A stretch of 63,771 nt of DNA, filler included, from Stramenopiles sp. TOSAG23-2 (taxonomy: Eukaryota): the NCBI GenBank assembly GCA_900128395.1. It is 24 parts of 24 records of this genome, joined end to end, with 100 filler letters (N's around TTAATTAATTAA, not from the genome) between each part and the next. Parts side by side here need not be neighbours in the genome. Positions count along the whole stretch, not along the records: positions 50,661 to 53,204 come from LT651663.1; positions 53,305 to 55,848 come from LT651664.1; 22 more parts are not named here. The stretch is one strand, 5' to 3'. The translations under genes and the position numbers were made by a program. Of this stretch, positions 1-63,771 are shown piece by piece. Each line of letters opens with the position of its first letter. The stretch's first letter is position 1. The notes below the pieces were generated by a model. The model worked only from the letters and a program-made list of their open reading frames with translations. It searched no databases and was not told where the DNA came from.

Positions 1-118
1 AAGCAAAAAGAAAGCCCGGTTTCCAAATGATTATAGAAGAATTCAGGAAATACATTATTCACATTTATATAATACGTCTTCTAATCGAAAATCTTACAAG
101 AAAAATAAATCAGGATCT

Positions 119-563
119 ATGGATGATTCATCATTAAAACGATTTAAACAAAAGCTTGAAACACTGGAAGATGTACCGTTAATTGTCAAATCAATTCGTG
201 GAGATGGAAATTGTTTATTTCGTGCAATAAGCCATCAAATATATGGAACATCAGATCATCATCAAATGGTTCGTCAAAAATGTGTGGAATATATGATGAT
301 TGAAAAAAGATTTTTTAAAAATTTCATAGTTATATCAGATGATTATGTTGGTGATAATGATGATAATGATCGACATATGCAATATTTTGAAGATATGAGT
401 CAATTAGGGACGTGGGGTGGGGATCCTGAAATTCAAGCATGTGTTGAAATATATAATCGTCCAATACATATGTATTATTTTAAAGATGTTGATAATACGA
501 TAAATATTATAAAACGTGGTCCAGATGAAATTAATGTAACAAATAGTGGCAGTAGTAGTAGTG

Positions 564-594
<31 letters not shown>

Positions 595-1378
595 TACAAC
601 TACGAGATCTGCTGGTCGAGGTAGAATGAGTCATGCAGATTCAGAAGAAGCAAGTACAGGATTAGGTCAAACATTACGTTTGCATTATGAAGGATATAAT
701 CATTATAATTCAATAGTTAAAAAAATACCAAAAAATAATCGTAGTCGTAGTAATAATACTAATAATAATGTTGTACGAACCAGTCCTGGTAAGATTGAAG
801 ATTTGGCATTAGCAAATGCTCGTGCAAGACGTCAACAATATGAAGATACAACAGATGAAAGTAATGAAGGTAAAACAGATGAAGGTGGGCAAAAAAAAGG
901 CAATAATACTAGCAATCAATATAAAAATGGTACACATGAAGATGAGGAGCGATTATTAATGTTAATGAGAGGTGCAGTTAAATTTGTACCAGTTCAAATC
1001 GATGATCAAATCCTATTTATTGATGCAGATTCAACAACGACAACAACAACAACAGGCGGTGGTGGTTTAAATAGTAGTACAAATTTTGATGATGAATTGC
1101 AATTAGCATTGGAAGTTAGTAAAAGAGATGCAGAGAAAGAAAGTGTTAAAATGATTGGCGATAACTTTGATGATGACGAATTGTCACGTGCAATGAAAGC
1201 ATCATTGGATTTGCATAGACAAACGTCATCTGAAAGGAATGAGGAGAAAGAGCGAATGGAAATTTTAAAAGCCAAAGCGGAAAGTCTAGGATATGATTAT
1301 AACAGCGAGGAATATCAATTACAATTAGCAATGGAAGAAAGTATGAAAATGGCACCTGAAAATTATGGGAAGAAATAG
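119..1378 (+). CDS. OTU-domain deubiquitinase (OTUD5-like) with C-terminal UIMs
   Basis: GDGNCLFRAISHQIYG Cys box, WGG..EIQA, HYNS His box; three UIM-like motifs (DDELQLALEVSK, DDELSRAMKASL, EEYQLQLAMEESMK). Confidence 0.9.
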
Positions 1379-1942
1379 AGAGAGAGAAGGGGAGGAGACT
1401 TGGGAGAGAGAGAGAGAGAGTTGTGTGGTGTGTTCTTTTTAGACAAAGTGTTTGACATTTACCTGTACATTATGGCGTAAAATATTTTTTAACCCGCGCA
1501 CCCGTTCTTCATGCTGTTGTAGTGCTATTTGTACAAGATTTTCACCTTACCTCAATTTTATTCACACACATCAGGTGTAATAAAAGCTTAAATAATTAAA
1601 TAATGATAAATGTTATTAAATTATTAATATATGTACACCTTGCATCTATTTTAGATCTATATAAACCAATAAAAGGATAGATATGTTTAAACTTAAGTAA
1701 ATGTAATTAGAGATACCCCCTCGATGTGTAAGTTTGAAAACATTTTAATCCTTTTCAACTTTTGGCCCATACATCATACTGTATCAAACGGAAGAACGCG
1801 CCGTTTACTTATATAATCGAAAGTGTGGTGGTATATATTAGCAACATTGTACCTACATATCTCTTGACTAATCAATCGAAATAACAATAAAAATATATAA
1901 TATCCAAACGGAATATTATTATTATTTAAAAACTATATAAAC

Positions 1943-2577
1943 ATGGCATCATTAGAAAATGATAATACTGCAACAACAAACTCATCGTTATTTAAAGAAT
2001 ATCGTGATGATTTAATATCATATTTAGCAAATGTTCGTAATGAGATTAAAGAAGTATTGCAAGATGATGCATATTTATTAAAAATGTTTGCAGATAATGA
2101 TGATACAAATGAAGAAGAAGATAAAAAGAACGATGACGAAGATACTGGTGGTAATTTTGTTATTGAACATAGTGATACGTTTAGACAAGGAGAATTAGCT
2201 TTGTATATTGAAAACATGTATAATGAATTCGATTTAAATCATGATGAAAAATTAGGCAAAGGTGAAATTACTATGTTTTTATGCAAATTTCTAAACATTA
2301 GTCGTGGACACTCTGTTAATCAAATACGCGCAGAGTTAGATAACGATGTCCGAGGTGCAATGACAACATGGAAGAAAAAACAAGAAGAGGAAAATCCAAC
2401 ATTTCAAGGTGATTTAGAAAAAGCTGTGGATAAGTTTTGGAAAAATCAATTACCAGTGTTTAAAGGTGTTATTTCAACACATCATCAAAATATGATTGAA
2501 GAGAAAGAATCATTAACGGAAGAGTGCAACGTAGCAATTCTTAACAATTCATTTGTTTTCGTTAAATTCTCATCAAA
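1943..2577 (+). CDS. Hypothetical protein with EF-hand-like motif, 3' truncated
   Basis: ORF open to contig end; FDLNHDEKLGKGE resembles an EF-hand loop. Confidence 0.6.
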
Positions 2578-2677
2578 NNNNNNNNNNNNNNNNNNNNNNN
2601 NNNNNNNNNNNNNNNNNNNNNTTAATTAATTAANNNNNNNNNNNNNNNNNNNNNNNNNNNNNNNNNNNNNNNNNNNN
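2578..2677. other. Artificial contig linker (N-run, TTAATTAATTAA, N-run); 23 such linkers occur about every 2.65 kb, the last at 61132-61231
   Basis: Identical 100-nt spacer containing stops in all frames; inter-linker lengths decrease steadily. Confidence 0.98.
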
Positions 2678-2754
2678 TACTCTAATTGGGAGTCTGTTAT
2701 TTTTATTACATTTCACCTTAATATTAGCATAATCACAGTACTAAGTATTTTATG

Positions 2755-3065
2755 CCTTTCGTCTTTTTTAATATGAACACAGCAGGGGCCTTTTCGTCTT
2801 TTTCGTTATGAACACAGCAGGGGCTTTTCGTCTTTTTCGTTATGAACACAGCAGGGGCTTTTCGTCTTTTTCGTTATGAACACAGCAGGGGCTTTTCGTC
2901 TTTTTCGTTATGAACACAGCAGGGGCTTTTCGTCTTTTTCGTTATGAACACAGCAGGGGCTAAATCCGTTTCTGTTATATGAACACAGCAGGGGCTAAAT
3001 CCGTTTCCTTTTATATCAACATAGCAGGGGCCTTTTCGTCCTGTCGCATATGAACATAGCAGGGC
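2755..3065. repeat. 34-35 bp minisatellite, about 9 copies
   Basis: Unit ATGAACACAGCAGGGGCTTTTCGTCTTTTTCGTT at 2773, 2808, 2842, 2876, 2910, 2944, 2979, then degenerating. Confidence 0.92.
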
Positions 3066-4021
3066 AACACTAGAGATAGTTGCCATGCTGCATCATGCTG
3101 TCCTGACTTTAGCAATAGTGCACTATACTTGTGTGGTAAAAAAAAAAAAAAAAAACAAAAAAAAAACAGTATGCGTAAAAAAATAAAGGTATTATAAATA
3201 AAACATATAGGAAGATGTCAATAATGATTCATATGTATGCAACGAGGAGTGTGAAGTCTCCACGCTTTAACGTATATTGTAAAATATATAAATAGGATAT
3301 ATATATATATACCATATATCTTGTATATGGTATATGTATGTTAGGAGTGATTACAACCACTATCATCTATTTGGTACATGTTATGGCATCCTTTAAATTT
3401 AATGTAAATAAATATATGTATTATAATTTTGATACTAAAAAAATTTTCCAACTTGTGTTATATCTGCAAAATTAAGTTGTCAGGTTTTTTGGCATCATAT
3501 GTTGTACTTAAAGAGTACTAATATTCGTAACCTATCATTCGTGTCCAGCATTTTTTACCAGCCCTATCAAAATATCAAGTCTTTTTATAGTCTTAGAAAA
3601 TAGTTATCTGACAACTTAATGAAAACCGAATTTCTTGCTCTTCAACAAATATTGCGCTGATGTATTATTTTTTTTTTTATTTTTCCCACTTGCCCTACTG
3701 GCCTACATTTATATTTTAATTTACGATTAAAATAACGTTTGCGACAGCCAATACACAATATCGTATACATCGATACAGCACAACACTATCACACACTATA
3801 TATGAATGGATAGTACAGTAGTACTATACTTAATACTGTACAACAACGCATACGATATTACACTACGCCTCGACTACAATCAGAAAACCAATATCCCCTA
3901 TGATATTAAGCAATTGATATCAAACTGCCAAAACCCTCCTTAACTCCAACGAATTCCATCGCTGTGCCACAACCCCCAATCCAGACCTAATGCAGGGCTC
4001 TCGCCGTACGGCAATTTTTTT

Positions 4022-4765
4022 TTATTTTATTTTTTTACTACCACCACCCTCAATCTTTCCCTGCCGCTTCTTCTTTATATCATTATTTTCATCTTCGCCA
4101 TTATCACTATATACAAAACCATCATCTTCACCTTCTTCTGCTTCTTCATCGTCATCATCAATATCATCTTGACTTGCCCAAAATCGTTTCAAACTTAAAC
4201 TTTTTTCCAATGCTCCAGCTTTATTGTATTCCCTTGAAGCATGTTCAAGATACATTTTCCCCATCAATATATTTGGCGCTTTTTGTGCTTTATCAATTAA
4301 TCTATCAGCAATTTGTTCTTTTTTGCGATACTTTTTTAGTAAACTTAAACTCTTTAGATCATATCTATGGTGGGCTACCCGTTTTTTTAATACAGCAATT
4401 TCCTGTTCTCCCATAGCGACAGATGCTCTTATTGCTCGTTTGAGTTCTAAATCTTCAACTTTCTCTAAATTTTTTAATGTAGTAGCATAGAACTTTTCAA
4501 CCTTCAAAATATCCAATTTTAATTTTCGTTTCAATTCATCTTCTTTTTCAAGCGCCTTTCGTTGTTCGTGTGCAACAGGCTGAGGCCTCATCCATGGGAC
4601 GACAACGGTCTCTGGATCTTTTCTAATTCTTTTCTTTTTATATTTTTTCATTTTCATTCTTTGAGGTGGTGTATCTAGCTTTTTAACATAAAATGGTTTC
4701 CTAGCTGTTGCCGTAAAGTAATTGGAACGTGCAGCCTCCGCCGCTGCCTGTTTACTTGATCTCAT
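4022..4765 (-). CDS. Hypothetical basic coiled-coil protein with acidic patch
   Basis: 247-aa ATG-initiated ORF with protein-like composition; no recognised motif. Confidence 0.7.
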   Translation of the reverse strand: MRSSKQAAAEAARSNYFTATARKPFYVKKLDTPPQRMKMKKYKKKRIRKDPETVVVPWMRPQPVAHEQRKALEKEDELKRKLKLDILKVEKFYATTLKNLEKVEDLELKRAIRASVAMGEQEIAVLKKRVAHHRYDLKSLSLLKKYRKKEQIADRLIDKAQKAPNILMGKMYLEHASREYNKAGALEKSLSLKRFWASQDDIDDDDEEAEEGEDDGFVYSDNGEDENNDIKKKRQGKIEGGGSKKIK

Positions 4766-5357
4766 TTTTGATGCGTTTAAGTATGTAATTTGATCTGTTC
4801 ATACAACTTATTTTCCACTATATCGTATGTTATGTATTATATTATCTATATCCTTTTATGATTTATGTGCTTATCTGTAAACAAAGTTCAATTATACTTA
4901 AATGTTATTAATAATATTATGTTGCAACATAATAAATCTAGTTTTGATGATGGTGATGAAGTTTAAGTAGTGGCGTTGCAAGTTGCTGCATAAAAAAGCT
5001 GTCGCGATCTCACCACACGTGATGCAGCTGATCTCAGCTCAGCTCAGGTACGATAACAATAGCATTACGTAGCAGGCATTTAGCATTATAATGCAAACGT
5101 CAGGCAAACCACAATACACTAAAGTTTTACACTTGATGTGATGATGGGCACAACATGGGGATAACTTCAAAATTATTCAACACTAATAACAATGGAAAAA
5201 ATATATATATATATTCATCATCACTTCTTTTAGCTAGATTATTAAAATATTACNNNNNNNNNNNNNNNNNNNNNNNNNNNNNNNNNNNNNNNNNNNNTTA
5301 ATTAATTAANNNNNNNNNNNNNNNNNNNNNNNNNNNNNNNNNNNNNNNNNNNNATGG

Positions 5358-5590
5358 GCATGAAAAATTATCGTCGGACCAAAAGATGGAAAAAGGATAT
5401 TTATCGTTCGATAAAATTGTTCTAAATTTTGGGAATCTGAAAATCGACGTATGGAAATCATGATAGTATTGTTAAGTTCCATAGCTATGAGAGTATTCTA
5501 TTGTATTTTATATTTTTCGGATATGTTTATAGTATATTTTCATATATCCCAACAATATGGAAAATTAGTCCCAACGATAATTTTTCATGC
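5358..5590. mobile_element. MITE-like element with ~26-bp terminal inverted repeats
   Basis: GCATGAAAAATTATCGTCGGACC at 5358 versus GTCCCAACGATAATTTTTCATGC ending 5590; right end repeated at 6171-6229. Confidence 0.65.
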
Positions 5591-6676
5591 GATATTTTGG
5601 CCTCAATACTATTCCCATGCTAATTATCGTTGTCAGGTCAAAAGTGCATTTTCCGTAGTGTTGTAGGAAACAAGTACAAAATATTCATATCAAAAACATA
5701 ATATCAGAATTTGATCACTTATTTTAGCTTCTAATGAATTTTAATTTTAAAATACACACTTTATTTCTGAAAAGTTTATGATATTTTATTCACCCTCAAA
5801 ATGACAATTAATACCAATTGTATTGATATATTTATAAAAACTCCCTCTTGGTAATTACCATATTTCAGATCACCTACATACTTCAAACGTTCAACTACAC
5901 GAAAATGTTCCTTCGCAAATGGTCAACAATGGTTATTGGTTTTGCACTTTTGCTTCTTCTTGTATAAAATAGCACTTTTTTCCTAACTGGTGGCTATCGT
6001 GGTATTGGCGCTCAAAAAGTCAAATTGTTAGACGACAATAACATTAGTAATCGGAATTGGATTTTATTAGCAGGGAATTATGCTTTGATTATCGGTAAAT
6101 TGTTGCCTTAATTATTTCTATATTTGGAAGGTTGGTTAAGGGCTTTGGATTAGTTGGGAAAGTTTTAACAGTATATTTTCATATATGCCAAAAATATGGA
6201 AAATTAGGCCCAACGATAATTTTTCATGCGTATGATTGATTGAATTAACAATACATAGTATAGGGAAAAATGCAACTGTTGCCTATCTAGTACAAATTAG
6301 CATGTGATAAACATTGCTTAGATAACATAGACTCAGGATTAAGGTGCCTTAGATAATGGGATTACACTAGTAATATTTATTTTATATCATGCTAGTGGAA
6401 TTCTATAGTGTGCTGTTTTAATTTCCGTAGATCGTAACAATAATTTTATGCATCTGAAATTTCAAAAAGGTATTTTATTAAAATTTATCGCTCCATATAC
6501 TCTCATTAGTAAGTTAGTGTCATTTTATAATAATTTAATATGGCATTTAGCTTATAATGCACACTTTCGTAACACATATCATTTCCATCTCATTCCACGG
6601 TACACCTTTCAAGCTCAGAAATTCCTAAAACGATAAGTAGACACATTGATGAAATTTACAATCCATAAAATAATAA

Positions 6677-7759
6677 TCAGCATTTCTGCACCTCTCTCAA
6701 CGCAACGTTATAATCATTATGCGACGGGCGATCAACCCCAGGAACCCACTCATTTATTGGTTTATCCGAATCTTGACGCAGGCGAAAGAAATAAAAGGGT
6801 ATAAATGAAATTTTCGCGTTCTCACTATCTAACCACGTTTTATAAATTTTTTCGACATTATTGCTATTACTATACATTTTCTTATCGCGCCCATATGCCG
6901 TGCACAAATCTGGGGTAGTAAAATACAATGAAGCCGCATCCCTAGAACCGAGAAAAAAGCGGTCATTATAACCACCCGATGATCGCCACGACGGCAAATA
7001 ACACACTCCACTTTTTTTGAGGGAAACATTTGGAAAAGGTAATACATACACAACATCCATGCGAATCCAAATATACCATTTGTGGGAAATATTGAATTTC
7101 TGTTCAAACGAAAGCACTTCTTTGTATACCTCATTCTTGTATATATGTTGTGCATTAGCTTCACCATAAAAATCGAAAAGCATTTTCTCCTTGGACCATC
7201 CCTTAAATCGTTTATTGTCCAACGACGATTCTCGCATTTTTTCGTGGCCATGGAGAATATCACTGAGGCATTTCTGATTTGCCTTAGGTCGATTTCTTTT
7301 CTTTACAACTACGCTATGAAAATGTCGCCACTGCGATAAGAAGGTAACATCATTGGCATTGGAAGTGTTCTCGATAACAGAGAAGAAATTAAGTTTCAAA
7401 TTTTGTCTTAAAAGCTCGCCGAACACATATTTTTTAATAGAACAGTGAGTTCGTGATAGACTTCTAGTCTGATGAGACGTTAATACAGCTACGAATTCTG
7501 CCCTATCCTCTCTCGTTTCCACATTAATATGATCTGGTATGGTTGGCAGTCCTTCTCTTGAATAAAGGTCGGTGTTTTTTTTACTGGGGGTTTGAGGTAG
7601 ATGCGTTGTCCGCGTATCATTTGTACTACTTAAAGGCAAAACTTGCGAAAAGTGGGACATATTGAATTTGCCGTTGACACTTTTGTGAAAATTGTAGAAA
7701 AAAACATGCAAAGATATTAGGGCAAAAAATAAGAAAATTGCAAATATTTTCAACTTCAT
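6677..7759 (-). CDS. Type II membrane protein, putative glycosyltransferase-like
   Basis: N-terminal TM anchor and stem, then WYIWIRMDVV and GGYNDRFFLGSR (RxD and NDxF motifs). Confidence 0.65.
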   Translation of the reverse strand: MKLKIFAIFLFFALISLHVFFYNFHKSVNGKFNMSHFSQVLPLSSTNDTRTTHLPQTPSKKNTDLYSREGLPTIPDHINVETREDRAEFVAVLTSHQTRSLSRTHCSIKKYVFGELLRQNLKLNFFSVIENTSNANDVTFLSQWRHFHSVVVKKRNRPKANQKCLSDILHGHEKMRESSLDNKRFKGWSKEKMLFDFYGEANAQHIYKNEVYKEVLSFEQKFNISHKWYIWIRMDVVYVLPFPNVSLKKSGVCYLPSWRSSGGYNDRFFLGSRDAASLYFTTPDLCTAYGRDKKMYSNSNNVEKIYKTWLDSENAKISFIPFYFFRLRQDSDKPINEWVPGVDRPSHNDYNVALREVQKC

Positions 7760-8431
7760 TGTTTCTTAACTAATGCAATTCTTGTAATCTTTATATCGAG
7801 TAGATGCGAGACTGTAATGAATACTTCGGAATAATAAATTCCAGAAAATTTGAACATAGATTTCGCCCCCAATCAAGGAATTTTGGCACTATAGCTGTTA
7901 TTATCAGCCTTTGATTCCAATTTTGACNNNNNNNNNNNNNNNNNNNNNNNNNNNNNNNNNNNNNNNNNNNNTTAATTAATTAANNNNNNNNNNNNNNNNN
8001 NNNNNNNNNNNNNNNNNNNNNNNNNNNAATTTTCCATATTTTTCAAATAGACGTTCCAATATAGTATTATCTTCTTCCGTAAGGGACGACAATGTCGTAC
8101 ATGCTTTCTTGTTTGATGATGATGATGCCATTCTTTTATTATTTATATATATATATATATATATACTATTTTTCAATGTATATATATACTGTACTACTAA
8201 TATATATAGTTTCTATATTTTTCTATTTTTATTTTAATTCAAAATTCAATTTATTTCACCATTTCTATATAATAGTCATTTATTTTGGGCAATCGCAATA
8301 TTCCCTTAAACTATAATAAACAACGTTACTTTAATTGGCATTTAACTTTTATGGACCCAGCTAAGTCCGGAGACTCAACCGGATGTGCTGTCCACTTCCA
8401 CTCACTCTCACTTAACAATCAACAAAACAAA

Positions 8432-8752
8432 AAAAAAATTTTGTTTTCTAATCCACTTAATACCTAAATATCTTTCTCAACATCCTATAAGATATTAAAA
8501 CATCCCTAACCTCTTCTCTGTGTATGTAAAATCCCTCTCTAAACATTTATTTAATCTAGTGATAATCAATTTATTCCATAACTAATATTTGTCTGTTACC
8601 TCCAACTTATTCCAAATTCCTCCTCCTAACAACTCAAAGTCCTAAATTCGATGGCATTAACATAGCACGTTGATCGACTACAGCACATGTATACTCCGCT
8701 ATATAATACCTCCTAATCTAGGCTCCTAAATTCTCTATCAAGTCTTCTGCAT
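8432..8752. repeat. Left arm of ~320-bp inverted repeat
   Basis: Reverse complement of 10280-10600. Confidence 0.92.
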
Positions 8753-9592
8753 ATTTATGATATTTACAAGCCCTGAGAGCATTTCAACATGAAGTTGACG
8801 AGTAACGTGTACGCGGGTCATTGTTATTTTTCCAGAAAAACCATAAAGCAATACATCCTTGTATTTTCCTTCTGTTATCTCAATCGCGGATCCACTTGCT
8901 GTATCGTTTAAATTCACATTTAAACTGATTGGCAAATTCTTTGTAAAATCAATTTTAATAGAAATAAAACATCCACAATAATATTGGCCTGCTGATCCTA
9001 TCCCTTCAGTGTAATTTTCTTCAGTCATCACCAATGAATTTATATAATTTTTTGATTCATATTTCCAATATTCATTATCATTTGCAGACTGATATGCGGC
9101 AACGACCAGATTGCAATGGCTTAACGTTATGTTAAAGTTTTCTTTTTTTGCCATACTTCCTTCTTGTAACTTACAAACATCTTTTGCTAGATCAGCTACG
9201 ATACCATATAACAAAAAGACTATTCCAAGCAATATTATTATACGATCGCATCGAATCAAATACATAATAATTAATTTCATTAGCCTGTCTGTTTTCTTTT
9301 TCACTTCGGCCACATCAATATTTTTTACATTTTCCATTAATTTCACATTATCCAGATTTTCCATAATTATACTTTTACGTTTTACGGGTCTATTTTTTGT
9401 ATTTGCTTTTTTATCTTTTTTCTCATTCTTTACTTTGGCAGCTTTTCTTACCTGCAGATTATTATCGTTTATACTAACATTATGGTTGACTTTTACTTCG
9501 ACTTTTCCAGTAGCTGATAGAACATTTGGAGAGATTTTGGTTTTTGCTGGAGATGATACTTTCGTTGATTCGTTCTTCATCTTTGGACACAA
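8738..9592 (-). CDS. Hypothetical single-pass membrane protein, apparently truncated by the inverted repeat arm
   Basis: 284-aa ORF with TM IIILLGIVFLLYGIVA; last codons MQKT* lie inside the repeat arm. Confidence 0.7.
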   Translation of the reverse strand: MCPKMKNESTKVSSPAKTKISPNVLSATGKVEVKVNHNVSINDNNLQVRKAAKVKNEKKDKKANTKNRPVKRKSIIMENLDNVKLMENVKNIDVAEVKKKTDRLMKLIIMYLIRCDRIIILLGIVFLLYGIVADLAKDVCKLQEGSMAKKENFNITLSHCNLVVAAYQSANDNEYWKYESKNYINSLVMTEENYTEGIGSAGQYYCGCFISIKIDFTKNLPISLNVNLNDTASGSAIEITEGKYKDVLLYGFSGKITMTRVHVTRQLHVEMLSGLVNIINMQKT

Positions 9593-10279
9593 TGTAATTG
9601 AATTTTTTTTTTCCCTAGACTATCTACAAAAATGCACAAATAACTAAGTTATTGATATTTTTAAGTACAATTCTTTGATTATTCTTGTTTTGGTATATAT
9701 TCAATGTTATGTATAGTGTATATTATGTGATGAAACGTTTGTTTATATATTAGGACGATTTATTATTATTGTATTATTACATAAATTACTTTGTGTATAG
9801 GTATATACGCTAAAGCAATATAAGGATGAATGGTTATAATGATCATGTTGCGTGTTTACTTACTTGTGAAACATGTACAGTAGTCTACATATATATTTCA
9901 ACTATAGACGACTATCTACGCAGTTACATGTGTGGGAACCAGCAAACCAGCAAACTATACTACCGTAGGTCAACCAGGCCAGGCAGGACAACAACAAAAG
10001 TTGGAAGTTAAGAGAAGATGCTTCCTTGCTGGCCAGCTGGCTTGCCACTTGCCAGCTTGCCTTCCAGCCTTACCAGGTATATTAAATGTCTGATGCAATG
10101 CTATTCCCCTGCTATTACTTGCAATACGCCTCTTCCTTGTAAATGAGAAGGATTATTAATGAAATTAATTTTATGATATTTTCCAACATCCAGATGCAAT
10201 CAGGATCGCTGGAAAATATCTCAGTTATTTTAAGTAGCAGCAGTATTGCCATATGGACCTGGATCGATGCTTGTGTAAC

Positions 10280-10600
10280 ATGCAGAAGACTTGATAGAGA
10301 ATTTAGGAGCCTAGATTAGGAGGTATTATATAGCGGAGTATACATGTGCTGTAGTCGATCAACGTGCTATGTTAATGCCATCGAATTTAGGACTTTGAGT
10401 TGTTAGGAGGAGGAATTTGGAATAAGTTGGAGGTAACAGACAAATATTAGTTATGGAATAAATTGATTATCACTAGATTAAATAAATGTTTAGAGAGGGA
10501 TTTTACATACACAGAGAAGAGGTTAGGGATGTTTTAATATCTTATAGGATGTTGAGAAAGATATTTAGGTATTAAGTGGATTAGAAAACAAAATTTTTTT
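10280..10600. repeat. Right arm of ~320-bp inverted repeat, runs to contig end
   Basis: Reverse complement of 8432-8752. Confidence 0.92.
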
Positions 10601-11177
10601 NNNNNNNNNNNNNNNNNNNNNNNNNNNNNNNNNNNNNNNNNNNNTTAATTAATTAANNNNNNNNNNNNNNNNNNNNNNNNNNNNNNNNNNNNNNNNNNNN
10701 CGGTTTTGCAATTTGAGGGAAAAGAAGCACTTCATTTATTTTTTTAAAATTTTGGCACCTTAATCCACATAATTATGTGGATTTCACGCTTAGAGGATAG
10801 CTTTAGTAAGCATTATGTGTGGAAATATATTATTATAACATGGAGATAGTACAGGTAATTCTTATGACAGTGAATCCGGGATAATGGGTCTTTCAATCTT
10901 AATCACTTATCATCTGTAATTGTTATAGTACTTATACTGTGTACGTGATTTTATTATAGAATCTAGTGATAGCGATAGCCAGGGCCCATCAGATCAGCAG
11001 ATCAGGCGGGCCCGTCAATACGATATTTGATAGTTGATAGTTAATATAGTTGTTTAAGTATACTAATAAATTGTACCGGATTTTACTGTGGTTGTTTTTT
11101 CTCTGGTGGATAACCGCACATACCAGATAACAAACAAACAACAACTACTTTCGAATGATGTAAGTACTGTATATTAT

Positions 11178-11463
11178 ACTAGATCGCCGCATTAATAGAT
11201 GTATCAGATAATATATACATTACTAAGAAACATTTGTAAAATAGAAACACAAACAATTTAGTAATTATATATATATAAACATGGCATTGGTTGGTATACC
11301 GATACGGTTATTGCACGAAGACTAGATCGCCGCATTAATAGATGTATCAGATAATATATACATTACTAAGAAACATTTGTAAAATAGAAACACAAACAAT
11401 TTAGTAATTATATATATATAAACATGGCATTGGTTGGTATACCGATACGGTTATTGCACGAAG
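11178..11463. repeat. 143-bp tandem duplication covering the SmD3 upstream region and first 13 codons
   Basis: 11178-11320 equals 11321-11463; ATGs at 11281 and 11424. Confidence 0.95.
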
Positions 11464-11789
11464 CAGAAAGTCATGTCATTACAGTAGAATTAAAAAATTC
11501 AGAAATATATCGTGGAATGTTATTAAAAAGTCAAGATAATATGAACTTGGAATTAACTACTGTAACACATACAGCTAGAGATGGTCAAGTGCAAAAAATG
11601 GAACAAGTATATATTAGAGGTAGCCAAATCAGGTATATTGTAGTGCCTGATCTTTTGAAAAAGGCGCCTATGTTTAATCAAGTTAGTAATGCAGGGAAGC
11701 AAGTACAAGAAGCAAATCGCTTTCATGGAAATAATAATAATAAACGTCGTGGAAAAAAAAAGAACGAACAAAATGTTTTTGTAGGTTAA
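11424..11789 (+). CDS. SNRPD3: Small nuclear ribonucleoprotein Sm D3
   Basis: GIPIRLLHEAESHVITVELK...YRG...VYIRGSQIRYIVVPDLLKKAPMF. Confidence 0.96.
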   Translation: MALVGIPIRLLHEAESHVITVELKNSEIYRGMLLKSQDNMNLELTTVTHTARDGQVQKMEQVYIRGSQIRYIVVPDLLKKAPMFNQVSNAGKQVQEANRFHGNNNNKRRGKKKNEQNVFVG

Positions 11790-12181
11790 ATATTTTATAT
11801 ACACACACACAACACACAAACATATTTTGCTTATCACATTATATTTTATTCACTGTATTCAAAATTATGGCAACACTACATACTTTGTGGGAAGTAAAAT
11901 ATTTATTTTACGACTTCATATTAAAGTATTAAAGAAGACACACGTATAATAACAAATATGCATATATATATATTATTTTTGGGAGAGAAGAATGCAAGAT
12001 AAACCTTTTCGTATTTTACGTGTGTCCGTGTTTTAGTGTATATAGTATAAAAAAAGGAAGTGAATCTCGTGTGTGTATATATATATAATATATTCTGTTA
12101 ATTTACATTTTTTTAATCTTTTATTTTATATTTCTGTGCGTGTACAAATACTTTATTTTGATCCTTTCGCGTGTTTTAATT

Positions 12182-12463
12182 TTACTTCTTCGTACTACTA
12201 CCACCAACACGATCACGCGGAATTAAACGTAATTCTTTACCATGTTTTAGAAATACATTTCCAGCACTTTGTTGTGGATTTATACCAACACCATCATTTG
12301 TAATAATAGCACTTGTGCTTGGATTTACTTTAAATTCTTCTGCGCAATATTTAAGCACAGCAGTGAAAGGTGCTTTTTCTGGCACTTTAATTACACGATA
12401 CGGTAGCTTTGGATCTGACGCTAATGTAACTTTAAATTCAACTTTTGCAACATTTTGAGCCAT
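12182..12463 (-). CDS. UFM1: Ubiquitin-fold modifier 1
   Basis: [32 protein letters not shown]...[27 protein letters not shown]. Confidence 0.98.
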
Positions 12464-13696
12464 TGTTATTTAATATATCAATTTTTTTTTATAAATTTAG
12501 TACTAAATTATATTTTAAATGATTAAAAATATATAGATAGAATAATTGTTTTCGTTATGCTTTATGAAAAAAACTGTCCTCGATTCCACTATTGATATGA
12601 ATATATCTATATCTTATATATCTACACTTTCGTTCTGTTTATAATGTATAATCTAATGAATGAATGTTTATGTTCCAATATAATTTATTACTAGAATATA
12701 GTATATATAAGAGCTGGAGAGAGGCCAAATGTAGTATAATAAATTCTTAGACTACTACGACGTAGTAGGAAAACCAGAATATACGTGTATTCTATATTCT
12801 ATACGTCGCTACGCTCCTTGCTCCATTTTAAAAGGAGTGAAGCAGACAGTATAGAGGAGACACCATTAGTGTGAAGGGACCGAGTAGAATACGTGCATAA
12901 TGATATCTCCCTATATTATTAGAATTATTCTAATTATATTTTTCTTGGTGGTGGAAGATTTTGGATGTGGGGTCCGCTTGAACCCTACTCTACAACTCTA
13001 ATATAATGCTATTCCTATGCTAATATTTTCGTTATCAAGAATGAAGGTGCTAAGTACTATACCTACATAGTCTACAGTATGTCGAAATAGTGCAATGGTA
13101 ACGCGAAATATATAATGTGTAGAGTATAATGGTATGTAGATTTCTTCTTCTTTCAATAGTAGTGCAGTAGATAGAATAGATAAAAATATCGATTTTTGTA
13201 CAAGTTTTATTTTTTTATAAAAAAACATACGTTCTGTATGTGTGTAATATTATCTGATTAATGCACATCGATTNNNNNNNNNNNNNNNNNNNNNNNNNNN
13301 NNNNNNNNNNNNNNNNNTTAATTAATTAANNNNNNNNNNNNNNNNNNNNNNNNNNNNNNNNNNNNNNNNNNNNCATATTATTCTTGCGATTGAGTATTGA
13401 GCATATTACTTTAACACGAGAAGTGTAAAATTATTATAACTTAGATTTTAACCAATATTATATTATACTGGGTGGCATGGCTCAAACAACACGTTTATGT
13501 GTAAAAAGTTTTGTCGTGTTTAAACAAAATACGTTCGCCAGTTCGCGGTATATAAAATATTATATATGTATTATATTTTTTAAAATTCAACCAGCAAGAG
13601 CACCAAGAGGGGTACATCATAATATGATCCGTATAATATAATATTTTTCGTATAATTTTTATAATTAAATACATATCACTTTTTACCGCTCTTTCT

Positions 13697-14382
13697 TTAT
13701 TTATTACTTGTTGCATAACTATCAAATAAATCTAATTCTTGATCTATGTCTTTCTCAGTCCATTTAGTCATGGTATTGTTGTTGTTACTACTCGTATCAA
13801 AACGATTACGATTTCTTACCATTTCGCCACCACGTAGAATTTGTTCTTTTAAACCATCATTATACATTTTCATAACAGCTGCATTACTTTTACGACGACG
13901 ATGACGACGTGCATTTGCAATATTATTATTATTATTATTATTATTTCTTTTCTTCTTTTTAATATTTGTACTAAATTTACGTAAAAGACTTTTTGTTTTT
14001 ACATGTTTATTTATAATTGGTGTAAATGTACAATCTGATGGAGCTGCATTTGCTCTACGTTTGCGTCTTTCTTTTGCTTCTAAATATTTTTTCATTTTTG
14101 CATTATAATTTTTATTAAATTGAGATGGTGATATTTTACCATTGTTGGAATACGATTTGTTTTCTTCATCTGAAGAATCGCCATCTTCTACAGCAGAATC
14201 ATTTGATGAATCATCATCATCATCACTGTTATCTTTTCTTCTTTTCCGTTTATTATTATTATTGTTAATACGCCGATTTTTATTATTCCATGCGCACGTT
14301 TTATTGATCCATCTTTAAATAAACGATTAAATATTTCTGGTTCATTATTTGCTATTGGTGGCGGCAATGGTAGCAATGACAT
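13697..14382 (-). CDS. Hypothetical Asn/Asp-rich protein with an apparent 2-nt frameshift near 14293
   Basis: ORF from ATG 14382 (IFNRLFKDG) continues in another frame (WNNKNRR..DDDDSS..MKKYLEAK..CTFTPIINK) to stop 13697. Confidence 0.55.
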
Positions 14383-14635
14383 GTGCTGTTGCTTATATAT
14401 ATATATGTGTATATATATTATTTGAACGGATGAAAATCAATTTTTTTTTTAATTTTTTTCACACACACACACACACACACTATATTATTCACAATGTATC
14501 TATCTTCTCCAATGACTTTCTACTCACTTTCTTCTTTTTTTTTTTGTTCTACTTTTGTTTTCTATTATTATTCTAAATCTTACAACCTTTTTGGACACAA
14601 CAATCTCTACAGCTATGCAGAGATGCGCACACATA

Positions 14636-14762
14636 CAGTAAATATATATATCCTATGTATGTGTGTGTAACGAATGAACTTATATAAATATATATCCAAT
14701 GTATGTGTGTGTAACGAATGAACTTATATAAATATATATCCATGTATGTGTGTGTAACGAAT
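14636..14762. repeat. ~44-bp tandem repeat, about 3 copies
   Basis: ATGTATGTGTGTGTAACGAATGAACTTATATAAATATATATCC repeated. Confidence 0.8.
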
Positions 14763-14895
14763 TAGAATGGGTATTTTTGCGAGTGGTTTATTAGCAGGCA
14801 CACACGCCTGGCACGATGAACGATGAAAGTAGAAAAAAAAGTTGCGAAAACTTGCACACCTCCCTTCCATGTGCATATAGTATAAGGAAATTTAA

Positions 14896-15144
14896 ACATG
14901 TAGTTGGGGCCAAAGTTAGTGCTATTCGTATTCTAAACCTGGACATTTTGGAACAAAAACATATTTTATACTTATTAATATATATAAATATAAGTTTTAT
15001 CTGCTATCAATATGATTTATGCGGATATTTCTATCATATATTTTTATACTTTCATTTATTTTTTGGAATTTCGGATATGCTACCAATAATCGATACAATA
15101 TTTAGCATACGAATAGCATTAACTTTGGCCCCCCAACTACATGT
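14896..15144. mobile_element. TTAA-flanked MITE (piggyBac-like target) with ~42-bp TIRs
   Basis: TTAA|ACATGTAGTTGGGGCCAAAGTTAGTGCTATTCGTATTCTAAA ... TTTAGCATACGAATAGCATTAACTTTGGCCCCCCAACTACATGT|TTAA. Confidence 0.85.
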
Positions 15145-16044
15145 TTAACGCTCAACTCTACAATTTTCCCCTATAATTTGATTAGCAGGCACACACGATT
15201 TAGATAAACGATGAAAGTACATACATGTAGAATAAAAAAGTTGCGAATATAATATCACACACCTTAAACTACTCAGGAAACCCTGCTGTGCTATTCGTAT
15301 ATAAGCTACCAGCTGCCATAATGTATATACCTTAAACAACTCACACTCATAAAAAATTTTTCGATATTTTTTTATCGGTTTTATCGCTTTTATCGCCTTC
15401 CTTGTTTGGCGTTTCACAAGGACAACGTCACGAATAATTAGTATACAAATAGCATTGAATGGGCCGAGAAACACATTCTCGCAAATAGTAAAAGTGCAAA
15501 AACATATATATATAGATAGATAGAAAAGAGATATTAGCAAATAGATTTATACAAAGTGAACAAAAGATTTATATATATATATATTTATTTATGAAAGAGC
15601 TCTATCCCTCATTTTCTTTTTCTCTCTCTCTTATTATATAAACACACTTTTTGTTTCACATGTGTGCCCTGTTTAGTATTTGTAATACTGTTGTTTTTTT
15701 ACGGTAGGTGTGAGTTTTCTTTCTTAATTTACTCATGATAATTCATACTCTCCAACAAGGAATTTCCTTTATACTAATATTAAAATTAAACAGGTTCTAT
15801 ATTGGAGCAGCAGTTAAACGTGAATTGTGCAATTTGTAATTATTACTACTACTGATGATTACGGTTTATTATTTCTGCATTTCCAGGTTGTATTGCAGCA
15901 GGTCCAATCTCTTCTACCACTGGAATTTCTGGTATTATTCCTTGNNNNNNNNNNNNNNNNNNNNNNNNNNNNNNNNNNNNNNNNNNNNTTAATTAATTAA
16001 NNNNNNNNNNNNNNNNNNNNNNNNNNNNNNNNNNNNNNNNNNNN

Positions 16045-16775
16045 GAAATTACGTATCTCTTGAAAAAAATCAAATTAATTTTGGCAACATTGAAGCATTT
16101 CGTTTAACTGTTGAAGAACCATCAAAAGAATTATTTGAATTGTTAAAAGATCACACAACATTTTCAATTGGAAGGGGTTCCCATTCACCAGCATATTTCA
16201 TGAATTATCATAGTGGTGGTATTAATTTCATTGTTTTACATTATAAACAACATCCAACACCTGAAAATTTATGGGGCAGATCCGTAGAAAAACAAGAGAT
16301 TGTAGATATGGCACGACGAACTGGCATGACATGGACCGCAAATGTATTGGAAAAAGAAACATCCTGTTCAAACATGAAAGCATTTGATACATATCATGTG
16401 GATGCCATTCCATGGCAAAATTCACACGATCAAGGTAATATTGCTATTATTGGTGATGCTGCACATGGATATGGTCCATTGACTGGACGAATGTGCAATT
16501 TAGCAATTAATGATGCATTTACATTAGGAACATGTTTAAATAATTCATGTAACATCGAAACAAATAGATATGATGTCAAGTCAGCATTGGGAAAATTTGA
16601 AGAAATTCAGCGACCAAAATTTAATATGGTAAGAGCTCAAACATATCGTCATTTAGAAAAATATATGCCAAATAATACAGAGGAATTTTTAAATTCATTT
16701 CTAAAAGAAGGTGGTCCAATGGAAGGAATGCAAGAATTAGGTAAGATTATGGGATATCGGATTTCAAAATTGTAA
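16045..16775 (+). CDS. FAD-dependent monooxygenase, C-terminal part
   Basis: IAIIGDAAHGYGPLTGRMCNLAINDAFTL (GD fingerprint); frame open from contig start. Confidence 0.88.
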
Positions 16776-16960
16776 AAAAATTTATTCTCTTTTATCAAAA
16801 TTATAATTTTAAAATAAAAAATCAGTAAGATTTTAACCATAAAATAAAATTGATTTTATTTTTAAATACTCCATGTACTCCACACATATAAATATATTGA
16901 CTATTGACACTATTTGAGAATTAAAATCAATGATGGCGGGATAAAGTAAATTATAACCAA

Positions 16961-18361
16961 CTAACTTGCAAAACTATTACTTCCAACAACGATTTGTTTT
17001 GGCTTGTTTGGTGAAATTTTCAATGATGTCTCTTCATTTCCAGCAAACAAGTTATTACTAATAATTGCTTGTTGGATATTATCCGAGATTAATATTGCTA
17101 ATTTATTTTGATGAAATACATTACCAGTTGCAATAATTTTACCTCCCATGATATCAATAGCAGATAAATCTTTGTCACCTGGCTCTTCTGCCCATTCAAC
17201 AAATTGACAATCTGCAAATGTGATTGTACCAGTTCCTTCAATACGTGCAATGGAACTACTTGGTCCCCAAAATGCTGAGTTAACAAATTTCACTGGGCCA
17301 GTATTTGTTTTTGATACTACAACTTGTGAGGAATGTGTTAAATTTTTATAAAGCTTAGGTTCCCATTGCGAATTTGAAAATGCAGTAAATTCTCCATTCG
17401 TAATTAATATTCCAGCAGCTTGCGATGCATCTACTAATACAGATGCATTTGTCATTAAATCTGCACCTATACCGAGAAAATTACCATTCATATCACCTGT
17501 AGATGTATGTATAAAATGATATCCGACTGCATATCCGAAGGCAAAGGTATTAAATACATATTCCCAATCTGATCTTCCAATTACAAATGCACGACCATAT
17601 AATAATTGGTATTCAATAAATGGTTGTGCATCGGAAAACCATGGATTGAAATGAACATCTTCCACTCTACCAATGTCGTACGTTGCATCGATGAATATCC
17701 CTATATTTATTGGTTGCCCTTGTACTCTTGCAATATAATGTCTCCCTGCCAATGTGGCATTAATACCGTTCCAAGAATTTAATATTTCAACATCAGTTAC
17801 TGCTGGGTTATTACCATGCATCATGATTGACCATGGATATGGAACAGGTGTAGCAACTTGCTCTTGTTCTTTGTGATAAATAACAACACCTGTTAATCCA
17901 GCATTTCCTGTTAACTCAATGAAATATAAACTTGGATCTGTATCCCCGCGTCCACCAATCGGCATTAAGATCGTGCCATCGTTTAACATAAGTGAGTGGG
18001 AATGTGACGGCACGTCGGAGAATGAGCCTTGCAAAGTCACTCCACTTGGTATTTGTATTGATGATTTAAATACATATAATCCACTTGGTGCATATACAAC
18101 TTTAGTTTTACCTCTTGATGCGGCTGTAATGGCAGCTTGAAACGCGGCGGTACAATCGGTTGCGTTATCAGCAACAGCACCATAATCAAGAACCGATATG
18201 AAAGGCGACGCATCTTGTCTAATTATTTTTCGTGGCATCTTTCTTAAAAATTCATTTTTCTCCATAGAATGCATTTTTATTTTCAACGAAGCGACTATTG
18301 TTGGTGTACTGCTTATTACAAGCAGTAGTAGTAACGTCAATACAAAACTTCTATATTCCAT
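16961..18361 (-). CDS. Secreted pectate-lyase-superfamily (Pectate_lyase_3 / GH55-like) beta-helix protein
   Basis: Signal peptide; SVLDYGAVADNATDCTAAFQAAI...VYAPSGLY motif. Confidence 0.85.
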   Translation of the reverse strand: MEYRSFVLTLLLLLVISSTPTIVASLKIKMHSMEKNEFLRKMPRKIIRQDASPFISVLDYGAVADNATDCTAAFQAAITAASRGKTKVVYAPSGLYVFKSSIQIPSGVTLQGSFSDVPSHSHSLMLNDGTILMPIGGRGDTDPSLYFIELTGNAGLTGVVIYHKEQEQVATPVPYPWSIMMHGNNPAVTDVEILNSWNGINATLAGRHYIARVQGQPINIGIFIDATYDIGRVEDVHFNPWFSDAQPFIEYQLLYGRAFVIGRSDWEYVFNTFAFGYAVGYHFIHTSTGDMNGNFLGIGADLMTNASVLVDASQAAGILITNGEFTAFSNSQWEPKLYKNLTHSSQVVVSKTNTGPVKFVNSAFWGPSSSIARIEGTGTITFADCQFVEWAEEPGDKDLSAIDIMGGKIIATGNVFHQNKLAILISDNIQQAIISNNLFAGNEETSLKISPNKPKQIVVGSNSFAS

Positions 18362-18714
18362 TTTTTTTAAATATAAAATGATCTGACACAGGTAGTTATA
18401 ATTTGTCTTTATTATTTATTTCACAATATGTGTTTCTGTTTCTATTATTATACCAGGTATTATTTTCTATATCTATTGTTCCGTATTATCTTGATGCGTA
18501 TCTTTTGGGCTTTTTTAGAAAAAGATAAACACCTCTCGTAGACAATGCTGTGTCGATGGATTCTAGCATAGAACTACGCTTAAAACCAATAGCATAGACA
18601 CAGGGGGTGTTATANNNNNNNNNNNNNNNNNNNNNNNNNNNNNNNNNNNNNNNNNNNNTTAATTAATTAANNNNNNNNNNNNNNNNNNNNNNNNNNNNNN
18701 NNNNNNNNNNNNNN

Positions 18715-21282
18715 ATTGGTGATCAATACGAAATGTATGATGGTAGATATGTTGATTGGCAGGAAAACTTCAACCAAAGTGATGTTTCCACAATTAAGGC
18801 ACCACCTTTAATAAATTTTGGCATTAAACCATCTGAAATAGAAATATATTCTAGTGCTCAAGCAGCTATGAATTATATTGTGCGATTTTTTAATATCAAT
18901 TTATGCATAGGATGTCGCAAATCTGATTTATCAATTGTGTTAAAAGCACAAAAGGATAGATTAGAGAGAGTGAGTCCTAAAAAATTAAAAACGTTAAAAA
19001 AATCAAATATTTCAACATTGAATTGTTTTGTATCAAAAACTGTAAAAGATAGTAGTATTAGAGTACTTGGTGGTACTACAAGCACTAAACTATCCCCTGA
19101 GACCAGTCTCATGTATACTGAGTACAAGAACAACAATGGGTTATTGTCATCATCCTCATCTTCATTGCTACCATCATGCTCAAAATGGTCCATACGGCCA
19201 AATACTTGCAAAATTACTGTAGACAAAAATGGTACATGCTGTGATATATGCAACACAATACAAAAACGTTATTTGAAAGACTCAAATGAACGCCGCATAA
19301 AATCAAAAAGTGAAATATTAGAAGCACAAAAGAAGAAGAAAAAGGTGCTTCAAGAAAAATTGAGAAACCTCAAGAAAAAGTACAAACGCCTGGAGAATAA
19401 ATATGATGAGTTGACAGCAATACTAAATATATCAAAAGAAAGATCAAAACAATTAAGCACAGATGTTCAAGATTTAATAGCAAATGATACCAGTTCATTA
19501 GATAAAATTATTGCTTCAGAAGACAAAGATGCAGATGATGAAAATACAAATCATGCACTAGATGCACGAATTGAAATTATTGATGATGCTGCAAGCATAT
19601 TAATGGCACAAATCAAACATAGTGATTTAGAACAATTAGCAGATGCAGGGTATATATCAAAAAATACAAAAAACATTGAAATGGCAGCTGCATTGCTTAC
19701 ACATCAGGCAGATATGTATAAGCGGGCAAAAGATCAAAAGTCAAAAAAAGGAATACGATATTCAGACAAAGTATTTGCATTTGCAGTTGCTATAGAACGG
19801 ACATCACCAAATGCATATGAAATGTTACGATCAGTAATGACACTGCCAACGCGCGGGCAGTTACGTCGACAGCAATTTAGAGCACCATCAACAGATGGGG
19901 TTCGAGATGAGGATGTTGTTTTGCTAGAGCAACAATTAAAAAGGTTAGGTGGATTTAATAATTTTCATTTTTATAAATATAAAAATAAAAAATTATTACT
20001 TCTATCTGCCTCTCTAGATGCTATGGTTTGCCGAACTGGAGTATACTATGACTCCAATACTGATAAAATAGTTGGTTTTTGTGGGGAAGAAGTAATGAAT
20101 TTAAAGACAGTGGTGGAAGGATTCAATCACCATTATCTTGGCCACAAAGATTTGGCACGATATTGCAGTGTATTGATGGTTTCATCAACTGGTGGTGCAG
20201 AGAAATATACATTTCCGCTTGGTTCTTGGTGCACAAATACTATCACTGCAACCATGAATATTAGTTTTGTTATTGATGCAGTATTAAAACTAGCATTGTT
20301 TGACATGGTTTTTATCACTTTAGCTTGTGATGGTGCATCAGAAAATCGACTGATGATTAAACAATTAGCAACTGTTTCTGTCAAAGAAGTGTTAGATAAG
20401 ATGAATGAAAAGAATATTCAAAACCCTGCTTTAGCAAATGTTATCATGTCAAAGAGAGAAGAATACAAGGTTGCTTGCAACCACCCGTATTTTGATGGTA
20501 TTTTAATATTTTTTCTTAGTGATCCACCACACTTATTGAAAAAGTTAGCAGGAGCATTATTGAAAAGTAGTAATAGTAATAGAAGCAAAGCAATAAAACG
20601 AAATATGGTATACAATAATAAATATATAGATATAAATTATATAAGAAATATTTATACCAGCGATAAAAAAACCTCACAGTTACGATGTGGGTACAAATTA
20701 GATCCCAAGGCAATATGGCCCACCCCATGGAGCCGGATGCGTGTGTTTTTAGCATATCAATTATTTTCAACAGGATTGATAAATCGGATGACAGATGAAA
20801 TGAATACCAAGAACTGTCCAGAATATCAATCATTGATAGATTATATGTCAAACATTAATGGAATGTGGCATATTCTAAATTCTCGTGAGCCTGTTAAACA
20901 TCTATCACCAAAATGGCAGCAATTAGCAACACATGTCGATTGGTTTAATTCTTGGTTGCAGGCATGCGAAAAACCTGGGCCTGGCTTAACTAATGGTGGT
21001 CATAAAAAAAATGATAAGCCGCAATTTATACCATATCAGAGTTGGATTGATACACAATTAACTTGTACCTCATTGTCACTTGTTGTGTCATATTATTATC
21101 CAGCAGATCTACCAGAGAAAAAGCAACCAGTTATGCTAACATTCAGCCAGGATTGTGTGGAGAATTTATTTTCGAAGACACGTCAAGGAAACGGATCGAA
21201 CGATACTGCTACAGACCCAAATTCTTTTCGTCAAAGCCTGCAATATATAAGAAATGGCGGCTCTATATCTCAAAATAAATCA
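18715..21282 (+). mobile_element. P-element/THAP9-type transposase, uninterrupted ORF truncated at both contig ends
   Basis: SPNAYEMLRSVMTLP, SLDAM, CDGASEN, SDPPHLLKK, MRVFLAYQLFS, SQDCVENLFSKTR. Confidence 0.92.
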
Positions 21283-21399
21283 NNNNNNNNNNNNNNNNNN
21301 NNNNNNNNNNNNNNNNNNNNNNNNNNTTAATTAATTAANNNNNNNNNNNNNNNNNNNNNNNNNNNNNNNNNNNNNNNNNNNNAAGTTTATAAATTTTGC

Positions 21400-21580
21400 G
21401 GGCACATTTCAGGGCACATTAGGGCACATTTCAGGGCACATTTCAGGGCACATTTGATTTCAGGCCTGTGTCCTTGTTGGGCTTGCTAGAAATGTGCCCT
21501 GAAATGTGCCCTAATGCTATGTCCATGGTAAAATGTGCCCTGAAAAATTTTTCAGGGCACATTTTACCATGGACACAGCA
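21400..21580. repeat. Cluster of direct and inverted CAGGGCACATTT 12-mers including a 56-bp perfect palindrome (21520-21575)
   Basis: TGTCCATGGTAAAATGTGCCCTGAAAAA|TTTTTCAGGGCACATTTTACCATGGACA. Confidence 0.88.
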
Positions 21581-21983
21581 TCGGGAAAAAACCCCTTTTA
21601 GCTTAAACGAGCCCGTCCAGTTCGACGGTAATTCTTTAATACTGTGCTCCTCGTATTATACTGTATCGTCCTATACAGTATAATATAAGCTATCGTCCTG
21701 TCAGACTCTTTCATTTTCATACTACATCACATTACCTGGTAACATGCCCAGCATGCTGAAAGCAGAGAGAAAGGTCTTTCTTTGAAAGAGTCTGACGACG
21801 CAGACTAAGAGAAAGGCACTCCATATTTTATTATACCTTAAATTCAACAGATTCTCTCTGTGGTCTTCCATCAGGATATTCTTCTTCAATACCGTACAGT
21901 CCTGTATGAATTCAACATAGAGTATTATATATATCCTCGTATATTACCAGGTATTATATATTTTAATTATATATTTAATATAT

Positions 21984-23611
21984 TCATATATTATTATCAT
22001 TATCACTAGTAGTATCATAACTACCTTTTTCTTCTTCTTGCATTACAGTAATCAATTCAATGCATTCACCTTCTCCATCGATGTCATTATTATTATCATT
22101 ATTGTCGTCTATATTATTATTATTATTTTGTATTTTATTTTTTTTCAAGTAATTTAAATTTAAATTAGGATTCAATTTTCTTGTATGTTCATAATCAAAA
22201 TTCCATATTAATTTACTTTTACATAATGGACAACAGCAGTGATCTATATAATTTGATTCCATTAAAAACCAATTTTCGATACATAAAGAACAATATGTAT
22301 GATCACATAATAAAGTTCGAACATATTTACCAGCTAATGATTCTAAACATATAGAACAACTTCCTTTGTTTTTCATTTGCAACTTATCTTTTTCATGATT
22401 CATATAATATTTCGGCATATTTTCGTCAATCATTGCCAAATCTATTTTCAATAATTCTATTTTTGGTTGTCTCCTCCTTCCACTCCGATTACTACTTTGT
22501 CGATAATTATATTGTTCATATTTACAAAAATAAATAATTCGAATATACTTACTTGTCAATAATTTATTTAAAGTATGCCATGATAGCATAACATTTAATC
22601 CAACAATAAAACTACCAACAAAAACTAAATCATTTCTATTTTGTGTTTTACAAGTCGATGTTTCATTAATACTTTCACTAATTCCATAAAGTAAACAAAT
22701 TGTGCTCATGATATGAATGAATGTTAAACTAAAATTTGTTATCGGAATATTATTACTGTTATTGTTATTGTTTCTTCTTCCATTCTTAATAACTAATTTC
22801 ATTACTAAATACGAATTCAATATTAAAAATAGTATAAAAGTAACAAAAGCAAGTATTGGTGGTGCACATTCTACAAATAAGATCACGATTATCAATGATA
22901 TTATAAAGATACATACAATTAAGAATTTGTAACATTTCATAAATTGTTGCAATTCACAAAATCTAGAATATCTTCTTATTGATTCTTCTTGTTGCTGTTG
23001 TCGCTGCTGCAGCTGTTGTTCAGTGATCACAACATTACTATTATCATTGTCATTATCAGATACATCTTGGTTTTTATACCATATAAAACCTTGTAATATG
23101 CTATTTGTAAATACATTAACTATAATCGACGGGACAGTGAAATGATTAATCAATATATAAGATTGTTTTTCTAGAGAAAGGATGTAAAAATTTTTTGACT
23201 TTTCCACATTTTTCCCGTATAAAAAAACAAAATTATCGCTAGAGATAATCAAACCAACAAATATAAATGCAATAATTGGCAAATGAATCACAGTTGAAAT
23301 TAAATTGACGTCTTTACTTTTTTGACAAAATTTCCTAGNNNNNNNNNNNNNNNNNNNNNNNNNNNNNNNNNNNNNNNNNNNNNNNNNNNNNNNNNNNNNN
23401 NNNNTTTCCTACAATTAATAACTTGATATGTTAACAACATAAGAATTACAGTTAAGAACGCGAAAAAGATTGATAAATTAAAAAAAACTAGTAATTCACA
23501 CTCATTATACACATTACCACGACAGTTTGAACCTTCAAAACAAGTTTGCATCTCAGGTGGTGGGCATCCTTCCATCCCACCAGTTAATAGTCTACTGCTA
23601 ACATTATACAT
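21984..23611 (-). CDS. Multi-pass membrane RING-finger E3 ubiquitin ligase
   Basis: Several TM segments and CSICLESL...CDHTYCSLCIENW...CPLCK; the 23339-23404 gap looks like a false gap because TAGGAAA overlaps both sides (VINCRK|FCQKSKD). Confidence 0.8.
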
Positions 23612-23812
23612 GGTTCTAGGATCGTTGATGGAGTGTATGTGAGTTTTTTTGCTATTCAAGGCAATGCCACGAGATCCACAATAATTGGAGATATCGTTGA
23701 TTATTGCTTCCAGGTGTTGTTTGTTATGGGAGACTATGCATATATCATCTGCAAACGCTCGTATTGTGACTGTTAGTTGTTGATTATTGTATCTTGGTAT
23801 ATAATTGTTGTT
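23612..23812 (-). mobile_element. Non-LTR retrotransposon reverse transcriptase fragment
   Basis: Translates VTIRAFADDICIVSHNKQHLEAIINDISNYCGSRGIALNSKKTH, matching the (Y/F)ADD and GxxxNxxKT motifs of LINE RTs. Confidence 0.82.
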
Positions 23813-24608
23813 CTATGAATATAGTTATAGGTGCAAGCTGGGCGCTGGGCAAGCTGGGCGCTGGCCCTGGGCTGGGCAAGCCCAGTCTGTGCATTAATTA
23901 CTTCCGATAAATTTAGCGCTACACAGCACTAAAAACAAGATTTCAGGTGANNNNNNNNNNNNNNNNNNNNNNNNNNNNNNNNNNNNNNNNNNNNTTAATT
24001 AATTAANNNNNNNNNNNNNNNNNNNNNNNNNNNNNNNNNNNNNNNNNNNNGATTGTATTGAAATAGATATATTGTTACATTTTTCTTATCTTTGTGTGTG
24101 TGTGTGTGTGTATGTGTGTGTATTTGAAAGTATTCTTTAGTCAATTCATTTATTGAAAAAAAAACAAAAACTCATCATCATATAATTAAAAAAGTTAACG
24201 GTCCAACTACATGAGAATAGCGTTGCAATACAATTGGCATTTAGATATTAAAATACTTCATCATCATATATTAATAGGTATAGTACCAAGTATTATTCCA
24301 ACGTAATATAATGGAATATAATAGACGCACTTCCTTCTTGAAAAAGAAGAAGTGAAAAAAAAGTCTGTAAGATGAACTTCGCTAAGGTTTTATTTTTCCA
24401 TGGTTTAATAATTATAGTCTAAAAAGTACGATTTACTATATATCATAATTTATGCGATTTAGATATAAACAACAACAAAAAATAATAAAAAAGCTGCAAA
24501 TTTCAAAGAAATAATAATTGATAAAATATAAAAACACACGCAATGAAAAATACAAAGGAGAAAATGTAATAATAGAAGAAGAAACGAAATAGGAACCAAT
24601 AAACAGAC

Positions 24609-25169
24609 ATGAATAACAGCAGCAATCCAAATACAAGGTTGTTAGATGCAAAGAATACATCAGTGAATAAGACATATGACAATGAGGATCTGAATAATTA
24701 TGTAGATAATAGAATAATAATTACATTAAAACCAATTGGACAAACAGCTTTGAATGGTTTATCAAGTTCATATGACCCATCGTTTCCTGCGGAACTGGAA
24801 GGTTTGGTGCCGAAACATATTTTTGAGAGAGACATGGAACGATTCAATCATCGTTTGACTGATTATTGGCCTTGTCCATGCTGTTTTGGATTTGGATATG
24901 CTTGTCTTGTATGTACTTTAGGTTTATCATGGTATTTTCCATCCATGTGTGTCTCGTCTGCTGAAAAATTTGCTGTCCAATATTTTGATGAACAAGCCAA
25001 TAGCAGAACGGAGTATTATGACATTAAATTAAACTTTAAATTGAAAAAAAAGTGTTGTAGCTCATGGGTTGAAGTTTCTTTTGTACCACCTGGATCAACA
25101 AAAGTCGATCTTTTTTATGATCGTGGGAATAGTAAAATGGATCCACATAATGGTAATGATGCAGTGTAA
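24609..25169 (+). CDS. Golgin A7/ERF4-family palmitoyltransferase cofactor-like protein
   Basis: YDPSFPAELEGLVP...FERDMERFN and Cys-rich CPCCFGFGYACLVCTLGLS. Confidence 0.75.
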   Translation: MNNSSNPNTRLLDAKNTSVNKTYDNEDLNNYVDNRIIITLKPIGQTALNGLSSSYDPSFPAELEGLVPKHIFERDMERFNHRLTDYWPCPCCFGFGYACLVCTLGLSWYFPSMCVSSAEKFAVQYFDEQANSRTEYYDIKLNFKLKKKCCSSWVEVSFVPPGSTKVDLFYDRGNSKMDPHNGNDAV

Positions 25170-25689
25170 AAAAAAGCTATAGACACACAAGTGTAATATA
25201 TATTTTTTTGTCTTTAAAGAGTTTGTACACAACCCTGTTTTTATCTTTTATCTCCTAGACTATATGTATGATACAGTATACTCGTACGTATATATATAAC
25301 TCTCCAATTAAACATGAATATATAAAAAATTCTCTTATTTATAATTTAAAAGATTTTATTTAACTCATAATATTATATGTAAAACACTAAAAATGATTGA
25401 ATACTACGTAAAATAATATAAAAGTAATTTCATATAAAATAATATTTTACACTTCATTAAAAAATTTTACACGAGTCCACACAAACGTTTTTCTATAAAA
25501 TTATATACGGAGTACTATTAGCGCAGGATTTATATGCATACCAGTGTTCATTTTAGATAAATTGAATGTATTTTTTATAATATATATAACAATTACACAT
25601 ATATACGTGTGACATACCACCAGATTAGCTTCTCTATTATATCCATTTTGGTGTTGTAAATATTATTTCTTTTCTTCTTTTTGTAATTT

Positions 25690-26274
25690 TTACAATTCAG
25701 GTTTTGGACCTTTTCCTGTGTATGTTATTGATGCAAATGTTGATTCGCCTTTATATAAAGCAGGCATGCCTCCCCATGGTCTCTCGTTTGAATAATAGGT
25801 AGCTGCTAATGTTTTTCCATTTTCACTAACTTGGCTACTTGCACAGTTACTATTACTAAAAGAGTCTTTTAAAAAGATTTGTTTCTTCCCATGTTCAGGA
25901 TTTTTTAATTGCCGGTACGCAGCAGTTGTTGAAGTATTATTATTATTATTATTATTATTTGATGTTGGAGTTTGCAATTGTTCTATTATTTTATTTAGTT
26001 CATCGTTGTTATTCTTCTTTTTGGTTCCAGATAGTAGTGTATTATTTGTATCTAAAGGAATCTTTTTAGCAATAGAATGGAGAAACGATAATCCATTCAC
26101 AGTATCACCACGCAACTTCACCGTTCGGTTTAAAAATTTGTCATTATTTTTACCAACACTATATACTATTTCATTTGTACTCATTAAGTTTACACCACCA
26201 AACGCTTCCCTACGTTGCTTCGGCGGCGACCTTCCAGACAATGTAGGACGTTGCATATTTGTTTTCAATCGCAA
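25690..26274 (-). CDS. Hypothetical protein
   Basis: About 190-aa ORF with the poly-Asn tract typical of genes here. Confidence 0.6.
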   Translation of the reverse strand: MRLKTNMQRPTLSGRSPPKQRREAFGGVNLMSTNEIVYSVGKNNDKFLNRTVKLRGDTVNGLSFLHSIAKKIPLDTNNTLLSGTKKKNNNDELNKIIEQLQTPTSNNNNNNNNTSTTAAYRQLKNPEHGKKQIFLKDSFSNSNCASSQVSENGKTLAATYYSNERPWGGMPALYKGESTFASITYTGKGPKPEL

Positions 26275-26500
26275 TTATTACAATTTATATGTATATATAT
26301 ATATATAGAATATATGTAACAGATAAAAAAAAATTGTTTTTGCGTTATTTTTCTTCTTTCTAACTATAGATATTTTAATTTGTGATTGGTTTTAATATTA
26401 TTTTTGTAGATATATGTGTAAGTTTATTATTATTATTGAACGTACTCTCTTTTAACACTACATTTATTACCATTATACAACTTGCATATTTTTCGGTTGC

Positions 26501-26616
26501 ATTTTCCATCAAATTTCATCAAAATCATCATTTTTTTCAACTTAAATTTTAGTAATTCATTGTTATGATGATGGATTTTTCATTTCATTACAAGAAAACA
26601 AAGGAAAAATATTGAA
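26501..26616. repeat. Dispersed repeat, inverted homologue at ~56064-56176
   Basis: TTTTCCATCAAATTTCAT...TTTTAGTAATTCATTGTTAT..TGATGGATTTTTCATTTCATTACA.GAAAACAAAGGAAAA shared. Confidence 0.8.
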
Positions 26617-26995
26617 NNNNNNNNNNNNNNNNNNNNNNNNNNNNNNNNNNNNNNNNNNNNTTAATTAATTAANNNNNNNNNNNNNNNNNNNNNNNNNNNN
26701 NNNNNNNNNNNNNNNNGGTCAAAACCGCCTTCTATTCCCCTGGTAGCCGAAAAAGTCGGGAACACAGCATACCAGGCTAAGGCAGGGCATCATACTCACC
26801 ACCACCACCACAAAAAGTAGTATATTTTTTTCGAAATTATTTCATATTTCAAAAAGATACGTATTCCTGGTATTATATATGTACGATATAAGATGTGAAT
26901 TGATATGCTTCTACAATATACATATATATATATATATACATATACATACAATACGCTAGTATCAGATATAGAATCACAAATATAAAGAAACAACA

Positions 26996-27565
26996 ATGGG
27001 TAACAAAGCAGCAAAGAAAAAGAAAATAGCGGAAGCAGCAAAATTAGCGAAAGCAAATGCAGCAGCGGCAAAAGAACAACAAAAACCTGAAGTTACAAAT
27101 GAAAAAGTAGTGGAAGTTGCCAATGTTAATGAAATATCAGCAGAGCCAGTTGTCATAACACCACCAAGGAAAAAAGAAACTATCGCTGTAGATTTAGTTG
27201 CTGTGAAAAAAGCCGTCGATGCAAGCTCAACAGTCCAAGAAGCGAGACGAATTGCAAGAGAAGCAAAAGAGCAAGCTAGTCGTGCTTCTGTAACTGCAGA
27301 AGCAATTATTAAAGAAACTCAAGATATTATTAATAAAGATAATAATACGGCTGAAGAGAGTAATACGGCTGAAGATAATAATAAAGCTGAAAATAAAAAC
27401 GATGATGATAACAATAGTGACAATAATAATAATAGTAGTAGTACGATGAAAACAACGTTACCTGTAGGCCATACATCATATTCTTGGATTTCAAAAGACT
27501 CAGATGATGTACCTTTTGGTCATACAAAATTTTCCTTTTCTGGAAAGTTGGTTGCTGCATGTTAG
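26996..27565 (+). CDS. Hypothetical Ala/Lys/Glu-rich protein
   Basis: 189-aa ORF; duplicated C-terminal motif PVGHTSYSW / PFGHTKFSF. Confidence 0.7.
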   Translation: MGNKAAKKKKIAEAAKLAKANAAAAKEQQKPEVTNEKVVEVANVNEISAEPVVITPPRKKETIAVDLVAVKKAVDASSTVQEARRIAREAKEQASRASVTAEAIIKETQDIINKDNNTAEESNTAEDNNKAENKNDDDNNSDNNNNSSSTMKTTLPVGHTSYSWISKDSDDVPFGHTKFSFSGKLVAAC

Positions 27566-27853
27566 CTAAATTGGTGATAAGTGATGTGTGGTATGTATAA
27601 TACGTTCGTATCTTATTTTTTATTTTATCACACATAAAAATGATATTTTATACTTTTTTATTTAATACCTGGGTAACAAAAAGTGTAAAAAAATGTTTTT
27701 TTATTATTATATATATTAAAATAAAATAATTTTTTACACATTAATATAATCATTTTTTTTTAAAATTGGCTATTAACATATTTTACATTTTTATTAATAT
27801 TTCTAATTTAAAATATAATATATATAAAATAAAATAAAATATACTATTTATTT

Positions 27854-29281
27854 TTACAAATCATTATTAATAAACACATCCTCTTTTAATGGATTTAATC
27901 GTAAATAAACAAACATACTCATTAAACCAAGCAATAACAATAATAAAAATAAGAAACGTATGTTCTCGCTTTGACTTGCAGTTGCACTTTTATCATCGTC
28001 GTAATTTGATTTGACTTGTATTATGCCACCTTCCGTTAAATGAAAAGTTACATCGACCGCTACTTCACCACCTTTGCCACGTTTTGAAGATGGTATGAAA
28101 AAATTAAATTCGCCCATTTTATGATTTTTATTTGCTACTTCATCTTCACCTTCATATATACGTACTGTTACACCTGGTTGGTTATCCTCAAATGTTCTAA
28201 ATGATTTCGTAACTTTACATGGTATTTTTGATAAACGTTGTAATAATGGAATAAATTTACCATTCGCATCTTCTAAACCAATACTTGTTGGTAATACATC
28301 CATCATCAATACATCTTTTAACATATCATAATCTACACCTGCATACATTGCTGCACGAATTGCAGCACCTTCAGCAACAACTTGATCAGGATTAATTGAA
28401 GTACATAATGTTTTGCCAGTAAATATTTCTTCCATTTTTTTACAAATAATTGGTGTACGTGTACAACCACCTACCATCACAATTTCATCGATTTCTTTTG
28501 GTTTTAAATTTGCATCATCCAACGCATTTTGAACAATATTAATGCATCTTTTCAAAATTGGTTCAATCATTTTATTAAATTTCTTACGTGATAATGGTAT
28601 ACGGATAGGCTTTTCCTCTTTTTGTACGTTGACGCCATCTTTAATTTCACATTGAATGCCATTCCTAATTTCATTTCCTAATATGATAAAACTTTTATCG
28701 TTACGAGATAAACTTTTTTTCGTCATTTTACAAGCGTCTTTGATCCGTGTAAATGTTATTGAACGATGCGAAAATCCTAACAATTTGCATAATTCTTTCA
28801 CGTCATCATTATTATTATCTTTTCTATTTAAATTTGACATCATAAGCAATTCTTTTAAACAATACAAAAGGATTAAATCATCAATATCATTCCCACCTAG
28901 ATTATTATCCCCAGCAGTACATAATACATCAATATTCCCATTGTCAATTTTTAAAATACTAGTATCAAAGGTGCCACCACCCAAATCAAATACAAAAACG
29001 TGTTTCCTACCAGTGATGCCAAGCCCATAAGCTAATGCAGCTGCTGTTGGTTCACTTATTATTTTCACATCAACAAAACCAGCTTGAAATGCTGCTTCCA
29101 ATGTTGCTAAACGTTGCGAATGGTTGAAATGTGCTGGAACGCTGATGACGGCAAATTTTGCAATCTTCTTGTCATTGAAATACAGTTCACATTTCGTTTT
29201 TAAATGAGATAAAATTAAGGATGATATTTCTTCCGGGAAAAATTTCTTTTTATCTTTATCTTGAAAAATTTCAACTAAAAA
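27854..29281 (-). CDS. Hsp70-family protein with C-terminal hydrophobic anchor, 5' truncated
   Basis: VPAHFNHSQR, IISEPTAAALAYG, VFDLGGGTFDTS, IVMVGGCTRTP, NPDQVVAEGAA, EDNQPGVTVRIYEGE. Confidence 0.92.
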   Translation of the reverse strand, partial: FLVEIFQDKDKKKFFPEEISSLILSHLKTKCELYFNDKKIAKFAVISVPAHFNHSQRLATLEAAFQAGFVDVKIISEPTAAALAYGLGITGRKHVFVFDLGGGTFDTSILKIDNGNIDVLCTAGDNNLGGNDIDDLILLYCLKELLMMSNLNRKDNNNDDVKELCKLLGFSHRSITFTRIKDACKMTKKSLSRNDKSFIILGNEIRNGIQCEIKDGVNVQKEEKPIRIPLSRKKFNKMIEPILKRCINIVQNALDDANLKPKEIDEIVMVGGCTRTPIICKKMEEIFTGKTLCTSINPDQVVAEGAAIRAAMYAGVDYDMLKDVLMMDVLPTSIGLEDANGKFIPLLQRLSKIPCKVTKSFRTFEDNQPGVTVRIYEGEDEVANKNHKMGEFNFFIPSSKRGKGGEVAVDVTFHLTEGGIIQVKSNYDDDKSATASQSENIRFLFLLLLLLGLMSMFVYLRLNPLKEDVFINNDL

Positions 29282-29704
29282 NNNNNNNNNNNNNNNNNNN
29301 NNNNNNNNNNNNNNNNNNNNNNNNNTTAATTAATTAANNNNNNNNNNNNNNNNNNNNNNNNNNNNNNNNNNNNNNNNNNNNAATGTCATTGTTTCGATAT
29401 TTCGATCTCGCTCCTAATCACTTTTAAGTTTTGTACTTAATTTTGTATAACACAATTATTTGATTTTTTAACAACTGTGGCGTAGGCTTAGCTTTGTGCT
29501 TTGTATAGGACATATAGGAAAATATTTAACACAAGATACTATTGATTTTTTACACAACTTTGTCAAAGTGGCGTAGGCTTAGAGGAAAATATTTAACACA
29601 AGGTACTATTGATTTTTTACACAACTTTGTCAACGAACTTCGTAGATAAAAATATATTATGATTCATAAACCATATGGTAAAATAAAAGTTAAATCATCT
29701 TAAC

Positions 29705-31609
29705 TTATTCATCCTCAGCATATATAAGTAATTTTTGATCCACGTCGACATTATCTCCAGTGGCAACTACAACATCAGCTATGACTGCTGACTTTTCCGC
29801 GCGGATACTATTATGCATTTTCATAGCTTCTATTACACCAATTTCTTGTCCAATTTCCACTTTGTCTCCAGGTTTAACAGCTAATGAAACAATTATACCA
29901 GGCATAGGGGATGCAACAAACATACTCCTATCCTCAACTTTTTTTGGTAACATATATTTGCTAAGTTCATGTTCACGTTTTGTTCGTACTACAGTATCTG
30001 TAATTGCACCACGGAATCCTAATTTGTAACCTAATGTAGATTTTTCTAACAAATGAACCCAGATAACTTCTGAATCAACCTCCATTTGAAATAATTTGTC
30101 ATTTGCTGATAATAATTCCACTGGAAGCAAATTATCGATTATTTGATTTTCTATTTCCACAACTAACTCATCAGAATTATTAAATGTTTTTTCCAAAAAT
30201 TCCGCTGCAGACGCTAATTGTCGAACCTCTTTTTCTGTCAATTGAACGCCTTGAAATCCATCAGGATATTCTTCTTGGATGTATTCCGTACAAATATTTC
30301 CTTCGATATACCTATCCGTTCGGCATACATCTTGAATAAAAGGAATATTGTGGCTTATATCACCAATTTGATATGCATCCAACGCCGATGCTAAATTTGC
30401 AATAGATTCTTTGCGATCTTTTCCGCCAGCAATTACTTTTGATATCATAGGATCGTAATACATACTAATTTCGCCCCCTAATGAAACACCGCTATCCACA
30501 CGAACGTTTGTAGGTTCTTGATACGTTACCAATGGGCCTATAGATGGCAAGAAATTTCTGAATGGACATTCTGCATAGACACGAGCTTCCATGGACCATC
30601 CCTCGTATGGAACAGAGCCTTGCAATTCCTTTGGCAACTCCAACCCAGAAGAAACTCGGATCATTTGTTCCACTAAATCAACACCAGTAACCATTTCAGT
30701 TACAGGATGTTCAACTTGAAGGCGTGTATTCATTTCCAGGAAGTAGAAATTCTCTTCATTATCTGCAATGAATTCCACTGTACCAGCGGAATGGTAGCCA
30801 ACTGATTTACACAACATAATTGCTTGCTCTTGCATTTTCTTTCGAGTTTCTGCGCTTAGCAATGTTGATGGTGACTCTTCCAAAACTTTTTGGTTACGTC
30901 GTTGAATAGAACATTCACGCTCTGGAAAGGCAGCATAATTACCATGTTTATCACCAATGATTTGAATCTCAATGTGACGTGATTCATATGGACAAACAAA
31001 TTGTTGTATCAACATACGATCATCACCAAAAGAAGCAGCAGCTTCAGTTTTGGCTAAATGATAACCTTCCTTCAGCTCTTCTTCTGTCCAAGCAATACGC
31101 ATCCCTTTGCCACCACCACCAGCTGAAGCTTTCATGATAATAGGATATCCAATTCCAGCTGCAATTTCCATGGCATGTTCTGTAGTATCTACTTGTCCGT
31201 CAAAACGTTTGGCACAACTTACACCAGCTTGCTCTGCTATTCGCATGGATTCAATTTTATCCCCCATCGAGTTTATAGCATGTTCATTTGGTCCTATGAA
31301 TTCAATATTGTTATCCTTCAAAGTTTTAGAAAATTCTGCATTTTCAGATAAAAAACCATATCCAGGATGAACGGCGTCTGCACCTGTTTCTTTAATAGCT
31401 TCCATAATTTTTGGAATTTGAAGATAGCTTTCTGCTGAAGTAGTCCCACCAAGTGCATATGCTTCATCAGCGAAAGCAACGTGATCAGCATGCCGATCAA
31501 CATCAGAATACACAGCCACGGTCTTAATGTTTAATCTTTTTGCTGTTTGCATGACTCTAATCGCTATTTCGCCACGATTTGCTATCAGAATTTTTTTAAG
31601 TTCAGGCAT
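29705..31609 (-). CDS. PCCA: Propionyl-CoA carboxylase alpha chain (biotin carboxylase plus BCCP)
   Basis: KILIANRGEIA, HPGYGFLSEN, GDKIES, FLEMNTRLQVEHPVTE, FLPSIG, YYDPMISK, EAMKM; a transit peptide may lie on an upstream exon. Confidence 0.85.
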   Translation of the reverse strand: MPELKKILIANRGEIAIRVMQTAKRLNIKTVAVYSDVDRHADHVAFADEAYALGGTTSAESYLQIPKIMEAIKETGADAVHPGYGFLSENAEFSKTLKDNNIEFIGPNEHAINSMGDKIESMRIAEQAGVSCAKRFDGQVDTTEHAMEIAAGIGYPIIMKASAGGGGKGMRIAWTEEELKEGYHLAKTEAAASFGDDRMLIQQFVCPYESRHIEIQIIGDKHGNYAAFPERECSIQRRNQKVLEESPSTLLSAETRKKMQEQAIMLCKSVGYHSAGTVEFIADNEENFYFLEMNTRLQVEHPVTEMVTGVDLVEQMIRVSSGLELPKELQGSVPYEGWSMEARVYAECPFRNFLPSIGPLVTYQEPTNVRVDSGVSLGGEISMYYDPMISKVIAGGKDRKESIANLASALDAYQIGDISHNIPFIQDVCRTDRYIEGNICTEYIQEEYPDGFQGVQLTEKEVRQLASAAEFLEKTFNNSDELVVEIENQIIDNLLPVELLSANDKLFQMEVDSEVIWVHLLEKSTLGYKLGFRGAITDTVVRTKREHELSKYMLPKKVEDRSMFVASPMPGIIVSLAVKPGDKVEIGQEIGVIEAMKMHNSIRAEKSAVIADVVVATGDNVDVDQKLLIYAEDE

Positions 31610-32308
31610 GGTGTTATTATTTGTTGTTGTATAATTGCCAATCCCTCAAATCTAAAAATTATCTTAAATGATTTGAAATAATTCTTTATACAATTGTGTT
31701 GTATAAAATATGCTATGTAACTATAAGTTCCTTTCGTAAATCTTTAATTTCATATCTTTATTTATTATATCTATTGCTGCTGGCTGGCCCGCTGGCATTC
31801 ATTATTTCGTTGGACCAAGTTTGTTTAGTTACCGGGTAATGTAGAGATAAATAGTGTGTTTTACAATTGCCTAAAATATCTATTTTTGATAAATAGGTGT
31901 GGAAAACCTAATAAGATAATATGCTTTATTTTATACCCATTTAATNNNNNNNNNNNNNNNNNNNNNNNNNNNNNNNNNNNNNNNNNNNNTTAATTAATTA
32001 ANNNNNNNNNNNNNNNNNNNNNNNNNNNNNNNNNNNNNNNNNNNNTTCATTGTCCATCTTTCAGTTTAGTGAGATAGATTTGTCTCAGTTATTGTATTCT
32101 GGAGAGTAGGAATTATCATGAGTAAATTAAAAATAAATTTAATGCATTAATTAAATATATACAATATTTATCAATATTATTAATATCATACGAGTCCGTA
32201 ATTTGAAATAATTCGTCGTACAGAGTGTATATATGATATCATAGAAAAAGAGATTTAAATTTCAAAAAAATATTAATTTTTTTTCATTTTTAACGCGCGC
32301 TCATGCAC

Positions 32309-34273
32309 TCATACACACTCTAAATCATTGTGTTTGTCTTTTGAGTTGCTACTACTACTGCTTTTCTCCTCTTTTTTCTTATTCTTATCATCCTTATTCA
32401 TATTTGTCAATCTACTTGTCAATGAACTTGTTGTAGCTACTTTGTTACTGACAAAACTCATGGCATTTTTAAACATCGATGTAGCTTTTTTTCCAAACAA
32501 TTGATTTGCAACTTCTTCATCAAAAATACTGTCACCACTACTACTAAAGCGTCTTCTACTAGATGATGATGTAGAGATGATTAAACCACCATCTGCTCTA
32601 CCACCATTCTTATTTAATAACAAACTTTCACATTTCTCATATCCTTCTAAACACGCACTTAAATAATGAAAACCTTTTTGTAAAAATAATAATACAAATC
32701 TACTAACTATAAACATATCATTTGTGTTGGACAAAAATATAAAATGTTTATTACCATCCATTTCTTTAAAACTTTGTAATATTGCTTCCAATTCTTCAAT
32801 ATCTGCACCTTCTAATAAAGTTGGATCTAAATTGAAACTTTGCGCAAAATGTTTTTCTTCATACAATTGTTTTGGACGGCAATCTAAAAGGAAAAAATCG
32901 AAATTGACTTTCTTTGCTTTAGTCTTCTTATTTATTTTTTTTGTGGTTGTGGTTTTATTATGACTATTTCTTTGTAAATATTGAATAATTTCAACTGGCT
33001 GAATAGGTAAAACCAGTAATTGATGCAATGCTTTTTGTAAAATATCTAATGATGTCTCGATAATAATATCATGATTTGCTGCTAAATTATGACGAGTTAT
33101 GTCACTTGCAGCGGTATCATATACAAATTTTAATGCTTTTAAATATTTATACGAATTATTATTACCATTAATATTATTACTAACATCAGCTGCAAACGAC
33201 ACTTCATAAATTATTTTTAAAAATGTCTTTGGTGTTTTCTTACGTAATTGTTGTGCTAATTTTATTATCTTTTTAATAAATTCTACCGGTGATGATGATC
33301 CGTTGGTTTCTTTTATTTGGTTTGCATCAAGTGATGATGGAGACTTAACGTTTACATTCTCAAATAATTTTGATGTAACACCTGGTAATTCACTTATATC
33401 ACAATTTATTATTTTATCTCGATTCAATATTAAAATTGCTAAACAAACGAAATAATGTTGATATGGATATTGATCAGTAACCAATTCCATTAAATAATAA
33501 TCCCACAATATATACAATGCATTTAAAGGCAATGTTCGACTGAAACACGTTACAAACCATGGTGTTGCATACAATTCAGGGACTATATCATTCTGATCCA
33601 ATATCATACATAATTGTGGGTCGTGATATATAAACAATAAGTGAAATACTTTAAAACTATGTTGCAAGCTTTTAAATTCTTCATCTATGTATATATTGGG
33701 TAAAATTTTATTCACAAATGCATAATATAATTCAAAAATGGCACCTGGTCCAATACTAGTACTATCAAATTCATCATCATCGGCTTGGATTCCCTTCTCG
33801 TCATTATTTAAAAACGATTTATCCAGCATTTTTAAAAATGGGGCTAATACAAAATTCAATCCTTGGATATATTTAATAGATCTTCTTTTGCAATAAAAGG
33901 TTAAAATATTTTCCATTAATGCACGAGTTGTTTCTTTTTTAAAATATGGATCACTTGCGTTGGTTCTTTTTGCATCTGCTTTTATCGTACGTTGGTTATC
34001 CATATCATTTTCAGTAGTTAATAATTCTTTTTTCAACAATGCATCTGTACTTCGTTGTATATGTGTTTTTTCAAGACGTAATAATGAACAATATAAATGT
34101 GGTCGTAAATTGGGTGTGATAATATCTTCACCTTTTTGAATAATCTCATGAATGGTAAATAAATTTGGTCTCCGTTTTTTTAATTCTTGTGTTAATTGTT
34201 TTCTTAAATTGATTGTGTCGTTGTTGTTGTTGTTGTTGTTGTTATCATTGTTGTCTGTTACAATTGACGCCAT
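32309..34273 (-). CDS. TBC domain plus rhodanese protein (TBC1D23-like)
   Basis: IKADAKRT, ILTFYCKRRSIKYIQGLN, YHDPQLC..LDQ..PELYATPWF, FFLLDCRP..YEEKH. Confidence 0.88.
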   Translation of the reverse strand: MASIVTDNNDNNNNNNNNDTINLRKQLTQELKKRRPNLFTIHEIIQKGEDIITPNLRPHLYCSLLRLEKTHIQRSTDALLKKELLTTENDMDNQRTIKADAKRTNASDPYFKKETTRALMENILTFYCKRRSIKYIQGLNFVLAPFLKMLDKSFLNNDEKGIQADDDEFDSTSIGPGAIFELYYAFVNKILPNIYIDEEFKSLQHSFKVFHLLFIYHDPQLCMILDQNDIVPELYATPWFVTCFSRTLPLNALYILWDYYLMELVTDQYPYQHYFVCLAILILNRDKIINCDISELPGVTSKLFENVNVKSPSSLDANQIKETNGSSSPVEFIKKIIKLAQQLRKKTPKTFLKIIYEVSFAADVSNNINGNNNSYKYLKALKFVYDTAASDITRHNLAANHDIIIETSLDILQKALHQLLVLPIQPVEIIQYLQRNSHNKTTTTKKINKKTKAKKVNFDFFLLDCRPKQLYEEKHFAQSFNLDPTLLEGADIEELEAILQSFKEMDGNKHFIFLSNTNDMFIVSRFVLLFLQKGFHYLSACLEGYEKCESLLLNKNGGRADGGLIISTSSSSRRRFSSSGDSIFDEEVANQLFGKKATSMFKNAMSFVSNKVATTSSLTSRLTNMNKDDKNKKKEEKSSSSSNSKDKHNDLECV

Positions 34274-34708
34274 AATTTTTACTACATATGGAACAATTTT
34301 TTCTTCGCTGTATATCTCGTTTTACGCTATGTTTTGAAACTGTTTGGATATGTTTAGTATTGAGTTTTTTATATAATTATTGATTTAAATTATTATTTTA
34401 TTATTTCAATTATTATTATTTTTTTTCAACATAAAAGGCAGTTTATTTTTTTACAGCAGGTATAGTAGTAGAATAGTAGTAGAAGAATACCAGGTAGCTA
34501 TACTATATGTAAAATTTTAAGGTATTTATATCCTAATTTTATTTGTCTAGATATTCGTCTTGGTATGTGAATAGTATAGTGATTGTTTACACTATATAAT
34601 TAAGAAAGNNNNNNNNNNNNNNNNNNNNNNNNNNNNNNNNNNNNNNNNNNNNTTAATTAATTAANNNNNNNNNNNNNNNNNNNNNNNNNNNNNNNNNNNN
34701 NNNNNNNN

Positions 34709-34833
34709 GATATTTCTATCATATATTTTTAATATTTTCATTTGTTTTTTGGAATTTCGGATAATCACGACAAAAAAGTTCGAGGTTTAGCATTCGAATA
34801 GCATTAACTTTCGCACGAACGACACATGTTTAA
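34709..34833. mobile_element. Right half of a second copy of the TTAA MITE family
   Basis: Homologous to 15025-15148; ends CGAATAGCATTAACTTT...ACATGT|TTAA. Confidence 0.8.
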
Positions 34834-35086
34834 TGTACATCAAGAATTATAAAATAATTGAATTTGCAGAGAATTATGCATAATTATGTAAGATATATGT
34901 GTATGTGCAGTGGTATTTATGATTTAGATTAGTTAGTCACATTCTTTTTGTTTCTTTCTTTTTTTTTTTTGTTAGCTTTGCTTGTATGATTGTTTTGAAA
35001 AGCAATATTGATGGTAGTATATATAATAATAGTTTTTTACAAATTATTAAAAAAAAAAAAAATAATAATAATAATTCAAAATTAAA

Positions 35087-35965
35087 ATGTCAACATTGTT
35101 TCAAAGAATTATTAAAAATTCAATAAAAATTGTTGCATTCTCCGCGATAACCATAGCGGTAGAAGTAGCGATTTTAGCATATCGAACGCCTAAATTACCA
35201 GAAGCGCCAGGGAAACGTACTGGAACATGTAAAAACAATAAACATATTAAAGAAGTGAGAAAAGATAAAGCAGATATGCTGCTTTTAATTTTTGGAGATA
35301 GTGTAGCAGCTGGTGTTGGTTGTGAAAATAATCAAGTTGGATTTGCAGGGTGTGTTGCAAAGGAACTATCAAATGTTTGTATAAATAAAAATTTAAATTG
35401 GAAAATTTTAGGTAAAAGTGGTTATACAGCAAAAGATTGTGAAGAAAAATTAATTCCTATCTTGGAAAGAAGGAAACAAAAAAATATAGAAAAAAATATA
35501 ACAATAAAATATGATATATGTGTCATATCAATTGGAGTAAATCATGTATTAAGTTTTCATAGTCCATCTACATATGAAATTGAATTAACAAATATGTTGA
35601 AAACATTATATAACGTTTTAAATAATAATAATGATGATGATGATACAAAAAAAACTTTAATATTAGTAAATGCGATGCCGCCGATGGAAAAATTTCCACA
35701 AATATCATATTTAAAACCATTAAACTTACTTGTTGGTTATTATGTAAAATTAATGACAAATGTAACTAAAAAAGTATGTATGGCAAATGAAAAAGAATTA
35801 AATACAATATGTGTGGAATGGAGTGAAACAGGGATTGATACATCTACTGAATCAATTAAAAAAATGATGGCACCTGATGGATTTCATCCAGCACAACCTG
35901 CAAATGAAATCATGGCTACACAAATTACAGAGATTTATAAGTCAAGGATAGGAAGAAATGTGTGA
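35087..35965 (+). CDS. SGNH/GDSL hydrolase
   Basis: FGDSVAAG, GKSG, SIGVN, DGFHP blocks. Confidence 0.9.
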   Translation: MSTLFQRIIKNSIKIVAFSAITIAVEVAILAYRTPKLPEAPGKRTGTCKNNKHIKEVRKDKADMLLLIFGDSVAAGVGCENNQVGFAGCVAKELSNVCINKNLNWKILGKSGYTAKDCEEKLIPILERRKQKNIEKNITIKYDICVISIGVNHVLSFHSPSTYEIELTNMLKTLYNVLNNNNDDDDTKKTLILVNAMPPMEKFPQISYLKPLNLLVGYYVKLMTNVTKKVCMANEKELNTICVEWSETGIDTSTESIKKMMAPDGFHPAQPANEIMATQITEIYKSRIGRNV

Positions 35966-36171
35966 TTGTTTGTGTGTGTGTGTGAAGAGTGGTAAGAGTG
36001 TGTAACCGGGGGTTTACTAAAGTGCGTCGTGTAAATTAATTTTTTATATGCATATGTAAATATATTATAAAATTACAAAAATACGGCTCGTAAATATTTT
36101 TTATTTTTAATTCTTTCTATACGCTTTGTCACACTTCTCATTATCACTTCCTTAAACATATTAATCATATT

Positions 36172-37270
36172 TTATTTCAACAACTTATACCGATCATCCT
36201 CTTCAATCAATTCAATGACTCTGGTGACAACATCATCCATCATATTCAATCGTAATACTTCACGTTGGAATTCATTTTTAATCGATGGATGAGCTTGTTT
36301 TAAATCAATCATCCTGGCATCTATTTTCTTATTTAAATTATATTTCACATCTTTGATTTTCTTAAAATAACCTTTACTTATTATATCTGGCCAAAGTTCA
36401 CATATATTATTTTTTTTATCACGAATTAATAAAAATCGAAATATATTAAACGAACTGCAATAGATATCAATGGAATTATAGATATCACAACCATACGCAT
36501 GATTATCTTCAAACATGTTTCTACCATTGTTATTATTACCATTCGTTTCATTGATTTTATCCAATACATACCATAATAACTCATTGATTTTATTACTAAT
36601 ATAATATATATCAACAACATTTTCATCACTATGCATATTACTACTACTGCGCGCTGCAGGATAATAACGTTGTACGTATACCAATACACGATCTAATAAC
36701 AAACCAATAATATTTGTATATGGACAAGTTTCAACTATTGCATATATTAAATTATATGATGTATTTGGTGTAAATAAATCAATAAATTTACAAACATATT
36801 GCCAACATTTATTTCGTAACATCATGGATTCTTTACTATTACCTTTAATAGTACAAGTCAATGTTATCATTGCTTCTGCAAATGCTAATACATCACCATC
36901 ATCATTTGGTTTTGGATTCTCTTCATTGCGTAATAAATGTATTTCTTCTTGAGTTAAATTTGGACAATCAATTTGATTATATTTCAATAAAATATCATCA
37001 TATGCAAAATCAATGATCCATGTCATCATTTCAATACCACGTCGTTGTATTATATTTAATCCACCATCATCGTTTGTACCACGACCACCACTACTGCTCG
37101 TATTTAATATCATAAAACGAATAATAGGTATAAATAAACGAACTACATATTCTTTTGAATATACTTGTGGAAAATAATACAAATCGATACTAAAATCATG
37201 TGGCTCCAAAAGTGTAAAAGGAAAAATTATTAAATCAAACACCATTGGAAAAATTACATCGTGATTTTCA
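36172..37270 (-). CDS. Glomulin/ALF4-like protein, C-terminal part
   Basis: CPYTNIIGLLLD, SSFNIFRFLLIRDKKNN...LW and LNMMDDVVTRVIELIE resemble the glomulin C-terminus. Confidence 0.65.
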
Positions 37271-37370
37271 NNNNNNNNNNNNNNNNNNNNNNNNNNNNNN
37301 NNNNNNNNNNNNNNTTAATTAATTAANNNNNNNNNNNNNNNNNNNNNNNNNNNNNNNNNNNNNNNNNNNN

Positions 37371-39932
37371 TACTAAATAACGCCGAACTCCATAGTTTGT
37401 GGCAAAAATACATAGCCCGACAAAAATGGTGATACAAATAGTCGCTGTGATAATTTCAGCTAAATTATTCTTGTTCTCGTTATTTGGCATATTGCAATTT
37501 GGGTAGTTTCCGCCATTGGCACATTCGCAACCACCATCAATAGTACAAATACCTAACGCATCGCAAGATGTGGGACAATCGACGCAGCGACCATCACCAG
37601 TTTTCATATAATATGGCTCACACATTTCACATTTTGGGCCATTAAATCTATCTTTACACTGACATCTTATTTCAGTATTATTTCTACCACCGGTGCAAAC
37701 ACCATTCATCCCACATAAATCACACTGATCGCATGCTTTTCCATGCCAGACGTCTCCTGGTTTGCACTCACATATTGCATTTGCATCCACTACTGAAGTT
37801 GCATTATTCATTGTACAGATCCCTTGACCGTTGCACGGCACATCATTTTCACTGGGTGGCTTTGGACATTCGAAACACTTATTGAAGCGTGTATTGGAAA
37901 CATAACCAAAGCTGCATTTTGTACAGCTTCTATTTTCATCCAGTTCGTAACCTTTGTAACAATCACATGTATATGCACAATCGGAACCGGAGTTGCAAGG
38001 AATGCAATGTCCATGGCCTGAGCAAATGTTATTACCGATAGAACCACTACTAGGTCCACCAGAACTAGGACATTTAATATCTAAATTTTGAAGCCAACTT
38101 ATGCAATTTATCGTTATTTTATCTACGCCCCAATTACATGTTGCAGTTGAAAGCGAATCATCATCAGAATTTGCTATATCGTGTAAAATGGATATATCCA
38201 CTGAAGGTGTTATCTGTCTATTTTCTGTGCCATAAATGCCATTAAATATAGGCTGCACCATCTGATAGCTAGGGAAATCAGGCGAGGCAAATGCCATAGA
38301 GTACGCAGTGCTTACAGTACACATTGCAGGGTTATCTATTAGTGATAAATCTTGTTTTTCAGTCAAAACATCGATGGGTACGGCAAATGTTACAGCTGGA
38401 CCCGTCGAATAACATCGCCCTGGCGAACACCCTACATAACTTCTCTTTTCATAACACGTTGCATCTCCAATAATATTATGGCTTAACCTGTTTTTCCAAA
38501 CAATATTTGGGTCATTAATTTCCAACTGAAAGTATGTTGGTCGTAAGCGATAAAACAGGCTCTCGCAGGCCCATCCATGCCACGGAGATTGGCAAACGCA
38601 GGTCGGTACTTTTGCTGAAGATGATGATGTGCCATTAAAATTGCAAGTACCATGACCACTGCAATGTTTCGGACATGCATTTGTATCAGCGGCTTTAATT
38701 CTATGCGGATGCGGTACACCATCAATTTCGGGTTGATCAATAATTTCATAAATTCCAGGCTCATTGATAGCATATCCACATTTCGGAAATGAAATATTTT
38801 TTAAAACAGAGGCACAGGCTTTCAATGATGGTTTTGGATCAACACAATTTTCCATACTATTTACCAAGCCTTCGCCAACTCTAAATTGAACAAATGTCGC
38901 AATACGATATATATTAATGTAATAAAAAGCATTATTGGAATCTTCTTTTTTCATTTTTTGAAGGACATTTATCCCTTCTCTATCTATATATGTTGCCCAT
39001 ACATTTAAATTTTGTTGTCCAACCTTGTTACTTTGGCAATCATGAGACATTGATGTGCTTGGCTGGTATTTAATAATTATTTCACCAGAGACTGTAGTAG
39101 GTAGTACATATGGAATTGTTGATTTATCCAACCAAGCAAGGTATGTAACTTGCAGCGTTTGCCATGGCTGAAATGTTTCATCCTTGTTTTGAAGTGTTAT
39201 ACGTATAGAAAAGCCTGACGTTGTTTGATTTGCAATCATCAAGCTGACTGGCGCGACTAGGGTTCCATCAAAACTGTTAATGGATGCAACTACTCTAGGG
39301 ACACCTCCAATATTTGGAAATCCAGACCCTTTGAATACAATATTTTTCGCAATGACTCTATTTTGAAAATGATTTTCACTCATAGTATTTACAGTAGTAG
39401 TACTTGGATTTATATTTTCAACACCCTCTTTAATATTTGTTCCATCCACCCAACTATCAGGAACCCACGCCAAATAACAAACTTGCAGTGTGTCTGGCCA
39501 AAATTGAACTTTTTTCAAATTTTCCTGGGCATATTGAAGTGATCCTGGTTGTAGAGATATATCGGCAACAAATCTGGTTAAAGAAATCGTGCGTGTCTGT
39601 ACCTGTGAATTGATTGTAACGTATAGAAGTGTGATGTGTTAGGGAGAATTTTCTACTATATCTAATAATATATATGGTGTCGGAAATTGAATTTACATAC
39701 TGTAAAAAAACGTGGCAATACATATTTATTATTTGTTGCTACCTTCACCACTTCCCCTGTATCCTTAAAACTGCCATATTTTATATTAACAAAAACGCGG
39801 GGTATGGTTTCAAAAGACTCTCCTTTAAATACGATTTGCTTTGAAACTATATCAGTTGCAGATGGATTATTTGCTACACGAAAACTCACACAATCAGTTT
39901 TTTTGTCATCCTCCAGCTCATTTGAGCTAATG
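37371..39932 (-). CDS. Surface receptor-like protein: H-type-lectin-like domains, EGF-like repeats, TM helix; intron 39603-39700; both ends truncated
   Basis: Two IVFKG..F...PRV...TLQVxYLAW modules, CSGHG.C EGF repeats, TM IITATICITIFVGLCIFA; a GTATGT..CTAAC..CACAG intron restores the frame. Confidence 0.8.
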
Positions 39933-40473
39933 NNNNNNNNNNNNNNNNNNNNNNNNNNNNNNNNNNNNNNNNNNNNTTAATTAATTAANNNNNNNNNNNN
40001 NNNNNNNNNNNNNNNNNNNNNNNNNNNNNNNNTCAAACTTATTCTTTTTTTTTTCTTTTCCGGAGATCGTTTTATTAAGTACAACTTATATATCCATTTA
40101 ACATATACACAAGGTTTGAAATATTAGTATATGAAAAAACACACCTATCAAATTCCACAATCAAAAATGATCAACAACAAAAAATTGAATAAAAAATCAA
40201 ATAAAAACTATTGAAGAACTACCTCACCGCCTCAACAAACGTTGAAACATTCATTCACAAAATATATTGATATCAAATTTATTTTGAAAAGCTTTATAAG
40301 TTTATTTCATTGTTTTTATAAGAACAAGACGAAAGAAATAAACACATAGTATATATTTCTTTATTTTTTAATATAATTATATATTTTTTTTGGAACATTT
40401 GTTATTAAATTTTTATTTGTTGTCCAACAATACATATATATATATATAATTTTACAAAACAAACACAATCAAC

Positions 40474-40911
40474 ATGCCAAGAAACAAAAAAAGAGCAACA
40501 AAACCAAAAATACTTAACAAATGCACGTATACGTTAAAGTTGAAAAATGGTGGTACGAAAGTAGTAACGCGTAAAAGACGTAAGCCAATCGACAAGGAAT
40601 TGGTAGATGAGTTGGAAAAAATATTCAACGATGATCATAAATTTCCACAAGGAAAAGGTACCATGAAAGTACGTCAACAAACTATGAAAGATTTATCAAT
40701 GACAACATCATTAACTTTTGAACAGTTAAGACGTTGGTTTGATAATCGTACACAAAAAGCAAAACGTATAGCAGCAAAAAGTGGAGAGCCAGTTGTTAAA
40801 AAAACAGCAGCAGCAGCAAAAACACCTGCAAAAACAAAAAGTTCTGGGAAATCAACAGGTGGTGGAACAAGAAGTACTAGACGTAGTACTAGGAAAACTG
40901 CTACATTATAA
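40474..40911 (+). CDS. Homeodomain protein
   Basis: RKRRKPI...ELEKIF...LSMTTSLTFEQLRRWFDNR (helix 3 WFxNR). Confidence 0.85.
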   Translation: MPRNKKRATKPKILNKCTYTLKLKNGGTKVVTRKRRKPIDKELVDELEKIFNDDHKFPQGKGTMKVRQQTMKDLSMTTSLTFEQLRRWFDNRTQKAKRIAAKSGEPVVKKTAAAAKTPAKTKSSGKSTGGGTRSTRRSTRKTATL

Positions 40912-41542
40912 AACGTCTTTGGAAAAAAAATAAAAATAAAAAACAATATTTTTGTTGCTTTTACATATTTACATATATATAATATATATGTATATGTAAA
41001 AGAGAAGTGTAGTGGAATAAGAAAAAACAACACAATGATGTATGTATATTTAACATTTATATAAGTTTTTTATTTCTTAATTACAACAATAACCAACAAC
41101 GAAAGGGGGGAAAATATACAATTTGGGAAAGTGGTGTGTGTTGAATTATATCGACTTTGCTATACAAACTCTCAAATTTTAAAAAAACAGAAAAGATTAG
41201 GAGGTTGAAGAGGTGAAGAGAGAAAAGAGAAAATTTAAAACACGTATCTTGATGTACTTTTTATTTTGTTTTAATTAAAAATTGAAAATATAACGTACTA
41301 ACGTACACGTCACTACTGCCCCTTCTCCCTGTTCCCTGTTCCTTTCTCGACTCCCCTTTAGCCTTTGGACTTTGGACTGTCCCTAACCCAACTGCACCAC
41401 TGCATCTCCTCCTCCTCCTGCCCATGTACCTAATGCATCTCAACCAACACATTGCCATCTAAAAACCTAAAATATTCCATATCATCGATTTGATATCACA
41501 TCAAAACCAAATAAAAAAACAACATCTACAACATAACCACCT

Positions 41543-42499
41543 CTACATCTTCCGTTCCGCTCGTTTCTTTCCAACATATGGTGCTAAATGACTTGTACCA
41601 TATATACTGATTGGATAAAACGAACTAGATAAGACAACTGCACCTGCCCATGTACCTAATACATCACCAACATTACCATCTAAACCTAAATATTCCATCA
41701 TCGATGTCACATCAAAACCAAATAAAACCAATTCATAAATTGAAAATACAATAACAACACCGACTAAACGTGATGATAAAAAATAACATAAACCATATTG
41801 ATTCATTGCATCATATGCATAATCAGCCGTTCTACGTAAAAACCCTTTCTCTTCTTTCTTATCTTCTTTCTCAGCTTCTTCAATTACTTTTGCTGGAAAT
41901 ATTGTTTTCATTAAATTTTGACCACTGACTAAATCTAATAAACGTACTGTAGATAATGCAGGGAGTAATGTTTTCATACCTTTAGCAACAATTAATTCAA
42001 CTGGTAAACGGAATTTACGTATTACACGTGATGCAGCAAATGCAAATGCAAATTCTGCTGAAAATTCTACGTTGGAATAATTTAATAAATTGTATGTACC
42101 ATATATTGTTACTATTTCCAATCCAAACATTGTGAAAACTGTTTCAACTGGATAGGCATTTATACTATCATTTAAACGTTTTGCAAAAATAGTACCAAAT
42201 GGTAAACGTGGATCATCATGGTTGTTGTTGTTGTTCGATATGGTTGAAAAATGTGATGGTGTATTATTAATTAACATATATTGATATGGATGATGTTGAT
42301 ATTTCTTCATTATATTGTCATTATTATTATTCATTTTGTTCATTTTATTCTTATTACAATTATTTTGAGATGCTTGATGATTTATATAAAATGATAATAA
42401 TGATGATGATGTTTGATGGATTTTACCATGTTGAAATATTTTTTTCCCAACATATCGTTGTGTATGTTTGAATGTTGGTATGGTACGTTGAAGGAACAT
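41543..42499 (-). CDS. Organelle-targeted membrane protein (FAM210/DUF1279-like)
   Basis: Transit-peptide-like N-terminus; two related hydrophobic halves. Confidence 0.6.
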   Translation of the reverse strand: MFLQRTIPTFKHTQRYVGKKIFQHGKIHQTSSSLLSFYINHQASQNNCNKNKMNKMNNNNDNIMKKYQHHPYQYMLINNTPSHFSTISNNNNNHDDPRLPFGTIFAKRLNDSINAYPVETVFTMFGLEIVTIYGTYNLLNYSNVEFSAEFAFAFAASRVIRKFRLPVELIVAKGMKTLLPALSTVRLLDLVSGQNLMKTIFPAKVIEEAEKEDKKEEKGFLRRTADYAYDAMNQYGLCYFLSSRLVGVVIVFSIYELVLFGFDVTSMMEYLGLDGNVGDVLGTWAGAVVLSSSFYPISIYGTSHLAPYVGKKRAERKM

Positions 42500-42694
42500 C
42501 TTTGATCTCTTTCTTTTTTTTTGTATTTTTATTTTGTCGTTTCTAATTTGATTAAATAATAAATTATAATAAATAATAGTTCATTCCCTAATTTNNNNNN
42601 NNNNNNNNNNNNNNNNNNNNNNNNNNNNNNNNNNNNNNTTAATTAATTAANNNNNNNNNNNNNNNNNNNNNNNNNNNNNNNNNNNNNNNNNNNN

Positions 42695-43022
42695 TTTCCA
42701 AATAGTTAAATATTTGATTGAACAAGGTGAAGCTGATCCTAATATTGCAACTAGTTATGGATATAATGCATTACATTGTGCAGCATGGAGGAACAGAACG
42801 AATACTGAGTTGATTGAATTGTTATTAACTCATATGTCTCTTAATAGCATTAATAAGAAGCAGTCCGGGGGGTGCACTCCCCTGGACAGGGCATATCATT
42901 TTAATCGTAGTCCAATTCGCCAAGAGGTCATTGCACTTTTACGTTCAAAAGGTGGAAAAGCAAATCATTATGATGAAAATGGTAGAAATGTAGGAAAAGG
43001 TAATGGTGATTTAAATCATTAA
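42695..43022 (+). CDS. Ankyrin-repeat protein, C-terminal fragment
   Basis: VKYLIEQGEADPNIATSYGYNALHCAA, GCTPLDRA. Confidence 0.88.
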
Positions 43023-43314
43023 AAAAGAGAGAGGAGAATGGTTAGGGGTTAGGGGTGTTAAAAAGTACGAAGTCTCGTAAAAAGTAGAAAAAATTAAGAA
43101 ACATATGATGCTGTATCTCGTATCTCAATATTATTACGTAATATAAATAGCGCTTTTTGTACTTTTTGTCAATCTCTTCTCCCTTATTTAATTTCGTACA
43201 AGCTCGCATGAGATGCATGATATCAAATACACCACATCAATCTTTAAACACTTTCCACAAACACACACACAGACAAAATAATGAACCCATCATAGAGTAT
43301 ATTCTTTCTTATTT

Positions 43315-44733
43315 TTAACTATGATAGATAAAATTATTTCCAGCATATGGTACATGCATATTTGCATTTGGGGTACCGATGTTATATGCAAATGGTACAC
43401 CAGGAGCACCTTTGGTACCAATTGCAGCACTACCTAATGGTGCCATTGAATTTTGTACAGATGGTCTTCCACCAATACCAATTCCACCTGGTGATTGCAA
43501 TGCTTGATTCATATTATTTTGTCCTTGATGTCGATTCCATGGCGGTGCAAGCCATGGTGGTGGATTGTTTGGATCATATGTTTCCCATGTCATCATACCT
43601 TGTCCACCACCACGTACTTGTTGTTGTGCTTGTGCATGTTGTCTTAATTGTGCATGTTGTTTCATTGTACTGAAACGTGGTACCATTGCAGGTGATGTTG
43701 CTGGATGATTTTGATGTAGTACTGATGGTTTTTTTGTAACAATATTATGAACAGATTTTTCACCATTATTAATTTGACGTGCTAATTTATCAAATGCAGC
43801 TAAACGTTGTTGTTGTTGTTGTGATGTACTTGTTGTTGCTGCTACATTACTTGATGATGGTGACGTAGACGAATCTTTTGTTGTTTTAATACGTATTAAT
43901 TGAACATTTGATTCTTGTAAACGCATTAATTTAGATGCTACTGTTACCTTTTTATTCTTTCTATTATCATTATTTGTATTTTTCAATGGTTGTTTTTGTA
44001 TTATTTTCTTCCTATTGTTTTCTACCATTTTTTGTTTAGCAAAACTTCCACCTAATGGTGGTTCTATATGTGCATTAATTTTTTCTGTTTCACGTTTTTT
44101 TAAACGTTTTGCAATTGCATTAAATCTTGCAAATCTATCTTTTTGTGTTGCTAATTGGTTTTTACTATTGCTGTTCCTGCTGCTACTACTTTTTTGTGCA
44201 CTATTACTACTACTAGAAGATGAACGTGCAACTTGTGCTTGAACACTTTTAAATTTTGGATAGTTACTTTTATCAGCATGTATTAATTGGGACGGATGTG
44301 CCGCTTTAAACCCTTGTATTGGCGATGTACCTGGTGGTGGTGCATATGCACTGAATTGTGCAGACGGTGCAGGTGGTGGTGGTGGCAATGGTGGTGGTGG
44401 TGATGGTGGTGGTGGTGGTGGCGGTGGATAAAAACGCCCACTACCTTGAAAACCTTGTGCAGGTGGTGGTGGTGGTGCCATTGGTTTTGGTGCAGCAGGT
44501 AAAGGAACGTCTGACATACCTGGTGCACTTGCCCATGGTGGTTGTAAATATTGTGGTGGATTTGTCTCATCGTATTTTGCATACCACGGTGCTTTATTAT
44601 GTACTTTTCCTCTTAATCGAATAGCATGATTTTGTTGTATACAAAAAACAAAATGCACCAAAAAGAAAAAGATGACGATGACAATATTATGATGCTGGTT
44701 ATTATTATTATTATTATTATTAGACAAAAACAT
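43315..44733 (-). CDS. Secreted proline-rich protein
   Basis: Hydrophobic leader, poly-Pro tract, twice-repeated W..YD..NPP..L.PPW motif. Confidence 0.75.
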   Translation of the reverse strand: MFLSNNNNNNNNQHHNIVIVIFFFLVHFVFCIQQNHAIRLRGKVHNKAPWYAKYDETNPPQYLQPPWASAPGMSDVPLPAAPKPMAPPPPPAQGFQGSGRFYPPPPPPPPSPPPPLPPPPPAPSAQFSAYAPPPGTSPIQGFKAAHPSQLIHADKSNYPKFKSVQAQVARSSSSSSNSAQKSSSSRNSNSKNQLATQKDRFARFNAIAKRLKKRETEKINAHIEPPLGGSFAKQKMVENNRKKIIQKQPLKNTNNDNRKNKKVTVASKLMRLQESNVQLIRIKTTKDSSTSPSSSNVAATTSTSQQQQQRLAAFDKLARQINNGEKSVHNIVTKKPSVLHQNHPATSPAMVPRFSTMKQHAQLRQHAQAQQQVRGGGQGMMTWETYDPNNPPPWLAPPWNRHQGQNNMNQALQSPGGIGIGGRPSVQNSMAPLGSAAIGTKGAPGVPFAYNIGTPNANMHVPYAGNNFIYHS

Positions 44734-44753
44734 ACTTAAAATCGTTGATATAA

Positions 44754-44784
<31 letters not shown>

Positions 44785-45355
44785 CAAGTTGTATTGTGAT
44801 TGTTATAATACCGTATGAAGTTGTATCCGATATAGTCACTATATATATCTATCAATCACTATATGAATCTCTTACATTGTATCTCTCTTCACTCACTCAT
44901 CATTCCTATTTCTATTTGTAATGAATAAACCACTTCATTTTCCCCTCCTTTTCGTCTTCTTGTTTTGTTGTTGTCTTGTTTTCCTCTTCAGAAGAGAGAA
45001 GGTTGTGGATAATTAGAGATCAAAATATGTACTTGGCACCTTCCTAGATGGCACATCAACGCGTATTCACTGCTATTTACTATTTACATGGATAGAGCAT
45101 TGTGTATTGTTCAGGAAACCCCGCCATGCTATTCGTATGGCAGAACCGTACTGGAAAGAGACTTGGCAGGTTTTGTGAACTGAGATTTTTTACCTTAAAA
45201 AAATAGCAGGTACACAGCAATAAACCCCTAATAGGCCGTGCACAGCATTACGGATNNNNNNNNNNNNNNNNNNNNNNNNNNNNNNNNNNNNNNNNNNNNT
45301 TAATTAATTAANNNNNNNNNNNNNNNNNNNNNNNNNNNNNNNNNNNNNNNNNNNN

Positions 45356-46158
45356 CACGACGCTCTTCCGATCTTATGTCTAACATATAATGGATAACGG
45401 CGATCAATCCATAATTTTGGTATTTGAACCTTACCCGTGGAACTATTTACAGTAACGGTTGATGATGCCGTCATTGGGCGCTGTTTACTTCTAATACTGC
45501 TATTACATTTTGCCTTTTCATCAAGGACCATTTGCATTTTACTATTGCCAGTCAATGTTCCAGGAACAATTGCTTCATTTTGTATTCTAAAACTTGGAGA
45601 AAATGGTACAATTTCTCTTTGTAATACATTTTTGTATGACCTTTTCTTCGTTTTTAAATTTGTTTTTCTTGGACGTGGCATAGTTGTTTGTGGTCGTTGT
45701 GATATATTTATATTGTTATTTGTACCAATAGGTGATGATGCTGTTGCAAATCCTTTCTGATTAACATTTGTATTAATAACTCTACGTTTTCGAATCCATA
45801 ATTCTTCACGTATGGTCGACGCTTTATTTCCAATCGGTGCACGCGGTGATGGTGGTTTTATCCACGGTGATGAAGGTCTTTTGGCAATAATTTTCTCTTC
45901 TTTTGGAAATACGGGTTTACCTTTTTTATTAATATGTGTTGCGATAATACAATCTTTTTTAAATGTATCTGGATTCAAATGATCTGGCCAAAACAATTTA
46001 CGATACCTTTTATAATCCGCAAACGAACTAGCTTTTGGTCTTTTATATCCTTTTGATGCACGCCGGCGTAAATGTTCTAATTTATAGTCGGAGGCTTCCC
46101 TTGATGTTTGCATACCTGCAGAGTGTGGATTCCTCCATAATATAAATGGATCATCCAT
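45356..46158 (-). CDS. Hypothetical basic protein, 3' truncated
   Basis: ORF open to contig end; RPSS/RPQT/RPMTA motifs. Confidence 0.65.
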
Positions 46159-46838
46159 TTTAGTCAGTATTATTTTTGACTTTTGTAAAAGAAGATCAAT
46201 GAAAGAATAAAAAATGATATAAAATTTATTCTTTCTTTCTTTCTCCTGAGTATATATATATAATATATATGATATTTATATGTTTTGTGTTCTAATTAAG
46301 CTAATGTGTCATGTAACGATTAAATTTGTCACAGTTTGCCTTAGTATTTTTAATGCCTGCTATTTCAGTATTAATAAAATAACATTGCACAGTATGGGGG
46401 AAATCGCATAAGCGAAGAATTGAAAAGTATATCGAGAATTGAAGTAATATGATAAAAAAGTAACATATTAATATATGTGTTTTTCTCTTACTCATATGTT
46501 ATATAAAATTCTTTTACTCCNNNNNNNNNNNNNNNNNNNNNNNNNNNNNNNNNNNNNNNNNNNNNNNNNNNNNNNNNNNNNNNNNNNNNNNNNNNTCTCT
46601 TACTCATATGTTATATAAAATTCTTTTACTCCCGTTTACAATTTTATAATATATACTATACTGTGTATAATAGCACGATAATGCACATATTATTATCATA
46701 TATAGACGACTAATAAATTATGTTATACTAACACCAAAGATATATTATTTTTTAATACTCGTATCATCACACTAAATCTTATTGATTATATTTCACAAAA
46801 CATAAAAAATTTAATATTTTTTTTTTTATGCATACTTT

Positions 46839-47908
46839 TTACTGCCATTTTGTATATTCGTTCCTAATAAATGAAAGCAAGTCATTCAGATTCAATATAG
46901 TTGGTTTCTTTGGATTTAATTTTTTAAATAATGCGTTTGTTTCCTGTTGATTTAATCGAACACCTATTCGATTCATTGCTATTAAAAAATCTTGTCGTGT
47001 AATTTCCCCAAAAGCTCCTGTTACTCCAATAAATGCACGTTCCAATAAATTCGAATTCATATCACAATGTTTGACAATCCTTAATAGAACTTGTTCTACC
47101 ATCAAATTTCCAGTACGACTAATATTGTCTGTCTCAGATGGAACCAGACCAATTCCAAAGTCTTTAGTTTCGTAACTATAATGTAGTGATCGTCTTCCTA
47201 ACATACTTCCAGCTGAGGAAAGCATATTTTCATATTGCTCTGACCCTTCTTGAATATAAACAGGTGGTTCTTCCTGCCTACGTTTTAAACTACTTTCTTT
47301 ATTTAACATGTTTAAAAATTGCATATAATCAATGTTTCCTTCATATTCAGAAGATGACCCTTGCATAGACTGGAAAAGTGCAATGGTATCATTTTCACTC
47401 AATATTGCGCCAGACGTTCGTATACACATTGCAAATTCTGATAAATCTACCAAGGTTTTGCCATATGCTTTTCGTGGAACTAGTTGAAATGCTTGATAAA
47501 GTTTAGGAGCAACAAGGGCTACTTCATCTAATACACGTTGCTTAACAACACGAAATATTTTATCTTTTTCCATTATAGTTTCTTTTGCTGGATCTGGGAT
47601 GTATGATCCACGGCGATTTCCATTCCTAGTAAACTGACTACCACCATTACTATTGTTTACATTTTTAGGACGATCATTTACTGTTACACAACCTAACATT
47701 TTTGTAATTTTTTCATACATCACTTTGCCACCAGACATTGCATCAAATCGATCAAATACACGGCGAGCATCTGCATCGCTGATTATAATACTAGCCATTT
47801 TAATGGCTTTCCAAAACGTTTGAAAATCAACCACGCCAGTATCAGAAAGGTCAAGCTTGTACAAAGAACGTGCTAAAAATTCTTTTCGTTCCTTTAATAT
47901 ATCAAAAG
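46839..47908 (-). CDS. Multi-EF-hand protein, 5' truncated
   Basis: DLSDTGVVDFQTF, FDAMSGGKVMYE, GNIDYMQF, GEITRQDF. Confidence 0.8.
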
Positions 47909-48008
47909 NNNNNNNNNNNNNNNNNNNNNNNNNNNNNNNNNNNNNNNNNNNNTTAATTAATTAANNNNNNNNNNNNNNNNNNNNNNNNNNNNNNNNNNNN
48001 NNNNNNNN

Positions 48009-49031
48009 TTTAGTATCGTCTTGACCATCAAGTTTTGGAGCTTTTTCTTCTTTTTTATCTTCTTCACCACCGTTTGCACAAGATGTCATTACGATATCTT
48101 TATATTCAATTGAAGAACATTCCCCAGTTGTTGGTGCGCCATTGCCTGCTTGGAAATTTTGTTCTGAATTAACAACAAAAGGACCATCCAGAGTAACACC
48201 CCCTTTTTCGCAGCCTGGAGATTTACATTCCCATTGAACTTTTCCATTAGTAACTGTTTTTTTCTCAACATAATCTAGACCTTTTGCTGGCTTACCATCA
48301 AGAAGAAAAGTGACTCCATCCAATGCCACTTTGATAGTGACTGCAATCCATTTGTTCTTGAACACATCATTTTGATGACCGTAATCAAGATTTATTCCTG
48401 CAATGTATTGTTTTGTACCCATTGTAGTGCGAAATTGTAGCTCACGCTTTCCTTGACTATATTGCATGGAATCTATCCTAAAAAGCATATTAGCATGGCT
48501 GGCATGAACCAAACCTTTCTCATTGGCTGGCTTCATCGACGTCCATACATGCGAAGGTGCAAAATTTTGGCCCATCGTAGCTTTCATCGACATTGATAAT
48601 GTAAACCCATCTTTGAATTCATGTGTTATTTTTGTATCCCATGGTTCATCACCTGCAGTTTTCGTCTGGGTTAGTATAAGTTCTTTCCTTGCAAGGACAA
48701 GGAAACTTCCTTTTGCATTTTCAGTTGTTGGTGCTTTTATACTGGTACCTTTATTTGAACCAAAGTTCCCATCCCCAAAAGCAAAAATATTATTTTTAAA
48801 TGGTTTTTCGCACCCCTTATGCCCATGTTTAGTTACTTTCTTGATCGTATCACACTGTCCACCTGTCAAGTCTATATCATAAATTGGAGTACATTTAGCT
48901 TTAAGTGCAACTTGTTGTTTTTTATTGTTTCGTAAGTAATTTGTAGAACCTTGCTTCTCACCATTTACTACTACTAATAATAACAAGAAAGTTGTTGTTA
49001 ATAGACATGTAAATACATAATAAATGGACAT
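48009..49031 (-). CDS. Secreted protein with concanavalin-A/LamG-like beta domain, 3' truncated
   Basis: Signal peptide; GFTLSMSMK...NKWIAVTIKV...VTFLLDGKP. Confidence 0.65.
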
Positions 49032-50412
49032 GGTCTTCGTGTTGATATATATATAAGTAAGTATATATTAGTCAAACTACTACTAACTAGTCGTAATTCA
49101 CATGGAAATGAAAATATCTATCTATCTTTATATATATATGCAAAACTATTTATTATTGCTGGATTGATTATATATATATATAATAATATTATTGATGATA
49201 GATTTTAATATTATTAAATTAGATTGGTGATAAAATTTAACATGAAACAGCATTGTTTTTAAAACAAAAAAGGCTGTGATGCTGTGATCCTCCTCATATT
49301 ATCCCCCCTTCTTTTTGTTTTTTCCATCAAACACAATGAAGTGTTTCTTTTTTTCCATTTTCCTGTATTAATGGTACGTGTTAATATACTAATATATACC
49401 TATCAAAGCTATCCCAAAATGCCACAAAATTCAATTCTTTTCCATTGCCAATTGACCGAAATTACGAAAAAAAGCTATAGATTTCTGTCAATATATAAGC
49501 AATATCCGATATAAAGGAATCGTTGTTAGATGCTATTGCGTCACGATTAAAAATTAAAAATGGGATCACAAAAAACAAAAACTTATACATTCTAACGATC
49601 CAATATCAAATATCAAAATTTTAAAGTGAAATCAATACATTTATATGGTATTGATTTCAATGCATTAAATTACTATTATTACCATGATGCTATATATATT
49701 TTATATATATCCGAATAATGTTCATTGATATGTTTTGCTGTCAATGATCTGGAGAAGGTGAAATCTGAATGGAAATCCGTAAATTGTTCCTTTTAAATGT
49801 AAGATGCTCTATGTCTGCTTTCAATGTCTTAAATTACCAATATTTCCATTTACGATGTATTTGTTTATATAATATCCGATAACTGTTCATTTCCCCCCGA
49901 AAATAACACTATTCACTATTGAAAAATGGATGAGAATTGTTACAGTTAGGATATATAAATCAATAGTGTGTAGTGTTAAAATATATATATATTTTGAACT
50001 ATTTGTTGAGAGAGTCGATATATATATACATGTGAGAGATTGTTATAGACGAGGAAGAATTTATATTTGTGTTTCTGCTTGTTCGTTTTATTTTTTCTTT
50101 GCTTGCTTTGTATTGCTGTGAGAAATATAAGTTTTGATACATTATATATATATATATATATATTTTTTTTTTGTGGATTAGACATCATCATCATCATACA
50201 TTTCGTTTTTTAACAACATTAAATCGATTTTTTTCTTATTATAATTAATAATAAATTTTTTGGGAGGAATTTTCAGTTTCTATTTTGTATTTTCCTCTTT
50301 ATATATATACACACACATTCGAGTGTGTACATTTATTCAATCGAATTATCATAGTGGAAGAACGAGAAATATATACAACATAATATAGTAATAAACCAAC
50401 AACAACTACAAA

Positions 50413-50560
50413 ATGGTATTATCTATGAAGAAAAAATATACATCTTTCTTCATATTTATTAGCATTTTTGCAATATTATTATTATTAACATGTACTAATA
50501 ACTCCAACGCAATGCATATTGGACCAGGTACGATTGTATCGCATGAATTATGGGAATGTG
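50413..50560 (+). CDS. N-terminal fragment of a secreted protein
   Basis: ATG and signal-peptide-like stretch running into the linker. Confidence 0.5.
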
Positions 50561-51793
50561 NNNNNNNNNNNNNNNNNNNNNNNNNNNNNNNNNNNNNNNN
50601 NNNNTTAATTAATTAANNNNNNNNNNNNNNNNNNNNNNNNNNNNNNNNNNNNNNNNNNNNTACAAATATTCGATGTTAGTTTGGATCAATTACAAATCAG
50701 CATATATAGAAGAGAAAAAAGATTATTGATTGATCACCACGATTTACATTTATTTACTTACAGACTAAAATCATATTGATCAAATCAATATATCATATCA
50801 AGCCAACAAAGTACATTATAATACAAACAATACAATGATAATAAACAAATATCACATAATACAAATATTCGATGTTAGTTTGGATCAATTATAAATCAGC
50901 ATATAGAAAAAATTATTGATTGATCAACATCAATTTACATTTATTTACTTACACCCTAAATCATATTGATCAAATCAATAACATATCAAGCCAACCAAGT
51001 ACATAAAATGACAAATAATACAATGATTAAACAAATCACATAATACAAACATTCGATGTTAGTTTGGATCAATTACAAATCAGCATATAGAAGAGGAGAT
51101 TATTAAATGATTGATCAACATCATTTACATTTATTTACTTACAGACTAAATTCATATTGATCAAATCAATAACATATCAAGCCAACGAAGTACATTATAA
51201 TACAAACAATACAATGATTAAACAAATCACATAATACAAATATTCGATGTTAGTTTGGATCAATTACAAATCATCATATAGAAGAGAAAGAAGATTATTG
51301 ATTGATTGATCAACATCATTTACATTTATTTACTTACTTTCTAAATCATATTGATCAAATCAATAACATATCAAGCCAACCAAGTATATTATAATACAAA
51401 TAATACAATGATTAAACAAATCACATAATACAAACATTCGATGTTAGTTTGGATCAATTACAAATCAGCATATAGAAGAGCAATACAATGATTAAACAAA
51501 TCACATAGTACAAATATTCGATGTTAGTTTGGATCAATTACAAATAAGCATATAGAAAAGATTATTGATTGATCACCACGATTTACATTTATTTACTTAC
51601 AGACTAAATTCATATTGATCAAATCAATAACATATCAAGCCAACGAAGTACATTATAATACAAACAATACAATGATTAAACAAATCACATAATACAAACA
51701 TTCGATGTTAGTTTGGATCAATTACAAATCAGCATATATAGAAGAGAAAGAAGATTATTGATTGATCAACATCATTTACATTTATTTACTTAC

Positions 51794-51862
51794 AGCCGCA
51801 TTACCTGATACGACACTGTTACTTAAACTCAGTGTACCACCGTCTATAAAAAATCCTCCACC
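51794..51862 (-). CDS. 69-nt phase-0 exon encoding one Pmp-like / right-handed beta-helix repeat (GGGFFIDGGTLSLSNSVVSGNAA)
   Basis: Preceded by CTAAC..AAAAG, followed by GTAAGT; exactly 23 codons with no stop; GGGxxI..GGTLxLxNSxVSGNxA pattern. Confidence 0.85.
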
Positions 51863-52301
51863 CTTTTAATACGTATATATAATGTTAGTTTGGATCAATT
51901 ACAAATCAGCATATAGAAGAGCGAAGTACATTATAATACAAACAATACAATGATTAAACAAATCACATAGTACAAATATTCGATGTTAGTTTGGATCAAT
52001 TACAAATCACCATATAGAAGAGATTATTGATTGATCACCACGATTTACATTTATTTACTTACACCCTAAATCATATTGATCAAATCAATAACATATCAAG
52101 CCAACGAAGTACATTATAATACAAACAATACAATGATGAACAAATATCACATAATACAAATATTCGATGTTAGTTTGGATCAATTACAAATCACCATATA
52201 GAAGAGAAGATTATTGATTAATCAACACGATTTACAATTATTTACTTACATCCTAAATCATATTGATCAAATCAATAACATATCAAGCCAACGAAGTACA
52301 T

Positions 52302-52540
52302 AAAATACGTTGTATAAACCAATTGTACGAGAAACGCGTAAATTTAATCCATTGAGAATACCAAAAAAATTAGAACGAGCATTGCCATATAAAACTAAAC
52401 CAAAAGTCAATAAAAAGAAACGTAAAAACAATAAAACGAGCGAATTGTCTAAAGCAACTGCCGTTATTATGGAGCCAAAAGAACGTAAAATGTATACCAT
52501 GATGCAACAATTACGTACCGTTCGTAATGTGAAGACAAAA
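52302..52540 (+). pseudogene. BMS1: Captured fragment of the BMS1 ribosome-biogenesis GTPase C-terminus inside an array intron
   Basis: NTLYKPIVRETRKFNPLRIPKKLERALPYKTKPK...AVIMEPKERK; no ATG start and both ends fused to repeat sequence. Confidence 0.85.
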
Positions 52541-54011
52541 TAATACAAATATTCGATGTTAGTTTGGATCAATTACAAATCACCATATAGAAGAGAAGAA
52601 TATTGATTTATCAACATCATTTCCATTTATTTACTTACATACTAAATCATATTGATCAAATCAATAACATACCAAGCCAACGAAGTACATTATAATACAA
52701 ACAATACAATGATTATAAACAAATCACATAATACAAACATTCGATGTTAGTTTGGATCAATTACAAATCAGCATATAGAAAAGATTATTGATTGATCACC
52801 ACGATTTACATTTATTTACTTACACCCTAAATCATATTGATCAAATCAATAACACATCAAGCCAACGAATCACATTATAATACAAACAATACAATGATGA
52901 ACAAATATCACATAATACAAATATTCGATGTTAGTTTGGATCAATTACAAATCACCATATAGAAGAGAAGATTATTGATTGATCACCACGATTTACGTTT
53001 ATTTACTTACACCCTAAATCATATTGATCAAATCAATAACATTATCAAGAATAATACAAATATTCGATGTTAGTTTGGATCAATTACAAATCACCATATA
53101 GAAAAGATTATTGATTGATCACCACGATTTACATTTATTTACTTACACCCTAAATCATATTGATCAAATCAATAACATATCAAGCCAACGAAGTACATAA
53201 AATANNNNNNNNNNNNNNNNNNNNNNNNNNNNNNNNNNNNNNNNNNNNTTAATTAATTAANNNNNNNNNNNNNNNNNNNNNNNNNNNNNNNNNNNNNNNN
53301 NNNNCACTGCTATTATTATTATTACTATTATTATTATTATTACTATCACTATTATTATCTGGACGACTATTAGAAGAAGACTTTGGTACGTCAATGGTTA
53401 ACGATGCCATAATCAATGTTTATTATTGTATGTATAATATATATAAATAATATATATATATATTCTTGTATATCTGGTAAGACGAAAGAAGAATTAAATA
53501 AAAAATCAGTTGGTTAAAACTGAATGTATCGGATGACTTGTTCTTTCTATTCATATATATGTGTATATATAGAGAGAAATCTGTTTATTTAATATATTTA
53601 TTATTTTTTGTATTTGTTAGTAAAAATGCAATGATAATACGTGTTATTTATTGATGATCAGGTTGTTTTTATGTTTTCCTCATCATTTTAATTTTTCGTC
53701 ACAAACAAGGTGGAATTATAAGTACAGACGTTAGAATACCATATCTATGACATTAAATTCCAATTTGAATTTAATTCCAAAAACACCTTAAAAATAAAAA
53801 TCTTTAAAAATCACCCACACCAAAAATAAAAATATATATCCTTTTATCAAATGAAATAAAGAGAGGCACACACAGAGGTATATATTTTCATTTTCAAACA
53901 ACGTGTTACATTATATTCAATATAAGAAGTAACACAGATCTCCAAAAGAAAATATATTTAAAAGCGTTGATTAAGATACATTCATAAATACAAGTCTGTA
54001 TAAGAACGATA

Positions 54012-55532
54012 ATGATGATTAATACAATACGACAAAAGATAAAAAGTGCCATGTCTTTCCAACTTGGATATAATAACAAATTATTGCCATCAGCAATAAT
54101 TTCAAAGAAATCAATATCAACAACTACTGTAGCATGTAGTAATAATAATAATAAGTCATCTTCTCATATTAAAACAACATTTGAAAAGAATGTAATGGCG
54201 ACATATGGAAGATTTGATATTTGTTTAGATCATGGGAATGGTACATATGTACATGATGTAAAAGGCAAGAAGTATTTAGATATAGGTGGTGGTATAGCTG
54301 TAAATGCATTAGGACATGCTCATCCAGAAATTGTAAAAACAATCCATGAACAAGCATCAAAACTTATACATTGTTCCAATTTATATTATACTGAATCACA
54401 AGGCAATTTAGCAAATCGTTTGATTGAATATTTAGGTGAAGATGGCAAAGTTTTTTTCAGTAATAGTGGCGCAGAAGCAAATGAAGGTTTATACAAATTA
54501 GCACGTGCATATGGCCAAGAGTCAAAACGACATAAAATTATTACTGCAACGAATTCATTTCATGGCCGGACGTTAGGTGGAATTGCAGCTACAGGACAAG
54601 ATAAAATAAAAAAAGGATTTTATCCAATGATCGATGGATTTGACCACGTGCCATTTAATGATTTAAATGCAATGGAAAATACTATTGATGATCAAACTTC
54701 TGCTATTTTAATTGAAGGGATACAAGGGGAAGGTGGTGTAACACCAGCAACACCAGAATATCTATTAGGTTTACGAAAATTATGTGATGAAAAAAATATT
54801 TTATTAATGTTTGATAGTGTTCAATGTGGTCATTTTCGATCTGGTAGATTTCAATCTTATCAACGAATTTTAGAAGATATTGAAAATACATTTCAACCAG
54901 ATGCTATTTCCATGGCTAAATCATTAGGTGGCGGAATACCAATTGGAGCATTTTGGGTAAAAGAGAAACATAGTTCATTACTTAGTGCTGGTATGCATGG
55001 TACAACATATGGTGGTAATCCATTATCATGTTCCATTGCTTTGACAATCTTAGATGTGTAAGTATGAATCTGAGTTTTAAAAAAGTATCTTTTTTATTTT
55101 CTTTTAAGCTTTCTCTTTTTCACTTCATGTCTATATACATGTATATCTAACATTTTGTTTTTATTTTTTTTCATATGCAGTATTGAAAAGGAAAATTTAG
55201 AAGAAAATGTACGTAATGTTGGAGATTTTTTTCTAAAAGAAATTGGAGAGAATTTACAAAAAATATATCCAGAAGTAATTGATGGTATTCAAGGTATGGG
55301 TTGTATGTTGGGTATACGTTTAAAACAAGCAAATGAAATCCCACGTTTTTCAAGACATTCAGAAACAACCTCTGCAATTCAGTTTGTCAATGCATTACAT
55401 GATGTAGGTGTATTAACTGTACCAGCTGGTGAAAATATTGTTCGTTTATTACCACCATTGAATATACAAAAAAATGAAATGAATGAAGCATTAGATCATA
55501 TTGAAACCGTTTGCAAAATTAGTATGGTATAG
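54012..55532 (+). CDS. argD: Acetylornithine aminotransferase with transit peptide; intron 55058-55180
   Basis: YLDIGGGIAVNALGHAHP, FFSNSGAEANE, SFHGRTLG, QGEGG, MAKSLGGGIPIGA, HGTTYGGNPL; a GTAAGT..CTAAC..TGCAG intron joins LDV|IEKENL in frame. Confidence 0.93.
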
Positions 55533-56063
55533 GGATAGGGAAAAAACCTTTTTGCATTTTTTTAAATGTTTTTTTGATGGAGAGATAGAGTAAAACGAGG
55601 GGTTACTGTAAAAAGATTTGTGTGCGTGTGTAATAATAATTTCTTTTACGCGCGAAAATATTTTATTTTTTGACCTTGTGTTTGTATTAAAAAATTTATT
55701 TTATATCTTTTATTAAAATTTATTTAAATCCCTCTAAATGCTCGTCCGAAGGTTTCATTTTACGAAATACAAGTTATTTACTCTCCATTTAATAACCATA
55801 AAAATGTACTTGCACTTGCAATTTGCACACGGATATGTGCCCTATGTGNNNNNNNNNNNNNNNNNNNNNNNNNNNNNNNNNNNNNNNNNNNNTTAATTAA
55901 TTAANNNNNNNNNNNNNNNNNNNNNNNNNNNNNNNNNNNNNNNNNNNNTTTGATGCCTGAAATTCTGCTATCCCTAATTTCTGAAAACAAGAAATGTCAA
56001 AATAATTTTGCCAATTGATAGTAAAAATAGTATACTAGTGGAGCCTAAGTTTAAAAAGGTATT

Positions 56064-56176
56064 TTCAATGATTTTCCTTTGTTTTCATGTAATGAAATGA
56101 AAAATCCATCACTATAACAATGAATTACTAAAAATTAGGTTGAAAATACTACTTTTAATGAAATTTGATGGAAAAT
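56064..56176. repeat. Dispersed repeat, homologue of 26501-26616
   Basis: Reverse-complement similarity to 26501-26616. Confidence 0.8.
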
Positions 56177-56689
56177 ATGCGCATTCCCATTGTTATTATT
56201 GTTATTATTTTAAAAACATTTGCGTTTACTTCCCAGCGTTTATTGTCTCTTCTTGTTTTGATTTCTTACTATTATTACTAGTATAGACTAATATTACTAT
56301 TAACACTAGGTATAATGTATAATATACCAGATAAAGCTACCACCTGTAGTAGTTACTAGAGCTAGCTGGATATAGCCAGCCAGCCAGGATACCAGATGAT
56401 AGCTGCTGTCGTTTCAACTACTGATTATATTATTGTGGCAAACCAGCAAACAACATTCTTCTACTTCTGTTGATGTATTGTTGTGATGATATACTTTAAA
56501 CGGCAAAACAATAAACACAAATGTATATATCTTAAGTGCTTTCGATTCAGTCGAGTATTATACATATATACATAATCAGGATTTTGCACACATAGCTGGG
56601 CCCATCTGTCTCACTCTATACGCATACACATGCATACACATATGAAATATATTTGTTAATTTGTGAAATAATTTACAAAGCAATTAATA

Positions 56690-58490
56690 ATGCGGACAAA
56701 GAAAAGAAGCAGTAATATACAATTAAGAAGTCCAAAAAGTCCAAAAACGTCACCGCCGAAGTCGTATGGTAAGAACAGAAGTAATAAAAAGCATCGATTT
56801 TTAACTCATGTGTTTAAACCCGTGCAAGTTTCTGGTTCAACTAATATGAACATATGTCAAAGTGTAGATTTTTATACATATACGTCATCACCAAAAATAC
56901 ACATTGGTAAACAGAAATATTTAAAAGAACGTAAGTACAATCACAAACAATTATCCATTATCCATGTCCTCTTTTTTTCCTAGGTGATATTTTTCTAGAA
57001 TATAGAAAGGACTAACAGGAAACATCAATTGCTATTTACAACATAGGCGCTCCATGGTTTTCTAATTTAATTGATTCTAATTTTAAAGAACCAGAGACGT
57101 GGGAAGTAGTGGATAAAAACAGTCTAGGTGAACTAACAGACGAAGACTGGTTAGTAAAGGAAAAAAATGCATCCGTACGTTTATGCAATAAATTAAAGAA
57201 CATAATACAGAAAAATAACGAGATTCAAGAATCTACTGTAAAAATTCAAAGTTTACAACGAGCTAGAAAGGCTCGCCGTGTGTATCAAGAGACAAAAGAA
57301 TCTACAGATGCAGCAATTAAAATACAAGCTATACAACGCGGGCGTAAAGCAAGAGCAAAGCAAATACAAGATAAAAATATAGTATTAGAAAGGCCAAAAA
57401 AAATTGCATTACGCCAAGCAAGAAAAACGGGTTCAATACGTTCTGTAAAAGAAGAAATAAATATGATAAACGAGAAAGAAACGAAAAAGAAAGAGTACGC
57501 AGCAACCAAACTACAAGCGTTACATCGTGGCAGAGATGCACGCAAAAATGTCAATCTGAAGAAGAAGAATACACTAACCGTAAATACTGATGAAATTAAT
57601 AGGACTAAAAATATACGACAAGCAAATCAACGCGGTGCACGAGTTTTAACCCCACATGAAATTCGTATGAAAAAAATTGCTGCAGTGGAAAAACGTATAA
57701 ATGCTGACTACGAAGAATTAGGTAGAGAAAAACTAGATGAGAAGGACAGCAACAAGGCACTGTTGGAGGAAAAAGACCAGCACGATGCTGCAATCAAGCT
57801 TCAAGCTTTACAGCGTGGAAGGGATGCACGGAAAAGCATATCAGAAAAACAAAAACAAAGAGAAAAGGAAAATGCTGGTATACGTGAAATAATATCAATT
57901 AGGGATACAATGAATGATGATGATAATAATAATACTAATAATGGTGATAAAAATATCAAGGAAGAACAGCCAAAGATAACACCAGAATGGACTTTGAGTC
58001 CAAACACTATGGAAGACAAAATCGAAGGATTATTTCAATTTATTCAAAGGGTGGATGATGATAATTATGATTCTTATATAGGCAGTTCTTTGCTCTCTAT
58101 TCCACGTAAACAACTATTAGAATTGGTAGAGAAACACAGAAATAGAATTGATAATTATTTGAAACAAGATGAATTTTTAAAAACCTTTATATTAGGTCCA
58201 AATTTAAGTTTGTCATTAACAAGTAAATATAAATCCATGCAAATCAATGTAACACCAAAGATGATAAATGAACTATTAACCGCACAACAAGTTCTTGCAC
58301 CGAGACTTGAAATAACAGGGGAACATAGCAATCACTTCGCAATTCATGCAATTGACCATGAGGAACCAAGTAACGAGAGCAATGTTCATGATAAAAAGCG
58401 TAAGAAACATAAAAAAGATAAGAAGAAGAAGAAGCATAAAAAAGAGAAAAAGGAAAAAAAAAGTAAAAAAGATAAAAAAAAAAAGAAAAG
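56690..58490 (+). CDS. IQ-motif calmodulin-binding protein; 5' exon structure unresolved, 3' truncated
   Basis: KIQSLQRARKAR, KIQAIQRGRKAR, KLQALHRGRDAR, KLQALQRGRDAR; probable first exon 56690-~56930. Confidence 0.75.
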
Positions 58491-58590
58491 NNNNNNNNNN
58501 NNNNNNNNNNNNNNNNNNNNNNNNNNNNNNNNNNTTAATTAATTAANNNNNNNNNNNNNNNNNNNNNNNNNNNNNNNNNNNNNNNNNNNN

Positions 58591-59010
58591 TCTGTTGTAA
58601 GTGATGTAAAAAAATATAATAAATTTGTTCCATGGTGTATCGGTTCAAAAATTGTTAAAGGTCCAATCGAGTTTAAAAATAATGATAATGTGAAACATAT
58701 TAAAATTGATGCAGAACTTGCTATTGGTTTTAATTTTGTATCGGAAAAGTATATATCGCATGTTCAAATGCATCCAAACGAATCTATACGCGCTGTATCG
58801 CGGGATACAACCGTTTTTGAAAGACTTTTAACAGAATGGAAATTCAAACCAGGTGATAAACCAAATACATGTGAAATAAATTTTTTCATTGATTTTAAGT
58901 TTAGTAATTTATTGTATGCTCAAGTGAGTACAATATTTTTTGATGAAGTAGTGAAAGAAATGGTGAGTGCATTTGAGGAAAGATGTGAGGAAGTGGAAGA
59001 AAATATATAA
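58591..59010 (+). CDS. COQ10: Coenzyme Q-binding START-domain protein, 5' truncated
   Basis: VVSDVKKYNKFVPWC, AELAIGF...EKYISHV, FERLLTEWKF.PG, FFDEVVKEMVSAFEERC. Confidence 0.9.
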   Translation, partial: SVVSDVKKYNKFVPWCIGSKIVKGPIEFKNNDNVKHIKIDAELAIGFNFVSEKYISHVQMHPNESIRAVSRDTTVFERLLTEWKFKPGDKPNTCEINFFIDFKFSNLLYAQVSTIFFDEVVKEMVSAFEERCEEVEENI

Positions 59011-59262
59011 GAGAAGAAGAGAGGAAAACAAGTATTAAAAGATGTAAAATATGACACTCTAAAATATATATAATATATTATATATACACTCGTAATTATT
59101 ATTTCGTATATATTCGTATAAAAAAGAGGATATCATATATCATATGATACGAAGTTCGTGTATGATATTCGTATGCATAATATTATATATTCGTACGAGT
59201 ATATTTATGTACACACAAAAATACGCATCATGATACATCATATGCATAGAACACAGACACAT

Positions 59263-60681
59263 TTACTTGAACAAAACAATATACAGACTAATCGTGATTT
59301 GAAAGATTGCTACGCTCGTATAAATACGATAATTCGATACTTGATAATATGATAATATATCCATCAAAAAGTGTAAGTAAAACCATTTATACGTATACAA
59401 TGCTACTGCAAGTGTGAATATACATTTTAAAAATCCATAGAAACTTAATGATTTTGAGGATGGTGATGATGTTTCATACAATGTATCAATATATTTTTGC
59501 TGTAAAGCAATTCTAACATCTTCTCGATCTACCTCTTTTGGATTAAAATGCATAGCTGGTAAGCATCGAATACTTACTTGACCAGGTGAAATGAAAAATC
59601 TTTGTCTAGGCCATAATTCGTAACCACCATATACAACAACAGGAATAAATGGTGCACCAGTTTGCATTTGCTAACATATATATATATATATATATCATAC
59701 CATATGTTCATATACACATATATATATTTTATTAATTTTGTTAGAGATATTGCAGCATATTTCAGATTTTATTAAGAGTATATATATAAAAGAGGGACAA
59801 TGCTGCATTATATATGTAATGAAAAGTTTACATACCATATGAAAAACACCTTTTTTAAATGGTAAACGCAAATTACCATCATCAGTTCTTGTACCTTCTG
59901 GAAAGATACATAATGCTCTTCGTTGTCTTTTAATAACATTATCTACTGCATGATTCATAGAAGCAACTGCTTTCGTTCGTTTCTTTCTATTCAATAATAT
60001 ATGTCCTTGTAAAAAAGCCATCCAACCTAAAATAGGAATATGAAATAATACTTTTTTTGCTATAAATTTCGGCATAAATGGACTTAAATGTGGTCCAATA
60101 ACAAATCCATCTAAATTTGATGTATGGTTCACCACTACAAAACCTCCTTCTCCAGCTTTCCAACCACTATTTCCATTATCATCAATTACTTTTACATCAA
60201 TAAATGCAGCTGCTAATAATGGTGTCCAAAAGCCATAACGACAAACCAAACCTTCAACTTGCATGGAAGGTGGTACACCGCATCTTTGTAATAGTGGATC
60301 TAATATCCAACTAATAGGTGCAAAGAAACAGATGATAAAACCACCACATAGGAAAACTATTAGCAATAGAATTAATCGAACGACTGTAAATATAACGTCT
60401 AAACATGAAATTTTTGTTGCATCCACTTTAAAAACTTTACGTAATTCATCGATTTTATTTATTTTATCGTTCATAGAATCTTTTTCATCTGGGTATAAAA
60501 GTATTGCACGTTCCATATCTTGCCTCAAATTAGCATATTCTTTAAAAAGCTGCATTTTACCATTTGATTTTGGACCATTTCCCATTGATTCTGCTATGGA
60601 TTTAGTGATACATTTATCTTTCAAATCTTGCATCCTTTCCGATAATTGTTCTAACATTTTCTTTTTATCCGACATATTCAT
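59263..60681 (-). CDS. 1-acyl-sn-glycerol-3-phosphate acyltransferase (PlsC/LPAAT); intron 59671-59835
   Basis: NHTSNLD, FIAKK, FPEGTR, PFKKGVFHM|QMQTGAPFIPVV; GTATGT..CTAAC..TTAG intron. Confidence 0.9.
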
Positions 60682-61391
60682 TAATAATAACAAACTGTAA
60701 AAATAAAAAATTAATATATAATTTAATTTATATTATAATATTGCAAATTCTTATTTCTTTCGTGCGCTTTATATATATATATATATAAGATATATATATA
60801 CCGTATATCGTTTTGACAAGAATATGTATATAGTTAAGTACTATCAATGCAATTGGTATGATAATAATAATTTTTGAAAGATATAAGATTATATACAGTC
60901 TATAATGAAAAATTCAAGAGTATATATATATATATTTTAATTTTGCACTTGGTGCCTCTAAGAGACTTTTCCAACTGTCGTCTGTAGATTTGTGCGATTC
61001 AATCCTTTTCTGGCCTTCCAGCCTTCCAGCCTTCACTTTACAAAACATGCAAAACTGAACACTTAACAAATTAACAAAATAACACCATTCACTATGGGTT
61101 ATATCGTTTTCTAAAATGCCAATTTTGGTTCNNNNNNNNNNNNNNNNNNNNNNNNNNNNNNNNNNNNNNNNNNNNTTAATTAATTAANNNNNNNNNNNNN
61201 NNNNNNNNNNNNNNNNNNNNNNNNNNNNNNNCGTCTTGTCAACTCGTCACTTGACGAAGATGCTGAATTAAAAATAGAAGCTAAACTTGGATGAGATAAC
61301 ATTTTTCTACCATTTGGAATTTTACTTAAATTCCGAGCCATTTCACAAAGATGTAATGTAATTTCTTCTTCACCGTTAGCGTAATGCAGAG

Positions 61392-61700
61392 ATGAGAGCA
61401 CGTTTAAAAGCCGCAAAACAAAAAGGAGGAGATTCGAAAGGTTTATCAAAGGAAGTATTGGAACAAAGACGAAAGATTGCGGAACAATCTAAAAGAGATA
61501 AAGCAGAAGAAAAAGCAAGATTAGCAAAAAGTTGGAAAGAACAAAAAAAGAAATTGGATGAAATGCCACCAGGTGATGAGCATGGTCTTAGTGATGAAGT
61601 ATTGGCACAAAGAAGAAAAGTTGAAGAAGATAGAAAAGCGTCAAAGCAACGAGAAGCAGAAGCACTTCGACGACGTAATGAAAAATTAGGATATGCTTAA
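61392..61700 (+). CDS. Coiled-coil protein fragment with repeated GLSxEVLxQRRK motif
   Basis: Two internal repeats; 5' end unresolved. Confidence 0.55.
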   Translation: MRARLKAAKQKGGDSKGLSKEVLEQRRKIAEQSKRDKAEEKARLAKSWKEQKKKLDEMPPGDEHGLSDEVLAQRRKVEEDRKASKQREAEALRRRNEKLGYA

Positions 61701-62185
61701 AAAAAAAAGGCACACGCGACAGAGGACATATTTTGTACGAAGTAATTTTTTATTTGAGAGAAGGTACTGTGTGAAGATAAAAAAAGATTTTAAAAAAATA
61801 CTAATCCCGCGCCGTAAAAATGTAAATATGAAGAGATAACACTGCGTAATAATACATGCATATTACATATATCACATACTTCGTACTTGATTTCTCAATC
61901 TTTTTGTGTTTTTATTATAATTTGAACCTCTATGTAATCATACATTTAATATACTTTTTACACATGTGTACGCAAATTTACGAAATAGATGCACACCACA
62001 TCCACTATACTCTTTTCTCCCTTTTAGTTTCAATTTATTTAAAACTTTCTCTTTTTCTTTATATAAAAAATTTATTATTCGATTTAATATTACCAACTTT
62101 GGTATTTTATCAAAGAAAGAAAAAAATATTTATATACATATTTAAATCTTGTGGTGCAACGATATATATATACTAATACGACAAC

Positions 62186-62632
62186 TTAAGACAAAAGTGT
62201 CTTAAATTCTTCAAATTCAATCTCACCACTACCATCCGTATCAATTGCACGGATCAATTCTTCAATATCAATTGTTAAACCAAAATCATGTTTTATAATT
62301 TTAATTAACATATCAGCACTAACACACCCAGATTTATCAGGGTTTCCACCACAAGCTACATAAGCGTCGATTAAATCACTTTCGTCATCAAACTGCGCAG
62401 CACGTTCTTTCTGTGTCTCAATCACTTTTAAAAATTCTCCGAAATCAATACTACCACTCATATTATCATCTACTTCTGATATCATTTGAAACAATTCTTC
62501 CTCCGTTGGTTTTTGTCCCATTGCTTCTAGTACTTGTCTCAACTCCCAAACGTCGATAGTTCCACTTCTGTCTTTATCAAAAGCTAAAAAGGCGTCTCTG
62601 CAGCCATCAATTTCATCTTGTGTAAGTGGCAT
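62186..62632 (-). CDS. Calmodulin-like outer-arm dynein light chain 4 (18 kDa)
   Basis: FDKDRSGTID.WELR...MGQ.PTEEELFQMISEVD, DAYVACGGNPDKSG, FGLTIDIEELI, DTDGSGEIEFEEF. Confidence 0.85.
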   Translation of the reverse strand: MPLTQDEIDGCRDAFLAFDKDRSGTIDVWELRQVLEAMGQKPTEEELFQMISEVDDNMSGSIDFGEFLKVIETQKERAAQFDDESDLIDAYVACGGNPDKSGCVSADMLIKIIKHDFGLTIDIEELIRAIDTDGSGEIEFEEFKTLLS

Positions 62633-63771
62633 TATATTATTATTTGTTGTTGTATAAAATATACTATGTAACAATAAATTCCTGTTATATATATGTGGTG
62701 TATATATATATGATATTAATCTTGTTCACACACGTTGCTTTCAATCTATTCCGTTGATGTTAATATCCTCCTCTTCTATATGACTTATCTAAATACATAT
62801 AAATTTATGTAAATTAAATATATATATTGTTAGTTCATGTAATAAAACTGCAATAGCATGTAAATAGTATTGATTAAAAAACGATATTATTTATTCTACT
62901 TATGTGCCAGTTAAACTGTTTGTGAAATCCAACAATATAAAATGGGACTTACCATAGGGATACCATTACAAACAGAAAATTCAAATTCTCTCTGATGCTA
63001 TCGCCCTGCTATGAGTAAAACCATAATCATAACATTAAAATTGAAAAGGCACATATTTGGAGGAAAAACTAAGTAGAATATTATAGGGGATGGAAGCACA
63101 GGTTTCAATCAACACTTAGAGGCCAATCTCACTGTTGGCTTTTTTTGCAAGGCTGTACGTGTGTTTCCACCTTCTATGTGGACAGTTAAAATTGAAGAAT
63201 GCAAGTCAGATAATATTCTTCGCGAGCATATCATTAAAGAAGAAGCGATATATCCAAAAGGGTTTAATATAAAATACAATCATGGAACGTGTAGTTTATT
63301 TAAATTATGTAAATATATGAGAGGTTTTAAGAATAAACAAACTACTGGTATAAGATTATTGGATTCTATATCAATTAACATTTTATGCATTGTCCGGGAG
63401 TGTGGAATTGGTGGTTTCAAACCGTCAATTTTGTTGGCGAGAGCGAATCATTAATGAAGGAGGCTAATGTTATCTATATGTGTACACCTGCAGTAGCTAT
63501 AGTTTTGTTGCTACGCTAATGCTATGTCCCCTATGCTGATAAGCTAACAAGCACCCTGCTACAAGCCTGGTGTACTAAAATCTAGGGGCCTAGTGTCAGT
63601 ACAACTCTTCTTTTTTTTTCCACTTTCACCAAATTTTGATGCATCATTATATTAAATAATATGTACGATTTCCGGCTCAGAATTGTTGTACAACTTTTGT
63701 TGCAAATCGACGACAATATATGAATATAACCAAAAATAGATAGATGACTATGACATATCCAAATATCACAA

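Follow-up and report, generated by a model that had tools for sequence, protein, structure and literature searches.

What kind of DNA is a contig filled with near-identical units, each of which begins and ends like a spliceosomal intron and is separated from the next by a single triplet? The contig is one of 24, unrelated to each other and each about 2.5 kb long, from Stramenopiles sp. TOSAG23-2 (GCA_900128395.1), which were joined by linkers to form the window, the 63,771-nucleotide stretch analysed here. The initial annotation took the array for a chain of single-codon exons through which a gene builds a peptide loop one residue per exon.

The array and its counterpart in a relative

The array comprises about 13 cloned intron units, 11 single-codon spacers and one 69-nt exon (Table 1). 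Reading the minus strand again gave just what had been described: GTAAGT starts, TTTAG ends, exactly 3 nt from each acceptor to the following GTAAGT at 11 of 11 junctions, and the triplet order (5' to 3') GGT, GGT, GGT, TAT, GAT, GGT, 69-nt exon, TCT, AAA, TCT, GGT, TCT. All 12 unit starts read GTAAGTAAAT; 11 acceptors take the form (A)TTT(T)AG, and ACTAAC boxes occur 14 times, with the core duplicated inside two of the units. Of 12 matches to AGNNNGTAAGT in the window, where 1.1 would be expected, 11 fall in the array; none of 100 shuffles reached 12. The unit length of about 185 bp given originally suits the majority—7 of the 11 donor-to-donor segments measure 185-195 nt, and Tandem Repeats Finder reports periods of 187-191—but lengths are not uniform, ranging from 136 to 389 nt. 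Both ends of the contig fall within a repeat unit, so the six and five triplets of the two clusters are lower bounds. The proposed link of the array to argD (55058) and to an 'ATG' at 53408 has to be dropped: both are on other, unlinked contigs, brought close by concatenation.

Table 1. Coordinates, in the window, of the array and of the features within it
Feature	Position	Strand	Remarks
Intron-unit array	50661..53204	minus	one entire 2544-bp contig (LT651663.1)
Putative micro-exon GGT (Gly)	53147..53149	minus	
Putative micro-exon GGT (Gly)	53011..53013	minus	
Standard intron unit, representative, 184 nt	52827..53010	minus	GTAAGT donor, TTTAG acceptor, no interior AG
Putative micro-exon GGT (Gly)	52824..52826	minus	
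Junction-centred hairpin, example	52780..52870	minus	predicted fold
Putative micro-exon TAT (Tyr)	52639..52641	minus	
Foreign insert, 240 nt	52304..52543	plus	79-codon open fragment, C-terminus of BMS1 ribosome-biogenesis protein
Putative micro-exon GAT (Asp)	52250..52252	minus	
Putative micro-exon GGT (Gly)	52063..52065	minus	
Final intron upstream of 69-nt exon	51863..52062	minus	5' part of unit kept, second copy of branch core
69-nt exon, phase 0	51794..51862	minus	one whole 23-residue beta-helix coil, GGG start, SGNAA end
Putative micro-exon TCT (Ser)	51601..51603	minus	
Putative micro-exon AAA (Lys)	51338..51340	minus	sole triplet without final T
Putative micro-exon TCT (Ser)	51143..51145	minus	
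Putative micro-exon GGT (Gly)	50953..50955	minus	
Putative micro-exon TCT (Ser)	50762..50764	minus	

The same design is found, within an intact gene, in an independent 14-kb metagenome contig from a relative, L001, the only contig of the JGI metagenome collection to contain a 28-nt core of the unit. Exon 1 of this gene has 406 codons and a hydrophobic start that reads like a signal peptide; exon 2, which comes after five triplets, is open for at least 439 codons and encodes IPT/TIG domains. The spacers measure 3 nt in 5/5 cases, making 16/16 for window and L001 together, but since the spacing is inherited at each duplication these are not 16 independent events. We set aside assignment of the array to satellite DNA, that is, tandem repeats outside genes: it is tandem, but the L001 array lies between two long in-frame coding exons.

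One unit of the window array (52638-52253) harbours in antisense the insert listed in Table 1, identified by a match to 7mq8_SI (E 3.5e-12); with Pfam, the fragment gave just a weak DnaJ match, below threshold. No splice sites were seen at the insert's edges, and on the minus strand it adds three AGs to its host intron, which, if the insert is real, would be expected to be mis-spliced. The insert is not covered by a DNA run, X1, and only traces of it are present in a seawater metagenome, X3.

That none of the runs compared confirms this antisense fragment might suggest that the array as a whole is a mis-assembly or an amplification chimera of a repeat, its layout not genomic; the contig, moreover, starts and ends in repeat, the assembly is highly fragmented, the best-matching DNA runs are only two and both very small, and the number and order of the units are taken from a single short-read contig. 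Among the 17 Logan unitig pieces listed, of 132 in all, no triplet was bridged by a 31-letter rule. Such an artefact is nevertheless hardly credible, given the same layout in an intact open gene of a different organism, the coverage by unitigs of X1 (23 of 30 bins) and X3 (22 of 30)—whose depths are sums across organisms and are not taken as copy numbers—and the spanning reads that each AG-NNN-GTAAGT junction requires.

Splice signals, AG exclusion and variable triplets

Judged by sequence, the units bear all the marks of working U2-type spliceosomal introns. GTAAGT donors are present in 12/12 units of the window and 6/6 introns of L001, and TTTAG-type acceptors in 11/11 and 5/5 respectively; in every unit AG is absent between the ACTAAC box and the acceptor, whose YAG is the first AG downstream. 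In the representative unit of Table 1 the box occupies approximately nt 76-81 (donor at 53010, box from 52935). The units are unusual as introns because the main box is about 100 nt from the acceptor, compared with about 33 nt in the one ordinary intron examined; a search of the window for GTAAGT..ACTAAC..AG at ordinary spacing matched no intron. In the final intron upstream of the 69-nt exon a unique 3' end brings ACTAAC to a distance of about 20 nt from the acceptor, the spacing of an ordinary intron, and the exon itself is flanked by an AAAAG acceptor, with ACTAAC about 20 nt upstream, and by a GTAAGT donor; unitigs of X1 cover this region (51790-51872).

AG is selected against in the units, and has been kept out of them since they duplicated. 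The 2245 nt of intron sequence in the window contain 25 AGs where 107 would be expected, every one in a splice site, and the interior of the consensus unit has none (about 7.4 expected, P 5e-5). The 45 substitutions that arose after duplication among seven window units created no new AG (6.5 expected, P 7.5e-4), nor did 24 substitutions in L001 (3.7 expected, P 0.019), where the final intron runs for 404 nt without AG up to its acceptor.

The triplets are much more variable than the introns around them. Their first and second positions have pi values of 0.57 and 0.71 in the window, against a column mean of 0.07 (top six of 187 columns), and of 0.67 and 0.50 in L001, against a mean of 0.065. 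The residues specified by the triplets are G, S, D, Y, F and K. That they never form a stop, formerly cited as evidence, is trivial: 10 of the 11 in the window, and 15 of 16 with those of L001, end in T, as no stop codon does.

The triplets and the distribution of the unit both bear on the possibility that it is a mobile introner or MITE, a small terminal-inverted-repeat transposon carrying splice signals and inserted repeatedly next to itself, with the triplets as target-site nucleotides or filler. The terminal arms of the unit are indeed complementary, over 17 nt at 82% in a repeat search and over about 27 bp when folded (arms of about 27 nt in the representative unit); loose ends in X1 put parts of the unit beside other sequence; and introners are reported as common in aquatic protists in the consulted portion of PMC9860276. 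But no copy was found in the other 23 contigs of the window (about 59 kb of the same assembly) or elsewhere in the 14 kb of L001; L001 itself is the one JGI contig with the 28-nt core, and the viral contig collection contained neither a match to a 23-nt core nor a relative of the gene. No direct repeats were seen, on reading, to flank single units, and a single target used repeatedly should yield identical triplets, not GGT, TAT, GAT, TCT and AAA. Mobile insertion is in our view a distinctly improbable origin.

Complementarity of the arms also gives predicted hairpins centred on the junctions, in which a unit's 3' arm is base-paired to the 5' arm of its successor and AG, triplet and GTAAGT are presented in the apical loop. 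The example in Table 1 has a folding energy of -22.5 kcal/mol (z -3.7), and three further junction hairpins lie between -18 and -27 kcal/mol; for three of the four junctions equal stability was reached in 0/200 shuffles. The fold of a whole unit is no more stable than its shuffles (z -1.1), the terminal or junction stem being its only notable part.

A long terminal stem, introns better conserved than the "exons", and in the L001 units a GTGATGA motif which we take to resemble box C, could be accommodated if each unit produced one functional small RNA, in the manner of snoRNA host genes, and the codons were only in-frame spacers. An array of intron-borne non-coding RNAs is nonetheless very improbable, in view of the unremarkable stability of the whole unit, the lack of any Rfam match (E <= 1, either strand) and the position of the array between coils with loop-like residues, which this would leave unexplained. 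A snoRNA reading in particular was set aside for want of a box D-like end and because the terminal stem is too long, those of snoRNAs being far shorter.

The arrays lie at boundaries between beta-helix coils

Both arrays are placed exactly at the boundary of 23-residue beta-helix coils, and the large exons start and end precisely at coil boundaries; the coil of the 69-nt exon matches the repeats of a related protein, P0031. In relatives without the interruption (P0031, P0016, P0020 and P0032) the position of the array is occupied by variable linkers, 1-9 residues long, in which G, S, Y, D and N abound. Coil period at 1244 junctions in 122 proteins of the family has a mode of 26, and the value of 23 that corresponds to no linker occurs 10 times (0.8%), so direct joining of 23-residue exons would be atypical.

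Assignment of the coils to the beta-helix class relies on homology and fold. Of 907 proteins found at E <= 1e-5 with the coil region of P0031, 120 were listed, and many of these carry PF02415 or PF13229; Atlas leads scored 0.82-0.87. An AlphaFold model of P0031, made without alignment and usable in the coil region alone (local pLDDT 60-82, overall 43), has three strands per 23-residue coil, with the long linkers as low-confidence loops between the coils. The Pfam models themselves do not match the coils directly: the 23-residue exon gave no match to PF02415 (Chlam_PMP) or PF13229 at E <= 1 and was assigned to no family, and neither was found in P0031, P0016 and P0032 at E <= 0.01.

The coil junctions help to weigh another use of the same splice sites, namely that tandem amplification of a single ancestral intron gave an array that is spliced out whole, from first donor to last acceptor, the junction hairpins possibly helping to fold it. 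The triplets would then be missing from the mRNA and the coils joined linker-free. The hairpins would hold the acceptor region in their stem, so internal sites could be suppressed and internal acceptors masked; the final intron of each array has a distinct 3' end; every join is in phase 0, making skipping neutral for the frame; and inclusion of triplets is not seen in two RNA runs, X15 and X17: the sole match, from X15, is a 33-nt low-complexity stretch of the BMS1 insert, which speaks neither for nor against transcription. Residues 1-100 of L001 exon 2, searched against short proteins to catch transcript-derived fragments spanning the junction, found no match, and a search with the entire exon returned only open-reading-frame calls starting within it. 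Yet internal donors and acceptors are invariant, whereas sites out of use would decay at the mean rate of the intron; AG is excluded from every unit and not just ahead of the last acceptor; a linker-free period is as rare in the family as described above; and nothing would explain why the triplets vary more than other loop or intron positions. Removal of the array as one compound intron is accordingly unlikely in our estimation.

A loop probably built one codon at a time

Taken together, the intron marks, the 3-nt spacing in L001, the position at a linker and the variability of the triplets are best explained by one loop residue per exon, and to this extent the idea first put forward is partly supported. 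The triplets probably reach the mRNA as micro-exons. With a probability of roughly 0.6, we consider the array a real part of a gene for a secreted or surface right-handed beta-helix protein in an uncultured AT-rich marine protist, in which each 23-residue coil would be one exon and each inter-coil loop would be encoded by a run of single-codon exons, every one between near-identical introns of about 185 nt. Since every unit is equipped with a strong donor, a branch box and a first-AG acceptor of its own, the units would be excised in succession, each leaving one residue of the loop. Chains may have grown as a module of 3' half-intron, codon and 5' half-intron, with a 27-bp palindrome at its centre, was multiplied by slippage or unequal recombination.

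What such modules might be for is more doubtful. They could let the surface loops of the beta-helix vary at single-residue resolution, a tentative idea for which two ways can be envisaged: alternative use of many equivalent phase-0 donors and acceptors, yielding many isoforms from one gene, or unequal recombination among identical introns, by which single codons would be gained, lost and moved around between loops, paralogues and strains. Combinatorial (2^n) alternative splicing of the triplets, as initially advanced from the splice-site pattern, is itself a speculative possibility. If diversification does take place, P0031, which is encoded on an 85.9-kb contig and whose coils are near-identical but whose linkers of 1-9 residues are unrelated, could have arisen as a processed copy of a micro-exon gene.

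Should the triplets be spliced in, this would be the first gene, within the literature searched, with whole loops made from consecutive one-codon exons, and a natural test of the spliceosome on chains of 3-nt exons; duplication of an intron-codon module would be a route for lengthening a protein residue by residue, and possibly for diversifying, at codon resolution, a surface protein of an abundant uncultured marine protist. Exons of one codon are beyond gene finders, so similar genes would be systematically mis-annotated.

Stepwise use of splice sites recalls recursive splicing, in which a juxtaposed acceptor and donor are used one after the other; ratchet points leave no exon sequence, whereas the triplets of the array would remain. 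Dscam-type clusters diversify a surface protein through arrays of alternative exons, each full-sized and mutually exclusive with the others.

The initial opinion that there was no described equivalent proves too strong. Single 3-nt exons are known from MAP4K5, Drosophila homothorax and RPS24, where, in the accounts drawn on here, they are handled by normal spliceosomes with some alternative splicing; the consulted portion of PMC12207440 gives RPS24 three micro-exons in a row, of 3, 18 and 22 bp. Micro-exons of these genes are isolated in long unrelated introns, unlike the present chains, in which 3-nt exons alternate with cloned introns. Extra introns arise when a local tandem duplication takes in splice signals (PMC4974935, in the part consulted), the known cases being single events, compared with at least five to six successive modules per array here, in two organisms. 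Introner-like elements are described, in the sections used of PMC3609843, as near-identical spliceosomal introns, longer than regular ones and with stable predicted structure. They are scattered over many unrelated genes, whereas our unit was met only as tandem arrays within linkers of a single gene family, in what is a small sample (0 copies in 23 contigs, one JGI contig, 0 viral); of the traits of introners of the DNA-transposon type, it has inverted terminal arms and, as far as was seen, no target-site duplications.

The micro-exon genes (MEGs) of schistosomes are a partial precedent. As set out in the available text of PMC10526429, they encode secreted proteins through very short symmetric exons of 3-81 bp, variation of the proteins is ascribed to alternative splicing, and the introns, up to 5 kb long, are not described there as clones of each other. 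The array shares with them runs of symmetric micro-exons (16/16 spacers of 3 nt) in a gene for a putatively secreted protein. It differs in that MEGs consist mostly of micro-exons, whereas here chains replace the linkers alone, between ordinary exons for 23-residue coils; in that each micro-exon is a single codon and the introns are near-identical tandem copies of about 185 nt; and in its host, a marine protist.

Organisation of the array and its counterpart in a second organism

The window is not a single locus: its 24 pieces run in order of decreasing length, from 2577 down to 2540 bp, each joined to the next by N44-TTAATTAATTAA-N44, and because they are concatenated contigs, features on opposite sides of a joint are unlinked. 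The array fills one entire contig of 2544 bp (26% G+C), both ends of which fall within the repeat. A start codon and an aminotransferase-like gene with an intron, close to it in the window, lie on different contigs and share with the array only the assembly of origin.

Positions of features in the window and on metagenome contig L001
Feature	Position	Strand	Remarks
Array contig	50661-53204	-
69-nt exon	51862-51794	-	open; between the two series of triplets
BMS1 C-terminus fragment	52304-52543	+	open, 79 codons; E 3.5e-12 to human BMS1 in 7mq8
Joints between pieces (examples)	2578-2677, 50561-50660, 53205-53304
N runs	23339-23404, 46521-46595		gaps within contigs, not joints
34-35-bp tandem repeat, 6 copies	2757-3031		separate contig
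143-bp tandem duplication	11178-11463		perfect; separate contig
Start codon	53408		different contig
Intron of aminotransferase-like gene	55058-55180		different contig
Loose end of X3 unitigs	51839		in 69-nt exon
L001 gene, ATG	3932	-
L001 first intron, unique 5' part	2461-2714	-
L001 neighbouring frame	5441-6826	+	461 codons, uninterrupted
L001 neighbouring frame	7293-11447	-	1384 codons, uninterrupted; includes DEAD/SNF2-type helicase region

The minus strand of the array carries 12 GTAAGT donors, AAAT following every one, 14 ACTAAC boxes and 11 TTTAG-type acceptors; as had been claimed, exactly 3 nt separate each of the 11 acceptors from the next donor. The order given for these triplets likewise holds, with GGT, GGT, GGT, TAT, GAT and GGT before the 69-nt exon and TCT, AAA, TCT, GGT and TCT after it. 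Of the 12 occurrences of the motif AGNNNGTAAGT in the window (expected, 1.1), 11 fall in the array. The proposed unit length of about 185 bp describes seven of the 11 donor-to-donor segments (185-195 nt) but not the full range, 136-389 nt; off-length segments have lost sequence by deletion, have the branch core duplicated internally, contain the 69-nt exon or hold an insert of 240 nt. The intron just upstream of the 69-nt exon has a second copy of the core and a unique tail, with ACTAAC about 20 nt from the acceptor.

Unit termini are complementary, the first ~27 nt past the donor region to the last ~27 nt, and the tighter pairing in the tandem array is that of the end of one unit with the start of the next. 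Four 91-nt segments centred on junctions fold as hairpins (-18 to -27 kcal/mol; z -2.4 to -5.4) in which acceptor AG, triplet and GTAAGT are predicted to lie within or beside the apical loop; each junction is therefore a palindrome centre at the DNA level.

A scan of JGI metagenome contigs for the exact 28-nt unit core returned a single match, L001 (14,009 bp), whose many fixed differences from the window units identify it as another organism rather than the same data. The array observation is real and replicated in this second organism. L001 carries an intact gene with a hydrophobic, signal-peptide-like start: a single open first exon of 406 codons ending ...MILTNGE is followed by an array of 1397 nt, then by an open second exon, 439 codons or longer, which starts GGGLYV and contains IPT/TIG domains (PF01833, E 7e-23). 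The array has six GTAAGT donors and five acceptors, each with exactly 3 nt behind it, the triplets on the minus strand being, in order, GGT, TTT, GAT, GAT and TAT. The gene's neighbours are long uninterrupted frames, and the source of L001 may be cellular or a large intron-bearing marine virus.

No unit copies were found elsewhere on L001 or in the remaining ~59 kb of the window, and a viral contig collection held neither the unit core nor a relative of the gene; as far as can be tested, the unit is not a dispersed element. In both arrays the unit's 5' arm is missing from the first intron or its 3' arm from the last, and the repeating module is therefore a 3' half-intron, a triplet and a 5' half-intron. 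Such a module would be amplified by unequal exchange between the cores common to two neighbouring introns.

Intron signatures and variability of the triplets

The window array introns (2245 nt) contain 25 AGs, against 107 expected from composition, and all 25 sit in a donor (GTAAG) or an acceptor. The L001 array has 14 against 67; the two outside splice sites are both in the first intron, within its unique 5' part, and the last intron runs for 404 nt without AG up to its acceptor. The consensus unit has no interior AG, compared with 7.4 in shuffles (P ~5e-5), and the 45 substitutions that distinguish the seven standard units from it created none, where random placement predicts 6.5 (P 7.5e-4), which indicates that selection against AG continued after the copies arose, as it should if scanning from each branch point ends at the first AG. 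By these measures the units look like working introns. In the one ordinary intron compared, on a neighbouring contig, AGs occur upstream of the TCTAAC box, and the 33 nt from there to the acceptor are free of them; the array units are unusual in that ACTAAC lies about 100 nt from the acceptor. An Rfam search of the array gave no match.

Mean diversity per column is 0.07 among the seven standard window units and 0.065 among four L001 units. At triplet positions 1 and 2 it rises to 0.57 and 0.71 in the window, among the top 6 of 187 columns, and to 0.67 and 0.50 in L001. Of the 16 triplets, 15 have T at position 3, versus 11 of the 23 codons in the 69-nt exon (hand count), an excess that suggests a constraint beside the donor and that deprives of meaning the earlier argument from the triplets never being stops. 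The arrays may be old, their introns homogenised and their triplets kept apart, or young, with triplets changing ~8 times faster than introns; in either case the triplets would matter.

Position of the arrays in the protein

Scanning with L001 exon 1 by HMMER recovered 25 relatives, 17 of which were read. For about a dozen of the 17, the open-reading-frame call reaches ...GE, or a near variant of the end of a coil (the 23-residue beta-helix repeat), and then continues V-S..., the frame having run on into a GTAAGT intron that lies at the same phase-0 site. P0016 is uninterrupted here and has linkers of 5-6 residues between coils; P0020 and P0032, also uninterrupted, have a linker of 2-3 residues at this first junction. 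In L001 the first intron has a unique 5' part that is recognisably conserved in the relatives P0014, P0015 and P0018, and the read-through peptides past the coil end are alike, so the intron at this coil boundary predates the species split.

The 69-nt exon of the window encodes one coil, no more and no less, and L001 exon 1 stops just where a coil stops; linker residues are thus absent from the large exons, and the arrays occupy the linker position precisely. The 16 triplets of the two arrays encode G (6), S (3), D (3), Y (2), F (1) and K (1). P0031, which is genomic because it is encoded on an 85.9-kb ENA contig, has five to six coils nearly identical to the 69-nt exon (residues 117-260), with unrelated linkers that measure 5, 2, 9, 3, 9 and 1 residues and are rich in S, Y, G, N, D and R, a pattern compatible with its being the processed copy of a micro-exon gene. 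In its AlphaFold model (pLDDT 43 overall, 60-82 in the coil region) each coil has three strands, and both 9-residue linkers are low-confidence loops. A Pfam search did not recognise the coils; the P0031 coil region matches 907 proteins at E <= 1e-5, many among the matches listed being annotated PF02415 or PF13229. Across 122 proteins (119 matches to this region, with P0031, P0016 and P0032), the 1244 spacings between successive coil starts have a mode of 26, and 10 are of 23, meaning no linker; linkers of 5-6 residues would give periods of 28-29, ordinary for the family.

Judged from sequence, the gene probably encodes a beta-helix surface protein whose inter-coil loops are specified by chains in which exons one codon long alternate with cloned introns, a reading to which we assign a probability of about 0.6. 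The main rival explanation, that a compound intron was amplified in tandem and none of its triplets is ever expressed, we consider unlikely. Combinatorial splicing, taken together with recombinational shuffling, is a possible but doubtful extension.

Sequencing runs, the foreign insert and known parallels

The share of the array contig was 0.32 and 0.25 in two very small DNA runs of one organism, 0.17-0.20 in marine metagenomes of several studies and 0.08-0.10 in RNA runs. Unitigs of one run (X1) cover 23 of its 30 bins and those of a seawater metagenome (X3) 22, the 69-nt exon included; among the unitig pieces listed none bridges a triplet under a 31-letter rule, and two RNA runs compared with the contig showed essentially no match. 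At the loose end, X3 unitigs present variants of the 69-nt coil exon, paralogous or allelic, in a different acceptor context, so that the organism or its relatives have several such exons.

The BMS1 fragment lies antisense within one intron unit, with no splice sites at its edges, and brings three AGs into its host intron that would disrupt splicing of the unit. It is without X1 coverage, and X3 yields only a relative's true BMS1 gene, continuing into unlike sequence; the insert may be an amplification or assembly chimera, or a recent disruptive insertion.

In the portions of the literature reached by full-text searches, no description was found of tandem chains in which one-codon exons alternate with cloned introns. 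The nearest parallels are single 3-nt exons, the three consecutive micro-exons of RPS24, plant micro-exon clusters and the schistosome micro-exon genes (PMC10526429); for the introns, they are introner-like elements, the introners of aquatic protists and intron gain via tandem duplication. Marine mirusviruses are intron-rich; their branch consensus is WCTAAC, and a single gene can hold as many as 50 introns (PMC12768974).

Follow-up and report, generated by a model that had tools for sequence, protein, structure and literature searches.

The contig at positions 50661–53204 of the window (the whole 63,771-base stretch of DNA that was analysed) consists of a head-to-tail array of near-identical, intron-like repeat units, in the midst of which lies a single 69-nt open frame whose peptide plausibly represents one coil of a PMP-type beta-solenoid. 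We consider that this may well, though by no means surely, reflect a family of introner-like introns plus a single coil exon from a multi-copy repeat gene, both lying on a repeat-tangle contig. Were this so, the contig would be a piece of a high-copy, intron-derived (introner-like) repeat family from an AT-rich marine microbial eukaryote.

In order to judge how much of the surrounding DNA can be used as context, the make-up of the window has to be taken into account. It joins 24 unrelated contigs of ∼2.55 kb each, ordered by length, with 23 linkers of the form N44-TTAATTAATTAA-N44 between the pieces (46 runs of 44 N); two more N runs, at 23339–23404 and 46521–46595, sit within contigs. As the window is a joining of unrelated contigs, only 50661–53204 counts as real context, and neighbourhood across a linker carries no information. 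The assembly is AT-rich and fragmented, with 27–35 % G+C across the window, and the other contigs display long ORFs with Asn-rich runs. Within the contig, exact internal repeats of ≥ 31 nt cover 77 % of the 2544 bp (those of ≥ 55 nt cover 53 %, and the longest is 118 nt), so that the order of the units there is not trustworthy; the 2544-bp contig is not a reliable gene model. The main features of the contig, with strand where one applies, are as follows.

50661–53204: the 2544-bp contig with the finding, with N44-TTAATTAATTAA-N44 linkers at both ends
52824–53010, minus strand: unit U2, a typical unit of 187 nt, which opens with GTAAGT as donor, carries ACTAAC at position 75, lacks any internal AG and closes with a TTTAG acceptor, followed by spacer GGT
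52828–52844 and 52979–52995: arms of an inverted repeat in the DNA, 17 nt, 82 % complementary, which pair as a stem in the RNA fold
51863–51889, minus strand: 3′-terminal part of the intron that precedes the exon, with a branch-site-like ACTAAC and the AG acceptor 21 nt downstream of it
51794–51862, minus strand: 69-nt open frame of 23 codons, phase 0/0, with the translated peptide GGGFFIDGGTLSLSNSVVSGNAA, one candidate PMP-type coil
51601–51793, minus strand: unit U7, complete and directly downstream of the exon, GTAAGT...GAATTTAG, then spacer TCT
51402–51557: internal 80-nt duplication in unit U8

Analysis with TRF returned a period of ∼187–191 with 89–91 % matches, and on the strand of the exon we counted 12 GTAAGTAAATAA donors and 11 acceptors of the ..TTTAG type. 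The family core GATCCAAACTAACATCGAAT, 20 nt around the branch-site-like ACTAAC, is present in 14 copies (13 exact and one with three mismatches) against 0.05 expected; all 14 are on the minus strand within 50661–53204, with none in the other 23 contigs. Of the 12 units, U12 is cut off by the contig end; the other 11 close with an acceptor of the TTTAG type, which in ten cases stands before a 3-nt spacer and in U6 is the exon's own AG. The distance from branch site to terminal TTTAG is 102–109 nt in the units and 55 nt in U1, which carries a deletion. Besides the duplication in U8, a similar jump-back, to CTCTTCTATATG, was found in U6, just upstream of the exon.

The interior of the units is marked by the absence of a single dinucleotide. 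Each of the seven regular units has zero interior AGs, where base composition predicts 7.5–8.4 and GA occurs 8–11 times, and at most two of 20,000 shuffles reached zero, figures that describe one inherited property of related copies, not seven independent tests. Across the 11 complete units, nine have AG only at the donor and the terminus; the exceptions are U4, with a foreign insert, and U6, with the exon. Since the interior lacks AG, a scan from the branch site meets its first AG at the end of the unit, as precise excision from a distant branch point requires. The avoidance could also reflect the low-complexity T/G/A word structure of the unit. When folded as RNA on the intron-sense strand, the unit joins its donor-proximal and acceptor-proximal segments in a stem of ∼25 bp (−37.4 kcal/mol vs −21.4 for the other strand), with a z-score of −1.13, which is not significant. 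A search of both strands of the contig against Rfam, with E up to 1, returned no family. For reference, ORFs that continue across the gap established two introns in other contigs, at 55058–55180 (plus strand, in an aminotransferase-like ORF) and 56931–57046 (plus strand); each combines a GTAAGT donor with a CTAAC branch site, followed ∼30 nt on by a YAG, and shows a yeast-like strong branch-site consensus. Judged by these motifs, the repeat units look like precisely spliceable introns with splice signals matching those of the organism's real introns, and the ∼187-nt unit would appear to hold all that the spliceosome of this organism needs for exact removal, namely GTAAGT, CTAAC, no AG before the terminal TTTAG, and the stem.

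The 69-nt frame is flush with the acceptor ACTAACATTATATATACGTATTAAAAG upstream and the donor GTAAGTAAATAAATG (GTAAGT) downstream, and has a G+C content of 43 %, compared with 27 % for the repeat unit. An earlier, sequence-only reading had described an exon encoding this peptide, amid pieces that it took for micro-exons, and had placed its boundaries at the linker between coils. Translation and the map of donors and acceptors confirmed the frame and the pieces as features of the sequence, far from chance; at the level of sequence, the placing of the boundaries was borne out as well, the exon ends coinciding with those of a GGx-hydrophobic ... N-x-A coil. The frame behaves like a phase-0/phase-0 exon with ends that match the ends of one PMP-type coil, and it would on these grounds be a true exon-type cassette, specifying a single coil in a beta-solenoid repeat of the PMP type (GGxh...NxA).

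Assignment of the peptide to the PMP coil type is plausible from its motif, and makes it a candidate member only. With Chlam_PMP (PF02415) and bacterial GGxI...NxA beta-solenoid coils it shares a 23-residue period, a GGG-hydrophobic start, alternating hydrophobic/Ser strand residues and a G-N-A-A end; unlike Chlam_PMP, the coil junction covered by the profile is split by an intron here, and the host is a eukaryote. Searches with the 23-aa peptide found no family among Pfam and NCBIfam profiles (E up to 10) and no match among PDB sequences, whilst tblastn against plasmids gave three records of one Streptomyces protein, P0002, at E = 4, which is not significant. P0002 contains tandem GGGI...GN.A coils, and the peptide aligns with three consecutive ones gap-free and in register (13/23, 11/23 and 10/21 identities). 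The Streptomyces protein itself has a sub-threshold Chlam_PMP match (E = 0.047, 14.4 bits vs a cut-off of 20.6), in which the 19-position profile matches STVTGNTATSSGGGIY, the junction of two coils. Because the profile spans the NxA...GGxI coil junction, a lone GG-to-NAA exon can hardly score, and the profile test has little power. The motif GGx(I/L/V/F)...(F/V)xxNxA, which has a period of ∼20–25 residues in PMP/POMP repeats, occurs once in the window, with no tandem repetition visible, and a search with the coil motif in six frames of the whole window found no second coil exon in contig or window, its one match being the known exon. The proposal of a Pmp-like arrangement with one exon per coil thus held in part: it gains from the in-register alignment with P0002 and from the in-frame exon variants of two DNA runs (see below), and gains nothing from the Pfam, NCBIfam and PDB searches or from a match at E = 4.

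To compare the contig with independent data, sampled words from it were sought in 24 public sequencing runs; they were partly present in 20, with no run holding half of them. Contigs were then compared for four runs: X1 (DNA), X3 (seawater metagenome), and X15 and X17 (RNA). In X1, 48 contigs matched, of which 22 fit two places, and in X3 there were 82, of which 31 did so, as expected from a tangled repeat; no listed piece from these two runs is longer than 109 nt. The exon is covered by several variant contigs in both DNA runs, X1 and X3 (among those listed, two in X1 and eight in X3 that carry one variant letter). The substitutions are G>T at codon 22 (A22S; eight X3 contigs), L11V, and D7E or D7Y, and two X3 contigs have an alternative first third, GGGFCVSS..., behind a TTTTAAG acceptor. 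Exon-copy variation therefore falls at residues 5–8, 11 and 22, all of the variants being in frame with no indel listed, vs eight indel sites listed in the intron-like parts, a weak comparison given that the exon is only 69 nt. The exon is multi-copy, keeps the position of its acceptor and varies mainly inside itself, which supports one coil per exon and not variability delivered by the triplets. Further copies of the exon, for which the sequence-only reading had proposed a search, are visible as in-frame variants in X1 and X3, the window giving the one motif match. Under the reading that we prefer, the coil exon would be one of a family of exons present in many copies, with the 5′ module of the repeat common to the introns on either side of them; each exon would encode one coil, and the coil genes probably expanded as units of exon plus intron were duplicated.

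The same runs bear on how the family is embedded in the genome. One X1 contig starts in the exon, covers the first ∼40 nt of the intron and then leaves the family for 255 nt or more of unrelated DNA. Points at which X1 contigs depart in this manner, each time for at least 255 nt, are 51753, 52874 and 52906; from these loose ends it follows that parts of the family also border unique DNA. Other breaks in the X1 contigs fall 10 nt before the exon starts and 4 nt inside the donor. With regard to RNA, X15 gave one 33-nt low-complexity match and X17 no match, which counts neither for nor against expression, and no splice joints were found in X1, X3, X15 or X17, the RNA runs being without usable cover. 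Exact-pattern scans gave zero matches for the family core in genome-contig and viral-contig collections, for the junction pattern in the genome-contig collection, and for the exon 23-mer in the viral-contig and genome-contig collections. The 20-nt donor module was found at 34 loci in a metagenome collection, and BLASTN of the contig against these loci aligned at most 46 nt; alignments of ≤ 46 nt around a 20-mer identify the 34 loci as chance matches, with no relative found among them.

Between each acceptor and the following donor lies a spacer, and all 11 of these are exactly 3 nt in length.

53147–53149, minus strand: spacer GGT
53011–53013, minus strand: spacer GGT
52824–52826, minus strand: spacer GGT
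52639–52641, minus strand: spacer TAT
52250–52252, minus strand: spacer GAT
52063–52065, minus strand: spacer GGT
51601–51603, minus strand: spacer TCT
51338–51340, minus strand: spacer AAA (AGA in run X1)
51143–51145, minus strand: spacer TCT
50953–50955, minus strand: spacer GGT
50762–50764, minus strand: spacer TCT, its junction bridged with 0 differences by a 109-nt X1 contig

Read in order, the spacers are GGT GGT GGT TAT GAT GGT, then the 69-nt frame, then TCT AAA TCT GGT TCT, which translate to G G G Y D G before the exon and S K S G S after it, with no stop codon; the full-inclusion peptide GGGYDG-...-SKSGS proposed beforehand was in this way reproduced from the 11 spacers. A TTTTAG-TCT-GTAAGT junction is spanned without a difference by one contig of X1 and the TAT junction by a second, so that local unit-triplet-unit junctions exist in the reads of another data set. 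At 51339 the AAA spacer reads AGA in X1 (one contig, at a depth of 82.7 of 82.7; depth figures for the runs are sums over contigs and were unused as copy numbers), which means that there are more spacer types than the contig displays. In an alignment of the seven regular units (180–200 nt) of the 12, from which the five irregular or truncated units were omitted, the spacer columns were among the most variable, at 0.99–1.45 bits vs a mean of 0.20, and one of them ranked first among all columns. This excess of triplet variability over the rest of the unit is left unexplained by simple tandem duplication. The G+C content of the spacers (14/33) is like that of the exon and unlike that of the units. 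Wherever a triplet recurs, however, the sequence on either side recurs with it, identical over as much as 118 nt, and the junctions hence represent ∼5 types rather than 11 independent ones. On the preferred reading the spacers would be junctions between tandem intron units, and nothing observed marks them as expressed micro-exons. As the reading frame survives an added 'intron + 3 nt', we infer that in a coding context only duplicates or insertions of 'intron + 3n' would be tolerated, which would fix the spacer at one codon and explain why no other spacer length persisted.

One unit, U4, holds a piece of an unrelated gene.

52304–52540, plus strand: internal slice of BMS1 (ribosome biogenesis), 79 codons, antisense to the units, replacing ∼29 nt inside U4

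The slice matches residues 1149–1222 of human BMS1 (E = 3.5 × 10−12) and is identical at 76 of 79 positions (96 %) to residues 1015–1093 of a metagenomic BMS1 of 1144 aa (P0003). It is cut within coding sequence at both ends, P0003 continuing on both sides, and it adds three AGs after the U4 branch site. The BMS1 bins have no cover in X1 and ∼0.5 in X3, the latter from a contig that runs on unlike; such holes can be caused by the filter, and these gaps in cover neither show nor exclude a chimera. The slice may be a templated insertion, a captured gene fragment or a chimera; its presence, like the order of the units, may stem from the route taken through a tangled repeat graph or from rearrangement at this place.

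These observations can be set against several other accounts of the contig. That a real gene splices in chains of 3-nt exons here, each between two introns of the family, with G/S/Y/D/K loops set between the constant coils of a diversified surface receptor, is in our judgement quite improbable, even though every one of the 11 spacers is 3 nt with none a stop, their columns are the most variable of the unit and their G+C (14/33) is exon-like, the units are oriented as the exon, and an AG-free interior would let each unit be cut out exactly if transcribed; to this may be added that single 3-nt exons exist in animals, according to the available portions of the literature. Such a chain sits badly with U4, which carries antisense BMS1 and three extra AGs, and with the internal duplications of U6 and U8. 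Its order depends on a contig with 77 % exact repeats, its ∼5 spacer types have same-triplet flanks identical up to 118 nt, no second linked coil exon is present in contig or window, and variation between exon copies falls inside the exon. The sequence-only reading had the micro-exons supply the variable loop of the coil; with exon variation located where it is, a BMS1 slice in U4 and the order unreliable, that claim is unsupported. A related account, in which a transcribed array has its units removed recursively, each leaving one codon, and in which amplification of 'intron + 3 nt' writes variable G/S/Y/D/K linkers between one-exon-per-coil beta-helix repeats, we regard as improbable too, although unit-by-unit removal in an intron-defining organism would, if the array is transcribed, leave codons in the mRNA, for which reason a micro-exon reading is not absurd. 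If the account by recursive removal were true, introns would have a means of extending and varying proteins that leaves the reading frame intact.

A non-genic satellite derived from an exon–intron unit of a repeat gene, with the frame as a relic, the units untranscribed and the splice features left over, is unlikely but deserves to be taken seriously: the units are tandem, head to tail and on the same strand, some differ by indels or carry internal duplications, one of them tolerates a slice of a foreign gene, there is one exon among 12 units, and contigs from two runs are all short, many fitting two places. Weighing the other way is the fact that AG avoidance has been kept in seven of seven regular units despite ∼10 % divergence, as is, more weakly, the finding that exon variants are in frame and conservative with no indels, vs eight indel sites in the intron-like parts, given a length of 69 nt only. 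Stitching of dispersed intron copies, the coil exon and BMS1 by the path of an assembler or by amplification chimeras seems distinctly unlikely as an account of the whole; the bridging of the TCT junction (0 differences) and the TAT junction by X1 contigs argues against it, and a k-mer assembler cannot invent a unit-triplet-unit junction, so that only the long-range order can be artefactual. For that order the highly fragmented assembly (24 contigs of ∼2.55 kb in the window), the exact repeats of up to 118 nt, the BMS1 slice cut at both ends in coding sequence, and the X1 contigs that stop just short of the exon (by 10 nt) or just inside its donor (by 4 nt) all speak in favour of an artefact. 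Finally, tandem units of ∼190 nt with a strong donor each would be reminiscent of spliced-leader RNA genes, in which a mini-exon ends at the triplet and is followed by the donor and an intron-like tail. This we hold to be highly improbable, as neither strand matched any Rfam family with E up to 1, complete units end in an acceptor as well, and an exon that codes for protein is followed by the same donor module.

Recursive splice sites (ratchet points) are known from long Drosophila introns, and have in common with the array a 3′ splice site that abuts a strong GTAAGT 5′ splice site, making stepwise removal mechanistically conceivable. Single 3-nt micro-exons occur in animals, in hth, RPS24, MAP4K5 and cytohesin-1, according to the same available portions of the literature. 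Animal ratchet points and 3-nt exons are single sites in unique introns, whereas here a chain of up to six lies in a protist repeat array, known from DNA alone. Chains of 3-nt exons between repeated introns are not described in the available portions of the literature on 3-nt exons and introners. The diversity of VLRs arises by somatic DNA copy-choice of whole LRR cassettes and not by micro-exon splicing, and all that the contig shares with them is the notion that variable inserts sit on a solenoid scaffold that stays constant. No sign of somatic or combinatorial choice was seen here, and nothing stands behind the suggestion of a recognition receptor or antigenic-variation protein analogous to VLRs; that claim is unsupported and, on present data (2.5 kb of unreliable assembly), is not to be carried forward.

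The introner-like nature of the family, which we put forward as the preferred reading, follows from comparison with introners as they are presented in the available portions of Gozashti et al. (2022; PMC9860276). There they are transposon-derived intron families of marine protists and fungi, GC-poor and 30–654 nt in length, often with TIRs and with TSDs of 3–9 bp, and some families carry both splice sites and add codons to mRNA. Common to these and to the present units are many near-identical, GC-poor, intron-sized copies with both splice sites and, more loosely, inverted repeats towards their ends; the contig supplies 12 such units with 89–91 % matches within one genome, all of them in the sense orientation of the exon. 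Unlike introners, the copies here are head to tail and 3 nt apart, with no TSD evident. Observations related to TIRs and TSDs comprise a subterminal inverted repeat (17 nt, 82 %) and equal flanking triplets in three of 11 units. A model of a TIR-bounded MITE was rejected because the right inverted-repeat arm lies 15 nt inside the unit, as was one with TSDs because equal flanking triplets are found in only those three. The word 'tandem' has zero occurrences in the available portions of two introner papers (PMC9860276 and PMC12130899), whose supplementary tables might list the organism or family.

If the local anatomy is that of the genome, the array would represent an introner-like family that amplifies head to tail, with spacers of one codon and an interior purged of AG. 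This head-to-tail form, unmentioned in the available portions of PMC9860276 and PMC12130899, would link intron gain, tandem repeats and the growth of repeat proteins, and, if real, the anatomy would offer a natural test case for whether a spliceosome is able to process chains of 3-nt exons. If it is instead a path through a repeat graph only, it would serve as a caution that where a protist assembly is fragmented, its short contigs can take on the look of exotic genes.

Elsewhere in the window, other contigs contain repeats and coding sequence of their own. A perfect tandem duplication of 143 bp (2.0 copies, 100 % matches) occupies 11178–11463, and further minisatellites are located at 2757–3031 (34–35 bp) and 14644–14762 (44 bp). 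On the plus strand at 18715–21282, an ORF of ∼870 codons spans an entire contig and is open at both ends.

Follow-up and report, generated by a model that had tools for sequence, protein, structure and literature searches.

A tandem array of putative spliceosomal-intron units, three bases apart, in a contig of Stramenopiles sp. TOSAG23-2

One small contig of the Stramenopiles sp. TOSAG23-2 assembly is filled by near-identical units, each carrying a donor, a branch box and a single acceptor, and strand-specific avoidance of AG supports an array shaped by splicing rather than a neutral satellite. The best explanation, on which judgement is roughly evenly balanced, is that these are complete spliceosomal-intron units arrayed in tandem in the 'rung' region of a surface-protein gene from an AT-rich marine eukaryote. 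The window, the whole stretch of 63,771 nucleotides (filler included) that was analysed, consists of ~24 small contigs chained with N44-TTAATTAATTAA-N44 linkers, so adjoining 'genes' are not true neighbours. The array occupies a single contig (50661-53204, minus strand, 2544 nt), which holds a leading partial unit, 12 units beginning GTAAGTAAATAA and one 69-nt exon, and both ends of which lie inside repeat units (Table 1). Tandem periods of 187-191 and 385 were returned by TRF, and the 22-nt branch block (14 matches) and the donor (12 matches) of the array have no match elsewhere in the window.

Table 1. Features of the array-bearing contig, in positions of the whole window
Feature	Positions	Strand	Evidence
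Short unit, 136 nt, ~50 nt of the zone missing, spacer GGT	53011..53146	-	
Full unit, spacer GGT	52824..53010	-	unit dissection
Full unit, spacer TAT	52639..52823	-	unit dissection
Unit with ~240 nt of foreign DNA in place of the mid-zone, spacer GAT	52250..52638	-	
BMS1 fragment, 79 open codons, antisense to the array	52304..52540	+	ORF and structure match
Model unit, 187 nt, spacer GGT	52063..52249	-	coordinates, shuffles, hairpin
Composite 200-nt intron preceding the 69-nt exon	51863..52062	-	
69-nt phase-0 exon	51794..51862	-	tblastn, unitigs
Full unit, spacer TCT	51601..51793	-	unit dissection
Unit with branch block duplicated internally (two CTAAC), spacer AAA	51338..51600	-	
Full unit, spacer TCT	51143..51337	-	unit dissection
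Full unit, spacer GGT	50953..51142	-	unit dissection
Full unit, spacer TCT	50762..50952	-	unit dissection
Unit truncated by the contig end	50661..50761	-	

The units are ~185-195 nt long and share the features of U2-type introns: a GTAAGT donor, a CTAAC in every unit and an acceptor at the first AG beyond the branch box. GTAAGT starts all 12 units of the window and all six units of L003, a related array on a metagenome contig from a separate assembly, and the branch box, ACTAAC, is embedded in an almost invariant 22-nt block with the acceptor AG ~104 nt downstream. In the model unit (minus strand), GTAAGT lies at 52249-52244, CTAAC at 52173-52169, the AG-free zone at 52168-52068, the AG at 52067-52066, the GGT spacer at 52065-52063 and the next GTAAGT at 52062-52057, with 104 nt from the branch-box A to the G of the AG. 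The composite intron joins the 5' part of a standard unit to a further branch block (CTAAC 51888-51884), from which a 19-nt linker leads to an AG at 51864-51863, a distance of 22 nt from branch-box A to G, followed by the 69-nt exon (51862-51794) and another GTAAGT. Both acceptors had been reported in the preliminary description, the distant one with its AG-free interval and the compact one before the 69-nt exon, and on the minus strand both sets of coordinates are exact. The 101 nt between CTAAC and AG in the model unit hold six GA and no AG (mononucleotide shuffles: mean, 4.23 AG; P(0) = 0.0053), well above the AG-free span of >~40-50 nt that characterises an AG-exclusion zone, with CTAAC as the candidate branch site and weaker branch-like TTGAT motifs within ~35 nt of the acceptor as alternatives to it. 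The 70 nt from GTAAGT to CTAAC are likewise devoid of AG (P 0.019), as is the 176-nt unit body as a whole (7.54 expected; P 0.0001, shuffles).

Avoidance of AG extends over the entire contig. The sense strand has 34 AG versus 107 CT, 124 GA and 153 TC; 12 of these AG fall in GTAAGT, 12 are acceptors and six lie in the 69-nt exon, while the remaining four comprise three in a foreign BMS1 insert and one formed by the spacer AAA and the G of GTAAGT. Among 11 full units, none of 68 unique substitution events created an AG against 8.68 expected (Poisson P about 2e-4), the events coming from related copies at two loci only and thus not being fully independent. Events creating the control dinucleotides occurred about as often as expected (GA, 8 vs 7.7; CT, 6 vs 7.1; TC, 6 vs 5.4). 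A count of AG-creating changes inside and outside the zone, proposed as a check in the preliminary description, gave no real event in either region of these 11 units, with 4.56 expected in the zone and 2.62 upstream of it; the part of the unit upstream of the branch box is AG-free too, which a first-AG rule does not demand. Unique substitutions are absent from the six donor sites and number three in the 22 sites of the branch block, with a unit average of 0.37 per site. In L003, the 14 AG comprise six donors, six acceptors and two in the unique 5' part, both upstream of the branch block of the first unit and one directly following an earlier CTAAC; its unique 188-nt tail is AG-free (P 0.0001), and its last unit is AG-free across 395 nt (0 of 20000 shuffles).

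A neutral satellite would fit the tandem structure, but it is contradicted by the strand-specific avoidance of AG and by the missing AG-creating changes. The earlier contention that the array is no such satellite is supported by the contrast between 0 of 68 events and the 8.7 expected, with other dinucleotides behaving normally, and by the related, sense-oriented array inside the intact gene of L003. The proposed mechanism is that the spliceosome would pick the first AG downstream of CTAAC, so that a new AG within a unit would move the acceptor and break the reading frame, and selection would purge such mutations.

The L003 contig provides the gene context. There, the same units stand 3 nt apart in sense orientation inside an intact surface-protein gene, in which a 406-aa ORF opens with ATG and runs in phase 0 up to the first GTAAGT, the array follows, and a 439-aa open frame with IPT/TIG domains begins directly after the last AG. 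Removal of the array restores an open frame, all in phase 0. The flanks align to an intron-less ORF, P0002 (residues up to 169, and from 362), with 56% identity over 385 aa for the downstream flank; a search of protein representatives with the downstream exon yielded multi-IPT/TIG proteins alone, none of which informs on the junction. For the window contig, the 69-nt exon is the one element that places the array in a gene. This exon encodes GGGFFIDGGTLSLSNSVVSGNAA, one rung of a repeat protein, contains AG, unlike the introns, and matches five rung repeats of P0001 at 58% identity (tblastn, best E 0.004 for a search of the window only). Both the units and the exon are represented among unitigs from two marine metagenomes; the exon/GTAAGT boundary is crossed by unitigs from two metagenomes (records 11, 17 and 18), and a unitig from metagenome X3 (record 12) spans 51788-51879.

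The junctions between units measure exactly 3 nt in 11 of 11 cases in the window and in 16 of 16 when L003 is included, lying in each case between acceptor and donor, preserving the frame and never forming a stop codon; 15 of the 16 spacers end in T and hence cannot be stops. As evidence for translation, the fixed spacing and the lack of stops were rejected as not significant, the spacing being inherited with each duplication. Pairwise diversity per site reaches 0.43 and 0.39 in the two loci, compared with 0.060 for the unit body in both, and this seven-fold excess in the spacers falls entirely on codon positions 1-2. No 3-nt window other than the spacer has the top rank for diversity in both arrays. 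With units exactly 3 nt apart, sequential removal preserves the reading frame, and removal one by one would leave one codon per unit in the loop between rungs. On the preferred explanation, the array would owe its origin to unequal recombination between homologous introns bordering normal 69-nt rung exons or exons of 3 nt.

The array could instead leave the transcript as one long intron, or through skipped internal sites, with spacers that never enter the mRNA and a satellite that is merely tolerated within the intron. This is rather improbable, although direct joining across L003 gives ...LTNGE|GGGLYV..., a plausible rung boundary, and every combination of sites is in frame, such that inclusion is not forced. 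Steric hindrance should also make it difficult to recognise two splice sites only 3 nt from each other at the same time, which favours the single long intron. Were it correct, however, AGs inside the units should be neutral, yet none arose where 8.7 were expected; a perfect GTAAGT and ACTAAC persist in every internal unit; the spacer is hypervariable in both arrays, which is unexpected for an inert intronic position; and the candidate native introns measure 98-165 nt, making an intron of 1.4 kb atypical here.

An inverted repeat of ~25 bp allows the region just past the donor to pair with the region ending at the acceptor (in the model unit, a left arm at about 52234-52209 and a right arm at about 52092-52067), and a terminal stem of 22-30 pairs is predicted in 10 of 11 units. 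The hairpin of the model unit has a predicted energy of -39.2 kcal/mol (z -2.69), with z values of -2.69 and -2.22 on the sense strand and -0.88 on the antisense strand. None of the 15 base pairs predicted for the zone shows compensatory changes, the right arm hardly varies, and the consensus structure of the zone is weak (-4.4 kcal/mol). A role as snoRNA or miRNA host was considered and rejected: the top Rfam matches reached 16-21 bits, short of gathering thresholds of 37-101 (E at least 0.57), and GTGATGA is present in the left arms of L003 but the CTGA of a D box is not conserved. Self-complementarity within introns is reported to be a means of enforcing exon inclusion.

The most far-reaching reading is that units are excised singly and that the 3-nt spacers are translated exons, yielding an mRNA with runs of at least five one-codon exons, a variable inter-rung loop under diversifying selection and inclusion enforced by the hairpin; as a whole, this is possible but doubtful. 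If true, inclusion would be enforced by the terminal hairpin, which would bring each donor together with the acceptor of the same unit, the diversity of the spacers would reflect diversifying selection on the inter-rung loop, and skipping among interchangeable in-frame donors and acceptors would give the surface protein loops that vary in length and sequence from one product to another between its beta-helix rungs. No splice joints were seen in RNA runs X15 and X17, two of six with sampled words, which contain at most 0.10 of those words; X15 placed six A-rich pieces of 33-35 nt on the window (five at <90% likeness and one at 90-95%), judged spurious, and X17 placed none, a result that carries no weight for or against expression. 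Protein searches for longer, near or shorter matches found no transcript-derived protein across the L003 junction: the longer matches were P0001 and P0002, there were no near ones, and neither of the shorter two, P0154 and P0155, is spliced across the junction, P0154 being an ORF that runs through a third copy of the intron tail.

The terminal inverted arms also raise the prospect that the unit is a mobile, MITE-like 'introner' that brings splice signals of its own, that successive insertions piled up to form the array and that the variable spacer is a target-site remnant. The ~25-bp arms, small size and AT-richness would suit such an element, as would introner families with terminal inverted repeats and target-site duplications, one of which adds bases to the transcript in the portion of the survey drawn on here (PMC9860276). 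Unitigs matching the unit have a high summed word depth, 100-330, in two metagenomes, a quantity that sums across organisms and is not a copy number. Against mobility, no copies were seen in the other ~61 kb of the window, two scans of genome contigs gave 0 matches, and three viral loci proved to be one unrelated phage gene; of 10 metagenome loci with a shared 18-mer, one is a relative, from the same gene family, and the other nine are chance matches. The arms begin 15 nt inside the donor end, leaving the donor and a 15-nt leader outside them, no direct repeat flanks the units, and the TA...TA at the arm ends belongs to the inverted repeat. Further, the head-to-tail order, partial units and duplicated branch blocks are better explained by unequal recombination, and an introner origin is given little probability.

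A different concern is that the copy in the window is dead or artefactual, whether a decayed pseudo-array or a chimera of assembly or amplification, and that its regularities were inherited from functional relatives. The contig is 2.5 kb long, ends in repeats and is one of ~24 unplaced pieces, and a fragment of the ribosome-biogenesis gene BMS1 (E 3.5e-12 against residues 1149-1222 of human BMS1 chain 7mq8_SI) lies antisense within one unit. This insert puts three AG into the zone of the unit at 52250..52638; splicing of that unit should therefore derail, and the window copy may be defective or misassembled. At 88% likeness, depth over the insert does not exceed 0.73 in X3 and is zero in X4; missing cover proves nothing. 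The best DNA run contains only 0.32 of the sampled words. However, the same architecture is found in the intact gene of L003, independent unitigs run over the units, the exon and the exon/donor boundary, and, the insert aside, no unit has gained an AG or lost its GTAAGT or CTAAC, so that there is no sign of decay. A dead or artefactual copy is considered unlikely.

The preliminary description went beyond the geometry to propose two acceptor designs, a distant branch point with an AG-exclusion zone adapted to 3-nt exons and a compact acceptor adapted to long exons. The arrangement itself is as described, with 11 long-zone acceptors in the window that all precede 3-nt spacers and a single compact one that precedes the 69-nt exon, but the units are copies of each other and the pattern within the window is close to one observation repeated, with the comparison depending on one compact acceptor of this family. 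In L003, a CTAAAT some 21-25 nt upstream of the last acceptor may serve as a compact branch site ahead of a long exon, which would agree with two designs. The candidate native introns of the window argue otherwise. A CTAAC requirement yielded six such candidates, of which four are credible, with donors GTAAGT or GTATGT, and one (59835-59671) has its CTAAC 70 nt before the AG, no AG between them and an ordinary long exon next, which speaks against the proposed pairing of distance and exon size. The last unit of L003, AG-free over its 395 nt, also precedes a long exon, and the long distance is a property of the repeat unit itself, where the right arm of the inverted repeat lies between CTAAC and AG and accounts for it. 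Tuning to micro-exons is therefore very doubtful; the distant and compact geometries reflect the history of the unit and not a demonstrated adaptation to exon size.

If the units are spliced singly, the array would be a test case for the minimum size of an exon, for how the spliceosome pairs identical neighbouring splice sites and for how choice of the 'first AG after branch box' shapes intron evolution. It would also indicate that homologous introns can recombine and so increase in number at one site while the gene stays intact, adding to the route by introner transposons. On a minimal reading, a clear, strand-specific selection against one dinucleotide acts over a whole repeat family and is visible in sequence alone, and avoidance of AG could help annotators of protist genomes to separate spliced arrays from inert satellites.

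Among known systems, the ratchet points of recursive splicing combine an acceptor with a GTAAGT donor almost immediately behind it, within a long intervening sequence, and define a zero-length exon. No acceptor of the array abuts its GTAAGT in this manner: all 16 junctions have 3 intervening nt, and no donor is regenerated by the spacer. Isolated 3-nt micro-exons of animals (MAP4K5, PMC8632122; Drosophila hth, PMC7392893; RPS24, PMC12686416) indicate that a 3-nt exon with full splice sites can be spliced in, though the cases described in these accounts stand between unrelated long introns, unlike the array, and the open-access literature searched yielded no report of 5-6 such exons in a row separated by homologous introns. 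The micro-exon genes of Schistosoma, as outlined in PMC10526429, likewise build secreted or surface proteins from many very short exons, but with exons of 3-81 bp and introns of up to 5 kb, compared with 3-nt spacers and short copied introns here. Many consecutive homologous introns with short exons also occur in the SNORD115/116 hosts, where, in the account drawn on here (PMC11608373), each intron holds a snoRNA and the host is non-coding, whereas the array matches no Rfam family and its host encodes a protein. In yeast, 'zipper' stems and structures between branch point and 3' splice site bring splice signals together by pairing within the intron (from partial accounts in PMC12311795, PMC2536676 and PMC3239191); the ~25-bp stem of the array, which runs from the donor-proximal region to the acceptor A, is predicted and lacks covariation, and its arms could equally be repeats of the transposon type.

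The closest parallels concern the acceptor and the multiplication of introns. AG-exclusion zones with distant branch points (Gooding et al. 2006, PMC1431707) share, in the parts of that study considered here, a branch box far upstream (104 nt here), no AG up to the acceptor and selection against AG-creating changes; in the array, the zone is part of a repeated unit that lacks AG throughout, and the candidate branch is assigned from its motif. Introners (Gozashti et al. 2022, PMC9860276) are similarly near-identical introns of marine protists that bring splice signals of their own and have inverted arms at their ends, and some families add codons to the transcript; those covered by the sections used are dispersed in unrelated genes, while the array is head-to-tail at one position in one gene family, with no target-site duplication or dispersal seen. 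Tandem genomic duplication, as sketched for the RdRp gene of potato (PMC4974935), also adds introns by duplicating a splice-bounded segment with the frame left intact; the potato case is a single duplication, and the arrays here have 6 to 12 or more copies, each leaving a 3-nt remainder.

The array of head-to-tail intron units is confined to a single piece of the window (50661-53204, 2544 nt) and, read on the minus strand, comprises a partial unit, 12 units starting GTAAGTAAATAA and a single 69-nt exon. A standard unit is 185-195 nt long and runs from GTAAGT and a 9-nt leader through a left arm, a variable pyrimidine-rich stretch and the near-invariant branch block TGTAATTGATCCAAACTAACAT (14 matches, 13 exact) to ~100 nt of U/G-rich sequence, the final ~26 nt of which form a right arm, followed by TTTAG, a 3-nt spacer and the next GTAAGT. 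Five window units are non-standard (see table). No copies of the unit were found in a search of the rest of the window (1-63771), a chain of about 24 contigs, each ~2.55 kb, in decreasing size order and linked by N44-TTAATTAATTAA-N44 joins, with two more N runs inside pieces (23339-23404 and 46521-46595) and a GC content of 24-36% per 2-kb bin. Because the pieces are artificially joined, sequences past the linkers are not neighbours of the array piece, and features seemingly crossing a linker are concatenation artefacts. Other contigs of the window carry a perfect 143-nt tandem duplication (11178-11463; 2.0 copies, 100% match) and 34- to 35-nt tandem repeats (2757-3031; 6 copies at 97%).

Features of the array, of the related metagenome locus L003 and of candidate introns elsewhere in the window, with unique substitution events per region
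Feature	Position	Strand	Detail
Short unit	53146-53011	-	~50 nt missing
Foreign-insert unit	52638-52250	-	~240 nt of foreign DNA replaces middle of zone
BMS1 fragment	52304-52540	+ (antisense to array)	open, 79 codons; inside unit 52638-52250
Model unit	52063-52249	-	CTAAC 52173-52169; AG-free zone 52168-52068; AG 52067-52066
Unit with duplicated branch block	52062-51863	-	
69-nt exon	51794-51862	-	
Unit with duplicated branch block	51600-51338	-	
Unit truncated at contig end			one unit
L003 spacer GGT	2458-2460		
L003 spacer TTT	2274-2276		
L003 spacer GAT	2090-2092		
L003 spacer GAT	1906-1908		
L003 spacer TAT	1722-1724		
L003 last unit	1318-1721	-	three branch blocks, unique 188-nt tail
Candidate intron	55058-55180		branch A to AG 30 nt
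Candidate intron	56931-57046		branch A to AG 31 nt
Candidate intron	39700-39603		branch A to AG 36 nt
Candidate intron	59835-59671	-	branch A to AG 70 nt; GTATGT ... CTAAC ... TTAG
Donor, 11 aligned units			0 unique events at 6 sites
Branch block, 11 aligned units			3 unique events at 22 sites
Acceptor TTTAG, 11 aligned units			1 unique event at 5 sites
Spacer, 11 aligned units			4 unique events at 3 sites
Whole unit, 11 aligned units			0.37 unique events per site

The coordinates of branch boxes and acceptors in the preliminary description all proved exact on re-check, with the branch A lying 104 nt from the acceptor G in the model unit and 22 nt from it ahead of the 69-nt exon. As reported, the zone between CTAAC and AG in the model unit is AG-free (101 nt, 0 AG vs 4.23 predicted by composition, P 0.0053); GA occurs in it six times. 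The AG-free property extends further than was stated there, beyond the zone to the whole unit body (176 nt, 0 AG vs 7.54 expected, P 0.0001), including the 70 nt 5' of CTAAC (P 0.019). All 34 AGs of the contig could be assigned: 12 to donors, 12 to acceptors, six to the exon, three to the BMS1 insert and one to the AAA spacer with the G of GTAAGT. Other dinucleotides are common on the same strand (CT 107, GA 124, TC 153), and the avoidance is therefore both AG-specific and strand-specific.

An alignment of 11 full-length units (seven from the window and four from L003, leaving out any that were partial, duplicated or interrupted by an insert) yielded 68 unique substitution events relative to the consensus, incompletely independent and from two loci only, amongst which no real AG-creating event occurred, inside the zone or elsewhere, versus 8.68 expected from the observed substitution spectrum (zone, 4.56; upstream, 2.62; Poisson P about 2e-4); one nominal case is cancelled by an adjacent change in the same unit. 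Creations of control dinucleotides were near expectation (GA, 8 observed vs 7.7 expected; CT, 6 vs 7.1; TC, 6 vs 5.4). The sequence comparison, of the kind called for in the preliminary description, thus favours selection as the source of AG scarcity, beyond inheritance from one AG-poor founder, and supports the earlier contention that the unit is not a neutral satellite.

The preliminary description had further proposed two acceptor designs, a distant branch point before 3-nt exons and a compact acceptor before the 69-nt exon, with the unit tuned for micro-exons. Candidate native introns outside the array were sought in the window by requiring 50 ORF codons on each side, a closed unspliced form and an acceptor at the first AG after CTAAC; six candidates were recovered, four of them credible (see table). 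The longest branch-to-acceptor stretch amongst them, 70 nt, is AG-free (P 0.010) and lies upstream of an ordinary long exon, separating two ORFs of an acyltransferase-like gene, and its removal presumably restores an acyltransferase motif at the junction. Due to this candidate, a CTAAC far from its acceptor across an AG-free stretch appears to belong to the normal repertoire of the organism and not to be peculiar to the array, with the 104 nt of the array unit at the extreme (30-70 nt in the four credible candidates). Tuning for micro-exons is accordingly not supported, and two designs maintained as adaptations, despite the confirmed difference in distance, are improbable.

A scan of metagenome contigs with an 18-nt core of the unit returned 10 loci, nine of which are chance matches. 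The remaining locus, L003 (4579 nt at the start of a 14-kb contig), contains the unit family with seven exact core matches. On its minus strand, an ORF of 406 codons runs from an ATG to ...ELVIENMILTNGE, where a GTAAGT interrupts it in phase 0, and six units follow, the first with a unique 5' part; immediately past the final AG lies a 439-codon open frame starting GGGLYVGSN... and bearing IPT/TIG domains. Both flanks align with the ENA protein P0002, whose ORF occupies most of a 4.5-kb contig, the upstream flank as far as residue 169 and the downstream flank from residue 362 (56% identity over 385 aa), and in place of the roughly 190 residues that form repeat 'rungs' in P0002, L003 has 52 residues and the array. 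The L003 AGs comprise six donors, six acceptors and two in the unique 5' part before the branch block of the first unit, one of which directly follows an earlier CTAAC. The last unit is AG-free across 395 nt (17.4 expected, 0/20000 shuffles), as is its unique 188-nt tail (P 0.0001). Splicing of this unit may in fact branch at a CTAAAT ~21-25 nt upstream of the final acceptor. The intron tail recurs a third time, ahead of GGGLEV..., in P0154 (jgi, 180 aa), annotated as a 'protein' but in reality a read-through of the tail (72 open codons) into the opening codons of the exon beyond it, and thus an example of metagenome ORF calling on AG-poor, stop-poor intron tails.

The 69-nt exon encodes GGGFFIDGGTLSLSNSVVSGNAA, which shares up to 58% identity with five of the rung repeats in P0001, a EukProt protein; because of this match and those of the L003 flanks to P0002, the array is placed in sense orientation among the rungs of a surface-protein family. 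Marine metagenomes contain parts of the array piece. Two DNA runs (X3 and X4) and two RNA runs (X15 and X17) were compared with the whole contig at 88% likeness, and DNA unitigs of 50-170 nt (86 from X3, 56 from X4) cover intron units as well as the 69-nt exon and its boundary with the donor, at a summed word depth of up to 100-330, which is not a copy number. They also hold several variants of the exon (substitutions within 51799-51844 and a loose end at position 51839), whose summed word depth is like that of intron units, which suggests that there may be many paralogous exon-plus-intron repeats. The two RNA runs gave no usable pieces and no joints in this comparison; six RNA runs were found with ≤0.10 of sampled words.

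The 11 window spacers are GGT (five), TCT (three), TAT, GAT and AAA (one each), and an X4 metagenome contig adds another variant at 52064. Between-unit diversity of the spacer is 0.43 per site in the window and 0.39 in L003 vs 0.060 for the unit body in both, ~7 times that of the intron body, and of 182 sliding 3-nt windows only two, overlapping the spacer, rank top in both arrays. Variation is confined to positions 1-2, with T at position 3 in 15/16 spacers. Diversifying selection on a translated codon and a junction-specific mutational process are both candidates for this pattern.

Each unit combines strong donor and branch-box signals with a single reachable AG, and the simplest expectation is that a short-intron-defining spliceosome would excise the units one by one. 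A spacing of 3 nt keeps every outcome in-frame, which would allow arrays to persist in coding sequence, and AG would be avoided because a new one would shift acceptor and frame. The main alternative, that the array is removed as one intron or with every spacer skipped, leaves both the internal AG avoidance and the special status of the spacer unexplained and is unlikely. The array is inferred to have grown through unequal recombination of homologous introns, given that the outermost L003 units are partial, that branch blocks are duplicated and that 69-nt and putative 3-nt exons are mixed in one array. The account as a whole (unit-by-unit splicing, frame-keeping spacing, selection on AG and growth by recombination) has about an even chance of being correct.

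The foreign insert, which takes the place of about 40 nt mid-unit, matches human BMS1 residues 1149-1222 (E 3.5e-12). The contig start (53204) shares a sequence variant with the bases immediately past the insert, which hints at either a higher-order repeat of ~900 nt or an assembly/amplification chimera; that the window copy is dead or chimeric is given little probability.

In sense RNA, 10 of 11 units have a predicted terminal stem of 22-30 pairs that begins 15 nt past the donor and extends as far as the acceptor A. Of the two units tested against dinucleotide shuffles, fold z was -2.69 for the window unit (-0.88 for its antisense strand) and -2.22 for the L003 unit. No compensatory changes were seen in the units, the right arm of which scarcely varies. 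The predicted arms may be inverted repeats of the transposon type, or may act in splicing as a 'zipper' pairing each donor with its own acceptor; a mobile-introner origin of the unit is considered a slim prospect. Reminiscent of a C box, the sequence GTGATGA occurs in the L003 left arms (e.g., 2434-2440) and, with one mismatch, in the window left arms; neither a conserved D box nor any support from Rfam was found.

Recursive splice sites as a family are ruled out, as 3 nt intervene at 16/16 junctions. A literature search, with most subscription journals outside its reach, turned up no published case of consecutive one-codon exons separated by homologous introns. In humans, distant branch points accompanied by AG-exclusion zones are an established phenomenon (PMC1431707), single 3-nt exons occur in animals (PMC8632122, PMC7392893, PMC12686416), marine protists have introners that carry inverted repeats and may contribute codons (PMC9860276), and snoRNA host genes have tandem homologous introns (PMC11608373).
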